DNA of 61,569 bases, counting the filler, from Anaerolineae bacterium (lineage in GTDB: Bacteria > Chloroflexota > Anaerolineae > Epilineales > Epilineaceae): NCBI GenBank assembly GCA_029262755.1. It is 8 parts of 8 records of this genome, joined end to end, with 100 filler letters (N's around TTAATTAATTAA, not from the genome) between each part and the next. Parts side by side here need not be neighbours in the genome. Positions count along the whole stretch, not along the records: positions 21,628 to 28,948 come from JAJCYU010000036.1; 7 more parts are not named here. One strand, 5' to 3'. Positions within the stretch are counted from its first letter, which is position 1; every line of letters starts with the position of its first letter. The notes under the pieces are model-generated. The model was given only the letters and a program-made list of their open reading frames with translations, did not search any database and was not told the DNA's origin. A program made the position numbers and the translations under genes. Of the stretch, positions 1-61,569 are shown in pieces.

Positions 1-1
1 C

Positions 2-583
2 GTGGATGCGGCGCAGCGGGCGTTCGGCGGCCGCGGCACAACGGTGCTGCGGCGGATGCGGGCGCCGGCCCTCGGCGGACGGGCGGCCATGGGATTGTTG
101 CGCGAGGAGTTGGCCCGGCGGGGGGCGGAGAACCACGAGCACGAGCTGCAGCCCGTCGTGCGTGCGACGGCCGGCCATCCGCGCGCGATCCGGCGGGCGG
201 GTTTCGCGTTGCGCGCGTCGGATCCCCGTGCGGTCGCCACGTTCTTCACGGACGCGAGCGGACCGGCGGCGGGGCTCTACGAGGCGATGTGGGGCACCGC
301 GTGGCGCGACGCGCCGGCCGCGGCGCGCGAAGCGGTGCTAGCGGTGTTGGCGCTGCGCCGAGCGGGCATCGTGGCCCACGCCGCCAACGTGGCCCGCGCG
401 GTGGGCGACGACGCGGCGCGGGCGGCGCGCGGTGTCGAGGACGCTCTGGATGCGGGGCTGCTGATCGGCACGCCGGAGGGCAGTTTGGCAACGGCCGCAA
501 TGCTACGGCGATGGCTGGAGCGAGAGGAAGTGCCGCAGCGGCTGCCTAGAAGGGCCAGAAGTACGGCACCGCGATCAACGTGA
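2..583 (+). CDS. Partial (5'-truncated) protein, possibly the helical/winged-helix part of an NB-ARC/STAND-like ATPase
   Basis: Frame is open from the window edge. ATAGHPRAI resembles the GxP motif of STAND helical domains, followed by a LYEAMWGTAW-type segment. Overlaps the convergent permease 3' end by 38 nt. Confidence 0.35.
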   Translation: MDAAQRAFGGRGTTVLRRMRAPALGGRAAMGLLREELARRGAENHEHELQPVVRATAGHPRAIRRAGFALRASDPRAVATFFTDASGPAAGLYEAMWGTAWRDAPAAAREAVLAVLALRRAGIVAHAANVARAVGDDAARAARGVEDALDAGLLIGTPEGSLATAAMLRRWLEREEVPQRLPRRARSTAPRST

Positions 584-2336
584 CCACCATGATGGCCAGG
601 TTGAGCGGTGCGCCGACCCGCGTGAAGTCGAAGAAGCGGTACCCGCCCGGCCCAAAGACCAGCACGTTCGACTGGTGTCCGACCGGCGTCAGGAAGGAGG
701 TCGAGCAGGCGATGACCACGGTCAGGACGAAGGGGTGCGGAGCGAGGCCGAGGGCTAGGGCGACGTCGATGCTGATCGGCGCGATGAGCAAGGTCGCGGC
801 GGCGTTGGACATCGGCTGCGTAAGGAGCGAGGCCAGGAGATAGAGGCCGGCAAGGACGGCGATCGGGCCGTAGGAGCCAAGGGCGCTCACCATGCCGTCG
901 GCAAGGAACTGGGCGGTGCCCGTATTCTCCATCGCTAAGCCCAGCGGCAGCATCGATGCGATCAGGAACACAGAGCGCCACTCGATAGCCTGGTAGGCCT
1001 CGTCCATGGTCAAGCAGCGCGAGAGGACCATCAGGAGCGCGGCGGACACCATGGCCACTGCGATGCCGACCACGGAGAACGTAGCTAAGAAGAGCAGGAA
1101 GCCGATGATGCCCACCGCGATGGGCGCCTTCTTGAGGCGCCGTTCGTCTACGCGCACCGGCTCGAGGACGAAGAAGTGTCGGTCCTCGCGCATCTCCGCC
1201 AGGCGGGAGCGCGGGCCGGAAAGCAGCAGCGTGTCGCCGAAGAGCAGCCGTACGTTGCGCAGCCGTTTGTGCGTAATCGCGCCGTCCCGCCGAAGCGCGA
1301 GGGCGTTGAAACCGTAGCGGTCGCGGAAGTTCGCCTCGGCGAGGGTCCGGCCGATCAGGGGCGACTGGTTGGAAAGCACCGCTTCGAAGAGCAGCGTTTC
1401 CGAGGGCGCCTGGCCGGCCAGCGCCAGCGAGCCCTCGTGCTCGATGGACAAGCCGAGCCGCCGGCGCGCGTCGATCAGACGGTCCACGGGCGCCTCGACG
1501 AGCATGAGATCGCCCTCGCGGATGATCGTGTCGCCCGAAGGCGCCATGCGCACCTCGCCGTCGCGCTCGATGCCGACCACCGTCATATCGTCGTCGGCGC
1601 CGAGGCGCGTCTCGCGCAATGTCTGGCCGACCATGGGGCCGTCCGGCAGGACGCGGACCTCGCTGACGTAGCGGCGGATGTCGAAGGCCGCCTCCGGATG
1701 CTCGGCGGAACGGCGGTTGGGCAGCAGGAGTCGGCCGACGGTGGTCATGAACAGGATGCCGGTGCCGAACACGACGATGCCGGTCTTCGTGTAGTCGAAG
1801 AAGCTGAAGGGCTCGAAGCCGCGCGAGGCGAGGATCTCGGTAGCCAGGATGTTGGGCGGCGTGCCGATGAGCGTCATGTTGCCGCCCAGCAGCGAAGAGA
1901 AGGCGAGCGGGATCAGCAGACGGCTGGCCGGAATTCCGGTCTGCCTGGCGATCTGGATCACGGCCGGTAGGAGCACGGCTGCGGCGCCGATGTTGTTCAT
2001 GAAGGCGGACATGCAGCCGCAGGTGAGCATCAGCACCGCGATGAGCCGTGGCTCGCTGCGCCCGGCCACACGCAGGATGCGTTCGCCGAGGAAGTCGGCG
2101 ACGCCGGTCTTGAACAGGCCCGCCGACACGATGTACACGGCCCACACCGTGATGACCGCAGGGCTGGAGAAGCCCGAAAACGCTTCGCTTTCGTCGATCA
2201 GGCCCGTGAACACCATCGCGAGCAGCACCATGACCGCGATGACGTCGGCCCGCAGCTTCTCCGTGGCAAAGAGCGCCACGGCGGCGACGATCACCCCGAG
2301 CGTCAGGGCGATGTCGAAGGTCATGCCCTCGATCAC
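546..2336 (-). CDS. SLC13/CitMHS-family permease with two internal TrkA-C (RCK_C) domains
   Basis: Multi-TM protein with SAFMNN, LLGGNMTLIGTPPN and FLTPVGHQSNVLVFGPGGYRFFDF motifs. Two hydrophilic TrkA-C repeats (VGQTLRE...IIREGD; IGRTLAE...LLFGD). GTG start overlaps the upstream gene's stop. Confidence 0.9.
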   Translation of the reverse strand: MIEGMTFDIALTLGVIVAAVALFATEKLRADVIAVMVLLAMVFTGLIDESEAFSGFSSPAVITVWAVYIVSAGLFKTGVADFLGERILRVAGRSEPRLIAVLMLTCGCMSAFMNNIGAAAVLLPAVIQIARQTGIPASRLLIPLAFSSLLGGNMTLIGTPPNILATEILASRGFEPFSFFDYTKTGIVVFGTGILFMTTVGRLLLPNRRSAEHPEAAFDIRRYVSEVRVLPDGPMVGQTLRETRLGADDDMTVVGIERDGEVRMAPSGDTIIREGDLMLVEAPVDRLIDARRRLGLSIEHEGSLALAGQAPSETLLFEAVLSNQSPLIGRTLAEANFRDRYGFNALALRRDGAITHKRLRNVRLLFGDTLLLSGPRSRLAEMREDRHFFVLEPVRVDERRLKKAPIAVGIIGFLLFLATFSVVGIAVAMVSAALLMVLSRCLTMDEAYQAIEWRSVFLIASMLPLGLAMENTGTAQFLADGMVSALGSYGPIAVLAGLYLLASLLTQPMSNAAATLLIAPISIDVALALGLAPHPFVLTVVIACSTSFLTPVGHQSNVLVFGPGGYRFFDFTRVGAPLNLAIMVVTLIAVPYFWPF

Positions 2337-5300
2337 GGGGCGCCCGGCAGACGGGGTAGCGCCCGGCTGGGCGCGGGCGGGAAGGCGGGCACGGAAGGGG
2401 GATTTGCCGCGAGCAGGGCGAGAATTTCAGTCACCCCACGCGCGAGCTGAGGGTCCTGGTCCGCCACGTGGTCCTGCGGTTGGATCTCCACCACGATGTC
2501 GGGATCCGTGCCGTAGTTCTCGAGCCCCCAGCCCACGTCCTGGAACCAGAACGAGAACTCGGGCTGGGTGGTGACGCTACCGTCGGTCAGCGCCTGACGC
2601 GGCCAGATCCCGATCACGCCGCCCCACGTCCGTGTCCCGATCAGTGGGCCTAGCGCCATCATCTTGAAGGCGTGGCTGAACATGTCGCCGTCGGAGCCCG
2701 CGCCCTCGTTGGTCAGGGCCACCAGCGGCCCCATGATCGACTCCGTCGGGTAGGGCACGGGGGCGCCCCAACGCTGCACGTCGTAGCCCAGACGCTTACG
2801 CGCCAGCTTTTCGAGGATCAAGGGCGACACGTGGCCGCCGCCGTTGAAGCGCACGTCGACCACGAGCGCTTCTCGATCGATCTCGGCCAGGAAACCGCGG
2901 TGGAACTCCGCGTAGCCGCGCGCGCTCATGTCGGGGATGTGCACATAGCCCGCGCGACCCTCCGTGGCCTCGTGCACCCAGCGACGGTTCGCGTCGACCC
3001 ACGCCCGGTAGCGCAGCGCGCGCTCGTCGCGCAGCGTGTGCACGGTGAACGTGCGTGGCGAAGGGGCGGGGTCCGTTGCATCACTGGTGTCCGCTGCGGT
3101 GGTTTCGGGGCGCGATGGCCCTGCACTCTTCCGGTCCTCTTTCGACTTGACGCCCTTGCGCGCATCGCCATCTGCGCGCGAGTCGGCCTTCTCCGTTTCC
3201 GCCGTGCTATCCGCCTGGTCCCCGCCGTCTGCCGGCGTATCTGCTGCAGCTCGGACCATGGTCAGCAGCACGGGCTCGCCCGCGCGATGCACGAGGGCTT
3301 CGCCGGGCGATAGATTCGCACCCAAGCGTCGGCCGTCGATCGCAAGCAAGCGGTCGCCCGGCTGCACGTCGAGGCCCGCGCGGGCCAAGGGGGAGCCTTC
3401 GCTTGGATCCCAGGGGCTGCCCGCGACGATGCTCGCAACGGTCCACGACTGGGCGTCTTCGTCCCAGCGTAGATCCGCGCCGAGATGGCCGAGGCTCCAA
3501 CGGGGCGCCGATCGGCGGTCGCCGCCGTATTCATAGGCATGCGACGTGCCCAGCTCGCCCTGCATCTCCCACATGAGGTCGGAGAATTCGTCACGGGTCG
3601 CGACGCGATCCACAAGCGGCAGGTAGCGTTCGTACACGGCCCGCCAATCCAAGCCGGCCATATCCTCGACCCAGAACTGATCGCGCTGCAGACGCCATGC
3701 CTCGCGGAGCATCTGGCGCCACTCGGCGGCGGGGTCGACGGATACGCGGACACGGGATAGATCCAACCACCCCGACTTGCGCGGCGGCCCCTTGTCCGGT
3801 GGCTTCTGCCCCGCCTTGACCACCCGCAAGCGCCTGCCGCTGCGCAACAACATCCAGTCGGCTCGTGGCGTGACCACCACCGCGTCGACATCGTCGGCCA
3901 AGGTGTCCAGGCGACGGTCGGCAAAGTCCCAGGCCAAGAGACGCCCCGAAGAGGGCCGCGGCGTATCGCCTTCCTCGCTTGGCGGGCCCGCCGGGTGCGG
4001 CATCGGGGTTTGGACGAACATCGCGCTGCCCTTGGCCGCGCGCATCATCCGGTACCGGCCCTCGGCCACGGGAAAGGGGATCACGCGCTCGGTAATGCCC
4101 TCGAGGTCGATGCGCAGCTTCTTGCCCTTGCGCTTCTTGGCTTCGGCCCTGCCCCGCCCCGCCGCCCCCGCAGCTTTCGCAGCGCGTGCGGGTTTCCCGT
4201 TGTCGTCCCCTTGGTCCTCTTCGAAGCCTACGACGCGCGCCCTCGCGGCCGCCCGAGGCGGCGCGATGCGCACGGCACCGCCGACGCCTTCGTTGTCTAG
4301 CTCGTCGTCGAGCTCGTCCTCGTCGCCATCTTCGTCTTCGTCCTCGTCTTCGTTCTCACCGTCACCGTCACCCTCCTCGTCACCGTCTGCATCGTCGTCC
4401 GCATCCTCGTCCAGGTTGTCGTCCTCGTCGTCCGCGGGTAGCGCGTCGTCGTCCGCGTCGATTGGAGGATCCTGCTCATCGTGGTCCGTGTCGTCCGCTT
4501 CGTTCTCCGCATCTTTCTTTTGCTTCGGCGGCTTGCTGCCCGGCCAGCGAGGATCCGCGGTGAAGGGGTCCTCGACGTCGGCGCGCAAGGTCAGCAGGTG
4601 GGGGCGTGTACCGTAGGGAAAGCCGAGATCGAAGTGCAGGTTGTCGTAGACGGGGCTGAAATCGCGTTGCGAGAGAAAGTAGAGGTAGCGTCCGTTGGGA
4701 TCCCACGCCGGGCTTTCGTCGTGCAGCACCGGGGTTGTCGCGGGGTGGACCGCACCGGTCGCCACCTCGCACAGACGGATATGCGAGGTCTGGCGCGTCC
4801 CAGAATAGGCGTATGCGAGCCACCGGCCGTCCGGTGACCATGCCACGTCTCGGATCCGGTCGTGCTTGCTGACGTCGAGTACGCGGGCGGTTGGTGTGGA
4901 CGCCGCCGCACCAGACGCCGCCGCCGCCGCGTCGGAATCTCCCGCAGCAGGAGCCGATTCCTCGTCCGACGCTGCTTCTTCGCCGCCTCCCGGCTTGTCG
5001 CCGGACGCCGCCTCCCGTCCCGTCTCGTCGTCGACCTTCTCCGCGTTCGCATCGACCTCGTCGCTTGTCTTGGATTGCGCCGCGGTGTCGTCGCCATTGA
5101 GCGCAACCACGATCAGCTCGAGACGGTGGTTGGTCAGGGCGATCACGTCTTTGTGGGGCGAGACGACCAGCGAGACGGGACGACCGAGGTCGAGTTCTTC
5201 GAAGCGCAGGGGCTCTTCGGCGCCATCGATGCGGTGGACCTCGATGGCTTCCTCGCCGTCGGTGTCCGCGATCAGCACGACGCGTTCGCCATCGGGCAGC

Positions 5301-6298
5301 CATGCGGCGAGGCGGTGGCGCACACCGTCGCGCGCGCCCAGCTGCACGACCGCGCCGTCGTGGTTGTCCATCGCGAAGGGCTTGCCGCGGCTGTTGATCA
5401 CGACGGCGCGGCCCTCCGGGTGCAGCGCATAGCCCTGCAAGTAGCTCGACGCGTGCACGAAGCGCCGCTTGCGCCGTGGCCGCGGGCTGTGCAACGCGAT
5501 CGGCACGCGGGCCACGCTGCCGTCGGCGGGATCGAACAAATACAGATCGGCGCCGGCGTGATAGACGATGCGCCGCCCGTCCGTGGCCGGATGGCGCACG
5601 TAGTAGTCGTCATGGTCCGTGTGGCGCAGCAGGTCCTCGCCGCCGGGCGTGCACGAGTAGAGGTTGCCGACGCCCTCGTGATCGCTGACGAAATAGATCC
5701 GGTCGCCGATCCAAAGCGGTTGGGCGACGTTGCCGTCGAGCGTGATCAGCCGCCGCCAGTCACCGTCGCCTTCCGCGTCCACCCATAGGTCGCCGGTCCG
5801 GCCACCCCGATACCGCTTCCAGCGTGCGATGTCGGTCAGGTTGCGTCCGATGACGAGCCCGCCATCCGGTGCGAACGAGACACCCATGGCCGGCCCGGTC
5901 GGCAGGATCTCCGGCTGGGCGCCAGGCCGGTCCGGGTCGATCAAGCGCAGCGTGGACAGCGAGCGAAAGGGCTGACCCGCGTCGGATGCGCACACGATGC
6001 GTTTCCCGTCCGGCGTCCAGCCGCGTACCAGGCTTGACGTACCCAGAAAGGTCAGGCGTATGGCCTCGCCGCCGGCCGCCGCCATCACGTAGACTTCGTC
6101 TTCACCTTCATCGCGTCCCGTGAACGCCAGGCGCGTGCCGTCCGGCGATAGTGCGGGATGGCTCGCTACCCCGGGGTTAGCCGTGAGCCGACGCGCAACG
6201 CCGCCGGTGGCCTCCACCGTCCACAGATCCTCCTCACACGCGAAGACGATCGTGTCCTCGTGCAGCGTAGGAAAGCGGTAGTAGCCCGCGTCTGACAT
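2333..6298 (-). CDS. Tricorn protease homolog (S41 family; beta-propellers, PDZ, catalytic domain)
   Basis: GYYRFPTLH N-terminus, WKRYRGG, WSPDGRWLAY/WDPNGRYLYF repeats, GELGTSHAY, GYVHIPDM, DVRFNGGG, catalytic GSDGD, GTRTWGG, ENYGTDPD. Confidence 0.92.
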   Translation of the reverse strand: MSDAGYYRFPTLHEDTIVFACEEDLWTVEATGGVARRLTANPGVASHPALSPDGTRLAFTGRDEGEDEVYVMAAAGGEAIRLTFLGTSSLVRGWTPDGKRIVCASDAGQPFRSLSTLRLIDPDRPGAQPEILPTGPAMGVSFAPDGGLVIGRNLTDIARWKRYRGGRTGDLWVDAEGDGDWRRLITLDGNVAQPLWIGDRIYFVSDHEGVGNLYSCTPGGEDLLRHTDHDDYYVRHPATDGRRIVYHAGADLYLFDPADGSVARVPIALHSPRPRRKRRFVHASSYLQGYALHPEGRAVVINSRGKPFAMDNHDGAVVQLGARDGVRHRLAAWLPDGERVVLIADTDGEEAIEVHRIDGAEEPLRFEELDLGRPVSLVVSPHKDVIALTNHRLELIVVALNGDDTAAQSKTSDEVDANAEKVDDETGREAASGDKPGGGEEAASDEESAPAAGDSDAAAAASGAAASTPTARVLDVSKHDRIRDVAWSPDGRWLAYAYSGTRQTSHIRLCEVATGAVHPATTPVLHDESPAWDPNGRYLYFLSQRDFSPVYDNLHFDLGFPYGTRPHLLTLRADVEDPFTADPRWPGSKPPKQKKDAENEADDTDHDEQDPPIDADDDALPADDEDDNLDEDADDDADGDEEGDGDGENEDEDEDEDGDEDELDDELDNEGVGGAVRIAPPRAAARARVVGFEEDQGDDNGKPARAAKAAGAAGRGRAEAKKRKGKKLRIDLEGITERVIPFPVAEGRYRMMRAAKGSAMFVQTPMPHPAGPPSEEGDTPRPSSGRLLAWDFADRRLDTLADDVDAVVVTPRADWMLLRSGRRLRVVKAGQKPPDKGPPRKSGWLDLSRVRVSVDPAAEWRQMLREAWRLQRDQFWVEDMAGLDWRAVYERYLPLVDRVATRDEFSDLMWEMQGELGTSHAYEYGGDRRSAPRWSLGHLGADLRWDEDAQSWTVASIVAGSPWDPSEGSPLARAGLDVQPGDRLLAIDGRRLGANLSPGEALVHRAGEPVLLTMVRAAADTPADGGDQADSTAETEKADSRADGDARKGVKSKEDRKSAGPSRPETTAADTSDATDPAPSPRTFTVHTLRDERALRYRAWVDANRRWVHEATEGRAGYVHIPDMSARGYAEFHRGFLAEIDREALVVDVRFNGGGHVSPLILEKLARKRLGYDVQRWGAPVPYPTESIMGPLVALTNEGAGSDGDMFSHAFKMMALGPLIGTRTWGGVIGIWPRQALTDGSVTTQPEFSFWFQDVGWGLENYGTDPDIVVEIQPQDHVADQDPQLARGVTEILALLAANPPSVPAFPPAPSRALPRLPGAP

Positions 6299-6625
6299 GG
6301 CATAACCCCAGCAATGGGATGCTCCGATGAAAGGGTCGGGTACTATAGCGAAGGGCAGGTATGCGCGGTATTGAACTCGGTCGGCCGGACGCGGCGTATC
6401 GGTGTTCTACACGGTGACGCCTAACGCGGACGCCTAACGCCGACGCTCATAACTGCAACATCCGCTGCGACCGACGCGTCTGTGTCCGTGTCCTCGGCGA
6501 ACGAATGTTGTAGATGCCTGCACCGGCAACGAATGATCACGCAGGCGACTCTTAGATCACGCACGCGACGTTAGAGAACGCGTACCAGAACGCATACCAG
6601 ACAGAGCACACGCACACACCACCCC

Positions 6626-9600
6626 GTGGAGCCCGCGATCACACGTCTCGACGGTCCCATCATTGATTCCCCGCGTCCCGCGCACCCCGCGCACGCCCGA
6701 GCCCGCGGCATCGCGGCTTGCGTGCTGGTCGCAGCCGCCGCGTGTATGGGCGCGGCCGCCGGTGGGCGCCCGGTGCACGCCCAGGAGACGCCGCCCGAGC
6801 CGGGGCCGATCATCGCGCCCTTGCGACGGTATCGGCTGCAGGAGACCCGGCGCAACCAGCCTTGGCGCCCCGCGCCCGGTCGCTTCGGCCGCGCGGCGGA
6901 CGTGACGAGCACACCCGACGGCCGGGTCTACGCGTTGGACGATCGGGTCGTCGCCGGCCGCGCCGCGGCCGTTCACGTGCTCGACCCGACCGGTCGGCCC
7001 TATGATCACTGGTCGGTGCAAGGGCAGAACGATCCGGTTGGCGCGGGCTACGGCTGGACGCCCAAGCGAATCGACGCGACCCCGGACGGCACCTTGCTCG
7101 TCCTGCTCCACGGTCGTTCCCAGGCGGGCGGCCTGTTCCATGTGCGGGTCGATCACCTGGACACCGAAGGGCGCGTGCTCGGCCGCTTCCAACGTGCCCT
7201 GCCGCTACCCGAGGCGTACGTCGACGTCGCCGCGGAGCCGGAGGGCGGCCTTGTGCTCGCCCGACGCGGGGCGAACCCTTGGTGCGTTGGCGCGAACGGT
7301 CTGCCCGGCCGCGACGGTCCCGGCCCCAGCCCCTACGGCATCGACCGCTACGGAGCGGACGCGCTGCGGCCCGTGTCGCCGGATGACGGCTCCGGCCCGG
7401 ACCCCGGCCCCGCGCCCGACGACGAGTCACGCCCCACACGCGTGCTCACCCCGCCCGAGCTCCGCGTGCCCCTTTCGCTCGACGTCGACGCCGCAGGGCT
7501 CATCTACGTGGCCCAACGTGACCCGGCCCCGTGTGCCCTACGAACCGGTCCACCGCCGACCCGCCCGCCGGGCTTTGGAGCCGCGCGACGCCTCCTTCCC
7601 CCGAGCGACGCATCGTCGATCATCGCGGAGGTCGGGGGAATCACAGGATTCACAGGAATCGCGGAGCCAGAGACCGTCGAGACCAGCCAATCCCTTGAAA
7701 TCGGCGAGACCGTCGAAACCATCGACATCGCCGAGACCGCGGGCCGCACGATCACCACGGACACGCGCCTCACGCGCGAAGGGGACGGTTCCGTCGAGGG
7801 CGTGCTCTTGCTCGGGCCGGATGGCCGCGTGGACGGCGCGTTGCCCTTCGCCGGTCCGCGCGACGTCGCGGTCGGTGCCGCGGGGCTCTTCGTCGCACGC
7901 CACGGCGAGTTGTTCGCAGCCCAGCCGAGCGGCGCAGGCATCGAGGACGAACCCCTGCTCACCGTGCCGCTCGGTCGCGCCCCGGGCGACCTGGATGACC
8001 CGGATCCCTTGCGGATCGACGTGCGAGCGGACGGCGCGCTCGTCGTCAGCCTCGACGATTGCTTGGCGCAAGGCGTGCTCTGGATCGATGCCGATGACGT
8101 GCGCCGAGCGGGTCCGCAGCCCGTGCGGGCACGCCTCATCGGCGCCCCGGACGCTCCCGAGCTCGAGGGGCCCGCGTGGCCGCGGCGCCTCGCGGCCGAC
8201 ACGAATCTAGCGGTGCTGCAGGGCCGGTTGCGCATTTCTGGACTACGGCCGGAGACGCAGTACGAAGCGAGCAGCCTAGCCGGGCACGACGGTCAGGCCG
8301 TGCAGGATTGGAGCGCGGACGGTACGTTGCGCGGGCAGCGCGCGGTGTGCGCCGGCGCGGGCGCGTGGCGCGCGCGCGACGTGGCCGTGGACGGCGATCG
8401 TGTCTTCACCCTACACGCGGATCGCGTGCGCCTGCGTCCCGATTTCGGTTTCCCCGCCTGGACCTTCTGGCCGGACGCGGAACCGCTGAACGCCGTCGAT
8501 CCCGCCGCGCAGGGCCGTCTTCAGGCGATTGACGCGCGCGCCGGAACCGTGATGGCCCTCGATCAGGCATCGGGCGACCTCTTGTCGCTCGACGCGCAGG
8601 GCGTGCTCATCGCGCGCATATCGGTGCACGCTCGGCCGCCGGAGGAAGAACGCGCTCCCGTTGCGCCGGGCGAACCCGCTCCGCCACCCAACCCGGATCC
8701 GGATCCCGACCCCGCCGCCATCGCCGATCTGCGCGCCCTCCCCATGGACCTGGCCCTCGGACGGGGCGAAGACGCGGTCTTCGTGGCCTTGAGCGGACGC
8801 GGCCACGTCGTGGTGCACGCAGCCGACGGCGCACGGCGCGCCGCCTGGCCTACGCGCGACGCGATTCGCGCGATCGCGACGGGGCGTGGTGACGAGCAGG
8901 ACGTGTTCATCCTCGGCCGCGGCGGCTGGGTGTATCGGCATCGCCCGGACGGAGCGCTGGTTGCGGCGTGGCCTCTGCCCGATCCCGGCGTCGAGGCCAC
9001 GGACCTTGCGGTGGACCGCGCCGGCCGGGTCTTCGTGTCCTGGGCGCGCCTGGCGCCTGCGCGTAACGCCCTCGAGCAGCGCAGCACGCCGATCCGCGGG
9101 GCGGGGGTATGGGTGTTCGTCCCAGACGATACGAGCTGGGACGAGGCGCCGCGGCAGGCGAGCCCGCCCGGTAGCTGTCTCCTCGTGCCGGACAAGCGCG
9201 CCGCGCCGCCTTCCCTGATGTTGGGCGACGAGGTCTCGGTCACGCTGACGATCGCCGGGCGCTGCCCCGAGCCGCCGGCGCCCGTCGATCTGGTGATCTT
9301 GCTCGACGCTTCGGGTTCCATGGCCGCGGGGGAATCGGACGCCCGTGCGCTCGACGCACTCCTGACCATCCTCGCGGGTCTCGATCCACGCGCGGCGCGC
9401 GTTGGGCTCGTAACCTTCGCGGAATCGGTACGCGTATTGCAGCCACCGGACCACGATCTACCGGCCGTCGCTGCGGCGGCTGCGCGCGTGCGGGCTGCCG
9501 GCGCATCGCGCCTCGCGGCCGGTCTCGAGCGGACGGCCGACCTGCTTTCCGCGGAACGCGATGCATCGCCGGAACGCCTCGACGCGCGGCGGCTCGTGCT

Positions 9601-10795
9601 GCTGCTGACCGATGGTGCGATCGAGGACGATCCCGCCCTGTGGCCCGCCCACGACCGGTTGCGCGCCGAGAACGCGGAACTGCACGTCCTGCGCTTCGCC
9701 AACGAGGAGCTCGATTTCCGTCACCAGGTCACGATGCGTAGCCTCGTGGTGGACGAAGACCGTATCTTGTCGGATCCGCCCGACGAAGCGATCCGCAAGC
9801 ATCTCTTCGCGTTGACCTATCGGGCGAGGACCCGCGGCCTGCTGGCCTCCGCCCGAATCGTCGACGTGCTGCCCGACGACATGGCCTACGTGCCCGACAC
9901 GGCGCGTCCACCGGCGCTCTATGACACGGCCACGCGCAGCCTCATTTGGGACGTTGCGGCGCGCCCCGGACAACCGATGCTCGGAGCGCCGACCCTCACC
10001 TACCGCCTTCGCCCCCTCCAGGCTGGGCTGCGCCCGACCAACGTACTCGCTACGGCGGCGATCACCGATGCCTTAGGACAACCGGCGACGTTGCGCTTCC
10101 CAGTACCGGAGGTCGAGGTGCTCGCTCCACGGTGGACGTTGCACATGCCCGTGCTTGGCCGCTCTGCTTGTCTGCGGCCGCCGCCCGCCTTGGATGTCGT
10201 CATCACGCTCGACACCTCACGGTCCATGGACCTGCCCGCGGGTGATCCGAACGATCCGTCTCGTAGTCGGCTCGACGCGGCGCGCGAAGCCGTGCTCGTG
10301 CTCGCGCACGATCTGGCCGCGCAGGGCGATCAGCCACCGGGTGGAGCCCGGACCTCCGCCCACCGGATCGGCGTGGTCGCCTTCCACGAGACGGCGCGCG
10401 AGGTCCTGCCGCTCGGGGACGATCTCGCTCTGTTGCGCACGAGCTTGGCCGCGCTCCGGACGGCGCCGGGATCGCGCCTCGACGCGGGGCTGCGCACCGC
10501 AGGTGCGATGATTGCGCGCTCCGATCGTTCCGCGGAACGGGTCGTCGTGTTGCTCACGGACGGTCGACAAGGCGGTGGGCCGGCCGGCGCGCGCGCCGCG
10601 CGCGATGCGGCGCGCGCACTGGATGCGCGTCGGATTACGATCGGCTACGGTCCGCGCGGATCCATCGACCTTTCCCTGCTGCGTGACCTCGCAGGCCACC
10701 ATGACGATGCCATGTACGCACCCGACAGCGCATCGCTGCGCGTGCTCGCCGGCCGCCTCGCCGGCCGCCTCGCTTGCCCGGATGGCGCGCCGTGA
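6626..10795 (+). CDS. Large secreted NHL-like beta-propeller protein with two VWA domains
   Basis: Signal-like segment ending PVHAQ, NHL-like repeats (DVAVD, DLAVDRAGRVFV), two MIDAS motifs (DASGSM...LTDG; DTSRSM...LTDG) and a DUF11-like VDVLPDDMAYVP segment. Start uncertain. Confidence 0.75.
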   Translation: MEPAITRLDGPIIDSPRPAHPAHARARGIAACVLVAAAACMGAAAGGRPVHAQETPPEPGPIIAPLRRYRLQETRRNQPWRPAPGRFGRAADVTSTPDGRVYALDDRVVAGRAAAVHVLDPTGRPYDHWSVQGQNDPVGAGYGWTPKRIDATPDGTLLVLLHGRSQAGGLFHVRVDHLDTEGRVLGRFQRALPLPEAYVDVAAEPEGGLVLARRGANPWCVGANGLPGRDGPGPSPYGIDRYGADALRPVSPDDGSGPDPGPAPDDESRPTRVLTPPELRVPLSLDVDAAGLIYVAQRDPAPCALRTGPPPTRPPGFGAARRLLPPSDASSIIAEVGGITGFTGIAEPETVETSQSLEIGETVETIDIAETAGRTITTDTRLTREGDGSVEGVLLLGPDGRVDGALPFAGPRDVAVGAAGLFVARHGELFAAQPSGAGIEDEPLLTVPLGRAPGDLDDPDPLRIDVRADGALVVSLDDCLAQGVLWIDADDVRRAGPQPVRARLIGAPDAPELEGPAWPRRLAADTNLAVLQGRLRISGLRPETQYEASSLAGHDGQAVQDWSADGTLRGQRAVCAGAGAWRARDVAVDGDRVFTLHADRVRLRPDFGFPAWTFWPDAEPLNAVDPAAQGRLQAIDARAGTVMALDQASGDLLSLDAQGVLIARISVHARPPEEERAPVAPGEPAPPPNPDPDPDPAAIADLRALPMDLALGRGEDAVFVALSGRGHVVVHAADGARRAAWPTRDAIRAIATGRGDEQDVFILGRGGWVYRHRPDGALVAAWPLPDPGVEATDLAVDRAGRVFVSWARLAPARNALEQRSTPIRGAGVWVFVPDDTSWDEAPRQASPPGSCLLVPDKRAAPPSLMLGDEVSVTLTIAGRCPEPPAPVDLVILLDASGSMAAGESDARALDALLTILAGLDPRAARVGLVTFAESVRVLQPPDHDLPAVAAAAARVRAAGASRLAAGLERTADLLSAERDASPERLDARRLVLLLTDGAIEDDPALWPAHDRLRAENAELHVLRFANEELDFRHQVTMRSLVVDEDRILSDPPDEAIRKHLFALTYRARTRGLLASARIVDVLPDDMAYVPDTARPPALYDTATRSLIWDVAARPGQPMLGAPTLTYRLRPLQAGLRPTNVLATAAITDALGQPATLRFPVPEVEVLAPRWTLHMPVLGRSACLRPPPALDVVITLDTSRSMDLPAGDPNDPSRSRLDAAREAVLVLAHDLAAQGDQPPGGARTSAHRIGVVAFHETAREVLPLGDDLALLRTSLAALRTAPGSRLDAGLRTAGAMIARSDRSAERVVVLLTDGRQGGGPAGARAARDAARALDARRITIGYGPRGSIDLSLLRDLAGHHDDAMYAPDSASLRVLAGRLAGRLACPDGAP

Positions 10796-10942
10796 CGTGC
10801 CCAGTCCGGCTATCCATAGACCGCTTGCCGACGTCGGAAAGTCGATTGATCGCGGTGTCCGAACCCGCTAGGGTTGCGACGAGCCGTCACGTCGGCTGGC
10901 CGCGCGACGTCCTGACTTGATGCGATCGATCCTACCCCAAGG

Positions 10943-13263
10943 ATGAGCTCCATGCGCGCCACCACGCTTGATACCAATCACCCCATCGACGAAGGGCTCG
11001 CGGAGCCGGCGTTGCGCGATTCACGCGCCGCCGCCGTCCTTGGCCTCCGCGTGCGCCGCCGAAGGGTGGCACGCATCGCTGCGGCGCTGGCCCCGTTGGC
11101 CGTACTCGTGGGGCTCACCGGCGCGGCGCACGCGCCGATCGCGGCGCAGGGGACGAGTGCGCCCCCCGACGAGGGCTCGACCTACGCGCATGTCGACACC
11201 TATCAGGACACGCCATGGGACCTGACGGCCGGCCGCTTCGGCCGTACGGGCGACGTAAGCTCCGCGCCGGGCGGCACCATGTACCTGCTCGACACGCGCA
11301 ATGTCGCGGGTCGGCCACGGTCGCTGCACTGGCTCGATGCCGAAGGCGCGCCGCAGCAGGTCATGGCATTCGATGCGGAGCTGACGCTGCGCAACCGGCA
11401 CCAGCCCATCCGAATGGATGTGGGCTTCGACGGCACCATCCACGTGCTCAGCGAAGGCGCAATCGTGCCCATCAGCGGGCGCAACTACTACGAGCATCGG
11501 ATTTGGCGACTGCGTCCGGACGGCTCCGAGATCGACCACTTCGACGTCCAGGTCGAGTCACCGCGACGCTATGTGGACATCGCGGTTCGGGACGATGGCC
11601 GCATCTACGTCGTGCGCGTCAGCCGCAACCCATGGTGCGTGCAACCGAACTCGCCGCCTTTGGAGAACGTTCCGGGCGAGGAGCCGCAATACAGCATCGA
11701 TGTCTTCGCCCCGGACGGCACGCTGCTCGAGCTCTTGATCCCGGATCCGCTCCGCGTTCCGACCGGAGTCGATGTCGCGCGCGAGGGAACGATCTTCATC
11801 ATCAACCGCGTGCCCTCGCCGTGCGCGCAGGGTAGTGGCCCTCCCGGCGCGCCGCAGCCCACCGCGCGCCCGAGCGACGCCGGTGGACGGGCGGTGGACG
11901 AAGGTCCGCCGGATGTCCATCCCTTCGCCATTGAGCCGGATGCCGACACGGTGGCGGCGCTGCAACAAGCCGGCGGTCCGGTCAACGGTGTGATCGTTGT
12001 CGAGCCGGATCACGTCTACCGCGAGACCGTCCCGTTCTTTGGGGCGGACGATGTCGCGGTGGGGCCGGCCGGCGTATACCTGTCGCGCAACGTCGAGCTG
12101 TTCCGACTGCTCGAAGATGGCGGCAGCGGCAAAGGCAGGGTCGAGGAAAGCCCGATGTTCGTCGGGCCAACGGGTCACGTGTACGCCGGCTTCCTGCGAC
12201 GCATTGTGTTCTTCTTGGATGTACCCGCGGACGGCCGCCTCGTGGCCGGCATGAACCATTGTTATTTCCAAGGCTACGTCGGCATCGACGAGCCCGACGC
12301 GCGGCCCGCGTCCGCACGCCTGATCGGCGCGATGGACGCAGTAGAGCTGGAGGGGCCCGCCTATCCCGTTCGGGTGGCCGCGGCGGATGAGCTCGCCGTT
12401 TTGCTGGGACGCATGGACATCTTCGGCCTGCGTCCGGAGCAGCAATATCGGCTGACCAACTACACGACCGAGGCGCAGAACGTGCAGCGCTGGTCGCTGG
12501 AAGACCCGCCCCAGGGCGGCGATCTCCAGTCGCAGCTCGGCCTCTGCCCCGACGCGGACATCTGGTTCGGCTCGGACAACTGGCTGACCCGCGATATCGC
12601 CATCGACGGCCGCGACGTGTACACGATCGACCCCGAGTTGGTCCAGCTACGCCCGGACAACGGGTGGCCCGCATGGACCTATTGGCCGGGCTTCCTGCTG
12701 GACGACCCGGATCAGTCGAGCTTCCTTGGCGCGGCCGCCGCGGACGACGGGCGCGTCGCCGTCCTCGATCTGGGCGCGGAGAGCATCGTGGTCGTGAGCC
12801 GCGAAGGCGAGCTCCTCGAGAGTTGGCCCTCCAACGTGGGTGGCGCCGTGGGACACCCGGTCGATCTGGCCTTGGACGCCAACCGGATCTACATCGCGGA
12901 CCAGGCGCGTGGACAGGTCGTCGTCACCGACCTGAAGGGCAACGTTTTCGATAGCTGGCCGACCCACGACGGGCCACGCGCCCTTGCGATCGGCCCGACG
13001 GGCGATGTCATCGTGCTCGGTCGCGGCGGCTTCGGATTCCACTACAGCCCGACGGGCAATCTCTTGGCCAGCTGGCCGATGCCCGATCGCGGCGCCCAGG
13101 CTCGCGACATCGCCGTGGGCGCGGACGGCCGGGTCTACGTCAACTTCCTGCGTCTGAACACACCCGTGCAGCTGGGCTCGACCTCGTACACGAACATCGA
13201 GGCCGGCGGCGTCTGGGTCTTCGAGCGCACGGGCCGGCCTCTCGGCCCGCCACCGCCGCCGCG
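10943..13263 (+). CDS. Secreted NHL-repeat protein, paralog of the upstream gene, truncated by contig end
   Basis: Colinear motifs shared with 6626..10795 (GRFGR.DV, NPWCV, LIGA.DA.ELEGPA, GVWVF). Runs into the N linker. Confidence 0.7.
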
Positions 13264-13363
13264 NNNNNNNNNNNNNNNNNNNNNNNNNNNNNNNNNNNNN
13301 NNNNNNNTTAATTAATTAANNNNNNNNNNNNNNNNNNNNNNNNNNNNNNNNNNNNNNNNNNNN
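13264..13363. other. Artificial contig linker (N44-TTAATTAATTAA-N44)
   Basis: N runs around a six-frame stop cassette; identical at 7 places in the window. Confidence 0.97.
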
Positions 13364-14169
13364 ATTTCTTCGTCGGCGGGCTGGCCGGTATGGCGGCGGC
13401 CATCGCGCTGGTCGCGCGTTGGACGCTCGCGGACCCAGCGCTCCCAGTCGCAGCGCTCGCATTCGCCTTCGCTGGTGCGTTGATCTCGCCCCTGCTGCTG
13501 ATCAGCGACCTCGGTCGGCCCAAACGCTTCATCTACATGCTGCGCGTGTTCAAGCCACGCAGTGCGATGTCGATGGGCGTGTGGATCCTCATGGCCTTCA
13601 GCGCAGCGGTCGCTCCGGCCTTCGCCCTGTCATGGTGGGCCTGGGCGCGCCCGGAATCGGCGCTGGCGGCGGTGTGGCTGCCGTGGCTTCTATGGCCCGC
13701 GCTCGTCGGCGCCGCAGTGTTCGGTTTGCTGCTTGCGACCTACACGGGCGTGCTCCTCGGTGCGACGGTCGTGCCTGCGTGGCGCGTGCATCATCGCCTC
13801 CTGCCACTCCATTTCGGCATCGCCGCGCTCGGCTGCGCCGCGGCGGCTCTGGAGATCGCGGGTTTCCGCATCGCCTCGCTCGCGGCACTGGGGTGGCTGG
13901 CGGCCCTTGTCGAGACGATCGTTCTGGCGTGGATCGAGCTGCGCCCGCGGCCCGCCGACGCGGCGCTGCGCCACGGCGCGAGCGGCCGGCTGATGCGGGT
14001 GGGCGGCGCGACGGCCGGGCCGGGCGCGTTGCTGGCGCGGGGGCTGCTGGGTCCGGTGCCGGCCGCGGTTGCGTTCCTGGGCGGTACGCTGGCCGTGCGC
14101 TACGGCTGGTTGGCGGCCGGCAAGGCCTCGGCGCTGGATTCGCATGCCGCGCTCGACGCCGAGGATTGA
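13364..14169 (+). CDS. NrfD/PsrC-family membrane anchor subunit (5'-truncated)
   Basis: Frame open from the contig edge (FFVGGLAG); LLISDLGRPKRF, SAMSMGVW and YTGVLLGATVVPAW motifs; multiple TM helices. Confidence 0.8.
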
Positions 14170-14282
14170 TTCCTTCGGCGGCAGGGGAAGGAACGCGTGG
14201 AATCGCGTGAACGGCCGATCCTATCGATCGATCCCTTTGGCCCATTGATTCAACGTGGAGCAACCCACCGGATCGGCATATG

Positions 14283-14486
14283 TCAGCCCGCCGGATCGGC
14301 GCGAACGGTTGCCAGTTCCCACTCCCCGTCGTCACCGGTGCGCACCGTGTAGCGGACCATGATCGGGCGACAGCACACCTCGCAGTCCTCGACGTATTCT
14401 TGCCCGCCTGCGGTGAGGTCGAGCAGCATCGAGATCCGTTCGGCACAGAAGGGGCAATCGAAGTAGGCTTCTGTCTCACCGGTCAG
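14283..14486 (-). CDS. CPXCG-motif cysteine-rich small protein (zinc-ribbon-like); not in ORF track, probable CTG start
   Basis: Manual translation: (L/M)TGETEAYFDCPFCAERISMLLDLTAGGQEYVEDCEVCCRPIMVRYTVRTGDDGEWELATVRADPAG*. The CPxC...QEYVEDCEVCCRP pattern is typical of the family. Confidence 0.75.
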   Translation of the reverse strand: MTGETEAYFDCPFCAERISMLLDLTAGGQEYVEDCEVCCRPIMVRYTVRTGDDGEWELATVRADPAG

Positions 14487-14514
14487 TGCGATCTATCCGT
14501 GGAGGGCGGCCCGT

Positions 14515-15786
14515 ATGGCCAACGTGCAAGATTCTGACGCCGCGCCGGAGGCCACCGATTCGAGCGCGCCGCGCGATGGGGTGATTGTAGAGGATGGCTC
14601 GGCAGATCCGGACGCCACACCGGCGTCCCAGGACGCGCTCAGCTATGCCGAGATCCGTCGCTACAGCCGGCACCTGATCATGCCGGAGGTCGGCCTCGAC
14701 GGGCAGCGCGCGCTGCGCCGCGCCCGGGTCCTGCTCGTGGGCGCCGGCGGTCTCGGTTCGCCGACGGCGATGTACCTGGCCGCGGCTGGCGTCGGCACCA
14801 TCGGGCTCATCGACCCGGACGTTGTGGACGAGACCAACCTGCAACGGCAGATCATCCACGGCACGCCCGACATCGGGCGCTCCAAGGTCGATTCGGCCTC
14901 CGAGACCATTCGCTCGATCAACCCCAACGTCGCTGTCGAGGGACATAGGGTGCTCTTGACCAGCACGAACGCGTTGGAGCTGCTCCACGGCTACGATGTG
15001 GTCATCGACGGCACGGACAACTTCCCCACGCGCTACCTGGTGAACGACGCCTGCGTGATGCTCGGCATCCCGAACGTCTACGGCTCGATCTTTCGCTTCG
15101 ACGGGCAGGCAACGGTATTCGCCCACGAGCAAGACGGCGTGCGCGGTCCCTGCTACCGCTGCCTCTTCCCGGAACCGCCGCCGCCCGGCATGGTCCCCAG
15201 CTGCGCCGAGGGCGGCGTGCTCGGCATCCTGCCCGGCGTCATCGGCCTCATCCAGGCCACGGAGGCAGTGAAGCTGATCCTCGGCCGCGGCGAGTCCCTG
15301 GTCGGCCGCCTGCTGCTCTACGACGCGCTCGCCATGCGCACACGAGAGCTGCGCATCCAGCGCGATCCCGCGTGCCCTGTTTGCGGCGATGCCCCGAGCC
15401 AACAGACATTGATCGATTACGAGGAGTTCTGCGGTCTGCCCGGCCACGGCCAGCCGGTCGCGCTGTTCGACGACGAGATCGAGCCGGCCGAGCTCGCGGC
15501 ACGCTTCGCCCAAGGGGAATCGATCACGTTGCTCGATGTGCGCGAACCGCACGAGCACGCGATCAATCGGATTCCGCACGCACGGCTGATCCCGCTCCAT
15601 GACCTACACGATCACTACGAGACGCTCGATCCAACGGCCGAGATCATCGTCCATTGTCTCATGGGCCAGCGCAGCGCGAATGCGTGCTACGCCCTGCGCG
15701 ACGCCGGATTCGCGAATGTGCGCAATCTACGCGGCGGGATTCGCGCTTGGATCGACGAGGTTGATTCTTCGCTGCCACGGTACTAA
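14515..15786 (+). CDS. moeB: Molybdopterin-synthase adenylyltransferase MoeB/MoeZ (E1-like) with C-terminal rhodanese
   Basis: RYSRHL, VGAGGLGSP, NLQRQ, DGTDNF, CYRC, SCAEGGVLG, CPVC, rhodanese LLDVRE...HCLMGQRS; GGAGG RBS at 14501. Confidence 0.93.
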   Translation: MANVQDSDAAPEATDSSAPRDGVIVEDGSADPDATPASQDALSYAEIRRYSRHLIMPEVGLDGQRALRRARVLLVGAGGLGSPTAMYLAAAGVGTIGLIDPDVVDETNLQRQIIHGTPDIGRSKVDSASETIRSINPNVAVEGHRVLLTSTNALELLHGYDVVIDGTDNFPTRYLVNDACVMLGIPNVYGSIFRFDGQATVFAHEQDGVRGPCYRCLFPEPPPPGMVPSCAEGGVLGILPGVIGLIQATEAVKLILGRGESLVGRLLLYDALAMRTRELRIQRDPACPVCGDAPSQQTLIDYEEFCGLPGHGQPVALFDDEIEPAELAARFAQGESITLLDVREPHEHAINRIPHARLIPLHDLHDHYETLDPTAEIIVHCLMGQRSANACYALRDAGFANVRNLRGGIRAWIDEVDSSLPRY

Positions 15787-15828
15787 GGAGCTTGGGAACG
15801 AACGATTCGAGAGCTCGCCTCAAGCTGG

Positions 15829-16464
15829 CTAGTCGGAACCCAACGTTCGAATTCCTCGGTGGTCATGTCGTAACCCAACACGCTCACGCAAACCCGCTGT
15901 GTCATAGTCGAACACAGCTACGTAGCGACCTTCACCCTCCAGCGCAACCAGCTCCTTCTCAGCAAACCACTCTAGTTCGAACGAGCCGGGAACCAGCTGC
16001 ACGGCACCGTTCCAGGCGACGAACGAGACGGTAGCCATCTCGTCGAGGAAGAGCCCAGCGTGTGTCTCACGATTGAGTTGAAAATCCCAGCCGCCGGGAA
16101 TGCCGGTCATAACGACGTGTTGCGTGCCATCGGGGCTTGCCGACCGCAGCATGGCACGATCGCGGAACACCGGAAGGCCCAGGCTCCATAGCAGGCAGAA
16201 CGCAGTCAGCGAGACGACGATGATCTGTGGAGAAAACCTGACCTGGGAGAGGCTCGGTACGATGTTGTGCACTCGCCACCATAGCCACATCCAGAACCAA
16301 CCTACGATCACGATGGGCCACGTCGGGACGATGGCTGGATTGATTCGAAATGACAGCCACCAGAAGCCGATCGTGAGAATCACGACAATCGGGAGCCAGG
16401 CTTCGCGTAGCCGTCTCAAGAAGATTTGAGACATTGCTCTGATCCCCGTCTGCCCGGCCGCCAT
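15829..16464 (-). CDS. Hypothetical membrane protein (about 3 N-terminal TM helices)
   Basis: Trp-rich hydrophobic helices; AGGAGA RBS before ATG 16464; no recognised family. Confidence 0.55.
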   Translation of the reverse strand: MAAGQTGIRAMSQIFLRRLREAWLPIVVILTIGFWWLSFRINPAIVPTWPIVIVGWFWMWLWWRVHNIVPSLSQVRFSPQIIVVSLTAFCLLWSLGLPVFRDRAMLRSASPDGTQHVVMTGIPGGWDFQLNRETHAGLFLDEMATVSFVAWNGAVQLVPGSFELEWFAEKELVALEGEGRYVAVFDYDTAGLRERVGLRHDHRGIRTLGSD

Positions 16465-16833
16465 TGCACTCTCTCCTATCGCTGACATGTATCGACTCTG
16501 AGTTGACGTGCTCGAAGCCTACGCAGTGGAAGGCGGCGAGTTGCCGAATTGGAATTCCGAGCGACGCCGCAATCCTGTCATTTCCGAAGAAGGCGCGGCG
16601 ACCTTTGGCGCAACCCAGCCGATTTCGGCCAATACGGGTCAGCGGGGTAGGAACCCCTGCATTGGAGTGCGCGAATCCCGATTCCCGCAGGCCCGCAGGC
16701 AACGCGACGAAAATGGTGCATGGATCGACGAAACACATTTCCCCATGCCGCGGAATGAGGGCGCAGATCGACGGCGACGGCAGAGATCATGTGGAACGGT
16801 TATGGGCCGAATCGCCTTGCGGACCGACGCGAA

Positions 16834-17337
16834 TCACATACACATCCAGAACCATGTTGCCTTGTCGTGACGACGAAGGTGCGCCACGAAGCCGGTGGAG
16901 GTTCGAAACTCGAGCGTCTGGGCATCTACGAGGCGAATCCTACCGGGAGTCGAATTGACCGCCTCTGCGTTCGGATCGATTGACGTCGCATGCGGGATCC
17001 AGTAACTACCGTCGAAGTCGATCGGTGACCAAAGTCCGCAATGCGCGGTTACGTACGCATACCATGTCCCGGTCTCGGCGTGCTCGGAGGTCGGCGCGGG
17101 CAACGCAAACTCGCGTTCGTTGGCCGGCAAATTGGGCGTGAGTTCCGGGACGGGAAGATCAGGCTCCACGGTCCCCATGAGCACAATCTCGTCGGTTTGC
17201 GGCGAGTAGAAGACGGGTCTCGTTGGGTCGCTTGTGGCAGGGATGCAAGCCATTGTTGCGATGGCGATCATCGAGAGGATAGAAATCGAGAGAGCGCGTC
17301 CGATTTGTCGGGTTGGGCACGCACGTCGCAGCATCAT
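16834..17337 (-). CDS. Hypothetical secreted/lipoprotein-like protein
   Basis: AGGAGG RBS before ATG 17337; hydrophobic stretch ending TMAC; HCGL...FDGSYW core and C-terminal Cys. Confidence 0.6.
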   Translation of the reverse strand: MMLRRACPTRQIGRALSISILSMIAIATMACIPATSDPTRPVFYSPQTDEIVLMGTVEPDLPVPELTPNLPANEREFALPAPTSEHAETGTWYAYVTAHCGLWSPIDFDGSYWIPHATSIDPNAEAVNSTPGRIRLVDAQTLEFRTSTGFVAHLRRHDKATWFWMCM

Positions 17338-17594
17338 ACGAGGCAGCCTCCTGGGCGAAAGCGATGGATTGGGTACTCGTACCGGCAGTGACTGCGACGC
17401 CCTGCTAGAGGAATCGCGTCGCGACACTACTCCATCCCATTCGAAGAGGTTCCCATACCTCGGGTAAGCGGCATCACCCGGTCTAACCCAGTGATGCGCT
17501 GCGTAGGGGAAGCCAAAGTTTAATCGACAGACTCTCGAGCAAGTGGTCACGACGTTCGGAAGGAGAACTGTCGTGCCAACCACTCACCCTCAGT

Positions 17595-17903
17595 TCACCC
17601 TCCCGAAATAGCCCCGACCACCAGGAACGGTTCCGCGCCCTCGACCACCGCTTCCGGGAGCGGATCGTCGTTCGGCGTGAAGGAGCGGTCCTCGCCGCAG
17701 GCGAAGTAGCGCAGATAGGCGCGGCGTTCCTTGGAGGCGTGGTCGCGGATCGTGCCGCGTAGCATCGGGTAGCGTTGCTCGAGGGCGTCGAGAACGGCGT
17801 TGGTCGTGATCCGCTCGCCGTTCTGCTCGGCCAAGGACAACTCCACTTCCGCGCCGACGCGGGCCAGGTTGCGCAGGTGGTAGGGCAGCACGACGCGGAT
17901 CAT
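17595..17903 (-). CDS. MoaD/ThiS-family ubiquitin-like protein
   Basis: [12 protein letters not shown]-terminus, [11 protein letters not shown] and C-terminal AISGG; ATGA overlap with the upstream gene. Confidence 0.88.
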
Positions 17904-19015
17904 GGGAGGACCTGCACCTCGACGCTCAGCACGCGTGGGAAATGTTCGGAGATCGCGTTCCACGTGTCGCCGCCGTCGGGCGAGGCGTAGACACCGCCGC
18001 CCGTGGTGCCGATGTAGATACCGCATTCGTCCATCGTGTCCACCGCCATGGATTCGCGCAGGACGTTGACGTAGCAGTCTTTCTGCGGGAGTCCCTTGGT
18101 CAGGGGCTCCCATTCGTTGCCGCCGCTGCGGCTGCGGTAGACGCGAAGCTTGCCTTCGGGGACGTAGTGCTCGGAGTCGCTCTTGATGGGCACGACGTAG
18201 ATCGTTTCAGGCTCGTGAGCGTGTACGGCGATCGGGAAGCCGAAATCGCTAGGCAGATTGCCGCTGACCTCGTGCCATGAGTCGCCGGCATCGTCGCTGC
18301 GCATCACGTCCCAATGCTTTTGCATGAACAACGTGTCCGGTCGCGTGGGATGGTGGGCGATGCGGTGGACGCAGTGGCCGATCTCCGCTTCGGGTTCCGG
18401 CATGAAGTTGGAGACGAGGCCCTTGGTGATGGGCTTCCACGTCACGCCGCCGTCGTCGCTGCGGAAGCTTCCGGCCGCAGAGATGGCGACGAAAATGCGC
18501 TGTGGGTTCGTGGGGTCAACAAGAATCGTGTGCAAGCACATACCGCCGGCGCCCGGCGACCAGTCGGAGCCGGTCGTGTGCGTGCGAAGGCCCGGCAGCT
18601 CCTTCCAACTCATGCCGCCGTCCTTGCTTTCGAAAAGGGCAGCGTCTTCGACGCCGGCATAGACGTGGTCGGGGTCAGTGCGGGAGGGCTCGAAGTGCCA
18701 CACGCGCTTGAAGTCCCATGGGTGCGGGGTGCCGTCGTACCATTGGTGCGTGCCGGTCTCGCCCTCGTAGGCGAACTCGTTGCCCACCGTCTCCCACGTC
18801 TTTCCGCCATTGTCGCTGCGATGGACGACCTGGCCAAACCAGTCGGTTGCCTGCGAAGCGTACATACGGTCCGGTGCGGCAGGAGAGGCATTGATGTGGT
18901 AGATCTCGAGACCGCCGAAGAGCGGTCCTTCGATGTTCCATGCGTTGCGGGCGCCGTCGGCGGTACAAATGAAGGCACCCTTGGCGGTGCCGACAAGAAC
19001 TCGTACGGAGGACAT
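17900..19015 (-). CDS. BNR/Asp-box beta-propeller protein (sialidase-like fold), no signal peptide
   Basis: Repeated SxDGGxTW Asp-boxes ([40 protein letters not shown]); VLVGTAKG start; GAGGAG RBS. Confidence 0.88.
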
Positions 19016-19302
19016 GGGGCTCGAACTCCTCGCGCGAGCGCGACACGGCCCGCGATGGGGCGGCGAGCGGGGGGTTGGGGTCCAACGCGCCCGCCGCGAA
19101 ACACGATGCTGAACACGATACGGTTCGCGAGGCACGACGTCAACGGGCTCGGCGAGATTCGCGAGCCGGAAGGGGGGCGGAAGCGGCCACCGCGCGGAGT
19201 TTGGCTACAGACGAGGACAGAGGAAGGGAATGGGAGTGCGCTAGGGCCGGCTGGCGAGGATCGGCTTCGGGAGCCGAATCCCACAGGGGTGCAGACCTCC
19301 GG

Positions 19303-20817
19303 CTACGAGCGCGCCTTCGCGGCCAGATAGGCCACCTCTACGAGCATCGAAAGATCCATGGCCAGCGAGCCGAGGCTCGCGCCCCCGAGCGTTCCGCGGA
19401 ACGTCGTGAGGCCGAGCGCAAGCACGCCGAACAACACAACGAGGTTGATGCCAACCGCGGTTGAGACGAGGCCCGTGCGGCCCGCGGCAACGTGAAGTCC
19501 GCGTAGCCACGATACGAGCGTCGAGAGCAGCGGAACAGGGACCATGAGCGCCAAGGGAAGCCGCGCCGCTTCGATCATCGGGGGGGCAAGACCGGTCAAC
19601 GTGCCGAGCCAGAAGGTGCCCACCGGCGTGAAGGCGACGACTGCCATCAGCGCGGAGAGCACGAGGCCGAGGCCCCAGGCGACCCGGCGAACGGGGGCGG
19701 CGTTGCGTGGGTCCTCGAGCTTGGCGACCGCGACCTCTTGGTAGGCGAAGCCGCCGCTGCGCATGACGAAGCCGAGGCCGATTAGGACAGGCCAGATGGC
19801 CAGCGCGCGCAGGGCGTCGGGTGCCCGGCCCAAGGCGAAGCTGATGGCCGGTTGCGCGCCGAGGATGAGCAGGCTGGTGGCGGCCAGCGGGCCATAGAAA
19901 GAGAAGAATGCCGGAAGGGAGCGCGCTCCGCCGCGAACCTCGGCTTCGTCGGGGCCGCTGAGATGCGCGCGGACGATCGGTCGCACGAGCACGTAGGCCG
20001 CGGCGGCGCCGACGAGCACGCCGACGCTCATTGCAAGACCGCCCGTAGCGGCGCCCTGCGAGCGCGCTTGCAGGCCCGCCACGCACACGAGGGCCATGGC
20101 GGGGATGCGCAGCATTGTCGTAACGCTGACGCGGCCCGGCTTGCCGTAGCGGATCATCACACCCTGCCACATGCGGCGGTACGCGATCGCCGGTGTCCAA
20201 GGCGTCATGGCCAGGAAGGCCGCCTGCCCCGGCCCGATCAGTTCGGGCGGAGCACCAACTAGCGAACCGACGAACCAGCCGTAGGCCGGCGTGACCGCGA
20301 TGAGCAGGTGGAGGGCGCCGAGAGCGGCGGCCATCACATGCGTGTAGCGCAGCAGGTTGCGGTAGGCGCGGGGTCCCGTCGCGAGGGCGGTGCCCGCGGT
20401 CAGCAGCATGATGATCGGCGATTCAACGATCAGCGCGAGCGAGAACGAGAGGCCGAAGGCGGCCAGGTTGCGCTCGGCGTCGGGCAAGCGCGCGATGACC
20501 GCCGCGAGGATCGGCTGCTCGGTGGACATGAGCAGCCACATGAGGGCCAGCGGGGCCCAAAAGCGCAGGATCGCCGCGTTGTTGGGCGCAGGGCCGTCGG
20601 ACGGAGCCGACGTAGCCCCACGGTCGCGGGGCGTGGGCGGCGGGGCGGCGACGGCGGCCGGAGCGTCCTGCGCACAGTCCGACGCGCTGTCCGGCGCGCT
20701 GTCCGGCGCAATGTCCGGCGCGCTGTCCGGCGAATCCGTGTGCGCCGCGTCGTGCGTCGTGGAATCGGCCCTCGGCTTCGCGTGTGCACCGCGTCGCCGT
20801 CGGGCCGATCGGCTCAA
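19303..20817 (-). CDS. MOP/MATE-superfamily multi-pass membrane protein, ANKH-like
   Basis: About 12 TM helices in two repeated halves (FWAPLAL...PILAAVIARLPDAERNLAAF; FYGPLAAT...PAISFALGRAPDALRALAIW); disordered N-terminal extension. Confidence 0.7.
   Translation of the reverse strand: MSRSARRRRGAHAKPRADSTTHDAAHTDSPDSAPDIAPDSAPDSASDCAQDAPAAVAAPPPTPRDRGATSAPSDGPAPNNAAILRFWAPLALMWLLMSTEQPILAAVIARLPDAERNLAAFGLSFSLALIVESPIIMLLTAGTALATGPRAYRNLLRYTHVMAAALGALHLLIAVTPAYGWFVGSLVGAPPELIGPGQAAFLAMTPWTPAIAYRRMWQGVMIRYGKPGRVSVTTMLRIPAMALVCVAGLQARSQGAATGGLAMSVGVLVGAAAAYVLVRPIVRAHLSGPDEAEVRGGARSLPAFFSFYGPLAATSLLILGAQPAISFALGRAPDALRALAIWPVLIGLGFVMRSGGFAYQEVAVAKLEDPRNAAPVRRVAWGLGLVLSALMAVVAFTPVGTFWLGTLTGLAPPMIEAARLPLALMVPVPLLSTLVSWLRGLHVAAGRTGLVSTAVGINLVVLFGVLALGLTTFRGTLGGASLGSLAMDLSMLVEVAYLAAKARS
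20684..20731. repeat. 4 x 12-bp coding tandem repeat (GCGCTGTCCGGC)
   Basis: Three exact copies and one variant (GCAATGTCCGGC); encodes the PDSA/PDIA repeats in the transporter N-terminus. Confidence 0.8.
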
Positions 20818-21527
20818 GGCGTGCCGCCGACCGAGGTATTCTCTTGCCCGCTCTCCTGCCCGCCTTCTTCGCCGGAGGCCTCCGGCGTAGCGTCCGAGTC
20901 TTCCGTGGACGCCGGCTCGGAGCCCAGCTCCGACTCGGTCGCTTCGGATTGCACAGGGATCGGCGTGACGAAGCCGGCCATGAGCGGAACGCGGTACGAG
21001 CGCAAGACTTCCCGGATCCGGCTCTCATTCTCCGCATAGCTGCCCTCAGCCACGCTTACGTTGACCATGGAGAAGGTCGTGCCGTCGATCTGGAACAGCG
21101 CGAGGGCGCGCATCGGCACGCCGTTGCTGCGTTCATAGACGATGTCCACGCGCATGGCTTCGCCGGGGCGTTCCACGACGCTCTCGCGGTCCATCTCGCG
21201 GTAGCCCGGTTGATCCATCCAGCCCGTCACGTCGCGCAGGACCGTGTTGACCGTGGTGCCAAGCGAGGCAGGCGGGCGGCCGTTGTCGAATTGCGTGATC
21301 GAGAGCAGGCCGTCCCCGTCGGGAGCTTGGAAGAGGGTTCCCAAACGCACGTCCGAGCTACTGTTGGCTGGCTGTCGCGCTTCCATCCAGCCGCTGGGGA
21401 CGTCGATCTCGAACAGACCGCCCTCGTCGACGTAGGGCTCGAGGCTGCCGAGCTGGACGGGCACGGCATCGCGGGTTGCGGGAGCCGGCATCGTCATCTC
21501 GACCACCGTACGATCGCCGGGAACCGC
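20814..21527 (-). CDS. Partial extracytoplasmic protein, PsbP/DcrB-like fold
   Basis: FEIDVPSGW motif, beta-rich core and acidic C-terminal tail; N-terminus probably lost at the contig edge. Confidence 0.5.
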   Translation of the reverse strand, partial: AVPGDRTVVEMTMPAPATRDAVPVQLGSLEPYVDEGGLFEIDVPSGWMEARQPANSSSDVRLGTLFQAPDGDGLLSITQFDNGRPPASLGTTVNTVLRDVTGWMDQPGYREMDRESVVERPGEAMRVDIVYERSNGVPMRALALFQIDGTTFSMVNVSVAEGSYAENESRIREVLRSYRVPLMAGFVTPIPVQSEATESELGSEPASTEDSDATPEASGEEGGQESGQENTSVGGTP

Positions 21528-21627
21528 NNNNNNNNNNNNNNNNNNNNNNNNNNNNNNNNNNNNNNNNNNNNTTAATTAATTAANNNNNNNNNNNNNNNNN
21601 NNNNNNNNNNNNNNNNNNNNNNNNNNN
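21528..21627. other. Artificial contig linker
   Basis: N44-TTAATTAATTAA-N44. Confidence 0.97.
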
Positions 21628-22783
21628 GCGCGAGCAATTCGGCGACCTTGTGGACCGCTACGGTCCCTTTCTCATGCACGGGGATCCGCCGGCCGATGCC
21701 CTCGTGGCCGCCTTCGCCCAACTGCCGCCCGGCCGCGGCCGCAAGCTCCTCACGCAGGCGTTGGAGCACGGGGTCGATAGCGTCCGCCGTCCTCCGCCCG
21801 CGCTAGAGGCTTTCTTCCGCGAGGTGGAGGACGTGCCCGTGTGGGTCGATTGGCCGCAGCTCGAGCGGGGCGGCGAGGTTGTGCTGCGCGCGGGTCCTGT
21901 GGCGTTGCTCGTGCTGGAGACGCTGGCGCTGCCGCTCTCCTATGCCTCGGCCAGCGGGAACAAGCCGCTGGCCTTCTCGGGGAGGCTCGTGCAGCGGGCG
22001 TATCGGCGGCTGTCGGAGACCGTGCGCTTTGTGGTCGAGACCTGCCGTCCCGAAGGGCTCCAACGCGGGGCGGACGGGTACAACATCACGCTCCGCGTGC
22101 GCCTGATGCACGCGCAGGTCCGGCGGCTGCTCCTGCGTAGTGAGCGATGGGACATGGCGCAGTGGGGCATGCCCATCAACCAGGCGGACATGGCGGCCAC
22201 CAACATCTTGTTCTCCGCGTCCTTGATCCAGGGCATGCGCCGGATGGGCATGCGTCTCTCCGACCAAGAGGTCGAGGACGTCATCGCGCTGTGGCGCTAC
22301 GCGGGCACATTGATGGGCGTCGATCACCGGCTGTGCGTCACGACGCTGGCGGAAGGCCGGCGCATGGGCGCGGTCGTGCTGGCCACGCTCGAGCCCCCGG
22401 ACGCGGACTCGTGCGCCCTCGTCGAGGCGCTCATGGAGGTGCCGCACCACGCGGCTTCGAACGCGAGTGAGAAAGCCGTAGCACGTTGGTATGTCCCGCT
22501 TTCTTACGCCGTGTCTCGTTGGCTGATCGGCGACACGTTGGCGGACCAACTCGCCTACCCGCGTTCCCGCTGGTCCTACGCCGTGCCGCCCGTTCGAGCC
22601 GGGCTGTGGGCGTGGTCAACCGGTCGGCGTGCAATTCCCTTCCGCCACCGGCTCACCCGCACGGCGAGCACGCGCTTCTGGGACGAGATGACCGCCGACG
22701 GCCACGCCAGCCTCGCCACCGCGTTCCGCCTCCCGAACCGTCTGGACCGACTCCACCGTGGAGGTCACGATGACACCCCCTAG
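21628..22783 (+). CDS. Oxygenase MpaB/Lcp (DUF2236) family heme protein (5'-truncated)
   Basis: GDPPAD, VPVWVDW, RRLSET, RVRLMHAQVR (heme-ligand His motif), WGMPINQADM, LWRYAGTLMGV. Confidence 0.85.
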
Positions 22784-24284
22784 GCTCGAATTCCTCACCG
22801 CGGAGGACCTGGCGCTGCTGGAGCGCGACGCACGGTCGCGAACCTATGCCCAAGGCGAGGTGGTGATCGCCGAGGGCGTCGTGCCCGACGCGCTCTTCCT
22901 GATCCGGGACGGCACGGTCTACGTGCAGCACGAAGGCGTGACCGTGGCCTGCCGGGGCCCGGGCGAGATCCTCGGTGAGATCTCCTTCCTGGAGCAACGC
23001 GGAGCCAGCGCATCGGCCGTGGCGGCGGGCGAGGCGCGCATCGACCGGCTCGACGTCGCGACGCTGCGTAGCCGTCTGTCCGCGCACCCGGACTTCGCCG
23101 CCCGCTTCTACCGCTCCCTGGCCGTCCGGCTGTCCGAACGCCTGCGCGAGACGTCGCACATGCTCTCCCGCCTGCGGGGCGATCTCCAAAGCGGCCGGCT
23201 GCACGCTCACCGTGCGTCGGCCGGCCAGCTCACCGCCCCGCTGATCGCTCCCGAACTTGCCGAAGCCATGTCCTCCATCCGCCGCGATGTGCGCGGCGCG
23301 GAGGCCGCGCTGCAGGCGCGTAGCCTCAGCGCGTCCGCGGCGCAGGAAGCGATCAACGCGGCCTGCGAGAGCATCGTGGCCGAGCTGGTCGAACACACGG
23401 GCGACGCCGACCTGCTCGAGCTCGGCTACCGAGACCTGCTGGCCTTCCGCGATCCCGAGCACTTGCGCGAGGGCGTCGGCGGCTACGTGTTCCGCGAGAG
23501 CTTCGCGCTGCTCATGCGCAGCACCACGCTGGCCCGCTGCTACGCCAAACCCGCCGGCGTACCGGAAGACCACGAGACCATGCAGGCCATCTACGACGCC
23601 GACCCCTTGGGCGACGGAGCCATCGGTCCGCTCGTCGACCGATGGTTCCTCGATCGGCCTTTTTGCCGCATGCGCCGCGGCGTACGGCAGGTCATGGCGG
23701 AGCGTCTCTCCACGCTCGTCGCCGCGCACGAGCAGTCGGTCCACCTTTGCGATCTGGCCAGCGGCACGGCCCGCGTGCTCTTCGACGTCCTGGCGACGGA
23801 GCCCGGGACGCGCATCCACGCCACGTGCATCGACGTGGACCCCGACGCGCTGCGTCTGTCGGCATCGGAAGCCGCCGCGGCGTCGGACCTGACGATCGCC
23901 GGCCGGATGGCCTTCATAAACGCCGACGTCGCTACCCTACGCGCAAGCTCCAACATACAGCTCGCGCCCCAGCACATGATCTACGGCGTTGGCCTGCTCG
24001 AGTACTTTAGCGACGAGGACGTCGTCGACCTCCTCGACTGGTGCCATGACCATCTGGCCCCCGGCGGTACGGCGCTGTTCAGCCAACTATCGTCGACCAA
24101 TCCCGACCTTCCGCTGCTGGTGCACATCGTCCAGTGGCGCCTGCACCCGCGCGACGAAGCGGCGCTCGCAGCACTGTGTGCACGGTCGGCGTTTGGAAGC
24201 ACGGCGGAGATTGCCACCGTGGAGGACGGCAACGCGTTGCTCATGGCCATTGAAGTCGCCGATACTGGCTTGACGAAGCCCTAA
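22770..24284 (+). CDS. Cyclic-nucleotide-binding domain fused to a class I SAM methyltransferase (PhcB-like)
   Basis: N-terminal CNB domain (GEVVIAEG...LFLIRDG...GEILGEISFL); C-terminal RCYAKPAG...IYD...GPLVD, DLASGTAR, IDVD, GLLEYFSD, HLAPGG; GGAGG RBS; overlaps the upstream gene. Confidence 0.75.
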   Translation: MTPPRLEFLTAEDLALLERDARSRTYAQGEVVIAEGVVPDALFLIRDGTVYVQHEGVTVACRGPGEILGEISFLEQRGASASAVAAGEARIDRLDVATLRSRLSAHPDFAARFYRSLAVRLSERLRETSHMLSRLRGDLQSGRLHAHRASAGQLTAPLIAPELAEAMSSIRRDVRGAEAALQARSLSASAAQEAINAACESIVAELVEHTGDADLLELGYRDLLAFRDPEHLREGVGGYVFRESFALLMRSTTLARCYAKPAGVPEDHETMQAIYDADPLGDGAIGPLVDRWFLDRPFCRMRRGVRQVMAERLSTLVAAHEQSVHLCDLASGTARVLFDVLATEPGTRIHATCIDVDPDALRLSASEAAAASDLTIAGRMAFINADVATLRASSNIQLAPQHMIYGVGLLEYFSDEDVVDLLDWCHDHLAPGGTALFSQLSSTNPDLPLLVHIVQWRLHPRDEAALAALCARSAFGSTAEIATVEDGNALLMAIEVADTGLTKP

Positions 24285-24302
24285 ACCGCGGCGACAAGTG
24301 TC

Positions 24303-24947
24303 TCAACCCGACGGCGGCACGTACCGCCCCCGCGCGTCGAGGTAGCTCATCCATAGGATCCTGGCCGCGACCGAACGCCAAGGCGTCCACGTGCCCGCGA
24401 TGCGCAGCTGCTCATCCTTCGTCGGCAGCGCGTCGAGGCCTTTGAGGTCCCGCAGCGCGGCCGCCAACGCAAGATCGCCCGGGGGCCAGACGTCCGGTCG
24501 TCGAAGCGCCATGAGGTAGTAAACGTCCACGCTCCATGGTCCGAGTCCGGGAACCTCGAGCAACATCGAGCGCCCGACCTCGTCCGGAGCGGCCGCGACC
24601 GCGGCGAGGTCGAGGCGTCCGTCCAGCACGCGCGTGGCCAGACCGTGGCAGTAGCCCGCCTTCTGCCGGGTGAGCCCATGTTCGCGCAGTCCAACCGGTC
24701 CGGCCTTAAGGACGGCCTCGGGTGTCATCCCTCCCAGCTCCCGGCTCACCCGCCGGTACAAGGTTTGCGCCGCGGCGAGCGACACCTGTTGCTCCAGGAT
24801 GATCTGCACGAGGGTCGCAAAGCCGGGCTCCCGCGCCCACATCGGCGGTACGCCGAGGCGATCGACGATCGCGCCGAGGTCTGCGTCGATCGCCGCCAAC
24901 CACCCGACCGCCTCTCGGAGCGATGAAGGGGTGAGGGAATCGCTCAC
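24303..24947 (-). CDS. DNA-3-methyladenine glycosylase II (AlkA-like, HhH-GPD)
   Basis: IILEQQVS, GLTRQK, HhH VPGLGPWS, RPDVWPPGD, WTPWRSVAARILW. Confidence 0.88.
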   Translation of the reverse strand: MSDSLTPSSLREAVGWLAAIDADLGAIVDRLGVPPMWAREPGFATLVQIILEQQVSLAAAQTLYRRVSRELGGMTPEAVLKAGPVGLREHGLTRQKAGYCHGLATRVLDGRLDLAAVAAAPDEVGRSMLLEVPGLGPWSVDVYYLMALRRPDVWPPGDLALAAALRDLKGLDALPTKDEQLRIAGTWTPWRSVAARILWMSYLDARGRYVPPSG

Positions 24948-25540
24948 CCGCTTCGCTCACGTAGCAGCGCACCGACCCGCAGCCGTAGCGCGGGCAGAAG
25001 CTCCGCCTCGAACCATGGATTGCGGCGCAACCAGAGGTTGTTGCGCGGGCTTGGGTGCGGCAACGGAAGCGTGTTCGGCCACCGCGTACGCCACGACCGC
25101 ACCGTCGCGGTTACGGTCGAGTGCGCGGCTCCAAAGTAATGTGCTTGCGCATACTGCCCGATCACGAGCGTCAGCTCCACGTGATCCAACTGGGCGATCA
25201 GCTGCTCACGCCACGCGGGAGCACACTCCGGCCGCGGCGGAAGGTCGCCCGACGTACCCGTGCCGGGGAAGCAGAAGCCCATCGGCAGGATCGCGAACCG
25301 TTTGGGATCGTAGAATTCCTCGCGCGTCACGCCCAGCCATGCTCGCAGCCGCTGTCCGCTCGCGTCGTCGAAGGGAACGCCCGACGCGTGAACCTTGCGC
25401 CCGGGTGCTTGCCCCGCGATCAAGATGCGCGACCCGGGATGCGCTTGCACGACCGGCCGTGGACCGAGCGGCAAGTCGCTGCAGATCGCGCAAGCCCGAA
25501 CGTCGGCAAGCAGGGCATCGAACGAATTCATGGCGCCCAT
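24944..25540 (-). CDS. Uracil-DNA glycosylase superfamily protein
   Basis: CAIC, ILIAGQAPG, PFDDASG, MGFCFPG, LPHPSPRN; GTGA coupling to the AlkA-like gene. Confidence 0.88.
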   Translation of the reverse strand: MGAMNSFDALLADVRACAICSDLPLGPRPVVQAHPGSRILIAGQAPGRKVHASGVPFDDASGQRLRAWLGVTREEFYDPKRFAILPMGFCFPGTGTSGDLPPRPECAPAWREQLIAQLDHVELTLVIGQYAQAHYFGAAHSTVTATVRSWRTRWPNTLPLPHPSPRNNLWLRRNPWFEAELLPALRLRVGALLRERSG

Positions 25541-25636
25541 GATCTAGGCATTCGGCAAGGCATGGCAAACACAATGCTCCACGAGTCGCCTCGCAGCCGA
25601 CGACCGAAGCCTCTTCCAGAAGAAACTCACCGCCGG

Positions 25637-25708
25637 CCGGTCGCCACAGGTCGCCGCTGCATCCGCCGGTCGCCCCAGGTCGCCCCGGTCGCCCCAGGTC
25701 GCCGCTGC
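25637..25708. repeat. Intergenic array of GGTCGCC heptamers
   Basis: GGTCGCC at 25639, 25649, 25668, 25678, 25687 and 25697 (spacing 10, 19, 10, 9, 10). Confidence 0.75.
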
Positions 25709-25746
25709 GCCCCGGCGCATATTGCCGCAAGTCGCCGTGACCCCAC

Positions 25747-27213
25747 CTACGACGGCTCGCGTGCCTCCGCATCCTCCGCGACCTCGCGGATCATGCCGCG
25801 GAAGATGAGCGCGTGCACGGGGTAGAGGCCGTACCAGTAGAGCAAACCGGCCAGGCCGTGCGGGGCGAAGAATGCCGTCTGCACGAGCCGCGTGCGTCCG
25901 GATGCGTCCGGGTCCTCCTCCGCGTCGAACTGGAGCCAGGCGCGGCCGGGCACCTTCATCTCCGCACGTAGCCGCAGCATCGCGTTGTCTTCGATCGCCT
26001 CGACGCGCCAGAAGTCGAGCGAGTCGCCGACGCGGAGGCGTTCCTCATGGCGACGGCCGCGGCGGAAGCCCGCCCCGCCGACCATGCGGTCCACGATGCC
26101 GCGCACGCGCCACGCCCAGTTGGCGTACCAACCTTGCCGTCCGCCGAGGCTGCTGAAAGCGTGAAAGACCTCCGCGGGCGCCGCCGCGACGAGCCGCTGC
26201 CGTCGCTCGATGATCATGCCGCGGTCCGACGCGAGCTCCACCGACGGCGTGTCGTGCCGGTTCGACGCGAGCGCGTCGCTCCACGCGGTCTCGACCTGGC
26301 CCGCGTCCAGCGACGCGAGCGCCGCCCGCACGGCCTCGCGGTAGCTCAGCAGCTCGATGTCCGGGAACATCCCCGTTGCGCGATCGTCACGCACGATCAC
26401 CTCGTTGCGCAGGCCCACGATCAGCGGCCGGGCGATGCGCGAGGGGATCGGGGTCACCCAATGCACCCAGTATCCGGAGAGTTTCGGGGTCAGCACCGGC
26501 ACCGGCTGCAGCCTGCGCTTCAGACCACGCTCTGCGGCGTAGCCGAGCATCATCTCCGCGTAGGTCAGCACGTCACGCCCGCCGATCTCGATGATCTCGC
26601 CGGCACTCTCCGGGCTCTCGAGGACGGCCGTCAGGTAGTCGAGCGCGTTGCTCACGCCGATGGGTTGCACGTTCGTGTAGACCCAGCTCGGGCAGATCAT
26701 GATCGGCAACCGCTCGGTCAAGTGACGGATCATCTCGAAGGACACGCTGCCCGAACCCACGATGATCGCAGCCCGCAACTCCGTGACGGGCACACCCGAC
26801 TCGCGCAGATAATCGCCGGTCTCATGTCGCGACCGTAGATGCGGCGACAAGTCGGCCTCCGGGTTGCCGAGCCCGCCCAAGTACACAATGCGCTGCACGC
26901 CCTGCTCCCGGGCCGAGTCGCCGAAGCTGCGTGCCGCCGTCCGGTCACGCTCGTGGAAGTCGTCGCCGCCCTGCATGCTGTGGATCAGATAGTACGCGGC
27001 GTCGATCCCCTCCAACGCCGCAAGAAGCGTGGGCGGCTCGAAGGCGTCGCCGCGCACGACCTCGACCGCGTCGAGCCAGTCCCGCCCTTGCAGGCGCGCC
27101 GGATCGCGCACCATGACGCGCACGCGATAGCCCTCCGCCAGGAGGCGCGGAACGAGGCGACCGCCGATGTAGCCGGTGGCGCCGGTGACCAGTACATGGT
27201 TGAGGGAGGGCAT
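25747..27213 (-). CDS. Atypical SDR/NAD(P)-binding oxidoreductase with C-terminal DUF2867 (YbjT-like)
   Basis: VLVTGATGYIGG, YYLIHSM, HLRSR, SGSVSFE, DFWRVE, LRAEMKVPGRAWL, GLLYWY; AAGGAG RBS before ATG 27213. Confidence 0.9.
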   Translation of the reverse strand: MPSLNHVLVTGATGYIGGRLVPRLLAEGYRVRVMVRDPARLQGRDWLDAVEVVRGDAFEPPTLLAALEGIDAAYYLIHSMQGGDDFHERDRTAARSFGDSAREQGVQRIVYLGGLGNPEADLSPHLRSRHETGDYLRESGVPVTELRAAIIVGSGSVSFEMIRHLTERLPIMICPSWVYTNVQPIGVSNALDYLTAVLESPESAGEIIEIGGRDVLTYAEMMLGYAAERGLKRRLQPVPVLTPKLSGYWVHWVTPIPSRIARPLIVGLRNEVIVRDDRATGMFPDIELLSYREAVRAALASLDAGQVETAWSDALASNRHDTPSVELASDRGMIIERRQRLVAAAPAEVFHAFSSLGGRQGWYANWAWRVRGIVDRMVGGAGFRRGRRHEERLRVGDSLDFWRVEAIEDNAMLRLRAEMKVPGRAWLQFDAEEDPDASGRTRLVQTAFFAPHGLAGLLYWYGLYPVHALIFRGMIREVAEDAEAREPS

Positions 27214-27604
27214 GGGGGCTCCTTGCAGCCGTTGGGTTACGCGAGGTAACGCGGGACCGAACGGATAGGCGACGGGTTTGGGCGGGGTCTGGGCAATGGC
27301 ACGGGGCTGGGGAACGGGACAAGGACCGGTTTGTCGAACACGTCCTACGGGACTCCCGTGGCCGATGATCTTACGCCGTCGTGCGAATCGGCGGCGCCGA
27401 GTGGCCGGCGGACGCCAAGATCGTCCCGGGCTATGAGACGGGAGGCTCGGCACCGATTCGTGGGCATCGCGCGCAAAGCATCCACGCGGAATTCCAAAAT
27501 CCAACGGCATCACCCACCCGCTCTCACGGTATACTATCGGCGGCGTCCGACGCGTTGCGCGTGGGGCGCCTTCGCGGGACTGATCCCGCTCTGAGCCGGC
27601 CGCC

Positions 27605-28159
27605 ATGTCCGATATCTCGTCCGTCGAGACCCAGTTGCGCAGCACGTTGGACCGGGTCGACGGGTGGCTGAAGTTCGCCGAAGCGAAGAATCTCGCCATC
27701 ATCGCGCTGAGCGGTTCCGCGACAGCCGCGCTCATCGGCTTTCTGCGTGGCAGCGATCTCGGCGTGATCACGGCCACCGTGATCACCGCGGCCGAGATCA
27801 GCTTCCTGCTCGGGCTCGCCACGGCGCTACTGGGCTTCATGCCGCGTACCGCCGTCCTCGACGTGCTGGCGCGTCGGCCGATGGACCCGGATCCCGACGC
27901 GGACAACCTGCTCTTCTACGGCGACCTGCAGAAATACGCACCGCAAGCCCTGGCCGAAACGATCGCGCGACGCTACGCCTCCAATGATGCCTATCGCGCC
28001 AGGGAACACCCCCTGCACCTCGACGTGGCGGCGCAGATCGTGGCCAACGCGCGCATCACCGTGCGCAAGCTGCGGGCCTTCACGATCGCGGCGCGCTTCG
28101 TATTGCTCGGCGTGATGCTGGTGATGGTCGGCCTTATCACGCGGCTCTTGCTGGGGTGA
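27605..28159 (+). CDS. Pycsar-type transmembrane effector (PycTM/DUF5706-like)
   Basis: 184 aa with 3 TM helices; WLKFAEAKN, NLLFYGD and QIVANARITVRK motifs match this family as I recall it. Confidence 0.8.
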   Translation: MSDISSVETQLRSTLDRVDGWLKFAEAKNLAIIALSGSATAALIGFLRGSDLGVITATVITAAEISFLLGLATALLGFMPRTAVLDVLARRPMDPDPDADNLLFYGDLQKYAPQALAETIARRYASNDAYRAREHPLHLDVAAQIVANARITVRKLRAFTIAARFVLLGVMLVMVGLITRLLLG

Positions 28160-28948
28160 GCGAGGACCGCGCGCTGCCGCGCGGCACCGTCGCGTTCCTC
28201 TTCACCGACATTGAGGGCAGCACCGCGCTATGGGAACGCGATCGCGCAGGCATGGAATGCGCCGTCGCCCGCCACTTGGAGTTGCTCAAGGCGGCGGTCG
28301 TGGCACACGGCGGCTATCCCTTCAAGGTGGTCGGCGACGCCGTGCAAGCGGCCTTCGACACCGCGCCCGCCGCCATCGCCGCCGCCGCGGACGCCCAGCG
28401 CGCGTTGGCGGCGGAGCCGTGGACGGAGCTGGGTGGTCGGCCGCTTCGGGTGCGCATGGCGGTGCACGTCGGCCAGGCGGAGCCCGCGGATGGCGACTAC
28501 CTTGCGCCGAGCCTCAACCGGCTGGCCCGGCTGCTCGCAGCGGGACATGGGGGCCAGGTCCTCGTCAGCCACGCCGCGGGCTCGCTCGCGGAAGGCCGAC
28601 TTCCCGAGGGCGCTGTGCTGGTCGACCTCGGCGTGCATCGCTTGCGCGACCTGCTTGCGCCCGAGCGTATCCACCAGCTGCGTGCGCCCGGTCTCGAGCA
28701 CGACTTTGCCCCGCTGCGGACCCTGGACGCGCGAAGCCATAACCTGCCCATCGCGCCGACGCCGCTCGTGGATCGCGTGGTGGAGCTTGCGGACGCGACG
28801 GACATGCTGCGGGCCGGGACCGCCCGCTGGCTGACCCTGAGCGGCCCCGGGGGCGTGGGCAAGTCACGTCTTGCACTACAAATCGCCGCCGACCTCATCG
28901 ACCGCTTCGCCGACGGCGTGGTGCTCGTGCCCCTCGATGCGGTACGCG
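28156..28948 (+). CDS. Class III nucleotide cyclase fused to a STAND/NB-ARC-type ATPase (3'-truncated)
   Basis: FLFTDIEGST, KVVGD, RVRMAVHVG, DY...NRLAR, GGQVLVS, then NLP...LVDR and Walker A GPGGVGKS. GTG start overlaps the effector stop (GTGA). Confidence 0.9.
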
Positions 28949-29048
28949 NNNNNNNNNNNNNNNNNNNNNNNNNNNNNNNNNNNNNNNNNNNNTTAATTAA
29001 TTAANNNNNNNNNNNNNNNNNNNNNNNNNNNNNNNNNNNNNNNNNNNN
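28949..29048. other. Artificial contig linker
   Basis: N44-TTAATTAATTAA-N44. Confidence 0.97.
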
Positions 29049-29888
29049 CGTCGACACGCCGATCGAGGCGATGAACATGAAGAGCAGCTGGCCGCCAATG
29101 CCTTCGTACGCTGCTCGGAAGGTCGGTAGTGCGCCTACAACCGAGATCAGGATCACGGCGATCGCTTGGATAATGCGCGTCTGGCCCGCGATGACGGTCA
29201 TGTTGACCTCGGACTGGTCACGCAATTCCTTGGCCTTGCGAATACGTAACTGCAGGCCGTTGAGCGCTTCCATGATGTCTTCGTGCTTGGCATCCTCGCC
29301 GCGCTGGAGGATGTAGATGAACTGCTCCATGTACGGATCGTCCACACGCTCGCGCAACTCGCTAAAGGCACGCGAAGGCAACGAAGTGATGTAGAAGGTC
29401 GTCACGGCATGGGACACCGCGGCACCGACGGGAGGCTCGATCTTCCGATTGGCCTCCTCCAATGCGTTGAAGACGGTCGGCCGGATCCGGAACACGCTCT
29501 TGAACTGCGTCACCAGATTGGCCACCTGCTCCGAAACGACGCTCTTGCGGCTCATCAGCTCCTTGCGCGACTGACGCCACGCCCAATAGAGACCGACGAT
29601 CAACAAGTATATCGCTACGATCACCGCACGCTTGACCTCGTAGATCGGCTCGATGCCTTCGATCGTCTCGTTGACCTGACGCTGAACGCCTCGGCCGTAC
29701 AAGATGGTGAGCATGATCGTGATCCCGATGATCATGTAGACTCGCCAGTCATAGCTGATATGGGACGAGGCGCCGGTTTCCTTGTCTTCGCGCCGCATCC
29801 GCTTGCGCCTGCGATACTGCAACGCGTCGAAGACGAGGTAGCCAAGAAGGCCACCACCCCCGACCAGCATGATCATCGGTCCGTTCAT
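29049..29888 (-). CDS. TadB-like (T2SS-F family) pilus assembly membrane protein (3'-truncated)
   Basis: N-terminal TM helices, cytoplasmic helical domain and further TM helices; lies directly downstream of the CpaF ATPase. Confidence 0.7.
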
Positions 29889-29931
29889 CGTCGTCCCTCG
29901 CTGCGGCTTGGGCATTCCATGCGATGGCGGA

Positions 29932-31140
29932 TCACAGCTCCCGCCAACGGCGCGGCTCTCGCAACGGCGTCCACGTCTTGCGTCGTGGATCCCAATCCTT
30001 GATCGTTTCGTAGTTGTACTCAACGCCCTCTGCCGTCCGCGTGACACCGCTGACGGCGACCATCTCACGCATATAGCGCATGTAGCGCTGCGTGTCGGGG
30101 TCATAACCCTTGTGGATATGCACGGCCAGACCCAAACCCGAGCCGATGATCTCGCGCCGCTCGTTGAGCGGAATACCCGATGCGCGCGAAAGCGTCTCGA
30201 TACGCGTCATGGCGAGGATGGCCGAGTGAGCGTGGGTGGTGGTGAAAGCCGTGATTCCCAAGTTGAGACCCATGATGAACTCGATGGCCTCTTCCGAGAC
30301 CGTCTCACCAATGATCATCACATCGGGCCGCATCCGAAGGAAGACGACGTTGACGACACGTCCCACCGCGCCGTGACCCTCTTCCACAACCAGGTGGTTG
30401 AAGTGCGGCAACTGCGGCTGCACTTCCTGGAAGGTCTCGACGAGCGAGAGCTGGCAGTGCTTGGGAAGGTACTGGGTAAAGGCGTTGAGGATCGTCGTCT
30501 TGCCGGCGCCGGGGCGACCGGAGAAGATGCACGACTTGTCCATCGCGCGGGACAGATCCTTCAAGAACTCCGCCGCTTCCGCGTCGATGGCCTTGTAATC
30601 AATCAGGTCTTCGAAGGTCAGCTTCTTCCGGCTGAACCGCCGGATGTTGATAGCAGTGCCTTCACGCGAGAGCGGCGGGATAGCGGCCGTGAAGCGACTA
30701 CCGTCCGGCAGACCGAGCTTGATCTGCGGGTCCTCCGCACTCAATTCCTTGCCCTCGAGGTCAGCGATACGCCGGGTCATGCGGAAGAAGAACTCATCCT
30801 GCGCGAGCTCGCCCACATCGTGAATCTGACCGGAGCGCTCGACCTGGACGAAGCCCTTGCGGACGATGATCTCTTCCACGCCCTCTTGCTCGAGGTAGGG
30901 CTGCAGTACGCCGAGACCGGTGATCCGCTTGGCGACCTCGCGAGCGACCGCTTGACGGTCCTCCTCGGCAATCTCGAGGCCGAGTTCCTTCATCGCCCGC
31001 AGAACGTTGGCGTGAAACGCCAACTCTTCTTCGGGATTCGAGACGCGGCGCCAGCGCGGAACCGGGATCTCGCGACGAACGCAATAATCCTGGACGCGCT
31101 TGACTACGTCGTTGTAGTCGTAGCGAGTGATCGTGCTCAT
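29932..31140 (-). CDS. cpaF: CpaF/TadA pilus assembly ATPase
   Basis: GLGVLQPYL, LPDGSR, INIRRF, Walker A GRPGAGKTT, RMRPDVMIIGE, His box TTTHAHS. Confidence 0.88.
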   Translation of the reverse strand: MSTITRYDYNDVVKRVQDYCVRREIPVPRWRRVSNPEEELAFHANVLRAMKELGLEIAEEDRQAVAREVAKRITGLGVLQPYLEQEGVEEIIVRKGFVQVERSGQIHDVGELAQDEFFFRMTRRIADLEGKELSAEDPQIKLGLPDGSRFTAAIPPLSREGTAINIRRFSRKKLTFEDLIDYKAIDAEAAEFLKDLSRAMDKSCIFSGRPGAGKTTILNAFTQYLPKHCQLSLVETFQEVQPQLPHFNHLVVEEGHGAVGRVVNVVFLRMRPDVMIIGETVSEEAIEFIMGLNLGITAFTTTHAHSAILAMTRIETLSRASGIPLNERREIIGSGLGLAVHIHKGYDPDTQRYMRYMREMVAVSGVTRTAEGVEYNYETIKDWDPRRKTWTPLREPRRWREL

Positions 31141-32042
31141 CGGCCGATACCCGAGCCTCCACCACCGGTCGTCGGCGGCTGCGGCGGCGGCGTGGCCTGC
31201 ATCTGCAGGAACAGCGCCGTCGCGGTTGCCGCGAGATCCGGCGGCAGGCCGGGCGTCGGCGACGCGAAGGCCGGCGTCGAGAGCATGCCCGCATCGACCG
31301 TCTGGTTGGCAGCCAAGGTCACGTACGGCTGTAGGCCCTGCGCCTGCAGGGAGTCGATGATCCGAAATGCCTGGTCGGGCGGAACCGCAACCGTGATGGT
31401 CGAAGCCGAACGCTCTCGGGAGTCCGCACCGTAGCTTACTTCGCCGCTGGAGAGGTTCACCTCAGGCGTAGCGTTGGATACCGGTCCACCACCCGCACCG
31501 ACGCCGACCACCCAGAGGCGGGGCTCGATGAGGATCGTGACGTTCTCGCCTTCCTTGCCCAGACAATAGGGCGGGATTCGAATCTGGACCCCCGTCTGCG
31601 TGTTGTTACGCGGGCAGCTCGCCGATCCGTAAAGGTTGATGATGTGGCCCGGCCGCACCTTGCCGCCGACCAACGCTTCCGTACCGGCTGCGAAAGTTAC
31701 GATCTCAAGACCGAGGTCTTCCGTGAAGCGCACCTGCTCCGGCGGCAACGCGTTGACCGCGGTCATCAAATCGCCGGGCTTCAAGCGCTCCGTCGTCATC
31801 TTGCCGACAACTGCGTCAAACGGATACGCTGCTTCGTCCCGCGCATCGCGGGCGCGCAGCGGATCGCCGTAGCGCAGCATGTCCTGCGTGATGATGGTGT
31901 ATGGGTCGATAGCGCGCGCGGCACGCGCCGGTGTTACGGTTTGCTCGACAGTCTCCTCATCGAACAGGCCGGCGATAGTCATCACCAGGCCAATGCCGAG
32001 CAGGCCGACGGCCAAAGCAAGAATGATGGTTCGAGAATTCAT
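31137..32042 (-). CDS. cpaB: Flp pilus assembly protein CpaB/RcpC-like (SAF domain)
   Basis: N-terminal TM, SAF-like AARAIDPYTIITQDML...VVGK, VGGKVRPGHIINL, ITVAV; ATGA coupling to cpaF. Confidence 0.72.
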   Translation of the reverse strand: MNSRTIILALAVGLLGIGLVMTIAGLFDEETVEQTVTPARAARAIDPYTIITQDMLRYGDPLRARDARDEAAYPFDAVVGKMTTERLKPGDLMTAVNALPPEQVRFTEDLGLEIVTFAAGTEALVGGKVRPGHIINLYGSASCPRNNTQTGVQIRIPPYCLGKEGENVTILIEPRLWVVGVGAGGGPVSNATPEVNLSSGEVSYGADSRERSASTITVAVPPDQAFRIIDSLQAQGLQPYVTLAANQTVDAGMLSTPAFASPTPGLPPDLAATATALFLQMQATPPPQPPTTGGGGSGIGR

Positions 32043-32080
32043 AGTGGGTGTCGTCTCCCCCGTCTAGCTGGCGGCGCCGC

Positions 32081-33064
32081 TCAGTCTTCCTTCTTCGTGC
32101 GCGTGAAAGCCTTGCGCAGGCCGGCAAACATCTTGCGCGGCTCGTACTTGGCCCACGTGCCTTTGCCGTAGGTGTGCAACAACACGCGCTTCCCAAGCTC
32201 GCCACCCCAGCGGTCCGGCTCACGAACCTCCGGGATCTCCAACGCGCGTTCGATGCCGGACAGAGCAAGTGAGTCCACGACACCGCCCTTCTTGTTGACG
32301 AGGATTTCCGCCTTGGGGCCGAGCTCTGCGCTCAGCTTCTCGGCGTTCTCCACGGCATCAGGACGGGGCGTGCAAACGACGTACCACTTGTCGATCTCGT
32401 CGCGAACCGAGCCGATCAAGGCATGCGGCCAGCGAGCATCGATCACAGTGAGCACGTGCTCTCGCATCAAGTCCTTCAGGTACTTGCCGAGCAACTGGAT
32501 CGACAGATCGCGCGAGTTGTCGTAATCCATCGGCACGAGCGTGACATCGTTCCAGACATGCGGCTCGATGTCGGGCTGCGTCGCGAGCTCGAACAACGCC
32601 GGAACATCTGCGCCGATCAACGAGCCGAACGCCGATTCCCCATACGTGAACTCAATCACGCACACGGGCAGCTTCGTTCGTCGGGCGAAATGCGCGGCTG
32701 TGTCCAGCGCGAGCACGGACTTACCAACGCCACCGGAGTAGGAGACGAAGGCAACCGTTCGCTTGGTGGGCAGGCCGGTGTCCTGGCCGCTGGAACGTGC
32801 CGCCTCTTTGAGCCACGAATCGGGCTCGGCGAGAAACTCTTCGCTGGAAACGAAGGGCACGTCACTGTCGGAGAGGATTCCGCGGAGCATCCCAATGCTG
32901 TACGGGTGCTCGACGAGATCATCGTAGTCGACGACGATCAGCTGCGATCCAGGCATGGCATCGTAGATCTGACCGGTGAACAATGCCTCATCGTATTCCA
33001 GCCCATCAATTCCCTGCAGGGCCTCGAATACGGCGAGGTCTTTCGTGGCAACGAGTACTTTCAC
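32081..33064 (-). CDS. CpaE/TadZ-like ParA/MinD-family protein
   Basis: Degenerate receiver-like N-terminus and deviant P-loop SYSGGVGKS; first gene of the tad cluster; GAGGTG RBS before GTG 33064. Confidence 0.7.
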   Translation of the reverse strand: MKVLVATKDLAVFEALQGIDGLEYDEALFTGQIYDAMPGSQLIVVDYDDLVEHPYSIGMLRGILSDSDVPFVSSEEFLAEPDSWLKEAARSSGQDTGLPTKRTVAFVSYSGGVGKSVLALDTAAHFARRTKLPVCVIEFTYGESAFGSLIGADVPALFELATQPDIEPHVWNDVTLVPMDYDNSRDLSIQLLGKYLKDLMREHVLTVIDARWPHALIGSVRDEIDKWYVVCTPRPDAVENAEKLSAELGPKAEILVNKKGGVVDSLALSGIERALEIPEVREPDRWGGELGKRVLLHTYGKGTWAKYEPRKMFAGLRKAFTRTKKED

Positions 33065-33199
33065 GGGGCGACACCTCTTCGCATGGCTCACACCTCACGC
33101 GGTGGTCGGCGGGCACGGCCTACCAGGTCCGAGACGGTGAAGCCTCGGGGCGGTGGGTTCGCGGACCGGATCGATCTCGAAGGATCTACCGATCGACGG

Positions 33200-33230
33200 T
33201 TCTGTCAAGTTCAAGACAGGTTTGACAGAA
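33200..33230. promoter_or_regulatory. Perfect 9-bp inverted repeat TTCTGTCAA-N13-TTGACAGAA (candidate operator or back-to-back -35 elements)
   Basis: Lies in the divergent tad/NACHT intergenic region; contains TTGACA on both strands. Confidence 0.4.
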
Positions 33231-33562
33231 ATGACCCCAAGTTGTCGGGCACCCTAGCATGCGCTCCGTAGTAGCCGCTTGACACTGACCTGACCGTCGC
33301 CTTCCGAAAGCCTGACGGATTCCTGACAGAGGCACGGTGCGCAGGGTTGGCGCTGCCCGAGGCGTCGGATTATATTAGGTCTGGCGAGGCTGGCAACGCC
33401 GGATGAATGACGTGTTATCGTGCCGGCACCCTGACGGAGCATCGGAGCGAATTGGGCGCGCTTCTGCCGCCTGCTCCGTAGCGGTCATCTGTAGTTGTCC
33501 TCGCGGGCGCTGCGCGTCTAGCCGCCCGAAGAACTTCTCTTTTCTCCATACCAGCAAGGACG

Positions 33563-36500
33563 GTGCCCGTGGCGGCGGACGTCAAGTCGAGGCAATCACC
33601 GGGTCGCGGTGTCCTAGGCGGGTTGAGTTGGCAGTTGCTTACGCGCTGGCGCGCCTACGCGACCTACCTTGAGACCATGGAGCAAGTGCTCGGGACCTCG
33701 GAACTGCCCGGAATCGGTTCCGTCCAGCTCGAAGACACCTTCGTGCCCCTACGGCTGCGACCGTGGGACGCGAAGCTGGCGAGCGCGCGTTTCGCTCCGC
33801 AACCCGACCTACCGCACACGACCTTGCCGGATGTCATCGCTACGCATGAGCGCATCGCGTTGATCGGACCGACGGGCATCGGTAAGAGCGCGCTGCTTCG
33901 TTGGTTCGCTTTACAACGGATCCGCGATGCGCGCCAGGCAGGCAGACGCGTGCTCGTGCGAGAAGGCGGTTTCGCGTCGCTCCCTATCTACGTTCCGCTA
34001 ACGGACTCAGACGAGAATGCCGATCTGGTAACACGAGCGGCAAACGAGCTCAGCAATGCAGGCTTCGACGGCGGCGACACGTTCTTGCCTGCTCTGCTGG
34101 AGGGACAACGTGCCACGCTGCTCTTCGACCACCTAGACACGCGCCCTGTTCATGTCCGACGCGCCCTGGCTCGCAAGATCGTCGATTTCGTAGCGCAGTA
34201 TCCCGGCAACCGGGTCGTCGTGGCGCTGCGCGACCCGGCGGACGCCACGTGCCTGGAAGGCTTCGATACCTTCGAGGTCGCCGGCGTAGATCCGGACAAA
34301 GTGGAAACGCTCGCGGCGCGTTGGGGCTTTGGACACATTGCCGATCAAAGCGGCTTCCTGCACGTTGTAGAGCGCATGCCCCTCGTTCGCTCTCTCGTCG
34401 CACGTCCAGGCTGGCTGGCTGCCGGACTTGCCCACGTGGGCGAAGACCGCATTCGCGCTTTCGACATCGTGGAGGGCTTCGTCAGACACGTCGAGCCGAA
34501 CTCGGACAACAGCGAGGGCTGGCGAGCACTCGCCTGTGCGATGCATACCGCGCGCGACGCTACCGGTGAAGCGAGCCAGGTCCCTTCCGATCGGCGTGAG
34601 TCCGGTCTTCTTTGGTGGTTGACCAACGATCGCTTCACGTTCGTCCACCCGGCCGCCCAAGCCTACTTCGCGGCCCTCTCCGCGACACAGACCACAGAAG
34701 AAGAGCCGATCGCAAGTTGGGGCGCTCGTGCCGGCGATCCCTGGTGGGACCCTGTTATCGTGTTGGCCATCGGACATCTCAGCCAGACGGACGCCGTATT
34801 GCTAGTGGAGTCCATCTTTGCGGAAGGCGAACCACACCTTGCCGCCTTGGCATTGGCTGAAATGCGCGAACCACCAGCGGACCTGAGCGAGCGGGCCCAG
34901 ATCGCCCTTCTCGATGACATGGCGGTCTCAGGTGGGGGCCGCGGAGACCGAAGAGCAGCCATCGCGCTCACGGGTCTGGTCGGCGGCGAGAGCGTCGGCC
35001 GCGGCGGCGTCCTCGCACCCGTCCTCGGCGCCCTCGATCACGGTGAGGGCGAAGGCCGCGTTGCGGCAGCCCGGGCTTTGGGCCGCCTGGCGGATCCAGC
35101 GGCCATCGCCCCCTTGCTCACCGCGCTCGGCGATCGTACCGAGCGGGTGCGCCTCGCGGCTTCCGATGCGCTTGCGGCATTCGGCGAACGCACGCTGCAG
35201 CCGCTCGTTCGTCAGCTCAACGTTCCGGACGAGAATCTGCGCCAGGCTGCCACCCGTGCATTGGCCCGCCAGGGTGCGGCTGCCGTTCCGGCCCTCGTCA
35301 AGCTCCTCGATTCTACGTCGGGCGCCGTCCGACTTGAGGTCGCAGATACGCTCGCCGCCATCGGAGCGCCCGCGGTGCCCGCCCTGGTGCGCGTCGTCGC
35401 GAGCGACATGGCATATGACGAGCGCGAAGTCGCCCGAGGCGAGGCCGCAGCCATAGCCTTGACCAAGATCGGTGCGCCGGCTGCGCGGGCGCTCGTTCCG
35501 TTGTACGCCGACTCCGATCCAGCACACCGGGAACGGGTGGTACGTATCCTGCGCGATATGGGCGCCGTTGCGGCCGATGCGCTCGGCGCGACCGTCAAGG
35601 ACACGCGCAACGGATACAGTGCGCAAGCCGCCGCCATCTTGGGCATGTTGCCCGAAGTCGGGGGTACGGCCGCCACACATCTCGTCGTCGCTTTGGCTGA
35701 CGATCGATTCGAAGTGCAGGACGAAGCGCGGCGAAGCTTGGGCAGCCTTAAGGGCGATGCACGCGATGCGTTGGTCAAGGCTCTCGACGCCGACAGCGCC
35801 TCCGTTCGATGGGAGGCTGCCCAGATCTTGTTGCGGCTGCCGGATCCGCCGACGGACCAACTTGTGGACGTGCTCGGCCAACGATTGGAGTCGCGCGAAG
35901 TTGCCGAACGCCGCCAAGCCGTCGAGGCCCTGGCGCGCCTCCCTGCGGGCGCGGTACGCCCGTTGATCGAACGAGCGGTCGGCGATGATGACCCGCTCGT
36001 GCGGCGTTCCGGCATTCGCGCGCTCGGGGCGCTGGACGATCCGGAGGCTATGGAGACGCTGCGCCGGCGTTGGGGCGAGGAGACCGACACGCAAGCGGCC
36101 CTGACCATCCTTGAGATGCAGGCAAGCATCGACCCGGCCGGGGCGGTCTCGACGTTGATCGAAGCGCTGACCGCAGAAGAGGCCCTGCTGCGCGGTGCCG
36201 GCGCCGAATTGCTGGCCGATGTAGGCGAGCCGGCGGTCGTACCGCTCGTGGAAGCGCTCTTCGCTCGTCCGGGAGAAATCGACCGCGAGGGCGCATTGCG
36301 CGTGCTGGAACGGGCCGGCGTCGGCGCGCGATCGGGGGGCCACGCGCCGCCCAACCTCGCACGGGCCGTCCACCGAATGTTGGTCGAGCCGCTGGACGTC
36401 GAGGAGCTCGTCTACCTTGCCACCACGATCGAATGGTGGCCGCCCGCCCTCGAACTGCACCGCACCTTCACCACCGTGCGCCAGTTCCTGGACTACGACA

Positions 36501-36729
36501 CGCTCGGCGGTATCGCCGGTGCGGAAGCCGAAGTCGAGTGGATCGACGAAGGCGCGGAAGGCACGATGTGGCTGAACCCGGCCGCACAGCGAGCGTTGCG
36601 CCAGGTGCGGCTGATCTCGCAGGCCGTGCAGTATCACAATCGCGCGTCCAAGCGCAGCGCCAAGGAAAAAGGCCTGCTGACCGCCACCGCGCGCGTCAAC
36701 GAACTACACGCGATGGTCGGCGATCTCGG
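33563..36729 (+). CDS. NACHT-type NTPase with a long PBS-lyase HEAT-repeat array (3'-truncated)
   Basis: LEDTFVPLRL, Walker A GPTGIGKS, LPIYVPL, LLFDHLD, FVHPAAQAYFAA, WWDPVI, then many VRxAAAxALG/AVPALV repeats. Start uncertain. Confidence 0.8.
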
Positions 36730-36829
36730 NNNNNNNNNNNNNNNNNNNNNNNNNNNNNNNNNNNNNNNNNNNNTTAATTAATTAANNNNNNNNNNNNNNN
36801 NNNNNNNNNNNNNNNNNNNNNNNNNNNNN
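36730..36829. other. Artificial contig linker
   Basis: N44-TTAATTAATTAA-N44. Confidence 0.97.
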
Positions 36830-37234
36830 GAGGTCATCGAGCGCGGATGCCGAGAGACCGTAGCCGTCGCGCTCACGGTGGGGACTGAAAGGAACGACGT
36901 CGCCGCCAAGCGCGCGCAAGGTTTGGGTCAATAGAGCCGTGGCCGTAATTCCGTCCGCGTCGTAATCGCCGTACACCGCGATCCGTTCCCCCGTTGCAAG
37001 CGCGGCGCGCAGACGGACAACGGCCTCGTTCATGTCGGCCAGCCGGAACGGGTTGTCGTCGCCCGCCTCACGGGCGAGAAACGAACGAGCCTCTTCCGCG
37101 CTGCGAATGCCGCGCTGAGCAAGGGCGGAGGCGAGAACTGGCGGGTAGGCGCGCGCCAACGCGGCCGGCGGGGCACTCGGCGCCTGCCACCGCATCTGGG
37201 GCCTGAGTTCGGGCGGGACAAAGGTCTGGGTCAT
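36830..37234 (-). CDS. recJ: ssDNA exonuclease RecJ, N-terminal part (3'-truncated)
   Basis: LAQRGI, NPFRLADM, IAVYGDYDADGITA, PHRERDGYGL. Confidence 0.85.
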
Positions 37235-37348
37235 GGTCGAGCGATAGTAGCAGGAAGGGCGATGACTGTCGCGCCCGGGCCCGGGTTGGGGGGAGCACGA
37301 ACGCAACTCCTGATGCCGGACCAACACACCGCAGAGAGCAGAAGGCCG

Positions 37349-38167
37349 CTACGCGCGGGCAAGCTCCGCTTGCAGGTCCAGGCGATGACGGAGCATCCAT
37401 GAAGCAGAGCGGGCCCGCCAAGCCATCGCCCACGCGAGCTCCGGGGCCAACTGGTCCAGGGGCATGTCGAAGCGGACATCCGCCTGGTCGGCCTCGTCGG
37501 CCGCCGCATGGATCGCGAATGCCACGAGATCGTCGATCAACGTTTCGCGTCGCGCGCGCCCCAATCCGTAGCCGTCCACGATGGCTCGCAACGTGCGGGC
37601 GCGCGCGGTGACCGCTGGCAAGCCCTCGCGCTCGGCGACGAGCTCATCGAACAGTTTGGCGTTGAGCCAGCATGCCTGAACCAACTCGACATGCGGATCG
37701 ACGGGGCCGGCATAGTCCCAGTCAATCCATGCAACCGGAAGACCGTTGCGTGCGACGAGGTTCCAAGACGCGACGTCGCAGTGGGAAATCACCTGCGATT
37801 GAGGATCACCGAGCGTTCGGCCGAACCAGGGACGCCATATCGAGTCCTGTGACGGACGGAAGTCCGCGACCGCGCGGTGGAGCGTTCGAAGCAACGTTCC
37901 TACGGCGAACGCCGCCTCCTCGCTCCACGGGCCAACCGCCCCCGTATCCCCCTTGACATAAGAAACCATCTCGTGTCCATCCGCATCCCGGCCGCTCCCA
38001 ATCACACGTGGCGCGCCCACGAATCCGACCTCTTCGAGGTGCCATAGGAGCGCATGGACGGAAGGCGTCCACGGACGCGCTTCACGTAGCACGACATCGC
38101 CGCGGCGAAGTACGGCCGAGCCGTGATAGGGTGACGCTGCGCGCAGTTCAACCGGTGAGTCGGTCAC
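37349..38167 (-). CDS. Aminoglycoside-phosphotransferase/kinase-like protein
   Basis: WTPSVHALLWHL, GAPRVIG, Brenner motif HCDVASWN, IDWDYA; GTG 38167 overlaps the rhomboid stop. Confidence 0.8.
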   Translation of the reverse strand: MTDSPVELRAASPYHGSAVLRRGDVVLREARPWTPSVHALLWHLEEVGFVGAPRVIGSGRDADGHEMVSYVKGDTGAVGPWSEEAAFAVGTLLRTLHRAVADFRPSQDSIWRPWFGRTLGDPQSQVISHCDVASWNLVARNGLPVAWIDWDYAGPVDPHVELVQACWLNAKLFDELVAEREGLPAVTARARTLRAIVDGYGLGRARRETLIDDLVAFAIHAAADEADQADVRFDMPLDQLAPELAWAMAWRARSASWMLRHRLDLQAELARA

Positions 38168-39114
38168 CGAAGGCCAGCCGGCGTCGCCGCGTCGAAAGCA
38201 AACCAGGCACCGATTTCGACCGGCACGCCCACCGACCACCAGGCGCCAAGGATCGTTGCGACCGCAAGCGCGCCCCACGCCCATTGCGCGAGCGAAGCCG
38301 GCGGCCGCTGGAGCAGGCCGACGGGAAGACCGAGCGCGATTCCCGCGGCGAGGCCGGTGGCATGGGCCAACACATCGCTGCGCTCGCTGGAACCCATGAG
38401 CGCAAGCACCGCGACGCCGGCGGCAAGCGGCAGCCACCAGCCACCGATGCGGGCCGGCTCTGCGCCGCGTGCGACGCGGGCAGCGCGCAGCCCGGCGAGC
38501 AAGCCGACAGCGCCGAACACCGCGGTGGAAGCCCCGATGCCGCCGTGGCCCGGGCCCCGAAGCACGGCGTTGGCCGCATTGCCGAGCGCGCCGGCGGCGA
38601 CCACGAGGAACAGGCCGAAGCCGGGGCCGAGGGCCCGACCGAGCCAGTACAGGAACAGGCCGCCGCTGAAGGCGTTTGCCAGCACGTGACCGGCGTCCGC
38701 GTGCAGCGTGAGCGCGGTGACGGTGCGGGCCAGCCGACCGTTGAGGATCAACGAGCTGCGTGACGCCCCGGCATCGATCCACTCGCCGTGCCGTCCGGCA
38801 AATACGATCAGGGCATGGAACGCAACGATCAAGGCCGCAAACGCCGGGCCGAGCCAGCGACCGCCGGGTACGGGTGGGCGGCTGCGCGTCTGGTGAGCCA
38901 AATCGTCGTCGGTCGGGTTCTCGTGCACATAGGCACCCAGGGCCGACGCCGCGTTTGCAGCGTTGGACGGGGCAACGACCAATACCCAACCGCCCTCGGC
39001 CTTGGCAATTCGGTGTTCGATGCCCTGCGAGGCCAGCACGAGCGACCAGCGGTCGGCGTTGGCGCGGGTCGTGGGTGGATCGAGTACGGCGACGGAGCCG
39101 GGATCAGCATTCAT
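38164..39114 (-). CDS. Rhomboid-family intramembrane serine protease
   Basis: TALTLHADAGHVLAN, catalytic GASTAVFG, DVLAHATG; multiple TM helices. Confidence 0.88.
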   Translation of the reverse strand: MNADPGSVAVLDPPTTRANADRWSLVLASQGIEHRIAKAEGGWVLVVAPSNAANAASALGAYVHENPTDDDLAHQTRSRPPVPGGRWLGPAFAALIVAFHALIVFAGRHGEWIDAGASRSSLILNGRLARTVTALTLHADAGHVLANAFSGGLFLYWLGRALGPGFGLFLVVAAGALGNAANAVLRGPGHGGIGASTAVFGAVGLLAGLRAARVARGAEPARIGGWWLPLAAGVAVLALMGSSERSDVLAHATGLAAGIALGLPVGLLQRPPASLAQWAWGALAVATILGAWWSVGVPVEIGAWFAFDAATPAGLR

Positions 39115-39291
39115 GGCGGGAAGAATAGCCCAGTACGGTCACGCCGGAGTTGATGGCTGAGCTATCATCCCAGCCGCCCGCGCGGGAAGCTGCACGAATC
39201 GCCGATCCACGTTGGTGAGCCACGGTGCTGACGTGCCGAACGCTCCGGCACATCTCGTCTTCGTTCGAGCGCTGTATGGGAGAAACCCACC

Positions 39292-41124
39292 ATGACACAA
39301 TGGCAACGAGATGACGTTCCCGTAGAGCGGACCTGGGACCTGTCGTCCATCTACCCGGATGACGCTGCGTGGGAGACCGAGTTCGCGAGCTTGCCTGCGT
39401 TGCTCGCGGAGCTCGAGGGCTTCCGTGGTAGGCTCGGCGACAGCGCCGATACGCTCGCCTCCGCCCTCGCGCTGCTGGAGCGTGGTGGGCGGCTCGTCGG
39501 TCGACTACATGCCTACGCCGTGCTCAAGCACGACCAAGACACGGCCAATCCACGGTATCAGGCCTTGTTGGACCGCATGCGAGCGCGTATGGGCGATGTT
39601 CAGGCGGCGCGAAGCTTCTTGCGTCCGGAAGTCCTTGCGCTTCCCGAAGCCCGCGTGGCGGAATGGGTGGCCAATACGCCGGCGCTGCACGATTGGGCGC
39701 ACGATCTCGAAGATCTCCGTCGGGGCGCACCCCACGTGCTCAGCGGCGAGGAAGAGCGGGTGCTTGCCGCGCTGGACGAGGCGCGTAGGCATCCCGGCAT
39801 GATCCGGGGCCGCCTCGTGGACGGTGACCTCGACCTCGGCGCGCTGGATGTGGACGGGGAAGCCGTGCCGCTCACGATGGGTACCTACGAGCGATTCCAG
39901 GAATCCCCGGACCGAGCACTGCGCGAGGCGTCGTTCCGGCGCGTAATGGGCGGCTACGGCTCGCTGCGCTCCACATTGGCGGCGACCTACCAAAGCCACG
40001 TTCGCACGGCCGCGGCGAAGGCGTCGCTGCGACACCACGAATCCGCCCGTCGCGCGGCCCTGCATCCGAACAACATTCCGGTTGCGGTGTACGACCAGCT
40101 TATCGACACGTCGCGGGCGCACCTTGGCCTGTTGCAGCGCTACTTCGCGTTGCGCAAGCGAGCGCTGGGCGTCGAAACGCTCCAGCACTGGGATCTACGC
40201 GTGCCGCTCGGCGATCCGGTGGACGCCGCCTACAGCTGGGAGGAGTCGGTTGCGTTGGTTCTGGCGTCGCTGGCGCCCATGGGCGAAGAATACGTGCAAC
40301 GTGCCCGTGCCGGCCTCGCCGCCCGCTGGGTGGACGTGCACGCCACGCCCAACAAGCGCAGCGGCGCATACAGCGGCGGCAGCCACGACACGGCGCCATA
40401 CATCCTGCTCAACTTCCAGCCGGGGCTCGGCAGCCTGTTCACGCTGGCGCACGAACTCGGCCACTCCATGCTCTCGCTGTATTCGCGCGAAGCACAGCCG
40501 TGGATCTCTTCGGGCTATTCGATGTTCGTCGCCGAAGTCGCCTCGACGCTGGGTGAAGACCTGCTGACGCGCCATATGCTGGCCACGACCACCGATCCCG
40601 CGTTGCGGTTGGCCCTGATCGACCAGCATCTGGGCACCTTCCGCAGCACCTTCTTCCGCCAGACGATGCTTGCAGAGTTCGAGCGCGAGAGCTATCGCCG
40701 GGTTGAGGCGGGCGGTGCGTTGACCGCCGACAGCCTGGAGGCGCTGCACCTCGATCTCGTGCGTGACTACCACGAGCCGGGGCTGTCCGTGAATCCGCTG
40801 ATCGCGCACGAGTGGTCCTACATTCCGCACTTCTACTACGACTTCTACGTGTTTCAATATGCGACCGGTCTTGCGGCGGCTACCGCTCTGGGGGCCCAGG
40901 TCTCGGCCGAAGGTGAGCCGGCGGCCCGCCGCGTTCGCGAGTTCCTCGCCCGCGGCAGCAGCGAGTACTCACTCGACGTTCTGCGGGTGGCGGGGGTCGA
41001 CATGCGTTCCGCGGCACCGTTGGAAGCAGCCATGGGCGTTGTCGACACACGACTGCGCGAGCTCGAGGCCGCGCTCGACGCCTCGCAGGGCGTCGCGCGA
41101 ACCAACGGCGCCGTACGCGCGTGA
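39292..41124 (+). CDS. pepF: Oligoendopeptidase F (M3B)
   Basis: TWDLSSIY, KRSGAYS, PYILLN, HELGH zinc motif, FVAEVAS, FRQTMLAEFE, IPHFYYDFYVFQYATG. Confidence 0.93.
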   Translation: MTQWQRDDVPVERTWDLSSIYPDDAAWETEFASLPALLAELEGFRGRLGDSADTLASALALLERGGRLVGRLHAYAVLKHDQDTANPRYQALLDRMRARMGDVQAARSFLRPEVLALPEARVAEWVANTPALHDWAHDLEDLRRGAPHVLSGEEERVLAALDEARRHPGMIRGRLVDGDLDLGALDVDGEAVPLTMGTYERFQESPDRALREASFRRVMGGYGSLRSTLAATYQSHVRTAAAKASLRHHESARRAALHPNNIPVAVYDQLIDTSRAHLGLLQRYFALRKRALGVETLQHWDLRVPLGDPVDAAYSWEESVALVLASLAPMGEEYVQRARAGLAARWVDVHATPNKRSGAYSGGSHDTAPYILLNFQPGLGSLFTLAHELGHSMLSLYSREAQPWISSGYSMFVAEVASTLGEDLLTRHMLATTTDPALRLALIDQHLGTFRSTFFRQTMLAEFERESYRRVEAGGALTADSLEALHLDLVRDYHEPGLSVNPLIAHEWSYIPHFYYDFYVFQYATGLAAATALGAQVSAEGEPAARRVREFLARGSSEYSLDVLRVAGVDMRSAAPLEAAMGVVDTRLRELEAALDASQGVARTNGAVRA

Positions 41125-41651
41125 GCCGGGTCCGCCGAACCGGTACGCCGGTGGCGCGGATGGCGCGCGCGCTCGCGGTGCTGGTCCTACTGGCCGGGTG
41201 TCGCGACACGAGTGCCACGGTCGGTGATGGGCCGGACTCGGCGCGCAGCGACGCCGCGGCGATCCAAGAAGCGGCGGGAACCACCTCCGGGCGCGGCGAG
41301 CAGGGAGACGGCGAACGAGACGCTGGCGCGACGTCATCCGCTCCGCGGCCCGCGGACACGGCCGCGTCCGTCACGGAGGCCGCGGCGCCGGACACCGCAA
41401 CGACCCTCGAATCGGATGTCGATCCCGACCAGACCACCGTGGCCGATACACGCTTCAGCCACGACCGTGGCTTTTACGACGTGCCCTTCGACGTGCGCAT
41501 CGAATCCAAAACGCCGGGAGCGCGCATCGGCTGGACGCTCGATGGGAGCGATCCACGGGAATCGGCGTCCGCGCGCGTTGCTGCATCGCCCGTCGTGGTG
41601 CGGATCGATCCCGCGTCTCCCGATGGGCGCACGGTGACGCCCGGCGTCGTG
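41121..41651 (+). CDS. Lipoprotein with chitobiase/beta-hexosaminidase C-terminal-like (Fn3-associated) domain (3'-truncated)
   Basis: Lipobox LLAGC; FSHDRGFYDVPF...WTLDGSDP motif; GTGA overlap with pepF. Confidence 0.65.
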
Positions 41652-41751
41652 NNNNNNNNNNNNNNNNNNNNNNNNNNNNNNNNNNNNNNNNNNNNTTAAT
41701 TAATTAANNNNNNNNNNNNNNNNNNNNNNNNNNNNNNNNNNNNNNNNNNNN
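41652..41751. other. Artificial contig linker
   Basis: N44-TTAATTAATTAA-N44. Confidence 0.97.
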
Positions 41752-43254
41752 GCTCCGGGCGTCGAATGGCTGGTGGTGCGCACTCTCGACCCGGCGCCGG
41801 TGGCTCTCTCGGGGTGGTGGGTCACCGGCGGCGGGACCGCGTCCCTGGCGTTCGGCGCCCGCGTGGCGGCCGGCGGGCGCGTGGTGCTCGCTGCGGATGG
41901 CGCCGCGTTCCGGGCGGCCGTACCTGCGGCGCCGTTGGCCGGCCTCTACAATGGCCATCTCGGCAACGGCGGAGAGACGCTGCGCCTCGCGGACCCTGAC
42001 GGTGCGCTCGTCGACTCGTTCACCTACGACGACGAAGGCTTCTGGCCGCTCGCGCCGGACGGCGAGGGCTGGTCGCTCGTCCGCAGAGAGGGCGCGGGTG
42101 ATCCGTCCGACCCGGCGTCTTGGCGGGCCAGCACGGCCCGCGGCGGCTCGCCCGGAGCCGCGGATCCGCCGCCTCCCGCGTGGGACGGAAGGGTCGTGAT
42201 CCACGAGGTCCTCGGTGCCAGCGATGACCCCTTCGAGGACGCCATCGAGCTGCACAATCCGAGCGGCGAGCCGATTGCGATCGGCGGCTGGTGGCTGTCG
42301 GACGATCCGAAGGTTCCGCACAAGGTGCGCGTGCCCGCGGACACCGTGCTCCCCGCCGGCGGGTTTGTGAGCATCTACGCCGCGACGTTCCGCGATCCCA
42401 CGCCGCCCGACCGAGGATTCGGGCTGTCCGCGGCGGGAGAAACCGTGACCCTACGCGGCGTCGACGCCGACGGCAGCCCCAACGGCTACTTCCACGGGCT
42501 GCGCTACGGCGCGGCGGACGTGAACTTCTCCTTCGGCCCACTGCGCTCCCCGCAGGATGAGCGCATGCGCGTCGTCGCGATGGCCGAGCCGACCTTCGGC
42601 ATCTCGCGCCCGCTGGGCGTCGCTCAGTTTCGGACGGGCCGTGGGGCGCCGAACGCAAGGCCCTACGTGGGGCCCGTGATCATCGACGAGGTCTTGGTCG
42701 GCAGCGCAGCAGCGGCGGAGGCCGGATCGGAAGCGGGGGCGTTCGTTGAGCTGCGCGCTCGTGGTGCGAAGACGGTATCCCTTGGGCCGGACGAGACGGA
42801 CGGCACCGGCCCATGGGCGCTGCAAGGCAGCGTTCGCTTCACGTTCCCAGCCGGTGCGGCGCTGGCCGTTGACGGGCGCGCCCTCGTCGTGGGCACCGAT
42901 GCCGCGCGCTTCCGCGCCGTGTACGAGATTCCCGCGGATGTCGCGGTCTTCGGGCCGTGGGAAGGGGAGCTTGGGCCGGAGACCGGGCACCTCACGCTGC
43001 TGCGGCCGCCGCGCGGCCGCGATAGCGCACCGCAGGGCCCCTGGTTCACCCAAGACGAGGTCGCGTGGGACACGACCCGGCCCGGACCGGTCAGCGGTGT
43101 GCGCCGCGGGGCGTCGTTGGAACGGCGCGTTCCGGTCGCCTGGGGCGGTGACCCGCGCAGCTGGCTTGCGCTGCGTGTCGGCGGCACGCCCGGTCGCGAA
43201 CATCCTGCTTCGTGGACCGTATGGTTGCCATGGAGTCAGGCGGGAGTTCGGTAG
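41752..43254 (+). CDS. Lamin-tail-domain repeat protein (three LTD-like units, 5'-truncated) ending in VWLPW
   Basis: LGNGGETLRL, VVIHEV...IELHN...IGGWWLSDD, FGLSAAGE, VIIDEV...FVEL, SLER, GGSPG/GGTPG. Confidence 0.8.
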   Translation, partial: APGVEWLVVRTLDPAPVALSGWWVTGGGTASLAFGARVAAGGRVVLAADGAAFRAAVPAAPLAGLYNGHLGNGGETLRLADPDGALVDSFTYDDEGFWPLAPDGEGWSLVRREGAGDPSDPASWRASTARGGSPGAADPPPPAWDGRVVIHEVLGASDDPFEDAIELHNPSGEPIAIGGWWLSDDPKVPHKVRVPADTVLPAGGFVSIYAATFRDPTPPDRGFGLSAAGETVTLRGVDADGSPNGYFHGLRYGAADVNFSFGPLRSPQDERMRVVAMAEPTFGISRPLGVAQFRTGRGAPNARPYVGPVIIDEVLVGSAAAAEAGSEAGAFVELRARGAKTVSLGPDETDGTGPWALQGSVRFTFPAGAALAVDGRALVVGTDAARFRAVYEIPADVAVFGPWEGELGPETGHLTLLRPPRGRDSAPQGPWFTQDEVAWDTTRPGPVSGVRRGASLERRVPVAWGGDPRSWLALRVGGTPGREHPASWTVWLPWSQAGVR

Positions 43255-43352
43255 AACGAGATCCAGTGGGGCGGGGGACAACCACGATCATCCACCTTCG
43301 TCGCGCGCCGCACGCGAGGCGACCTGGACCTTGCGCCGCCCTCGTCGTAGTT

Positions 43353-46205
43353 CTAGCGCGATCCACCATCCGGCCGACGACGGACGATCGTGGTCCAATC
43401 GCCGGCGAGCCATAGCTCGGTGGACGCGTCGAGTTCGTCCGCCCCGCCATTGCGACCCTCGGCCCCGGCGGAATCACGGAGCAGGCCGGTGTCGTGGATC
43501 GGCACATTCCACGTCGTCTCGTGCGTCCACAATGTGTCCGCGCCCTGGAACCATGGCCCCGTTCGGCGCACGACGTGGCTGGCGGCTCGGTCGGCGCCAA
43601 GGCTGAGGTCCTGCCATACGGCCCATGCATTGCGTTCGTCGGCGATCTCCAGGGAAACGATCCGATCTGGGACCTCACACGGTTGCGCGCAGATCTGCGG
43701 TGCGTCCAGCCTCACCCGCTCCTGGACGGTCCAGGCCCTGTCGCCCTCCGGTCGATGAAGGATGTCCTTGCCCCGTGCGAGCCATGCGGGCCCAAGCACC
43801 GTGCCGTTTCGCGGCGGAAGCGCGGCGACGTCTACGACCGTTTGCCCGGCGCTCCACCCCACGCAGCACGCGCCTTCGCAACGGGTCTCTAGCCAGCCAT
43901 CCGCGGGATCGCCTGGGAAGCTCCACGGACAGTCGCCGCGGGCGCGGTCCGCGAACTCGACCCAATAGTCAGCACCGGCCGCCAAACCGTGATAGCCATC
44001 CCCGGCGCGAGCTACCGCGATGCGCACCAAAGGTCCATCCGCATTTGCGACGGCCTCCGGCGCCAGCCGCGCGACCGGATGCCAGCCGGCGCCGTCGAAA
44101 CGCCAAACGGCGCCGCCCATGCCATCGTGCCCGGCGGCGAAGACCGTACCGTCGGTTGCGTCCAGGGCCGTGAGGCGCCCGGGTGAGAGGGCCGGCGACG
44201 CAACGCGTGACCAAGGGAGCACGCTGCTGCCCGGCGATCGCCACAGCCCACCTTCCGGATCGAGCGCCCAGGTCGTGGTCGGCTCAAGGCCGTTCGCTAC
44301 GTCGAGCGCAACGACCCACAACGGGCCGGTGGACATGGTTTGCCACAGACGTCCATCGCGGACGTTGACCAGGTGGCCGGGCGGCTGCGCGGCGCCGAGT
44401 GCGGCGGCCGGACCCTCGATGGCCCATGCCTCGTCCGCCCCACGCGGTGCGATCGCACGTAGGTTCTTGCGTTCCAGCAACGCTACGGGAGGCGGCGAGT
44501 TGCCCACGGTCGGTGGCATGTCGGGATTGTTACCGCCCGGTGCGTTGAGCAGCCACACGGCATCGCCGAGCGCCAAGAGGCTCCAGGAATCGTCCAGTGG
44601 TGCAAACGCGTGATGACCGGTTGGAGCCTCGGGGAAGGGCGCTTCGCCCGCCTCGTGGTCGCGGCCGGCCGAACGAGTCGGCGGCGCGGCGTTCCACAAC
44701 GCGACCGGTCGCCAGTCGAGGTCCTCCGGGTCACGACGTAGCACCACCGCGTCGCCACGGCTCGACGGTGCCAGCGCAAGAAAGGCGCCATCCTCCGCGC
44801 GCGCCTGGTACGCGTCCACCACCGACTGCCCGTCGAAAAGGTCGGTTCGTTTTTCGGACCACGAGGGGCGTGGACCCGCGCCGGCTTGCAGGCTCCAGAC
44901 GGCGGCCTGCGGAGCATCCGCGTCCGCGAGGCCCCGATCCCCGAAGGCCCACCCTTCCGTCTCACTGCGCAGCAAGAGCTCGCGCGGGCGACCCGGTTCT
45001 GTGAGGGAGCGGCCCTGCCAACCATGGATGTCGAATCCCTGCCAGCGTGCGCCTGCCGGGAGAAGCTGTCCAAAATAGGGCAGGCCCTGTCGGTAGCCGA
45101 CGACCCATGCGGTACGGAACACGCTCGTGAATTCGGTAATGGCCTGCACATCATGCAAGGGCGGCATCGCCGGCCCGTCGAGCGGATTGACGTCCCAGGT
45201 GCGACGGCGCCAAACGGGCTCGGCGTCCTCCAGGTTGAGTTGGAGCATGAAGGCCTCGGCGCCGTTCGCGGTCTCGGTCTCGCCGACCGCCCAGCCGCTG
45301 ATCTCGACCGGCGTGCTTCCCTCGCCGCGATCCCGAGGACTCTCCACGTCGGGATCGAGTTGCATGAGGCTATGCAACTGGGTTCGCGCCCGCTCGAAGG
45401 GCCGCCCCGCTTGTCGATAGCGCGTCCAACGAGGGCTTCCCGACACGTCCAAGGCCCTGCCGGCCGCGATTCGCGCTCGGTCACCAGCCGCCCACATGAC
45501 GATCGGTTGCTCGGCCGTCTCGAGCGTGCCGTCGGGCCACGCATACAAGGCATTCAATCCCGTCAGGTTCTCGCCATGGCTCGCCGCGATCCACTGGGCG
45601 TCCGCTACGGCCCGGCCCCCCTCGTCCGGTGTCAGGTCGAGATCGAGGGTCACGGCCCCGTCGCCGACTGCCAGGAGCGTGAACGCTCGGCGCCGTGCGT
45701 CCGGCTCGGGCACCACGTAGCGGACGATGTCGCGGATCGCGCCGAAGCCGCCGCACAGCACCTGCCACCGTTGGTCGGGCGGCGGCACCGATGGCAACAC
45801 GGCATCGGGCAGACGCAGGGTGACCCGGCCGCAACGGATCGGCGTCACGCGACTGGCTTCGATCCACGGCAAGTAGATCGTGGGCCGCGTTCGGGTTATC
45901 GTGTCGGGGCTTCCCTGGGCAAGGGCCACGGCGGCCGAGGGTCGGAGGGTGGTTCGCACGGGTGGCGGAGCCGTCCCGAGCGGCGCGGTGGCGATTCCAG
46001 CCGGCACGCCTCCACACGCAATCGCCAACGCGATCGTCCAGCCCCGCACGCGGCGAGCGCGCGCCTTGCGGCCTAGCAAGCCGGGTTGATGTTGGTGCGA
46101 TGTGCGGGCCGGCGTAGCAGTGTCCGTCACGTGTGACGCGTCGCACGCACCGCCACGTCCGCCGCGATGCGGCTCTCGTGCGGCGTTCCGCGGCGTCACG
46201 GCCAA
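43353..46205 (-). CDS. Large secreted protein, probable Trp-rich beta-propeller
   Basis: Signal-like hydrophobic segment, IYLPW motif and repeated GWAVG/AWVVG/GWAFG/LWLAGD units. Start uncertain. Confidence 0.6.
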   Translation of the reverse strand: MAVTPRNAAREPHRGGRGGACDASHVTDTATPARTSHQHQPGLLGRKARARRVRGWTIALAIACGGVPAGIATAPLGTAPPPVRTTLRPSAAVALAQGSPDTITRTRPTIYLPWIEASRVTPIRCGRVTLRLPDAVLPSVPPPDQRWQVLCGGFGAIRDIVRYVVPEPDARRRAFTLLAVGDGAVTLDLDLTPDEGGRAVADAQWIAASHGENLTGLNALYAWPDGTLETAEQPIVMWAAGDRARIAAGRALDVSGSPRWTRYRQAGRPFERARTQLHSLMQLDPDVESPRDRGEGSTPVEISGWAVGETETANGAEAFMLQLNLEDAEPVWRRRTWDVNPLDGPAMPPLHDVQAITEFTSVFRTAWVVGYRQGLPYFGQLLPAGARWQGFDIHGWQGRSLTEPGRPRELLLRSETEGWAFGDRGLADADAPQAAVWSLQAGAGPRPSWSEKRTDLFDGQSVVDAYQARAEDGAFLALAPSSRGDAVVLRRDPEDLDWRPVALWNAAPPTRSAGRDHEAGEAPFPEAPTGHHAFAPLDDSWSLLALGDAVWLLNAPGGNNPDMPPTVGNSPPPVALLERKNLRAIAPRGADEAWAIEGPAAALGAAQPPGHLVNVRDGRLWQTMSTGPLWVVALDVANGLEPTTTWALDPEGGLWRSPGSSVLPWSRVASPALSPGRLTALDATDGTVFAAGHDGMGGAVWRFDGAGWHPVARLAPEAVANADGPLVRIAVARAGDGYHGLAAGADYWVEFADRARGDCPWSFPGDPADGWLETRCEGACCVGWSAGQTVVDVAALPPRNGTVLGPAWLARGKDILHRPEGDRAWTVQERVRLDAPQICAQPCEVPDRIVSLEIADERNAWAVWQDLSLGADRAASHVVRRTGPWFQGADTLWTHETTWNVPIHDTGLLRDSAGAEGRNGGADELDASTELWLAGDWTTIVRRRPDGGSR

Positions 46206-46208
46206 GCG

Positions 46209-47018
46209 CTAGGGAACCGTGGGGGTCGGCAGGACCGGGGGCGGAACCGTGGGCAGGTCCGGCGGAAGCGGCGGCGGCGTCTGGGTGTCGAGCGGAGGCG
46301 GCGGCGGGCGCAAGCCTTCGGTCGGCACGGCGGTCGGTTCCGCGGTCGGCGTAGCCGTATTCTTGTCGTTCTTGCCGGGATCGCGCGGCGGCGGCGCCTG
46401 CGGTGGATCGTCCACGGTCGGAGCCGGCACCGCAACCGTCGGCGACGCGGGGACGGGCACCGGCAGCGTCGCGCTCGGGACCGCGGCGGGCGCATCTACG
46501 GTGGCGGTCGCGACCACGGCTTCGTCCCCGCTCGGCTGGGCGTCTGGATCTTCGGTCGGCCCATCGCTCGCCGTTGCATCACCGGACGACGGATCGGGGT
46601 CGCCCGTGGTCGACGCACCCGCTTCATCCGTATCACTACGTTCATCCGCGTCATCTTGTACGGCCGGCGTGGCGGCGGGTACGAGCTTCAGCAGCGGTGT
46701 TGTGGATGCAGACTCGTTCTGCCCCGTGTTCGAGGGTGCGAAGTCAAGCAGGAACCAGCCGGCGATCAGCATCGCGAGGCCAACGGATAGCAGCGCCGAG
46801 GCAGTGGGAAGGATCGGTAGATAGATCGGTGTCCGACCCGGTGGACGCAAAATCCAATGGCCGGCCGTGGAAGGGAGCTCGATCACCCGGTTGCGCAACG
46901 CGGCCTCGAACGCGGGCCGCGGCAAATGTGCTTCGCCCGCCAGCATCTCGGCCAGCGGGTCGTGGGGCACGGGGGGCGTCGGGTCGACGCCTGCCTCAGG
47001 AGGCAGGGTGGATGTCAC
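46209..47018 (-). CDS. Putative single-TM anti-sigma factor with Pro/Thr-rich extracytoplasmic tail
   Basis: Overlaps the ECF sigma 3' end; GAGGGAG RBS before GTG 47018; PRPAFEAALR segment, one TM helix and a PT-rich tail. Confidence 0.55.
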   Translation of the reverse strand: MTSTLPPEAGVDPTPPVPHDPLAEMLAGEAHLPRPAFEAALRNRVIELPSTAGHWILRPPGRTPIYLPILPTASALLSVGLAMLIAGWFLLDFAPSNTGQNESASTTPLLKLVPAATPAVQDDADERSDTDEAGASTTGDPDPSSGDATASDGPTEDPDAQPSGDEAVVATATVDAPAAVPSATLPVPVPASPTVAVPAPTVDDPPQAPPPRDPGKNDKNTATPTAEPTAVPTEGLRPPPPPLDTQTPPPLPPDLPTVPPPVLPTPTVP

Positions 47019-47535
47019 TAGAGTCTCCCTCGAGACGTTCGCGCAGGCGTTGCCGAGCGCGGTGTAGCCGCTTGTGCACCGCCGCAACGCTGACTCCTAG
47101 CGCGTCGGCGATCTGCGGAGGGGTCAGCCCCGCAAAATAGCACAGACCGAGCACCTCTTGGTCGGGCTCGGACAGGCGTCGCATCGCTTGGCGAACGATT
47201 GCCTTGTCGTCGACCTGACCGGATGACGAGGCGCCGCGCTCGTGACGCGGCATGAATGGAGTAAAAGATAAGAGCTTTCTCCGCCGATGATGATTCGCGA
47301 CCAGGTTGCCCGCAATGCGATACAGCCATGCCGCGAAGGGTACGCCGCGCACCTCGTAGCGTTCGATTGCCACTAACGCGCGCTCCCAAACCGCCGCCGC
47401 GATATCCTCTGCGGTTTCCTCATCTCCTACGCGACGGACGATATAATTGTAGATCGTCGAAAAGTGACGATCGTAGAGCGCCCCGAAGGCCGCTCGGTCC
47501 GTGCGGGCGGCGTCGATGAGCGCAAGCTCGTCCAT
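46996..47535 (-). CDS. ECF-family RNA polymerase sigma-70 factor
   Basis: AFGALYDRH, AEDIAA, FAAWLYRIAGN; region 4 LTPPQIADALGVSVAAVHKRLHRA. Confidence 0.9.
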   Translation of the reverse strand: MDELALIDAARTDRAAFGALYDRHFSTIYNYIVRRVGDEETAEDIAAAVWERALVAIERYEVRGVPFAAWLYRIAGNLVANHHRRRKLLSFTPFMPRHERGASSSGQVDDKAIVRQAMRRLSEPDQEVLGLCYFAGLTPPQIADALGVSVAAVHKRLHRARQRLRERLEGDSSDIHPAS

Positions 47536-47860
47536 CGTTGCCCACTCCGTTCCGCCCTTGTTAACTCCCGAGGCGGCCGTCGTGGACACGTTGCGTTTGC
47601 GTCCCCCACCACCCAGCGGCGTGGCGCGCGTCACCATGAACGCAACCATGCCCCGCGCGTACAGCGCGAGGTAGGGGTTTTCGTTAGATTGGTGAGGCTG
47701 AGTTGGGGAGAATTCGTGCGCATCCGAACCGTAACCTGTCAAAGCTGACAAAACTGATCGAAACCATGCTAACCATAGCACCGCGCGCAGGCGCCATCCA
47801 GAGCCTTTCCGCGACACGCGGAATGGTCGGCTGCGTCCGATTCTCCTACACTCGGAGACC

Positions 47861-48205
47861 ATGATCGAGCCCCCGAACGCGAACCCGTTGACCGAGATCG
47901 AACCCCGCCGGCTGCAAGAACGGCTGGCCGGTGATCGGCCGCCGCGTGTCATCGACATACGCGAGCCGCACGAGTGGTCGATCGCGCGCATCGAGGGCGC
48001 CGAGACCCGGGCCATGTCCACGATCGACAGCTGGTGGCAGGCATTGGACCCTGCCGAAGAGGTCGTGTTCGTATGCCACCACGGGGTGCGCAGCGCCGCC
48101 GTCTGCCGCGCGCTTGAGAACGTCGGGTTCAAGGCCGTGGTAAACCTGCGTGGCGGCATCGAGGCCTGGCGCAGTGAGGTCGATCCGACGATGCGCGGAT
48201 ACTGA
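47861..48205 (+). CDS. Single-domain rhodanese
   Basis: IDIREPHEW, CHHGVRS active-site loop, NLRGGIEAW; GGAGA RBS. Confidence 0.88.
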   Translation: MIEPPNANPLTEIEPRRLQERLAGDRPPRVIDIREPHEWSIARIEGAETRAMSTIDSWWQALDPAEEVVFVCHHGVRSAAVCRALENVGFKAVVNLRGGIEAWRSEVDPTMRGY

Positions 48206-48257
48206 GCTTGTCGCAGGACCCCGACACCTCGTTGCGCAGGACACGCTTGCCGCGTGC

Positions 48258-48633
48258 TCAGGGACAGCCTGCCTTCCAGATCGCCCCGTTGTAGGGCCCG
48301 TAGGGCTTGTTCCTATCCCGGAGCGTCAACCAGTCGCGCAGTTGGTTGAAGGGTCCCGCCGGAAGGCCGGGATGGCGCAATTGGCCCCAGCCTTCCACCG
48401 TGTGGGGCGCGGCGAGCGCCGCCGCCTGCACGGCGGGTGGAATCCGACCCGCCATCTGCGGACAAACGCGGCCTGTTGCATTCGGCGTTGGGACCGCGAT
48501 CGTGGTCGGTGGCACGGTCGGCGTCGCGGGCATCGGCGGCGCCGTTGTCGCCGGCAGAGGAGTCTCGCTCGGGATTGGCGCTCCGTCCCGAGCGGCGTGG
48601 AAGGGAATGCCTAGCCGTGACGGGAGGGCGAGC
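48258..48633 (-). CDS. C-terminal fragment of a secreted protein: PT linker plus small Cys-bounded terminal domain
   Basis: Frame open to the contig edge; ends VCPQ...AALAAP..VEGWG...NQLRDWLTL...PYGPYNGAIWKAGCP*. Confidence 0.6.
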
Positions 48634-48733
48634 NNNNNNNNNNNNNNNNNNNNNNNNNNNNNNNNNNNNNNNNNNNNTTAATTAATTAANNNNNNNNNNN
48701 NNNNNNNNNNNNNNNNNNNNNNNNNNNNNNNNN
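48634..48733. other. Artificial contig linker
   Basis: N44-TTAATTAATTAA-N44. Confidence 0.97.
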
Positions 48734-48884
48734 GCGTTCGGGCGATCAACAGCGGCGCTCCGGTGCAAAGCGCGCCGCCGAGCTCCGCGCGACCCGCGGC
48801 GTCGAGGCCACGAGCGCGCGGGCGGCCACCGTCCTCGACACCACCGCAGCGCGCTTGCCCGCGGAAGGCGCCCCTAGTACCGCA

Positions 48885-50819
48885 ATGCGCCGACGGATCG
48901 CCCCAATCGTCATCGCGACGCTGATCGCGATCCTCATCTCGGCGTTCGCGCTGCCGCCCTCGTCCCCGCGCATCACCTCCGCTCGCATCGCGCCTGCCCC
49001 CATCGTCACCTCCGCGCTCCGCACCACGCTCCCGTCCGCCGCGACGTCTTCGCACCACGCGACGTCCCCGCTCGCCGCCGCGCCCGTCCTCACCACGCCC
49101 CCGCTCGCATCCACGCTCCCGCTCGCCGCGACCTCCGCGCTCACCGCCGCCACCCGCCCCGTGATCCTCGTCCACGGCTGGCACGGGCTTGAGGCCCGCG
49201 GCTTCGCGTGTGCGGACGGCGTCCTCGCCTACGACCAGGCCGGGCCGCCGACCGGTGTTTCGCCGCGCGGGGACGGCGAGTTCGGCGCGCTTGCCGATCG
49301 GATTGCGGCGGAGCGGCCCGTGTACGCCGCGCGCTGGAGCACGTCGCGCGCCCGCACGCAGCCGTTGGAGGAGGCCGGGGCCTGTCTGGCAGCACAGATC
49401 GCACAGGTGAGGGCGCAGACCGGCGCGTCGGCCGTCGACATCGTGGCGCACAGCATGGGCGGGCTCGTGGCGCGCGCGTATGTGGAAGGTCGTTCGCACG
49501 CCGCTCCCTATCGCGGCGATGTGGCGCGGATCATCACGCTCGGCACGCCGCACACGGGGGTTGCGCCGGACACGCTCGTTCGGCTCTACGCGTTGTTGAA
49601 CCTGGCGAATGCGCGCAACGGATTCTTGCCCTGCAACGCCGACCCGGGCACCTGCCAGCTGGCGCGCGAGTCGATGCGCGCATGGAATGTCGCAGCTTCG
49701 CCCAACGAGGCCGTGACGCAGACGCACGTGGCCGGCGCGCGATGGACGTGGACCGGCTGGCTGTTGCCCGGCCCGGACGACGGCTTGATTACGCTACCCA
49801 GCGCAGCCGCGGGCGGCACCGCGCTCGCGGACATCGCGGCCGGCCACCGCGTACCCGAAGCGCACGCCGCGATGTTCCATAGTCGCTACCATTATGTCAA
49901 TGGCGCACGGACCCTGCGCTGCCTCGCCGGCCTCCTCTCCCTCGGCGGGGCGGCGGCCTGCGATGCCCCGGACGCCCTCGGTTCGATCTCCGCGGGCGGT
50001 CCGTTTGGCCCCGGTACCACGCCCTCGACGGCCGCGCTGACCTACACGCCCCTTGAAGTCGCGGAGATCGAGGCGGGCGGCGCTTTCGAGGTCACGATCC
50101 CGCTCGATCCAGCGCCCGCCCCATCCGGCGGCTCCGGCGATCCCAGCGATCCCGCGGAACCCGGCGCGCCCCCGTCCCCGGCGCACGAGCGCGCGACGCG
50201 CATCGCCGCCGGCTGGGGCCCGGGCGGTGGCGCGGCGGAGCTGACGCTCGTCGATCCAACCGGCCGCGCATGGACGCGTGACACGCTCGCGGCCCTCGAC
50301 CCCAACGGCGCGTACACGGAGGTTCTGCGCGCGGACGGCTCAGGCGCGGCGGTGATCACGCTCTCGGACGCAGCGCGCGGGCGGTGGGCGGCGCGGGTGG
50401 CGCTGGCGGGCGGCGCCGCCACGGGGACAATCCCCGTCGCCGTCTTCGCGACCCAGTACGCTACGGTGCGGCTCGAGATCGAGGCGCCCGTGTGGGACGC
50501 CGCCACGGGTCGATTGCTTGTCTCCGCACGGCTGCTGGGAGTCGATCCGGCGATGGCGGACGCGCAAGAGGTCGTCGCGACGTGGCACCGGCCGGGGGCG
50601 CGAGGAGCGCTGCGCGTGGCCCTGCACGCCCGAGGCGCCGACGGAGCGGGTGGCGTGCGCTACGAGGGTGCTAGCAGGGCATCGTCCGTTGTAGGCTGGT
50701 CCCAACTAGACGTTCGGGCCACGGGCCACGGTCCCGACGGCGCGGCATATGCACGGCAGGCAAGCACGATGGTGCCGGGCGCGAAGGGCGCAGCCTGGCT
50801 ACCGTGGGCGGCTCGCTAG
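48885..50819 (+). CDS. Secreted alpha/beta hydrolase (lipase/PGAP1-like) with C-terminal beta-sandwich domains, ending AWLPWAAR
   Basis: Signal peptide, PVILVHGW, nucleophile AHSMGG, TLGTPHTG, DDGLI, EAH; ELTLVDPTG-type accessory domain. Confidence 0.8.
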   Translation: MRRRIAPIVIATLIAILISAFALPPSSPRITSARIAPAPIVTSALRTTLPSAATSSHHATSPLAAAPVLTTPPLASTLPLAATSALTAATRPVILVHGWHGLEARGFACADGVLAYDQAGPPTGVSPRGDGEFGALADRIAAERPVYAARWSTSRARTQPLEEAGACLAAQIAQVRAQTGASAVDIVAHSMGGLVARAYVEGRSHAAPYRGDVARIITLGTPHTGVAPDTLVRLYALLNLANARNGFLPCNADPGTCQLARESMRAWNVAASPNEAVTQTHVAGARWTWTGWLLPGPDDGLITLPSAAAGGTALADIAAGHRVPEAHAAMFHSRYHYVNGARTLRCLAGLLSLGGAAACDAPDALGSISAGGPFGPGTTPSTAALTYTPLEVAEIEAGGAFEVTIPLDPAPAPSGGSGDPSDPAEPGAPPSPAHERATRIAAGWGPGGGAAELTLVDPTGRAWTRDTLAALDPNGAYTEVLRADGSGAAVITLSDAARGRWAARVALAGGAATGTIPVAVFATQYATVRLEIEAPVWDAATGRLLVSARLLGVDPAMADAQEVVATWHRPGARGALRVALHARGADGAGGVRYEGASRASSVVGWSQLDVRATGHGPDGAAYARQASTMVPGAKGAAWLPWAAR

Positions 50820-50962
50820 CGCGCGATGTTGGCGTCGCTCGCGACCAGCTGCGTGGCGCGCGAGCTTCACGTACTTCGCGACCAGCCACGTTGCGCACGT
50901 GTCTCGCGACCACCCTGGTCGCTCGCCGGCACGCACGTCGCGCGCAACATCATCGACCCACG

Positions 50963-50997
50963 AAAAAGCCCCCGGTGGACGAATCCACCGGGGGCTT
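50963..50997 (-). terminator. Rho-independent terminator
   Basis: Perfect 14-bp stem AAGCCCCCGGTGGA/TCCACCGGGGGCTT with a TTCG loop and T5 tail on the minus strand; lies between convergent genes. Confidence 0.85.
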
Positions 50998-51088
50998 GTA
51001 TTCGGATCTTGCGGGCCATCGTGTTGCCGGTCGAGCGAGAACGCTTTGTGCTGAGTAGCTGATCGCGTCTCTTAGTGCGTGACGAAAC

Positions 51089-51682
51089 CTACGGGCAGGG
51101 TGCCACGACCGTCGGCCATGCCGTGTACGAGCCGCTCGAGCGCTTGCGCTCGACGCCGGCGACGCGGGCTCGGGAGCCGGAACCGACGATGCGGGGCTGC
51201 TCGCTGAAGAGCGAGAAGGTACCGCGCATGCTGTCCGGGCTCGTGAAGTTGCCGCGGATCATGTAGTCGTGCTTGGCGTAGACGACGCCGCTGCGCGGGT
51301 TGTCCTTGCCGGTGCAGGGGGCGCCGCGACAAATCGGGCCCTTGATGGGCTCGCGTCGCGAGGGCGCGCCGCTGATGCGGATCTCACGTGAGTCGCGTAC
51401 GCGCAGGATCCACTTGCCGTCGTGAATGCCGACACGATCGAAACTGCCGAACTCGTTCTGCGAAAGGTTGCCGGCCGACGTGTTGGCTCGGATGCCGCTG
51501 AGCCAGCGGGCATCCGCGGAAACGTCGAACTGGACGGAATCACCCGCGTCCGTAAGGCCGCACCAGTGACCGGCCGTCGGCTTAACGCCTGCGGCTTCCG
51601 CAGGCTGGACCGCCACGATCAGGGCGAGCGCGGCCGCGGCCGCGAATATTGGTAGGGCGGCGCGTCGTAGTCGATGGATCAT
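51089..51682 (-). CDS. Hypothetical secreted protein
   Basis: Signal peptide ending PAEA; AAGGAG RBS; beta-rich, Cys-containing; followed by the terminator. Confidence 0.65.
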   Translation of the reverse strand: MIHRLRRAALPIFAAAAALALIVAVQPAEAAGVKPTAGHWCGLTDAGDSVQFDVSADARWLSGIRANTSAGNLSQNEFGSFDRVGIHDGKWILRVRDSREIRISGAPSRREPIKGPICRGAPCTGKDNPRSGVVYAKHDYMIRGNFTSPDSMRGTFSLFSEQPRIVGSGSRARVAGVERKRSSGSYTAWPTVVAPCP

Positions 51683-51887
51683 AACGTCGCTACTCCTTCA
51701 TGCGGGTTGATACCCGCTTGTGTCGCGTTGGCTCGCGGCCGATAGGACCGCGCTTGGTTCGTATCATGCCCCAGGCAATCGTTACACGCTGTGAACTTTA
51801 CCACAGCCGAAGGGCCGGCGCGGTGGCCGCATCTTCAGCAACACCACGCCGGCCTTCGTTTCCTGGGCGGTTGTAATCGCCGAGGTG

Positions 51888-52187
51888 CTAGCCGAGCTCA
51901 TCGACCGGTACAGCCGTGAGCTCGATCTCGAGGCCGCCTACGATTCCGGCGACCACATTGTAAATCCAGACCTGCAGCGCGCCGATGACGAAGCCGATCA
52001 CGCCGTAGAGCAACGGTGCAAAGATTCCGAAGGCCGCCATCGTGATCGCGGTCTCCGGCTCACCCATGAGAGCGGCGATACCCGCGCCGATAAGGGCGAA
52101 TGCGCCGACGACAGCCATGAAGCCGCCGACGAGGAGCGCATAGATTTTGGCTGCAGAGAGGATGCCGACTCGTTGAATGCGGTACAT
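51888..52187 (-). CDS. Small 2-TM membrane protein, DUF3566-like
   Basis: MYRIQRVGILSAAK...IYNVVAGIVGGLEIEL pattern. Confidence 0.65.
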   Translation of the reverse strand: MYRIQRVGILSAAKIYALLVGGFMAVVGAFALIGAGIAALMGEPETAITMAAFGIFAPLLYGVIGFVIGALQVWIYNVVAGIVGGLEIELTAVPVDELG

Positions 52188-52281
52188 GGATGAATGGAAC
52201 CTCACAGGCAGGCGCCCGCGCGAGCGAATCGCGGAACAGCCGGGGCGAATCAAGATCGCTCTAGTGTTGGTATACGCAAGA

Positions 52282-52526
52282 CGGCCCCCGGTGTTGCTGG
52301 AGGCCGCCGTGAACCACGTGTGTAGCACAAATGTGGGAAGGCCGCCCCACCCCCGTCCCGTGCGCCGGTGCGATAATAGGGAGGAGCGGCCCTCTCGCAG
52401 AGCTATGACACTGGCGGCGGGGACGAGGGGACGGCCTCGCCCTGACGCACATTCTTGCCCTATCGCACGCATGGCTCACCGTGGGGCAAATCGTGCGCCT
52501 CATCGGGAGTCACACCGCGGGGCGCA
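52282..52526 (-). ncRNA. ssrS: Probable 6S RNA, elongated (about 245 nt)
   Basis: By-eye rod fold on the minus strand: GCCCC-CGGTGT/ACACCG-GGGGC terminal stem, GTGAGCCATG/CGTGGTTCAC stem, central bubble, AATGTG/CACATT stem and a long apical stem. The motif order TGAGCC..CAAGAATGTG..CACATT..GGTTCA matches E. coli 6S as I recall it. Confidence 0.6.
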
Positions 52527-52546
52527 CTTCAAGCCTCGGCACCGCG

Positions 52547-53881
52547 CTACGGCGAGACAGCCGTGGGCTGGGCGGCGCCGGCGCCTTCGCCTTCGGTTTC
52601 CCCCTCGGCGGCGTCGTCTTCGCCGACGTCCTCATTGCCGTCGCCGTCGCTGTCGCCGTCGCCTTCGCCGGTGCCGTCGCTGTGACCTTCACCGTCGGCT
52701 TCGCCCTCCGCACCCTCCGCATCTCCGCCGCCCATCTGCTGCAGCTGCTCGGCGAACTTCTCGCAGGGGTCCTCATCGTCGAGGCGGGGTGTAAACAGGA
52801 GGAAGTCGTAGGGCAGCGCGTCGTCGAAGTCAGCGGCGTAGTCCGCGGGGGTCGCCCGGTCCGCGGCGACCTCGAGGATCCCGAGAGACACGATGGTGGC
52901 GGCGGGGGCCAGACGCAAGAGTTGGAACGGAACGCCGCGATCGGTGCGGGCGTGGCCGTTGCCGGTGATCAAGATGCCGCCGTCCAGGCCGAGCTCCGTG
53001 GCGGATTCGACCAACCGGGAGGCCATGCCGCCGTCGCGCGCGCGTTGCGCGTCGGCCATGGGCGGGGCCATCTCTTCGGGCAGATAGCCGCAATGCGCGT
53101 CCACGATCTCTTGGACGAGGGCAGTCTGGGCCTCGTCCGGTAGCGGCATGTCTAGGCCGAGCGTCGCGAGCGTGTCTTCATCCGGCGGGGCGCCCATGCC
53201 GGAGACGCCCATGATGATGTCTTTGGGCACGTTGGCCGGCACGATCGCGACGTTACCCGCCAGGGCCGCCTCGGCGATGGGCTGGTACTGCTCCCACGCC
53301 GGCCAGCCGGACTCCTCCCAGCCGATCGCGTCGGCGATGCCGGCCGCGTCAAGCGGGTTCGCGGCCAGGTGGTCGTAGAGCGCCGCTTCTTGATCGGTGG
53401 TCATCTGCTCGAAGGCCACGACGGGCAGGCGGCCCAAGGTGATGATGCCCTCGACCAGCCAGGCCTGGATGCGGTGGTGATCCGGGTTGTCGTGCTTCTC
53501 GCCGAGCATCACGAAATCGGCCTCGGCGAGGCGGTGGACCAGGTCGATCGGCTCGACGAAGGCTGCGTCCGCCACGGACCACACCTGGCCGACCAGCGGA
53601 TCATCGGCGCGGACAACGGTGTCCCATGGCGGGACGGGTATCGGCGCGGGCGCGGCCGGAACGCGCGCGTTCTCATCGGAGGTCGGGTCAAGGTTGGTGC
53701 CGGGGTACGGATCGGTCATGAGGTCGGGGGTAGCCGTGCCGGCATCGGTAACGGGTTCCGCCGGCGGGGCGTCGACGGTCGCCGGGCCGCATGCGGAGAG
53801 GGTCAAGCCGGCGATCCCGAACAGGAGGGCGAAGGCGATCGCGGGCTGGGGAAGTCGGGGGCGGAAGACGCTGCGGTTCAT
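52547..53881 (-). CDS. ChaN-family (heme uptake/Tiki superfamily) lipoprotein with acidic tail
   Basis: Lipobox LSAC; MLGEKHDNPDHH, VAFEQM, WEESGWP, AHCG, AQRARD, ITGNGH; GAGGAG RBS before ATG 53881. Confidence 0.85.
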   Translation of the reverse strand: MNRSVFRPRLPQPAIAFALLFGIAGLTLSACGPATVDAPPAEPVTDAGTATPDLMTDPYPGTNLDPTSDENARVPAAPAPIPVPPWDTVVRADDPLVGQVWSVADAAFVEPIDLVHRLAEADFVMLGEKHDNPDHHRIQAWLVEGIITLGRLPVVAFEQMTTDQEAALYDHLAANPLDAAGIADAIGWEESGWPAWEQYQPIAEAALAGNVAIVPANVPKDIIMGVSGMGAPPDEDTLATLGLDMPLPDEAQTALVQEIVDAHCGYLPEEMAPPMADAQRARDGGMASRLVESATELGLDGGILITGNGHARTDRGVPFQLLRLAPAATIVSLGILEVAADRATPADYAADFDDALPYDFLLFTPRLDDEDPCEKFAEQLQQMGGGDAEGAEGEADGEGHSDGTGEGDGDSDGDGNEDVGEDDAAEGETEGEGAGAAQPTAVSP

Positions 53882-53947
53882 CTGGTGCTCCTCTGGCAAG
53901 GGAGACGGGAGTGGGATAAGCTCGCACGCCGGTCGGCGCGCCGGGTT

Positions 53948-53995
53948 GGGAACGGGACCGGGATCGGAATCGGGAATGGGACCGGAATCGGGACA
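53948..53995. repeat. 8 x degenerate 6-bp tandem repeat (GGGAxC-like) in a divergent promoter region
   Basis: gggaac gggacc gggatc ggaatc gggaat gggacc ggaatc gggaca. Confidence 0.6.
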
Positions 53996-54103
53996 TTCCC
54001 CACGCGGACCACCTGCTTGAAAATACGTCACGTTCAAGTGCGCACGGCGTCCTAGCTTGTTGTCGCACGCGCTCACGCTGCTCCGTTTCGAGGAGAATGC
54101 CTC

Positions 54104-56443
54104 ATGTCCCACATTCTGACACGCCGTCGCGCTCCTGTCTTGGGGGCGATGGCCGGCATGGCCGTGCTCCTCGCCCTCGTCGCGGCGGTGCCGGGTCGCG
54201 CGCAGGACACGCCCACGTTTGCGGTCGATGGCCCTGTTCCGGCCACAGGCGCGGGCGGCGTGATCGAGCACGTGGTGATCGTGACGAATACGGGCACCGT
54301 TTCAAGCGAGGTCGCGTTGTTGGTGGAAGGCGGCGCGTGGGAGGTCACGGTGCCGGATCCCGTGACCGTGGAGCCGGAAGCCGGCGCGGCCCTGACGATC
54401 CTGGTGCACGTGCCGCATGAGGTGGGCAACGGCGCGGTCGACGAGGCGCGGCTCCAGGTGGTGGCCGGCGATACCTCGGCCCCGTTCGCGCGGGCCTGGG
54501 GCGCGGATCTCGCGGGCGGAACGTTGGTGGCGGAGCGCACGCTCGCCAGCTGGACGGGCGGCCGTGTCGCCGCCGGCCGTTGGTTCGGCTGCCGCTTCGA
54601 CCTCGACGGGAGCGGGCAGGTGGACGCCACGGACACCGGGCTCGTCGCCGCGGCCTTCGGCCGGCGGGCCGACGACGGAACGGGTGCGGCCGACCCGCAC
54701 TATGACGCGGCGCTCGATCTCAACGGCGACGGCCGCATCGGCGCGGGCGACGTCCAGACGGTGGCCGGCGCGGAAGGCCAAGAGTGCGGTGCACCGACAT
54801 CGACCGACACCAGCGCGGCGCGTGAAGCGATGGACGCCGAGCTGCTCGAGACGCAGCTCGACGCGTTCCAACAGATCGCGGATGACCACGACGGCAATCG
54901 CGCGATCGGCACATCGGGCTACGAAGCGTCCGCGGACCACGTCGCGACGGAGCTCGAGCGCCTTGGATGGGTGGTCACGCGGCAGCGTAACAACTTTCCG
55001 CGTACGGGCATCGGCGAGGCGATCCTCGCGGTGCCGGGTGAGACCTTGGTGCGCGCGACCGACTACGATGCCTTCGGTGGCGGACCCTCGATGGACGTCA
55101 CGGGCACGCTCGTCGCCGTCGATCTGGTCTTCCCGCCCTCCAACGACAACACGAGCGGCTGTGAGGCCGAGGACTTTGCCGGCTTCCCAACCGGCGGCGT
55201 TGCGCTCATCCAGCGCGGCGGCTGCAACTTCCGAGTAAAGATCGATCTCGCGGCCGATGCGGGGGCCGTGGCGGCCGTCGTGTTCAATACGGGAACGGAG
55301 GGGCGGACGGACCTCTTCAACGGCAACGCCGGCAGCGGCTCGCCGATCCCCGCCATGCGCCTGACCTACGAGGCCGGCGCGCGGATCGCCGCTCGACTCG
55401 CCGCGGGCGAGGAGCTGCTGACGCGCGTGGCGGTGGAGATCACGGTGGAGGATCGCTTCGGCGACAACATCATTGCCGAGTGGCCGCACGGCGATCCCGA
55501 TCGCTTCATCATGGCGGGCGCGCACCTGGACTCCGTGCCGGCCGGCGCCGGGCTCAACGACAACGCGACGGGTTCGTCGGGCTTGCTCGTGCTGGCAGAA
55601 GTCATCGCCGAGGCCGAGCTGCGACCGCGTCATACGATCCGGCTCGCGTGGTGGGCCGCCGAGGAGATCGGTTTGCTCGGCTCCGCCCGCTATGTCTCGA
55701 CCCTGCCGCCCGAGGAACGCGCCAAGATCCTGTCCTATCTCAACTTCGACATGATCGGCTCGATCAACTACATCCGCGCGATCTACGACGGGGACGGCTC
55801 GGACTCGACGCGCAGCGAGCCCTTCGGCTCCGGTGAGTTGGAATGGGCCTTCCAGGCGCACTTCGACTCGCTTGGGCTAGCGCACGAACCGATCGGCGAT
55901 GTGATCTACCGGCGCAGCGACCATGCCTCCTTCAGCGAAGCGGGCATCCCGGTGGCCGGGCTGTTCTCGGGATTCAACCAGCCCAAGACAGCCGAGCAGG
56001 CCGCCAAATACGGCGGCCAAGAGGGCGCGAGCGCCGACCCCTGCTACCACCGGACCTGCGACGACATCGACAACGTGAACGTCGAGGGACTGGAGATCAT
56101 GGCCGACGCGATCGCGCACTCGGTGCTGCACTACGCCGAGGATCCCATCTTCCCGCTCGCCACGGGACGCGCGTACCCGTTGCAGCAGCCGGGCGCCGGC
56201 GCCTTGAGCGCGGCCGACGGGGCGCGGGCAGAGGAGCAGTTGCGCTCCGCGCTGGCTGCGCTCAGCGTCGAAGGCGGCTGTGCGGCGGCGTGGGTAGCCC
56301 ACGAGGCCGAGGTCGCGGCCGCCGCGGGTGGCGCGCTCGACCAACATGATGCGTTCGGGCCCGGCGCGCTCGGTGGTGAGCAAGCAGGGGAGCACGCAGG
56401 GGACCACGACGCGGCCGATCCACACCACCTTCCGATTCGATAG
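54104..56443 (+). CDS. Secreted M28 aminopeptidase with PA domain and dockerin-like paired EF-hand module
   Basis: Signal peptide; DLDGSGQVDATD...DLNGDGRIGAGD pair; PA domain SGCEAEDF...LIQRGGC; GAHLDSV, NDNATGS, AEEIGLLGS, LNFDMIGS, RSDH, PCYH. Confidence 0.9.
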   Translation: MSHILTRRRAPVLGAMAGMAVLLALVAAVPGRAQDTPTFAVDGPVPATGAGGVIEHVVIVTNTGTVSSEVALLVEGGAWEVTVPDPVTVEPEAGAALTILVHVPHEVGNGAVDEARLQVVAGDTSAPFARAWGADLAGGTLVAERTLASWTGGRVAAGRWFGCRFDLDGSGQVDATDTGLVAAAFGRRADDGTGAADPHYDAALDLNGDGRIGAGDVQTVAGAEGQECGAPTSTDTSAAREAMDAELLETQLDAFQQIADDHDGNRAIGTSGYEASADHVATELERLGWVVTRQRNNFPRTGIGEAILAVPGETLVRATDYDAFGGGPSMDVTGTLVAVDLVFPPSNDNTSGCEAEDFAGFPTGGVALIQRGGCNFRVKIDLAADAGAVAAVVFNTGTEGRTDLFNGNAGSGSPIPAMRLTYEAGARIAARLAAGEELLTRVAVEITVEDRFGDNIIAEWPHGDPDRFIMAGAHLDSVPAGAGLNDNATGSSGLLVLAEVIAEAELRPRHTIRLAWWAAEEIGLLGSARYVSTLPPEERAKILSYLNFDMIGSINYIRAIYDGDGSDSTRSEPFGSGELEWAFQAHFDSLGLAHEPIGDVIYRRSDHASFSEAGIPVAGLFSGFNQPKTAEQAAKYGGQEGASADPCYHRTCDDIDNVNVEGLEIMADAIAHSVLHYAEDPIFPLATGRAYPLQQPGAGALSAADGARAEEQLRSALAALSVEGGCAAAWVAHEAEVAAAAGGALDQHDAFGPGALGGEQAGEHAGDHDAADPHHLPIR

Positions 56444-56452
56444 GAGCCGATC

Positions 56453-57025
56453 ATGAAATTCTTGGGAGGATCGGACCGGTCGCTTTCGGCCCACGCACGA
56501 GCCCGTGGTCGAGCAGCGCGCCACGTCGTGCTCGCGGCGATCGGCGCGTTGGCGTTGGGCGGGCTCGCCTTGACCGCCGGCGCGCTTGACGCGCGGGTCG
56601 GCGCGGACGCGGCTGTGCATGCCCAAGGCGATGGCGAAGAGCACACGGAGCTTTGGGTGAGCGGTGCCCGCAATCTGGCGGCGTGGGACGCGACGCTGCT
56701 CTACGACGCGGCCGTGATCAGCCCGACGGGCGTCGCCTTGGGTCCCTTCGCGCCCGCCGACAGCGTGCAGTTGGCGATGGACGTGCGGCAGCAGGGACGT
56801 GTGCTCGTGGGCGGCTATTCCTCCGGCGACGAAGCGGCGACGGGCGATGGCCACCTCGCGACCGTGTCCTTCGTACGGCTGGACACGCGCAGCCCGCGCT
56901 TGCGGCTGGATCGCGCCGGTACCGGCGCGTACGACGCCGAGGGGCGCTCGATCGCGCCGCCGGCGCGGATCGTCATCGGCGGGCTCGCCGCTCCGGCCGT
57001 GTACCTGCCGTTGTTGGAGCGCTGA
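56453..57025 (+). CDS. Secreted stand-alone cohesin-like domain protein ending VYLPLLER
   Basis: Signal peptide ending VHAQ; NLAAWDATLLYDAAVI...GRVLVGGYS...TGDGHLATVSF matches the cohesin pattern; AGGAG RBS; 9 nt after the peptidase stop. Confidence 0.7.
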   Translation: MKFLGGSDRSLSAHARARGRAARHVVLAAIGALALGGLALTAGALDARVGADAAVHAQGDGEEHTELWVSGARNLAAWDATLLYDAAVISPTGVALGPFAPADSVQLAMDVRQQGRVLVGGYSSGDEAATGDGHLATVSFVRLDTRSPRLRLDRAGTGAYDAEGRSIAPPARIVIGGLAAPAVYLPLLER

Positions 57026-57245
57026 GGGATCTCCGCCGAGGAGAGTTTCCGGTTCTCGAAGGGGCCACTTGGATCGGGGGGTGGGGGTCGCGGATTGAGT
57101 GCGTCTGGTTACGTTTCGGCGAAGGTTATCGTCGGCACGGATAGCATGGCGCACGGGGAAGGACCGTTGCGGTTCCGTCGCCGGAGCACGACATCGAGGA
57201 TATCGGCGGCTCGCGTGCGATCGTGGGCTAGTGCGGGGGACAGTG

Positions 57246-58870
57246 ATGCGGACGACGATCGAGGCGCGAATGCGCGCCCAAGAACAGGCGCTGGTTGCGC
57301 TGGCGCGCGACGAGGCGTTTGCCGATGGCAGCCTCGACGGCGCGGCGCGCAGCCTCGCACGTGTAGCCTGCGAGACACTCGGTGTCGCACGAGCCGGGCT
57401 GTGGTTGTTGACCGAGGACAGCGCGAGCCTGCGCGCGGTGGCGATCCACCAAGCTGACACCGGTACGACAGCGGCCGCGCGAGACACATCGAGCGCCGAC
57501 GGCGTGTCGGACGCGCATGCGCATAGCGACGATGCCGCCGACGACGGCACGCGGAGACCGACGATAATTCTGGACGGCGATGGGCGCTATCGTGCGGCGC
57601 TCGAGTCGTCGCGCGCGATCGCGTTGGACGCCGTGCCGGTCGCGGGCGACGGCCCGGCGATCGGGGAGCGCTACTTCGCGCAACACGGGATCGGCGCCGC
57701 GTTGGACGCGGGCGTGTGCGTGAACGGTGCGCTGGCCGGCCTCGTTCGCGTGGAGCATCGCGGTGGGCCACGCGCTTGGACCATGGACGAGCGTGCCTTT
57801 GCCGCCTCGCTGGCCGATCTCGTCGTGCCCCTACTGCGCAGCAAGGCACTCCGGACCGCTGAACGCGCCTTGCAGCGGCAACAGATGGACTTCATGGCGG
57901 TCATCGAACAGGCGAGCGACATCGTTTCGGTCGTAGATGAAGAGGGCGTGATCCAATACCAAAGCCCGTCCGCGGAGCGATGGCTTGGCTTCACACGAGC
58001 GGAGGTCGTCGGACGCGAGGTGACCGACTTTACCCATCCGGACGATCTGGAGCACTCCACACGCGCCATGGAAACGATGCTGCGCGGTCGTGGCCGCGTG
58101 GCGCATGTGGCAACCCGCATCCGCCACAAGGACGGCTCCTGGCGCAGGCTGGAGTCGGCCGGCCACGTGCTATCGGGGCTGCACAATGGGCGGCGCGCGG
58201 TCGTGCTGATCGCCCGAGATGTCACGGAGCGAAGCGAGGCGGCGCAGGCGCTCCGCCACCGCGAGGCCTACTTCCGCGCGCTGATCGAAGGCGCGACGGA
58301 CATCATCGCCGTCCTGGCCGCCGACAGCACGGTGACCTACGTGAACCAATCCGCAGAGCGTTTGCTCGGCTTTGCACCCGAGGACGTTACCGGTAGGCCC
58401 TTTGACACCTTTGTGCCTGCCGCCAAGCGGGCCAAGCTGCGCCGTATCCTCGCCCGCAGCATCGAGCGCCCGGACCGGCCACTGCGCTTCGCGTTCGAGT
58501 TGCGTGCCAAGGACGGGCGATCCCTCGCCTTCGACGTCCAGGGCAAGGCGCTTCCGCCCGAAGCGGGCCTACGCGCTTTCCTGCTCGTCGCACGTGACGT
58601 CACGGATCGCAAGGAAGCGGAGCGCCGACTGCAAGAGCGGGAAGAACAGCTTCACCATGCGCAGAAGATGGAGGCCGTCGGGCGTCTCGGCGGCGGCGTC
58701 GCCCACGATTTCAACAACTTGCTGCAGGCGATCGGCGGCTATGCGGAGCTGCTCGCCCGAGCGAGCGGCCTGGAGGAGGGTGATCACGTACGCTTGGAAG
58801 GCATCCGCGATGCCGTGCGGCGCGCGACCTCGCTCACGCGGCAGCTGCTCGCCTTCAGCCGCAGGCAGGT
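57246..58870 (+). CDS. GAF-PAS-PAS sensor histidine kinase (3'-truncated)
   Basis: GAF (VEHRGGPRAWT), two PAS domains (YQSPS...HPDD...HKDGSW; YVNQS...AKDG), H-box HAQKMEAVGRLGGGVAHDFNNLL, QLLAFSRRQ. Confidence 0.9.
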
Positions 58871-58970
58871 NNNNNNNNNNNNNNNNNNNNNNNNNNNNNN
58901 NNNNNNNNNNNNNNTTAATTAATTAANNNNNNNNNNNNNNNNNNNNNNNNNNNNNNNNNNNNNNNNNNNN
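58871..58970. other. Artificial contig linker
   Basis: N44-TTAATTAATTAA-N44. Confidence 0.97.
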
Positions 58971-59683
58971 AAGGCGGTGAAGATCTTGAGCGCCTTGTAC
59001 ATGGCATAGGTGCGCAGGCTGATCAGCCCGGAGCGGACCACGAATTCCCCGATGTTGTCGAACAGCCGAGACTCGCGCGCCTTCGGGTTCGTGCGGATCG
59101 GCACGACCTCGACGGCCAGTCGGCTCTGCCCGGCCTGGATAGCATGCTCCACGGTGTGGTCGAACTCGGTATAGCTGCCCAGCCGGAGTGCGGCCTCCCG
59201 GCTATAGGCGCGGAATCCGCTGGCCACGTCGGGTAGATCGAGGTTCGCCAGACGGCTGACCACGCGGCTGCCCAGTTGTTGAAGCCAGCGCTTCGCGGGC
59301 GAGAAATGCGCGATCAACTCCGTCTGGCGATCGCCGATGACGATGTCCGCCTGGCCGGCGAGGATCGGAGCGACCAGGGCGGGTATGTCGCCGCCGTGAT
59401 ATTGGTTGTCGCCATCGGTATTGACGATGATGTCGGCGCCTGCTTTGAGCGCCGCATCGAAACCGGCGCGAAAGGCGTGGCCGAGGCCGCGGTTGCGCGG
59501 GAAGCGCAGGACGTGGTCTGCACCGGCTTCACGGGCAACGCGAGACGTCGCGTCCGTGGACCCGTCGTCGATTACGAGGATCTCGACCACGTCGATGCCC
59601 TCGATGTCGCGCGGAATATCGCGGATCGTGGCGGGCAGCGTGGACTCTTCGTTGAGGCACGGAATCTGGACGACCAGCTTCAT
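58971..59683 (-). CDS. Glycosyltransferase family 2 (3'-truncated)
   Basis: MKLVVQIPCLNEE, VIDDGSTD, NRGLG, NTDGDNQY, SGFRAYSRE; ATGA coupling. Confidence 0.9.
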
Positions 59684-60438
59684 GGAGATGGGTCCTTGAC
59701 GCGGTGGGCGCGGCGGGAGCGTGGGATGGAGCCGATCACGGGCGCACCGGCCGCGGCTTCCGCCGCCGTTGCGCCGTAGATCCGAGGGTCTTGGAGATGC
59801 AATACCAGGCTGAATCCGAGCGCGATGAGCAATGCGAGGAGGATACGCAGCGGCAGCTCGATCCGGCGCTGCAACGAGGCGGGTAGGATCACGACCTCCG
59901 GCCCGTCGACCACGTTCAGCCGGACGCCGTCCGAGCCGAGCAAGGCCAGCCAACGGTCCCCGTCTTCCTCGAGCTCCGCCACCACCGCCTGCGCGACGAG
60001 CGCGAGATCCGAGCGCAGCGCGTTCACATCCGCGGCTCCGTCTACGGTGCGGGTGACGGATACGTCCATCACCCGATGCCGATCGTCCGCAGACAAGGAG
60101 CCGCTGCTCTCGCCTTCTCGCACCGATACGCCTTCGGGCAGACGCGCCTGTACGGCGGCCGCGAAAGCATCCCCTGGCAGGATGCGGGCGAGGTCGTCGA
60201 TGAGCGCTTCGCCGATCTTGGCGGAGGTGCCCTCGTCGCTGCCGGCCACCTGGACGCTCGGTGGCACGTCGATGGCAACGGTGATCCGCGCTTGAGCGGT
60301 GGTGCTCGGCGGCGTTTGGCGTAGCCAGGAGAGCCCGGCCACCAGTAGCGGCAGGCCGAGCCATAGCGGCCAGCGGCGCAGAATGCCGCGCAGGAGAGAG
60401 CCGACATCCCATGTTTCCGTGTAGCCGGTCTTGATCAC
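59680..60438 (-). CDS. Wzz/CpsC-like polysaccharide chain-length determinant
   Basis: Two TM helices flanking an extracytoplasmic loop; LRRWPL N-terminus and DPRI...GAPVIGSIP C-terminus; lies between two glycosyltransferases. Confidence 0.65.
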   Translation of the reverse strand: MIKTGYTETWDVGSLLRGILRRWPLWLGLPLLVAGLSWLRQTPPSTTAQARITVAIDVPPSVQVAGSDEGTSAKIGEALIDDLARILPGDAFAAAVQARLPEGVSVREGESSGSLSADDRHRVMDVSVTRTVDGAADVNALRSDLALVAQAVVAELEEDGDRWLALLGSDGVRLNVVDGPEVVILPASLQRRIELPLRILLALLIALGFSLVLHLQDPRIYGATAAEAAAGAPVIGSIPRSRRAHRVKDPSP

Positions 60439-61569
60439 GTCAGTTGTTCCGTAGGGCGATCGGCGAGTTGGTGTGTTTCGGATGTGCGCTGTGCGCCATC
60501 AACGGTGTCGCGAATGAATGACGATAGCTCGCGCTCGAATCGAGCGAGCCCGAAACGCCGTGCATGTGCGCGGATCCCGGACGCATCCCACGTGCGCGCT
60601 TCCGCGCTCTCGATGGCTGTCGCCAAGGCCTTCGCATCGGGGCCGTCGAAGAACAGGCCCGTCCCTCCTTCGGCGATGGTGTCCAGCACGCCGCCGCCGC
60701 GCTGGGCGACGACGGGCCGGCCGGCGGCCATCGCCTCGACGGGCGCGAGGCCGAAGTCCTCGATTCCCGGCCACACAAGACCGCGGCATCGCCCGAGCAA
60801 TGAGACGACCTCGCTACGTGGAAGCCGACCGCGGAACGTGACCGTAGGACCGGCCATGGCTTCGAGCCGGGCGCGATCCCTCCCGTCCCCGACGACCACG
60901 AGCGTCTTGCCCATACGGCTGAAGGCCTCTACCGCGACGTCGATCCGTTTGTAGGGCACCAGGCGCGCGAGCACGAGCCAGAAGTCTTCCGGATCTCCGC
61001 CCTCCGGGATGGCGTCGACATCAACGGGCGGGTGGATCACCGTGCTCCGGCGTCCGTAGCAGTCGCGGATCCGTTCGGCGACGACGCTGGAGATCGCGAT
61101 AAAGTGATCGACGCGCTGGGCGGCCCGAAAGTCCCAGCGGCGCAGCGCAGGCAGGAGCATGCGCACGGCGGCGCGCGCCGCAGGAGGCAGCGGTTCGTGC
61201 GCGAGGTAGTCATCGAGGCGCCAGACGAAACGGGTCGGTGTGAGGCAATAGCACACGTGCACCGCGCGCCCCGTGCGTACGCCATGACAGAAGCCGCTCT
61301 TGTTGGAGAGCACCACGTCGGGGTCGCGTCCGTCGATTCGGGGCCGCGTCATCGACCATGCCCAGGGATACAGCGGCAGGTAGGGCTGGTGGTGTGCGTG
61401 GATGCCGGGCAGGCGGTCAAGCCACGAGACCCGAAGGTCCCACGATGGTTCCGCCGCCGCGGGTACGCGCTGCGGATCGAAGATCGTGGTGTAGACCGGG
61501 GCGGCCGGCATCATGGCGTGCAGCACCTCGAGCACGGCCTCGGCGCCCCCGTCTTGGTTGAGCCAGTCA
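60435..61569 (-). CDS. Glycosyltransferase family 4 (WbaZ-like; 5'-truncated at the window end)
   Basis: DWLNQDGGAE, CYCLTPTRF, VIHPPVD, RLVPYKRID, EDFGLAPVEAMAAGRP. Confidence 0.9.
   Translation of the reverse strand, partial: DWLNQDGGAEAVLEVLHAMMPAAPVYTTIFDPQRVPAAAEPSWDLRVSWLDRLPGIHAHHQPYLPLYPWAWSMTRPRIDGRDPDVVLSNKSGFCHGVRTGRAVHVCYCLTPTRFVWRLDDYLAHEPLPPAARAAVRMLLPALRRWDFRAAQRVDHFIAISSVVAERIRDCYGRRSTVIHPPVDVDAIPEGGDPEDFWLVLARLVPYKRIDVAVEAFSRMGKTLVVVGDGRDRARLEAMAGPTVTFRGRLPRSEVVSLLGRCRGLVWPGIEDFGLAPVEAMAAGRPVVAQRGGGVLDTIAEGGTGLFFDGPDAKALATAIESAEARTWDASGIRAHARRFGLARFERELSSFIRDTVDGAQRTSETHQLADRPTEQLT

Follow-up and report, generated by a model that had tools for sequence, protein, structure and literature searches.

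A PycTM-family membrane protein gene overlapping a cyclase–STAND gene in Chloroflexota: a possible sensor-equipped relative of Pycsar

Introduction

Pycsar, in the form that combines the cyclase PycC with the membrane effector PycTM, is said to have been described by Tal et al. in 2021, and we know of no established mechanism by which Pycsar-type cyclases sense infection. The combination of a STAND module with TPR repeats is an architecture typical of immune sensors. In mycobacteria, the Rv0386-like proteins unite an adenylyl cyclase with an ATPase, TPR repeats and a LuxR domain; to our knowledge, no pairing of these proteins with PycTM is known.

A second system of this kind, Pucsar, is described in the main text of a preprint (bioRxiv 10.64898/2026.08.12.744502). 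It consists of PucC with either PucTM or PucTIR, and its cyclases are stand-alone enzymes that make cGMP. PucTM is presented there as a relative of PycTM and as a hexameric effector that has three membrane helices and is linked to cGMP; the EcPucTM hexamer has a channel of roughly 15 Å, and PucsarTM gives an abortive-infection-like phenotype. The same text predicts an immune role for the ‘Immune clade 1’ cyclases, which are fused to STAND NTPases.

Here, we describe a gene pair found in a 61,569-nucleotide stretch of DNA from an Anaerolineae bacterium (Chloroflexota; GCA_029262755.1), referred to below as the window, which is made up of contigs with N spacers between them. The contig that carries the pair extends from 21628 to 28948, with an N spacer from 28949 onward. 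The pair shares with Pycsar (PycC + PycTM) the effector family, the two-gene operon and a cyclase of class III fold. It differs in that the cyclase is not a PycC, keeps a Lys/Asp pair of the purine (adenine) type and belongs to a family whose members carry NB-ARC and TPR regions in the same protein as the cyclase, and thus a built-in sensor; the effector gene, moreover, comes first. Like Pucsar, as described in the preprint's main text, it is a predicted purine cyclic nucleotide system with a three-membrane-helix effector of the ‘pJV1-spdB3’ family, whereas the Pucsar cyclases are stand-alone, cGMP-making enzymes and that of the window is STAND-fused.

We found no explicit pairing of STAND-fused cyclases with a three-helix effector in the main text of the preprint, whose Figure 1A and Table S1 may show it (bioRxiv 10.64898/2026.08.12.744502), and no other paper describing a PycTM/cyclase–STAND pair among the texts accessible to our literature searches. 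The effector family and the prediction of immune STAND-fused cyclases are already in print, and the pair is a candidate new variant. The original prediction had called the locus a candidate new system, a claim that is weakened by the preprint, which already names the cyclase–STAND clade as predicted immune. ‘System 4’ (Kaur et al. 2020, PMC7159879) was rejected as a counterpart, its membrane component, EACC1, having a single membrane helix in the accessible text of that paper.

Organization of the Locus

The features of the pair and its surroundings are as follows, with positions counted along the window:

22758–24284: cNMP-binding-domain methyltransferase gene on the contig of the pair (Pfam)
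25747–27219, minus strand: SDR/DUF2867 gene, divergent from the pair and upstream of it (Pfam; the start at 27219 was set from domain positions)
27220–27604, no strand: intergenic stretch, presumed to hold the promoter, that separates PycTM from the divergent SDR/DUF2867 gene (ORF map)
27605–28159, plus strand: PycTM-family membrane protein gene, 184 amino acids, three membrane helices (Pfam, PADLOC, AlphaFold model)
27686–27751, plus strand: hydrophobic helix 1, about residues 28–49, following WLKFAEAKN (within model helix 3–49; putative membrane helix by sequence)
27764–27832, plus strand: hydrophobic helix 2, about residues 54–76 (model helix 54–76; putative membrane helix)
28076–28147, plus strand: hydrophobic helix 3, about residues 158–181 (within model helix 136–183; putative membrane helix)
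28156–28159, plus strand: GTGA overlap of the PycTM stop and the cyclase start (read from the sequence; the same in locus L001)
28156–28948, plus strand: 5′ part (264 codons) of a cyclase–NB-ARC–TPR gene, ended by the contig end (N spacer after it; intact homologues)
28156–28725, plus strand: class III nucleotidyl cyclase domain, predicted adenylyl-type (PF00211, conserved residues)
28843–28866, plus strand: Walker A P-loop, GPGGVGKS, which follows a linker and opens the STAND NTPase module (motif; weak domain matches)

The TGA stop codon of PycTM (28157–28159) shares bases with the GTG start codon of the cyclase at 28156, an overlap that, as judged from the sequence, constitutes translational coupling. 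The same GTGA is found in the closest relative, L001. Both this overlap and the divergent orientation of the SDR gene were confirmed, as the original prediction had stated. A simple scan of 27000–28948 showed no sigma-70-like promoter or terminator. The contig also carries genes for an MpaB/Lcp-like oxygenase and two DNA glycosylases. No second cyclase was found on the visible contig (21628–28948), in agreement with the claim that the pair lacks a separate PycC. The only neighbour on this contig that recurs beside the pair elsewhere is the SDR/DUF2867 gene, and that only once, in L004; the cNMP-binding methyltransferase and the glycosylase genes do not recur there.

The PycTM Protein

The ORF at 27605–28159 matched the Pfam PycTM family (PF18967) with 29.4 bits, compared to a gathering score of 27.2, and was recognized by two PADLOC models, the CBASS-type ‘2TM effector’ (PDLC00668, 1e-30) and PycTM (PDLC02364, 1e-20). 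PF18967 was present in every one of its 124 homologues. The window protein is thus a member of one of the two effector families, PycTM (PF18967) and PycTIR, by which Pycsar is recognized. An AlphaFold model computed with 23 homologues as input was all-helical, with a pLDDT of 93.7 and long helices at residues 3–49, 54–76 and 136–183. This model fits a three-membrane-helix protein, and is in accordance with the three membrane helices and helical cytosolic region given for the family in the preprint's main text (bioRxiv 10.64898/2026.08.12.744502). Hence, the PycTM/DUF5706-like, three-TM protein that had been proposed was borne out by the HMM comparison and by the model alike. The WLKFAEAKN motif is unchanged in 23 of 23 sequences. 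Neither a sequence profile search (E up to 1) nor a Foldseek search of the model against the PDB (E up to 0.001) returned a solved structure resembling the protein. A search between 323 and 2000 amino acids gave no fused form of PycTM, and none with a cyclase, which is weak evidence.

The Cyclase–STAND Protein

In the ORF at 28156–28948, the Guanylate_cyc domain (PF00211) scored 23.9 bits, where 21.9 is the cut-off, and is followed by GPGGVGKS, so that a class III cyclase and a P-loop STAND region do share one ORF, as originally proposed. The Walker A region of the cut ORF gave weak, sub-threshold matches to AAA_16, NB-ARC and nSTAND (nSTAND3). The assignment as a STAND protein, that is, a P-loop NTPase with an NB-ARC or NACHT module, comes from the full-length homologues in L004 and L078, where NB-ARC scored above the cut-off (29.9, with a cut-off of 23.5, and 39.7, respectively); the window itself shows the Walker A motif only. 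Intact homologues are 900–993 amino acids long and consist of Guanylate_cyc, then NB-ARC/AAA, then TPR repeats (TPR_12, MalT-like) in L004, L078 and L027; TPR/MalT-like repeats are present in L001 as well. This architecture corresponds to that of ‘Immune clade 1’, in which, according to the main text of the preprint, a cNMP cyclase domain is joined to a STAND NTPase of the NACHT or AP-ATPase type.

The C-terminal region of the window protein lies beyond the contig end. The ORF stops at 28948, and tblastn with two full-length homologues matched only the 264-residue piece in the window, consistent with the original observation that the C-terminal sensor is lost there. Recovery of the full gene from reads, which had been suggested, did not succeed: only one run, perhaps of the source sample, contained most of the stretch, and it gave short contigs at a depth of about 5 and no useful extension. 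No RNA run was listed as containing the stretch.

Six residues of the cyclase are the same in all 12 aligned homologues: D18, K57, D61, D114, N121 and R125. We take D18 and D61 to be the metal-binding aspartates, K57 and D114 the adenine-specifying pair, and N121 and R125 the transition-state residues. All residues expected of a class III adenylyl cyclase for metal binding, substrate recognition and the transition state are thus kept, and the earlier description of an adenylyl-type enzyme with intact catalytic residues is upheld at this level. Among solved structures, the L004 cyclase domain comes closest to the Ma1120 cyclase of Mycobacterium avium. Because the Lys/Asp pair is invariant, the predicted product is most likely cAMP.

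The best PADLOC PycC match to the window fragment had an E-value of 0.04, and the full-length homologues in L004, L078 and L027 gave no PycC match at 1e-5, whereas short, stand-alone cyclases beside 30 other PycTM genes matched the PycC model with E-values down to 1e-118. The window family is 13–20% identical to these PycCs, in which the position of the invariant Lys is occupied by D, S or N. By these sequence comparisons the window cyclase is not a PycC, and its family falls outside the PycC clade that defines Pycsar. The invariance of Lys57 and Asp114, together with the D, S or N of the PycCs at the Lys position, also argues against a cyclic pyrimidine (cCMP or cUMP) as the predicted product.

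The window family shares its domain order, from cyclase through STAND to TPR, with the Rv0386-like proteins, and a Mycobacterium plasmid encodes a homologue, annotated as a ‘LuxR family transcriptional regulator’, with 40% identity across the 264 residues of the window. Unlike the Rv0386-like proteins, however, the full-length homologues in L004, L027 and L078 contained no GerE/LuxR HTH. The family also resembles Avs and bNACHT proteins, in which a STAND ATPase is combined with an output domain at the N-terminus and sensor repeats at the C-terminus. It differs from them in its output, which is not a direct nuclease, protease or TIR domain: the protein has a second-messenger synthase, and the effector is encoded separately. 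PADLOC found no Avs or NACHT match, and hence no match to a curated defence model of that kind, on the L004, L078 and L027 proteins, which matched only the generic TPR model PDLC01169.

Recurrence of the Pair among PycTM Loci

PycTM relatives were collected by a pattern scan of species-representative genomes, which is limited to homologues with an intact WLKFAE[AT]K or DNL..G motif, and the neighbours of the best 80 of 161 confirmed relatives were classified by tblastn, Pfam and PADLOC. A cyclase–STAND gene was considered adjacent if it lay directly downstream of PycTM, on the same strand and within 400 bp. This was the case in 8 of these best 80 loci (L001, L002, L003, L004, L014, L022, L027 and L078), including the four with the most similar PycTM; homologues of the window PycTM do, then, occur beside cyclase–STAND genes. 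In two further loci, the cyclase–STAND gene was 1.3 kb downstream (L005) or 6 kb upstream (L011). The same 80 loci showed three other arrangements. A stand-alone PycC adjoined PycTM in 30, and 13, of which 12 were cyanobacterial, had neighbours of the conflict-system type (VMAP-C, FGE-sulfatase-domain, iSTAND, EAD6, WD40 or TPR proteins). The remaining arrangement, a BKACE gene followed by PycTM with no cyclase nearby, was seen in 10 loci from Thermomicrobiales/Chloroflexia. In L078, BKACE and PycTM are followed by two tandem cyclase–STAND genes. The BKACE–PycTM order, found in 11 loci, looks like the result of vertical, stable inheritance.

A tree of PycTM sequences (81 entries) contained a Chloroflexota/Thermomicrobiota clade of 28 entries (SH-aLRT 99), which included all 10 cyclase–STAND-associated entries, with the window and L005 counted, and none of the PycC-linked ones. 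Within it, the Anaerolineae subclade (support 100) was linked to cyclase–STAND in five of five cases. A census of the class Anaerolineae (that of L001) found PycTM in only 4 of 201 sampled genomes, and all four carriers had the pair; two of them are new loci with uninterrupted, full-length cyclase–STAND genes. PycTM was similarly rare in the class of G003, the genome of L078 (1 of 151 genomes), and was found in 23 of 101 genomes of the G003 family, a tally that includes one unpublished genome, G360. The latter census also yielded L198, where the cyclase is 1.8 kb from PycTM. Altogether, 33 loci of the clade gave 11 adjacent pairs and 2 near ones.

The adjacent pairs span several orders, and the genes that flank them vary from locus to locus. 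As computed from coordinates, the gap between the two genes is 30 nt or less in 9 of the 11, so that cyclase and effector adjoin each other in an operon-like layout, as in Pycsar, with the GTGA overlap as an example. A metagenome contig from another study also spans the PycTM–cyclase junction, with 28 differences over 454 nt. Three adjacent pairs out of 11 carry lesions: the cyclase–STAND genes of L001 and L014 each contain an in-frame TAG, and the PycTM gene of L027 is frameshifted.

Recurrence among Cyclase–STAND Genes

Seen from the cyclase, the link was much less apparent. A metagenome scan with a 12-sequence profile gave at least 537 cyclase–STAND relatives, from which 78 loci with 43–65% identity were kept. 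None of the 66 copies with at least 700 bp of upstream sequence was preceded by PycTM; in a positive control, the PycTM profile recovered 80 of 80 control loci. Likewise, PycTM was linked to none of 16 cyclase–STAND paralogues taken from four genomes that bear PycTM. The link between the two genes is one-sided. The number of full-length cyclase–STAND copies in five genomes was 3, 1, 10, 5 and 2, which is in keeping with the warning in the original prediction that these genes form a large paralogue family. In G002, the single full-length copy is the one linked to PycTM.

On the cyclase tree (111 entries), all nine linked copies fell within one clade of 30 entries (support 97), together with 18 unlinked copies and 3 with too short an upstream region to judge. 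The linked label required three to four changes on this tree, and none of 500 shuffles clustered it as strongly. The linked cyclases form the groups {window, L001}, {L002, L003, L027}, {L004, L014, L022, with L005 beside them} and {L078}, which mirror the groups of the PycTM tree; the two gene trees thus broadly agree. We read this as one ancestral, co-inherited operon, from which paralogues were duplicated away, with losses on either side.

In searches against plasmids, the window cyclase had seven matches, with relatives at 38–49% identity on Sinorhizobium and Mycobacterium plasmids, and the window PycTM had one, a Parageobacillus ‘Pycsar system effector’. No member of the PycTM/cyclase–STAND clade was found in this plasmid search.

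Discussion

Tentatively, we regard it as possible that the pair is a two-gene Chloroflexota module in which PycTM is co-translated with a cyclase–NB-ARC–TPR sensor enzyme and the nucleotide acts on PycTM to stop growth. In such a module, the TPR region would bind a ligand, after which the NB-ARC/STAND module would swap its nucleotide and oligomerize. Class III cyclase domains are active only as dimers, and oligomerization could pair them into active ones. The dimers would make a 3′,5′-cyclic purine nucleotide, most likely cAMP, which might then act on PycTM, assembled into an oligomer as EcPucTM is into a hexamer, with the membrane being opened or perturbed and growth stopped. It is more doubtful that the STAND protein is an NLR-like receptor without a killing domain of its own that oligomerizes, switches on the fused cyclase and acts through cAMP on a separate PycTM pore, the pair being a sensor-equipped purine relative of Pycsar that is confined to Chloroflexota. 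If this is true, the STAND-receptor fusion shows one solution to the phage-sensing step of Pycsar-type systems, and STAND/NLR sensors are joined with cyclic-nucleotide messengers, each a large theme in bacterial immunity. Fusion of the cyclase to a recognizable receptor (NB-ARC and TPR) would also make the sensing step experimentally tractable.

The same wiring, with a STAND-gated cyclase, cAMP and PycTM, could instead have a physiological role, in which PycTM would be a non-lethal, cNMP-gated channel or regulator and the TPR region would sense an environmental or metabolic cue, as one output among many in the cAMP-rich Chloroflexota. We consider this rather unlikely. It would suit the prediction, drawn from the invariant Lys/Asp pair, that the product is cAMP and so a general messenger, the many paralogous cyclase–STAND–TPR genes per genome, the cNMP-binding methyltransferase on the same contig (22758–24284) and the stable BKACE–PycTM order. 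It would also suit the surroundings of the pair: known defence genes were absent from the flanks of eight pair-bearing loci and from the window contig, and the flanks of the pair loci hold genes for lycopene cyclase, an MFS transporter, carbamoyltransferase, acyltransferase, oxidoreductase, ferritin-like protein and glycosyltransferase. The original prediction had asked whether effector and cyclase–STAND recur together and lie near defence genes; the former proved to be the case, the latter did not. These housekeeping flanks count against a defence reading, as does the fact that most cyclase–STAND relatives are without PycTM and many Thermomicrobiales PycTM genes without an adjacent cyclase, and the lack of plasmid members of the clade counts against a conflict role. 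Furthermore, in a family with so many copies, cross-talk would be dangerous if a suicide effector answered to a messenger as common as cAMP. If the role is physiological, the PycTM family would also include ordinary cAMP-controlled membrane outputs, and caution is needed before every PF18967 gene is called a defence effector.

On the other hand, the patchy occurrence of PycTM (rare in the class Anaerolineae and in the class of G003, and in under a quarter of the G003 family) and the movement of the pair among unrelated contexts speak against a physiological role and count for one in conflict. The nonsense or frameshift lesions, present in three adjacent pairs out of 11, point the same way; together with the patchy distribution, they fit a costly accessory system. 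The combination of STAND and TPR regions counts for a conflict role as well, as does the preprint's prediction that cyclase–STAND fusions are immune. According to the main text of the preprint, moreover, the only characterized relatives of PycTM, the Pycsar and Pucsar effectors, act in phage defence (bioRxiv 10.64898/2026.08.12.744502). On the whole, a conflict or abortive-infection role for the module is slightly favoured over ordinary signalling.

Growth arrest by the messenger through PycTM presupposes that PycTM lies downstream of the nucleotide. It might instead associate physically with the STAND protein at the membrane, either as an anchor or as an upstream sensor of membrane damage, with the cyclase output going to other receptors. 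This seems improbable to us. The tight translational coupling, which suggests matched amounts of both proteins, would accord with it, as would the cyanobacterial PycTM homologues beside VMAP-C, iSTAND, EAD6 and FGE-sulfatase-domain proteins, where no cyclase was found among the adjacent genes scanned; even in the main text of the preprint, the nucleotide site in PucTM is not settled (bioRxiv 10.64898/2026.08.12.744502). However, the 30 of 80 PycTM homologues that adjoin a stand-alone PycC have the classical messenger–effector layout, and no fusion proteins were found.

That the two genes are mere neighbours without a functional link, cyclase–STAND genes being so numerous, is very improbable. 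The size of the paralogue family and the 0 of 82 other family members that are linked to PycTM are what one would expect of chance adjacency, a caveat that the original prediction had raised. Chance is unlikely, however, to have given the recurrence among the best 80 PycTM loci, 11 adjacent loci from several orders with differing flanks, a conserved GTGA overlap and two congruent trees. Furthermore, all four PycTM carriers of the class Anaerolineae have the pair, and the sole cyclase–STAND gene of G002 is the linked copy.

Stop Codons, Spacing and Copy Number of the Cyclase-STAND Genes

In-frame TAG codons were found in two of the cyclase-STAND genes that lie beside a PycTM gene, at 10151-10153 in locus L001 and at 5315-5317 in locus L014. 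These loci come from different orders. The two codons occupy adjacent columns of the cyclase-STAND alignment, at the boundary where the NB-ARC/winged-helix part passes into the TPR part, and both genes still show homology beyond the TAG. No stop was present at this site in any of the six other linked cyclase-STAND genes that reach it, nor in any of the unlinked relatives with at least 600 codons available; four of the latter had early stops at other positions. The TAG codons could reflect independent inactivation, a truncated product that lacks the sensor, or read-through.

The number and placement of the cyclase-STAND genes also varied. In L078 (8549-13926), two tandem cyclase-NB-ARC-TPR genes are located 3' of the PycTM gene. 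On the tree, the two copies group with each other as closest relatives (support 97) and thus represent a recent duplication. In L005 (1363-2709) and L198 (Thermomicrobiales), the PycTM and cyclase-STAND genes are separated by 1.3-1.8 kb of sequence without a Pfam match, and the cyclase ORFs have 84-164 open codons 5' of the cyclase domain. In L027 (8001-8508, corresponding to G005:C46:21011-21554 in its genome), the PycTM gene of the pair is itself broken across two frames, with residues 4-53 in one and residues 55-185 in another, which is either a frameshift or an assembly error.

Other Neighbors of PycTM Genes

In 11 loci from Thermomicrobiales/Chloroflexia genomes (L006, L007, L009, L010, L017, L020, L024, L025, L028, L029 and L078), the PycTM gene directly follows, on the 3' side, a gene for a beta-keto acid cleavage enzyme (BKACE); all but one of these loci lack an adjacent cyclase gene. 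Cyanobacterial PycTM homologs (L013, L019, L031, L040, L057, L059, L062, L068, L071, L073 and L077) are followed, instead of by a cyclase, by VMAP-C, FGE-sulfatase, iSTAND, EAD6 or WD40 domain proteins, which are described among the components of conflict systems (PMC7159879).

Other ORFs in the Window

Two further ORFs in the window are as follows:

22758-24284, + strand, cNMP-binding methyltransferase gene, whose product joins a cyclic-nucleotide-binding domain at the N-terminus to a SAM-methyltransferase domain
33563-36781, + strand, ORF of 1072 aa that contains a P-loop (GPTGIGKS) together with long repeats rich in Ala and Leu

The methyltransferase gene is located on the same contig as the pair, 3.3 kb upstream, and was not found beside the pair at other loci. 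The 1072-aa ORF, which is on a different contig, may encode another STAND-type protein.

Follow-up and report, generated by a model that had tools for sequence, protein, structure and literature searches.

The single-cohesin anchoring scaffoldins of cellulosomes (SdbA/OlpB of C. thermocellum, type II, and ScaE of R. flavefaciens) pair a dockerin protein with a cell-associated cohesin partner, as is proposed for the locus described here. Scaffoldins of this type are anchored by SLH repeats or an LPXTG sortase signal, and a dockerin carries the calcium-loop pattern D-x-[DN]-x-[DNS]-G...D twice, with a helix after each loop. Cohesin and dockerin modules outside cellulosomes were reportedly described by Peer et al. 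in 2009, and the evidence for cohesin-dockerin pairing there consists mostly of domain counts. A hypothetical planctosome of freshwater Planctomycetes, itself a proposal, is outlined as zinc peptidases (M12B, M14) carried on a cohesin-bearing surface protein (PMC6461901); it shares with the present locus the use of cohesin-dockerin pairs outside plant cell-wall degradation and a peptidase cargo. The catalytic core of the enzyme studied here, PA plus M28, is shared with PaAP (8ac7, 8ac9) and S. griseus aminopeptidase (1cp7). The remaining element, a very short tail of the form [aromatic]-L-P-x-x-x-[R/K] at the far C-terminus of exported proteins, resembles the YLP-box, a putative sorting motif of Chloroflexota according to NCBIfam (NF050076, sort_motif_YLP; NF053834, ultrashort_CTERM). 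A full-text literature search for the YLP-box and its NCBIfam models found no paper.

The window analysed is a stretch of 61,569 nucleotides in which eight contigs from a 428-contig draft genome of an Anaerolineae bacterium (GCA_029262755.1) are joined by N spacers; of this sequence, only window positions 48734-58870, a contig of 10,137 bp, give the genuine genomic context of the gene pair. Two ORFs were read there (Table 1), a peptidase and a small adaptor separated by 9 nt, the spacing given in the original prediction. The AGGAG box of the adaptor overlaps the peptidase stop codon TAG (56441-56443), which points to translational coupling of the two genes. A single gene broken by an assembly error or frameshift was considered and rejected, because the same split is present in five other genomes, each adaptor has its own leader, and AGGAG precedes the adaptor ATG. 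The neighbouring alpha/beta-hydrolase on the same contig bears a YLP-type tail of its own, ending AAWLPWAAR.

Table 1. Features of the gene pair and its neighbour (positions counted from the first nucleotide of the window).
Feature	Position	Strand	Basis
Secreted alpha/beta-hydrolase (lipase-like), neighbouring gene	48855..50819	+	ORF; Pfam PGAP1, Lipase_2, Abhydrolase_1
Secreted PA-M28 aminopeptidase gene, 779 aa	54104..56443	+	ORF; Pfam
N-terminal export leader MSHILTRRRAPVLGAMAGMAVLLALVAAVPGRAQ	54104..54205	+	Read by eye from sequence
Dockerin module, Cys163 to Cys228, loops DLDGSGQVDATD and DLNGDGRIGAGD	54590..54787	+	Pfam Dockerin_1
PA (protease-associated) domain, aa 332-428	55097..55387	+	Pfam PA (PF02225), 60.4 bits
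M28 metallopeptidase catalytic domain, aa 455-672	55466..56119	+	Pfam Peptidase_M28 (PF04389), 142.9 bits
AGGAG ribosome-binding box	56442..56446	+	Sequence read; 6 nt before adaptor ATG
Adaptor gene, 190 aa: hydrophobic leader or anchor, one cohesin domain, YLP-type tail	56453..57025	+	ORF; AF2; Foldseek
Cohesin beta-sandwich, about aa 56-176	56618..56980	+	AF2, Foldseek, Pfam in orthologues
C-terminal tail VYLPLLER, aa 183-190	56999..57022	+	Resembles YLP-box; P186 conservation

The peptidase consists of a leader that is possibly Tat-like by its RRR, an N-terminal beta-rich region, the dockerin, the PA domain, the M28 catalytic domain, and an acidic and His-rich C-terminal extension. Both the PA and M28 domains scored above their Pfam cut-offs, and the metal-site motifs are conserved: H474, D476, D486, E520, E521, D549, and H649, among them the presumed zinc ligands, are invariant in an alignment of 12 orthologues. 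Residues 242-672 align to P. aeruginosa PaAP ("Keratinase KP1," 8ac9) with an E-value of 5e-95, and the M28 domain also aligns to the S. griseus enzyme. In a search of genome contigs, the best 80 of 174 matches were only generic PA-M28 enzymes (Pseudomonas, actinobacteria, and others), covering no more than residues 192-707 and mostly the PA-M28 core at about 220-680, and a word-indexed protein search with residues 40-245 returned the query itself only. The C-terminus reads DPHHLPIR and, as had been noted, no aromatic residue precedes LP. The idea that HHLPIR is nevertheless a true tail is unsupported, the other five split peptidases ending in EVLR, VPQR, VPTR, LAWR, and APRR.

The Cys-bracketed duplicated calcium loop described in the original prediction is a dockerin whose boundaries fall exactly on the two cysteines. 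Both calcium-type loops are present, and Dockerin_1 (PF00404) matched residues 165-220 with 28.0 bits against a cut-off of 22.9 (32.9 bits in a six-frame search of the genome). C163, C228, D166, G171, D205, and D216 are invariant across 12 orthologues, and the bracketing cysteines would form a disulfide.

The cohesin identity of the adaptor is borderline from sequence alone. Pfam Cohesin (PF00963) gave 18.4 bits (E 0.0026), below the cut-off of 24.1. The call was settled by the adaptor orthologues of two other genomes, which exceed the cut-off (26.4 bits in G004 and 27.1 in G002), and by structure; furthermore, the closest relative (P0002) has a precomputed PF00963 match. An AF2 model built from 31 sequences has a mean pLDDT of 80.7, above 90 over roughly residues 60-170, and its beta-strands span residues 56-175 in the flattened beta-sandwich (jelly-roll) of about 140 residues that characterizes cohesins. 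When this model was compared with the PDB by Foldseek, all 37 matches listed at E <= 0.001, from 48 that reach this E-value in all, were cohesins, both of the three cellulosomal types (I, II, and III) and non-cellulosomal, with a best E-value of 2.2e-5, a probability of 1.00, and a TM-score of up to 0.67 on the target; the solved complexes 2b59, 1ohz, and 4iu3 are among the fold matches. The predicted structure and its matches confirm that the adaptor folds as a cohesin, and with its hydrophobic leader and terminal tail it is essentially the one-domain protein that had been proposed. A helix is predicted at residues 19-40 of the N-terminal hydrophobic stretch, which might be an uncleaved membrane anchor; in that case, the tail would be unnecessary for anchoring. 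An exhaustive search of representative proteins found 79 relatives of the adaptor at E <= 0.001. A word-indexed protein search returned a single relative of similar length but no longer one, and no relative was found in metagenome contigs searched with the single adaptor or with a five-sequence alignment.

Structure prediction of the two modules together gave the confident, canonical interface that had been anticipated, with an ipSAE of 0.91 in three of three runs and 0.01 for the best of three controls, a partner pLDDT of 75, and at least 95% of contacts common to the runs. In the calibration of this procedure, the mark was reached by 116 of 157 solved complexes and by two of 215 mismatched pairs. 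Part of this score may come from solved cohesin-dockerin structures that the model has learned, so the predicted complex indicates compatibility and not specificity. The predicted contacts involve residues 175, 178, 182, 185-186, 207, 211, 213-219, and 221-224 of the dockerin and residues 76-79, 105-113, 118-125, and 156-166 of the cohesin. The cohesin surface motifs [LM]A[AG][FWYS] and [TS][GST]x[FY] are conserved across 11 peptidase-linked copies.

Comparison of 17 genomes of the family yielded 14 orthologous peptidase copies in 13 genomes, in three states. Six copies, from six genera, are split, and the next gene downstream, in the same orientation, encodes leader, cohesin, and YLP tail; all six of these adaptors have their own export leader. 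Five copies, from four genomes of one genus, are fused: a single ORF (913-1105 open-frame residues) encodes dockerin, PA, M28, and a cohesin joined in frame, and ends in a WLPW tail (AWLPWG). The remaining three copies, from two genera, are cohesin-less, and here the peptidase itself ends in ALPWLGRP, ALPWLGLGRP, or YLPRLER. The gene pair is thus conserved in relatives, adjacent in six and fused in five of the 14 orthologues. None of the three outcomes that the original prediction gave as refuting it (no cohesin fold, no confident interface or binding, no conservation of the pair) was observed in these computations. A rooted maximum-likelihood tree (17 rows, 654 columns) unites the fused copies in one clade (100/100) and the cohesin-less copies in another (100/100). 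Each of these clades branches from within the split forms (supports 83/84 and 94/93), and the two-gene state is therefore probably ancestral and the fusion derived. The YLP-type tail on the cohesin-less peptidases themselves adds an argument for anchoring in trans in the split form.

The fused single-chain forms agree with another reading, in which the cohesin fold and tail serve only to carry or sort the protein from its C-terminus and do not bind a dockerin, the adjacency results from an ancestral gene break, and the dockerin serves, for example, calcium-dependent stability or polymer binding. That the tail follows many unrelated domains in the genome and that the adaptor's Pfam score is sub-threshold fit it as well. 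However, the tree places the split forms as basal, the split adaptors are exported by leaders of their own, the canonical interface was predicted far above the best control, and the cohesin surface motifs are maintained in the peptidase-linked copies; this reading is considered improbable.

Sequence change in the dockerin accompanies the loss of the cohesin. The second repeat reads DHDGRIGAADVQAVAG (NGDGRIGAGDVQTVAG in G000) in nine aligned cohesin-linked copies and DHSG(A/E)(I/V)DR(R/G)DVETVV in the three cohesin-less copies, and the altered positions coincide with predicted cohesin contacts, a covariation that amounts to a single evolutionary event. The cohesin-less orthologues keep the dockerin, its calcium loops, and the Cys bracket intact, and their genomes contain 3-11 other cohesins, so there is no need for the dockerin to be reserved for an adjacent cohesin. 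In the present genome, a leader-cohesin-3xLysM protein on contig C8 (Cohesin, 33.3 bits; three LysM domains) likely has counterparts across the family; cohesin frames of comparable length (408-453 residues) are present in G001, G008, G009, and G014. Other genomic cohesins such as this one could also take the peptidase dockerin. It is the best candidate for an arrangement in which the peptidase docks mainly on some other wall-bound cohesin and the adaptor acts, for example, as a competitor, regulator, or dockerin chaperone. The score and LysM domains of this protein, the similar frames elsewhere, and the persistence of the dockerin beside no cohesin are all in keeping with such docking, which is nonetheless judged unlikely: adjacency in six genera, in-frame fusion in one genus, and the putative translational coupling favour the neighbour, and the dockerin contact residues differ exactly where the neighbour cohesin was lost.

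Other dockerins and cohesins of the genome were surveyed as well. The original prediction speaks of a display system for proteases, which is too general for this genome, since the enzyme described here is the only peptidase among the domain-scanned dockerin matches (a scan that excluded three or four weaker matches, on contigs C44, C57, and C288 and in a 355-aa frame on C237). Apart from this enzyme, the dockerin proteins scanned were one with a CAP domain, giants made of DUF11 repeats, and CarboxypepD_reg proteins, and no dockerin-bearing glycoside hydrolase was found among the matches scanned; one 996-residue cohesin protein bears CBM96 domains. The pairing logic of peptidase and adaptor appears to recur on two contigs. 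On C61, a cohesin-YLP protein comes first; the next protein is also cohesin-like and has a membrane helix at its end (it has no Pfam family and was matched only by a profile built here, E 1.4e-6), and the CAP-domain protein with its dockerin comes third. On C237, a 5629-residue protein ending in a dockerin adjoins a DUF11-repeat protein that ends in a dockerin, a stretch that is cohesin-like by eye (no Pfam or profile match), and IFLPLVQR. When 20 less closely related cohesin loci of the order were examined, two had a dockerin nearby by Pfam (E < 0.01; one above cut-off) and one by regular expression, so distant cohesin paralogues do not generally have a dockerin beside them.

Dockerin and cohesin also occur within one chain. 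Among 22 long representative relatives scanned, 11 have a same-chain Dockerin_1 (E <= 0.001; nine above 22.9 bits), often directly before the cohesin, and contig C296 encodes sub-cut-off dockerin and cohesin matches ahead of a tail. These proteins, the C237 protein (its cohesin-like stretch assigned by eye), and the fused peptidases, which contain both modules, would suit self-assembly instead of anchoring, through head-to-tail chains or an intramolecular clasp, the split operon then being a two-chain clasp that shapes or regulates the enzyme. With one module per chain, the split form cannot build chains, and it is widespread and probably ancestral. A clasp role is compatible with tail delivery, so that the two readings overlap; self-assembly in place of anchoring is held to be very doubtful.

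The terminal VYLPLLER, already recognized in the original prediction, belongs to a tail type that is real beyond chance: among 2562 coding-like ORFs in the genome, 71 have [FYW]LP in their last 14 residues, where about 13.8 would be expected from interior windows (355/66077). P186 is conserved in at least 90% of 31 aligned small homologues. Of the 79 representative relatives, 40 end with [FYW]LP within the last 14 residues and five end in a membrane helix, which is what would be expected in this position if the tail is equivalent to an anchor. The adaptor tail is by eye the same motif as the YLP-box. The YLP-box models describe 10-11 positions at the extreme C-terminus (cut-offs 15 and 10 bits), and an NCBIfam scan of whole proteins found no YLP-box match. 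With 24-residue queries at E <= 10, where HMMER filters drop short weak matches, the adaptor tail, the peptidase tail, and five others went unreported by NF050076 and NF053834, and one of eight tails, from contig C237 of the same genome, passed (15.8 and 17.0 bits).

The account preferred here, which we consider reasonably probable, is a two-gene operon whose exported aminopeptidase docks on the cohesin-YLP adaptor and so gains the tail in trans. The first gene would provide an exported PaAP-like PA-M28 aminopeptidase with a disulfide-bracketed dockerin in its N-terminal extension, and the second a small exported protein in which a single cohesin precedes a YLP-type C-terminal tail. Assembly of the pair probably takes place extracellularly. 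Once the proteins have left the cytoplasm, the dockerin's second calcium loop and its helix (A214, G215, V217, and Q218), together with part of the first helix, would bind the cohesin in a calcium-dependent manner, the dockerin resting on one cohesin face (residues 76-79, 120-125, and 160-164). The outcome would be a 1:1 complex through which the peptidase acquires in trans what many large exported proteins of the genome carry in cis, a YLP tail presumed to hold proteins at the cell envelope.

A bolder interpretation, put forward tentatively and with more doubt than confidence, is that the cohesin-dockerin pair is a tag-delivery device through which the aminopeptidase receives a YLP tail directly, via a fused cohesin, or via a separate 190-residue adaptor. 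If so, the YLP tail would be a transferable, self-sufficient envelope-retention signal, the sorting route would mark about 70 exported proteins in this genome, and the adaptor (about 130 folded residues plus eight) would be the smallest natural substrate for finding the YLP-box machinery or receptor. The pair is linked to a very common C-terminal tag of Chloroflexota surface proteins, and whatever holds this tail would constitute a new route of sorting or retention in a major phylum that is mostly uncultured. With split, fused, and partner-less states in one enzyme family, a specific pairing and its purpose become testable with two small recombinant modules, and in practical terms the modules may offer a compact plug and socket for displaying proteins, possibly an orthogonal one.

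The plug-and-socket principle itself is known, and the locus represents a variant of non-cellulosomal cohesin-dockerin systems. It is not a cellulosome: a peptidase is the cargo, and only a single cohesin is present in the partner. With the cellulosomal scaffoldins it shares the cohesin fold, the two-loop dockerin, and a predicted contact of dockerin helices on one cohesin face, whereas it has no glycoside hydrolase, CBM, or multi-cohesin scaffoldin. Its dockerin lies within the chain, between two invariant cysteines, in contrast to the C-terminal dockerins of those systems, and an eight-residue YLP-type tail stands in place of SLH repeats or an LPXTG signal. PaAP-type enzymes lack both the N-terminal extension of about 240 residues (beta-rich region plus dockerin) and a cohesin partner. 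The YLP-box models report neither VYLPLLER nor the other tails of the window. The non-cellulosomal A. fulgidus cohesin 2xdh is among the best fold matches of the adaptor, at 23% identity. The planctosome differs in having a lamin-tail domain (PMC6461901), where the present locus combines PA-M28 with a presumed YLP-tail anchor. The locus is further set apart from the planctosome and other non-cellulosomal systems as a dedicated one-enzyme, one-adaptor operon with split, fused, and cohesin-less forms within one family.

The peptidase and the adaptor were encoded on the same strand of one 10,137-bp contig, which belongs to a 428-contig draft genome, and their ORFs were separated by a 9-nt gap. 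An AGGAG box overlapped the peptidase stop codon (TAG) and stood 6 nt upstream of the adaptor ATG, which suggests translational coupling. The window joins contigs C33, C35, C36, C37, C39, C40, C42, and C43, and gene neighbourhood across the joints is not real. On the peptidase's contig, the alpha/beta-hydrolase carried a direct YLP-type tail of its own (...GAAWLPWAAR), the haem-binding lipoprotein-like gene product had a long C-terminal tail rich in Gly, Asp, and Glu, and the sensor kinase gene was incomplete, with the contig ending inside it.

Features of the peptidase-adaptor operon, its contig, and related loci (window positions unless a contig or locus is named)
Feature	Location	Strand	Description
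Contig of the operon	48734-58870		
N-spacer joints	13264-13363, 21528-21627, 28949-29048, 36730-36829, 41652-41751, 48634-48733, 58871-58970		
Alpha/beta-hydrolase	48855-50819	+	654 aa, exported; PGAP1, Lipase_2, and Abhydrolase_1 matches
ChaN/Tiki-type haem-binding lipoprotein-like gene	52547-54271	-	divergent; Cofac_haem_bdg 134 bits
Peptidase ORF	54104-56443	+	779 aa
Cys163 to Cys228	54590-54787	+	brackets the dockerin
Dockerin_1	aa 165-220 of peptidase		Pfam 28.0 bits, cut-off 22.9
PA	aa 332-428 of peptidase		Pfam 60.4 bits
Peptidase_M28	aa 455-672 of peptidase		Pfam 142.9 bits
C-terminal extension	56120-56440 (aa 673-779 of peptidase)	+	about 100 residues, acidic, His-rich
Adaptor ORF	56453-57025	+	190 aa
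GAF-PAS-PAS-HisKA sensor kinase	57099-58870	+	start 74 nt past adaptor gene
Adaptor of family genome G004	L019 478-1413	-	
Cohesin-LysM protein	C8 40056-41366 (L136)		437 residues
Cohesin-YLP locus	C61 (L103 2306-4829)		
Long dockerin protein locus	C237 (L104/L105, ~19456-42769)		

The peptidase core (aa 242-672) aligned with the Pseudomonas aeruginosa aminopeptidase PaAP (8ac9, deposited under 'Keratinase KP1'; E 5e-95) and also with the Streptomyces griseus aminopeptidase 1cp7. Among 174 relatives recovered from species genomes, the best 80 matched only within residues 192-707 and mostly within approximately 220-680, the PA-M28 core. The first ~240 residues, namely a leader, a beta-rich region that Pfam does not match, and the dockerin, are therefore a lineage-specific add-on. 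The catalytic-domain residues H474, D476, D486, E520, E521, D549, and H649 were invariant in 12 orthologues, and the peptidase looks active. The original prediction of a Cys-bracketed calcium-binding module was borne out by the Dockerin_1 match, and Cys163 and Cys228, which bound exactly the predicted span, were invariant in the same 12 orthologues, as were the calcium-loop residues D166, G171, D205, and D216. The two cysteines probably staple both ends of the internally inserted dockerin. The C-terminal extension (...GEHAGDHDAADPHHLPIR; ...SHGHSHSHPGAEVLR in the nearest relative) might bind metal or serve as a propeptide.

By the Pfam test alone, the adaptor was not a member of the Cohesin family (18.4 bits, cut-off 24.1). 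Its orthologues from two other genomes passed the same model (26.4 and 27.1 bits), and an exhaustive search of 1.84 billion representatives found 79 relatives at E <= 0.001. The AlphaFold2 model, built from 31 sequences, had a mean pLDDT of 80.7, with values >90 over approximately aa 60-170 and predicted strands across aa 56-175. When this model was searched against the PDB with Foldseek, all 37 matches listed at E <= 0.001 were cohesins, including cellulosomal types I, II, and III, those of Clostridium perfringens, and, from outside cellulosomes, 2xdh of Archaeoglobus fulgidus (23% identity). These lines of evidence settle that the adaptor folds as a cohesin, confirming the predicted cohesin-like protein with a VYLPLLER end. 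A hydrophobic helix was predicted with low confidence at aa 19-40; it may represent either a leader that is cleaved off or an anchor that stays uncleaved.

A dockerin-cohesin interface, which the prediction had implied, was also obtained by structure prediction using the cohesin (aa 56-190), the dockerin (aa 148-240), two calcium ions, and custom alignments. The predicted complex reached an ipSAE of 0.91 in all three runs versus 0.01 for the best of three controls; in calibration, solved complexes reached the mark in 116 of 157 cases and mismatched pairs in 2 of 215, and since a family whose complexes are already solved can score highly through memorisation by the predictor, the result shows likeness rather than proof. 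Partner pLDDT was 75, and the runs shared at least 95% of their contacts. The predicted contacts involved the second loop and helix of the dockerin (R211, G213-T219, A221-E224) with part of its first helix, and residues 76-79, 105-113, 118-125, and 156-166 of the cohesin. On the cohesin side, the contact stretches [LM]A[AG][FWYS] and [TS][GST]x[FY] were conserved in all 11 peptidase-linked cohesins.

Peptidase orthologues (14 copies) were present in 13 of the 17 species genomes of the family; the four genomes without one were 64-94% complete. Six copies from six genera were split as in the window, with the adaptor gene directly downstream on the same strand and bearing its own hydrophobic leader and a [FYW]LP tail. 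The open frame of the G004 adaptor continued ~50 residues past its AWLPLV motif, so that either its tail is not strictly terminal or the reading frame has been disturbed. Five copies, in four genomes of one genus, were fused into one dockerin-PA-M28-linker-cohesin frame ending ...AWLPWG... In split or fused form, the gene pair was kept in relatives. The remaining three copies, from two genera, were cohesin-less: the peptidase itself ended in ALPWLGRP, ALPWLGLGRP, or YLPRLER, with no cohesin downstream and none found with the query used. Split peptidases lacked such a motif (...EVLR, ...VPQR, ...VPTR, ...LAWR, ...APRR), and HHLPIR of the window peptidase was the nearest approach to it.

The orthologues were placed in a maximum-likelihood tree of 17 rows and 654 columns, with three PA-M28 enzymes from a sister family as the root. 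Fused copies and cohesin-less copies each formed a single clade (100/100 for both), and the two clades were nested among split forms (83/84 and 94/93); the root depends on these three rows and the supports are moderate. On this tree, the most economical history comprises an ancestral two-gene operon, one fusion, and one cohesin loss in which the tail would have moved onto the enzyme. Independently of the modelled complex, the second dockerin repeat was DHDGRIGAADVQAVAG in the nine cohesin-linked orthologues that were aligned (slightly altered in this genome and in the relative nearest to it) and DHSG(A/E)(I/V)DR(R/G)DVETVV in the three cohesin-less ones, where arginines (one glycine, in G001) took the place of the small residues at the predicted cohesin contacts; as one evolutionary event, this change is suggestive only.

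P186 of the adaptor tail was conserved in at least 90% of 31 aligned small homologues. Within the genome, 71 of 2562 coding-like ORFs carried [FYW]LP in their last 14 residues (~13.8 expected from interior windows); these were mostly large proteins, often with a Pro/Thr-rich linker before the tail. Among eight tails tried, IFLPLVQR of C237 passed the NCBIfam YLP-box models NF050076 and NF053834 (15.8 and 17.0 bits), and nothing was reported for the adaptor or the six others; a full-text literature search on the YLP-box and these models found no paper. A strict [FYW]LP tail ended 40 of the 79 representative cohesin relatives (24 of the 34 with <=260 residues), a membrane helix with basic residues ended five instead, and several others appeared T9SS-like at the C-terminus by eye. 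Some small cohesin proteins of order-level relatives had a membrane segment plus zinc ribbon, or a lamin-tail domain. The loci L112, L116, L113, L122, L125, and L127 showed such ends, the ribbon being cytoplasmic, as well as large CarboxypepD_reg proteins with a cohesin (two also with a dockerin) that adjoined small cohesin genes. Because cohesins elsewhere bear membrane, zinc-ribbon, lamin-tail, or LysM ends in its place, the YLP tail would, by analogy, fit an anchor equivalent, and it may anchor proteins to the envelope.

Exclusive pairing is opposed by the cohesin-less orthologues, whose dockerin is intact and whose genomes held 3, 4, and 11 other cohesin matches. The inventory of the window's genome was modest, with five Dockerin_1 matches at E <= 0.001, all over cut-off (13 at E <= 1), and three Cohesin matches over cut-off (seven at E <= 1). 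The C8 protein of this genome, which joins a leader and one cohesin (33.3 bits) to three LysM domains, is likely a peptidoglycan-bound docking site or wall anchor and also speaks against exclusivity; four relatives had cohesin frames of similar size. Contigs C61 and C237 repeat the logic of the operon. C61 encoded a 209-aa cohesin-YLP protein (33.6 bits), overlapped by 4 nt by the gene for a 331-aa protein with a C-terminal membrane helix and no Pfam family, cohesin-like only by a custom 31-sequence profile (E 1.4e-6), and next a CAP-domain protein with a C-terminal Cys-bracketed dockerin (26.0 bits). C237 encoded a 5629-residue protein with a terminal dockerin (25.2 bits) and, adjoining it, a DUF11-repeat protein (at least 1951 residues) that closes with a dockerin (34.5 bits), then a cohesin-like stretch recognised by eye, which neither Pfam nor the custom profile matched, and finally IFLPLVQR.

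Dockerin_1 (E <= 0.001) occurred in the cohesin's own chain in 11 of 22 long representative relatives scanned (nine over cut-off), often directly ahead of a C-terminal cohesin and tail, and six of the 22 had peptidase domains (S8 in three, and C70/C39-like, M23, and M28 in one each). The dockerin-cohesin-tail cassette thus recurs at the C-terminus of proteins in these bacteria, many of them proteases, and the window operon is this cassette divided over two chains. With one module per chain, the split form makes long chains impossible, which favours pairwise (1:1 or clasp-like) contact as essential. By contrast, of 20 more distantly related cohesin loci in the order, only two had a dockerin nearby by Pfam, plus one by regex. 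Within the reach of computation, the evidence supports the original interpretation, and it is moderately probable that the two proteins bind via these modules and that the purpose of binding is to link the enzyme with the tail.

In the literature, mostly at abstract level, nothing was found on this operon or its combination of features. As domain occurrences, cohesin-dockerin pairs are already established beyond cellulosomes (PMC9012536, citing Peer et al. 2009), and PMC6461901 proposes a hypothetical peptidase-displaying 'planctosome' for freshwater Planctomycetes; a peptidase that carries a dockerin and has a cohesin partner is therefore no new kind of thing. Relative to this mostly abstract-level record, what appears new is the specific peptidase-adaptor operon, the internal dockerin bracketed by a putative disulfide on a PaAP-like enzyme, the cohesin carrier with a YLP tail as its only other feature, and the natural occurrence of split, fused, and partner-less forms, a series that indicates what the pairing is for.
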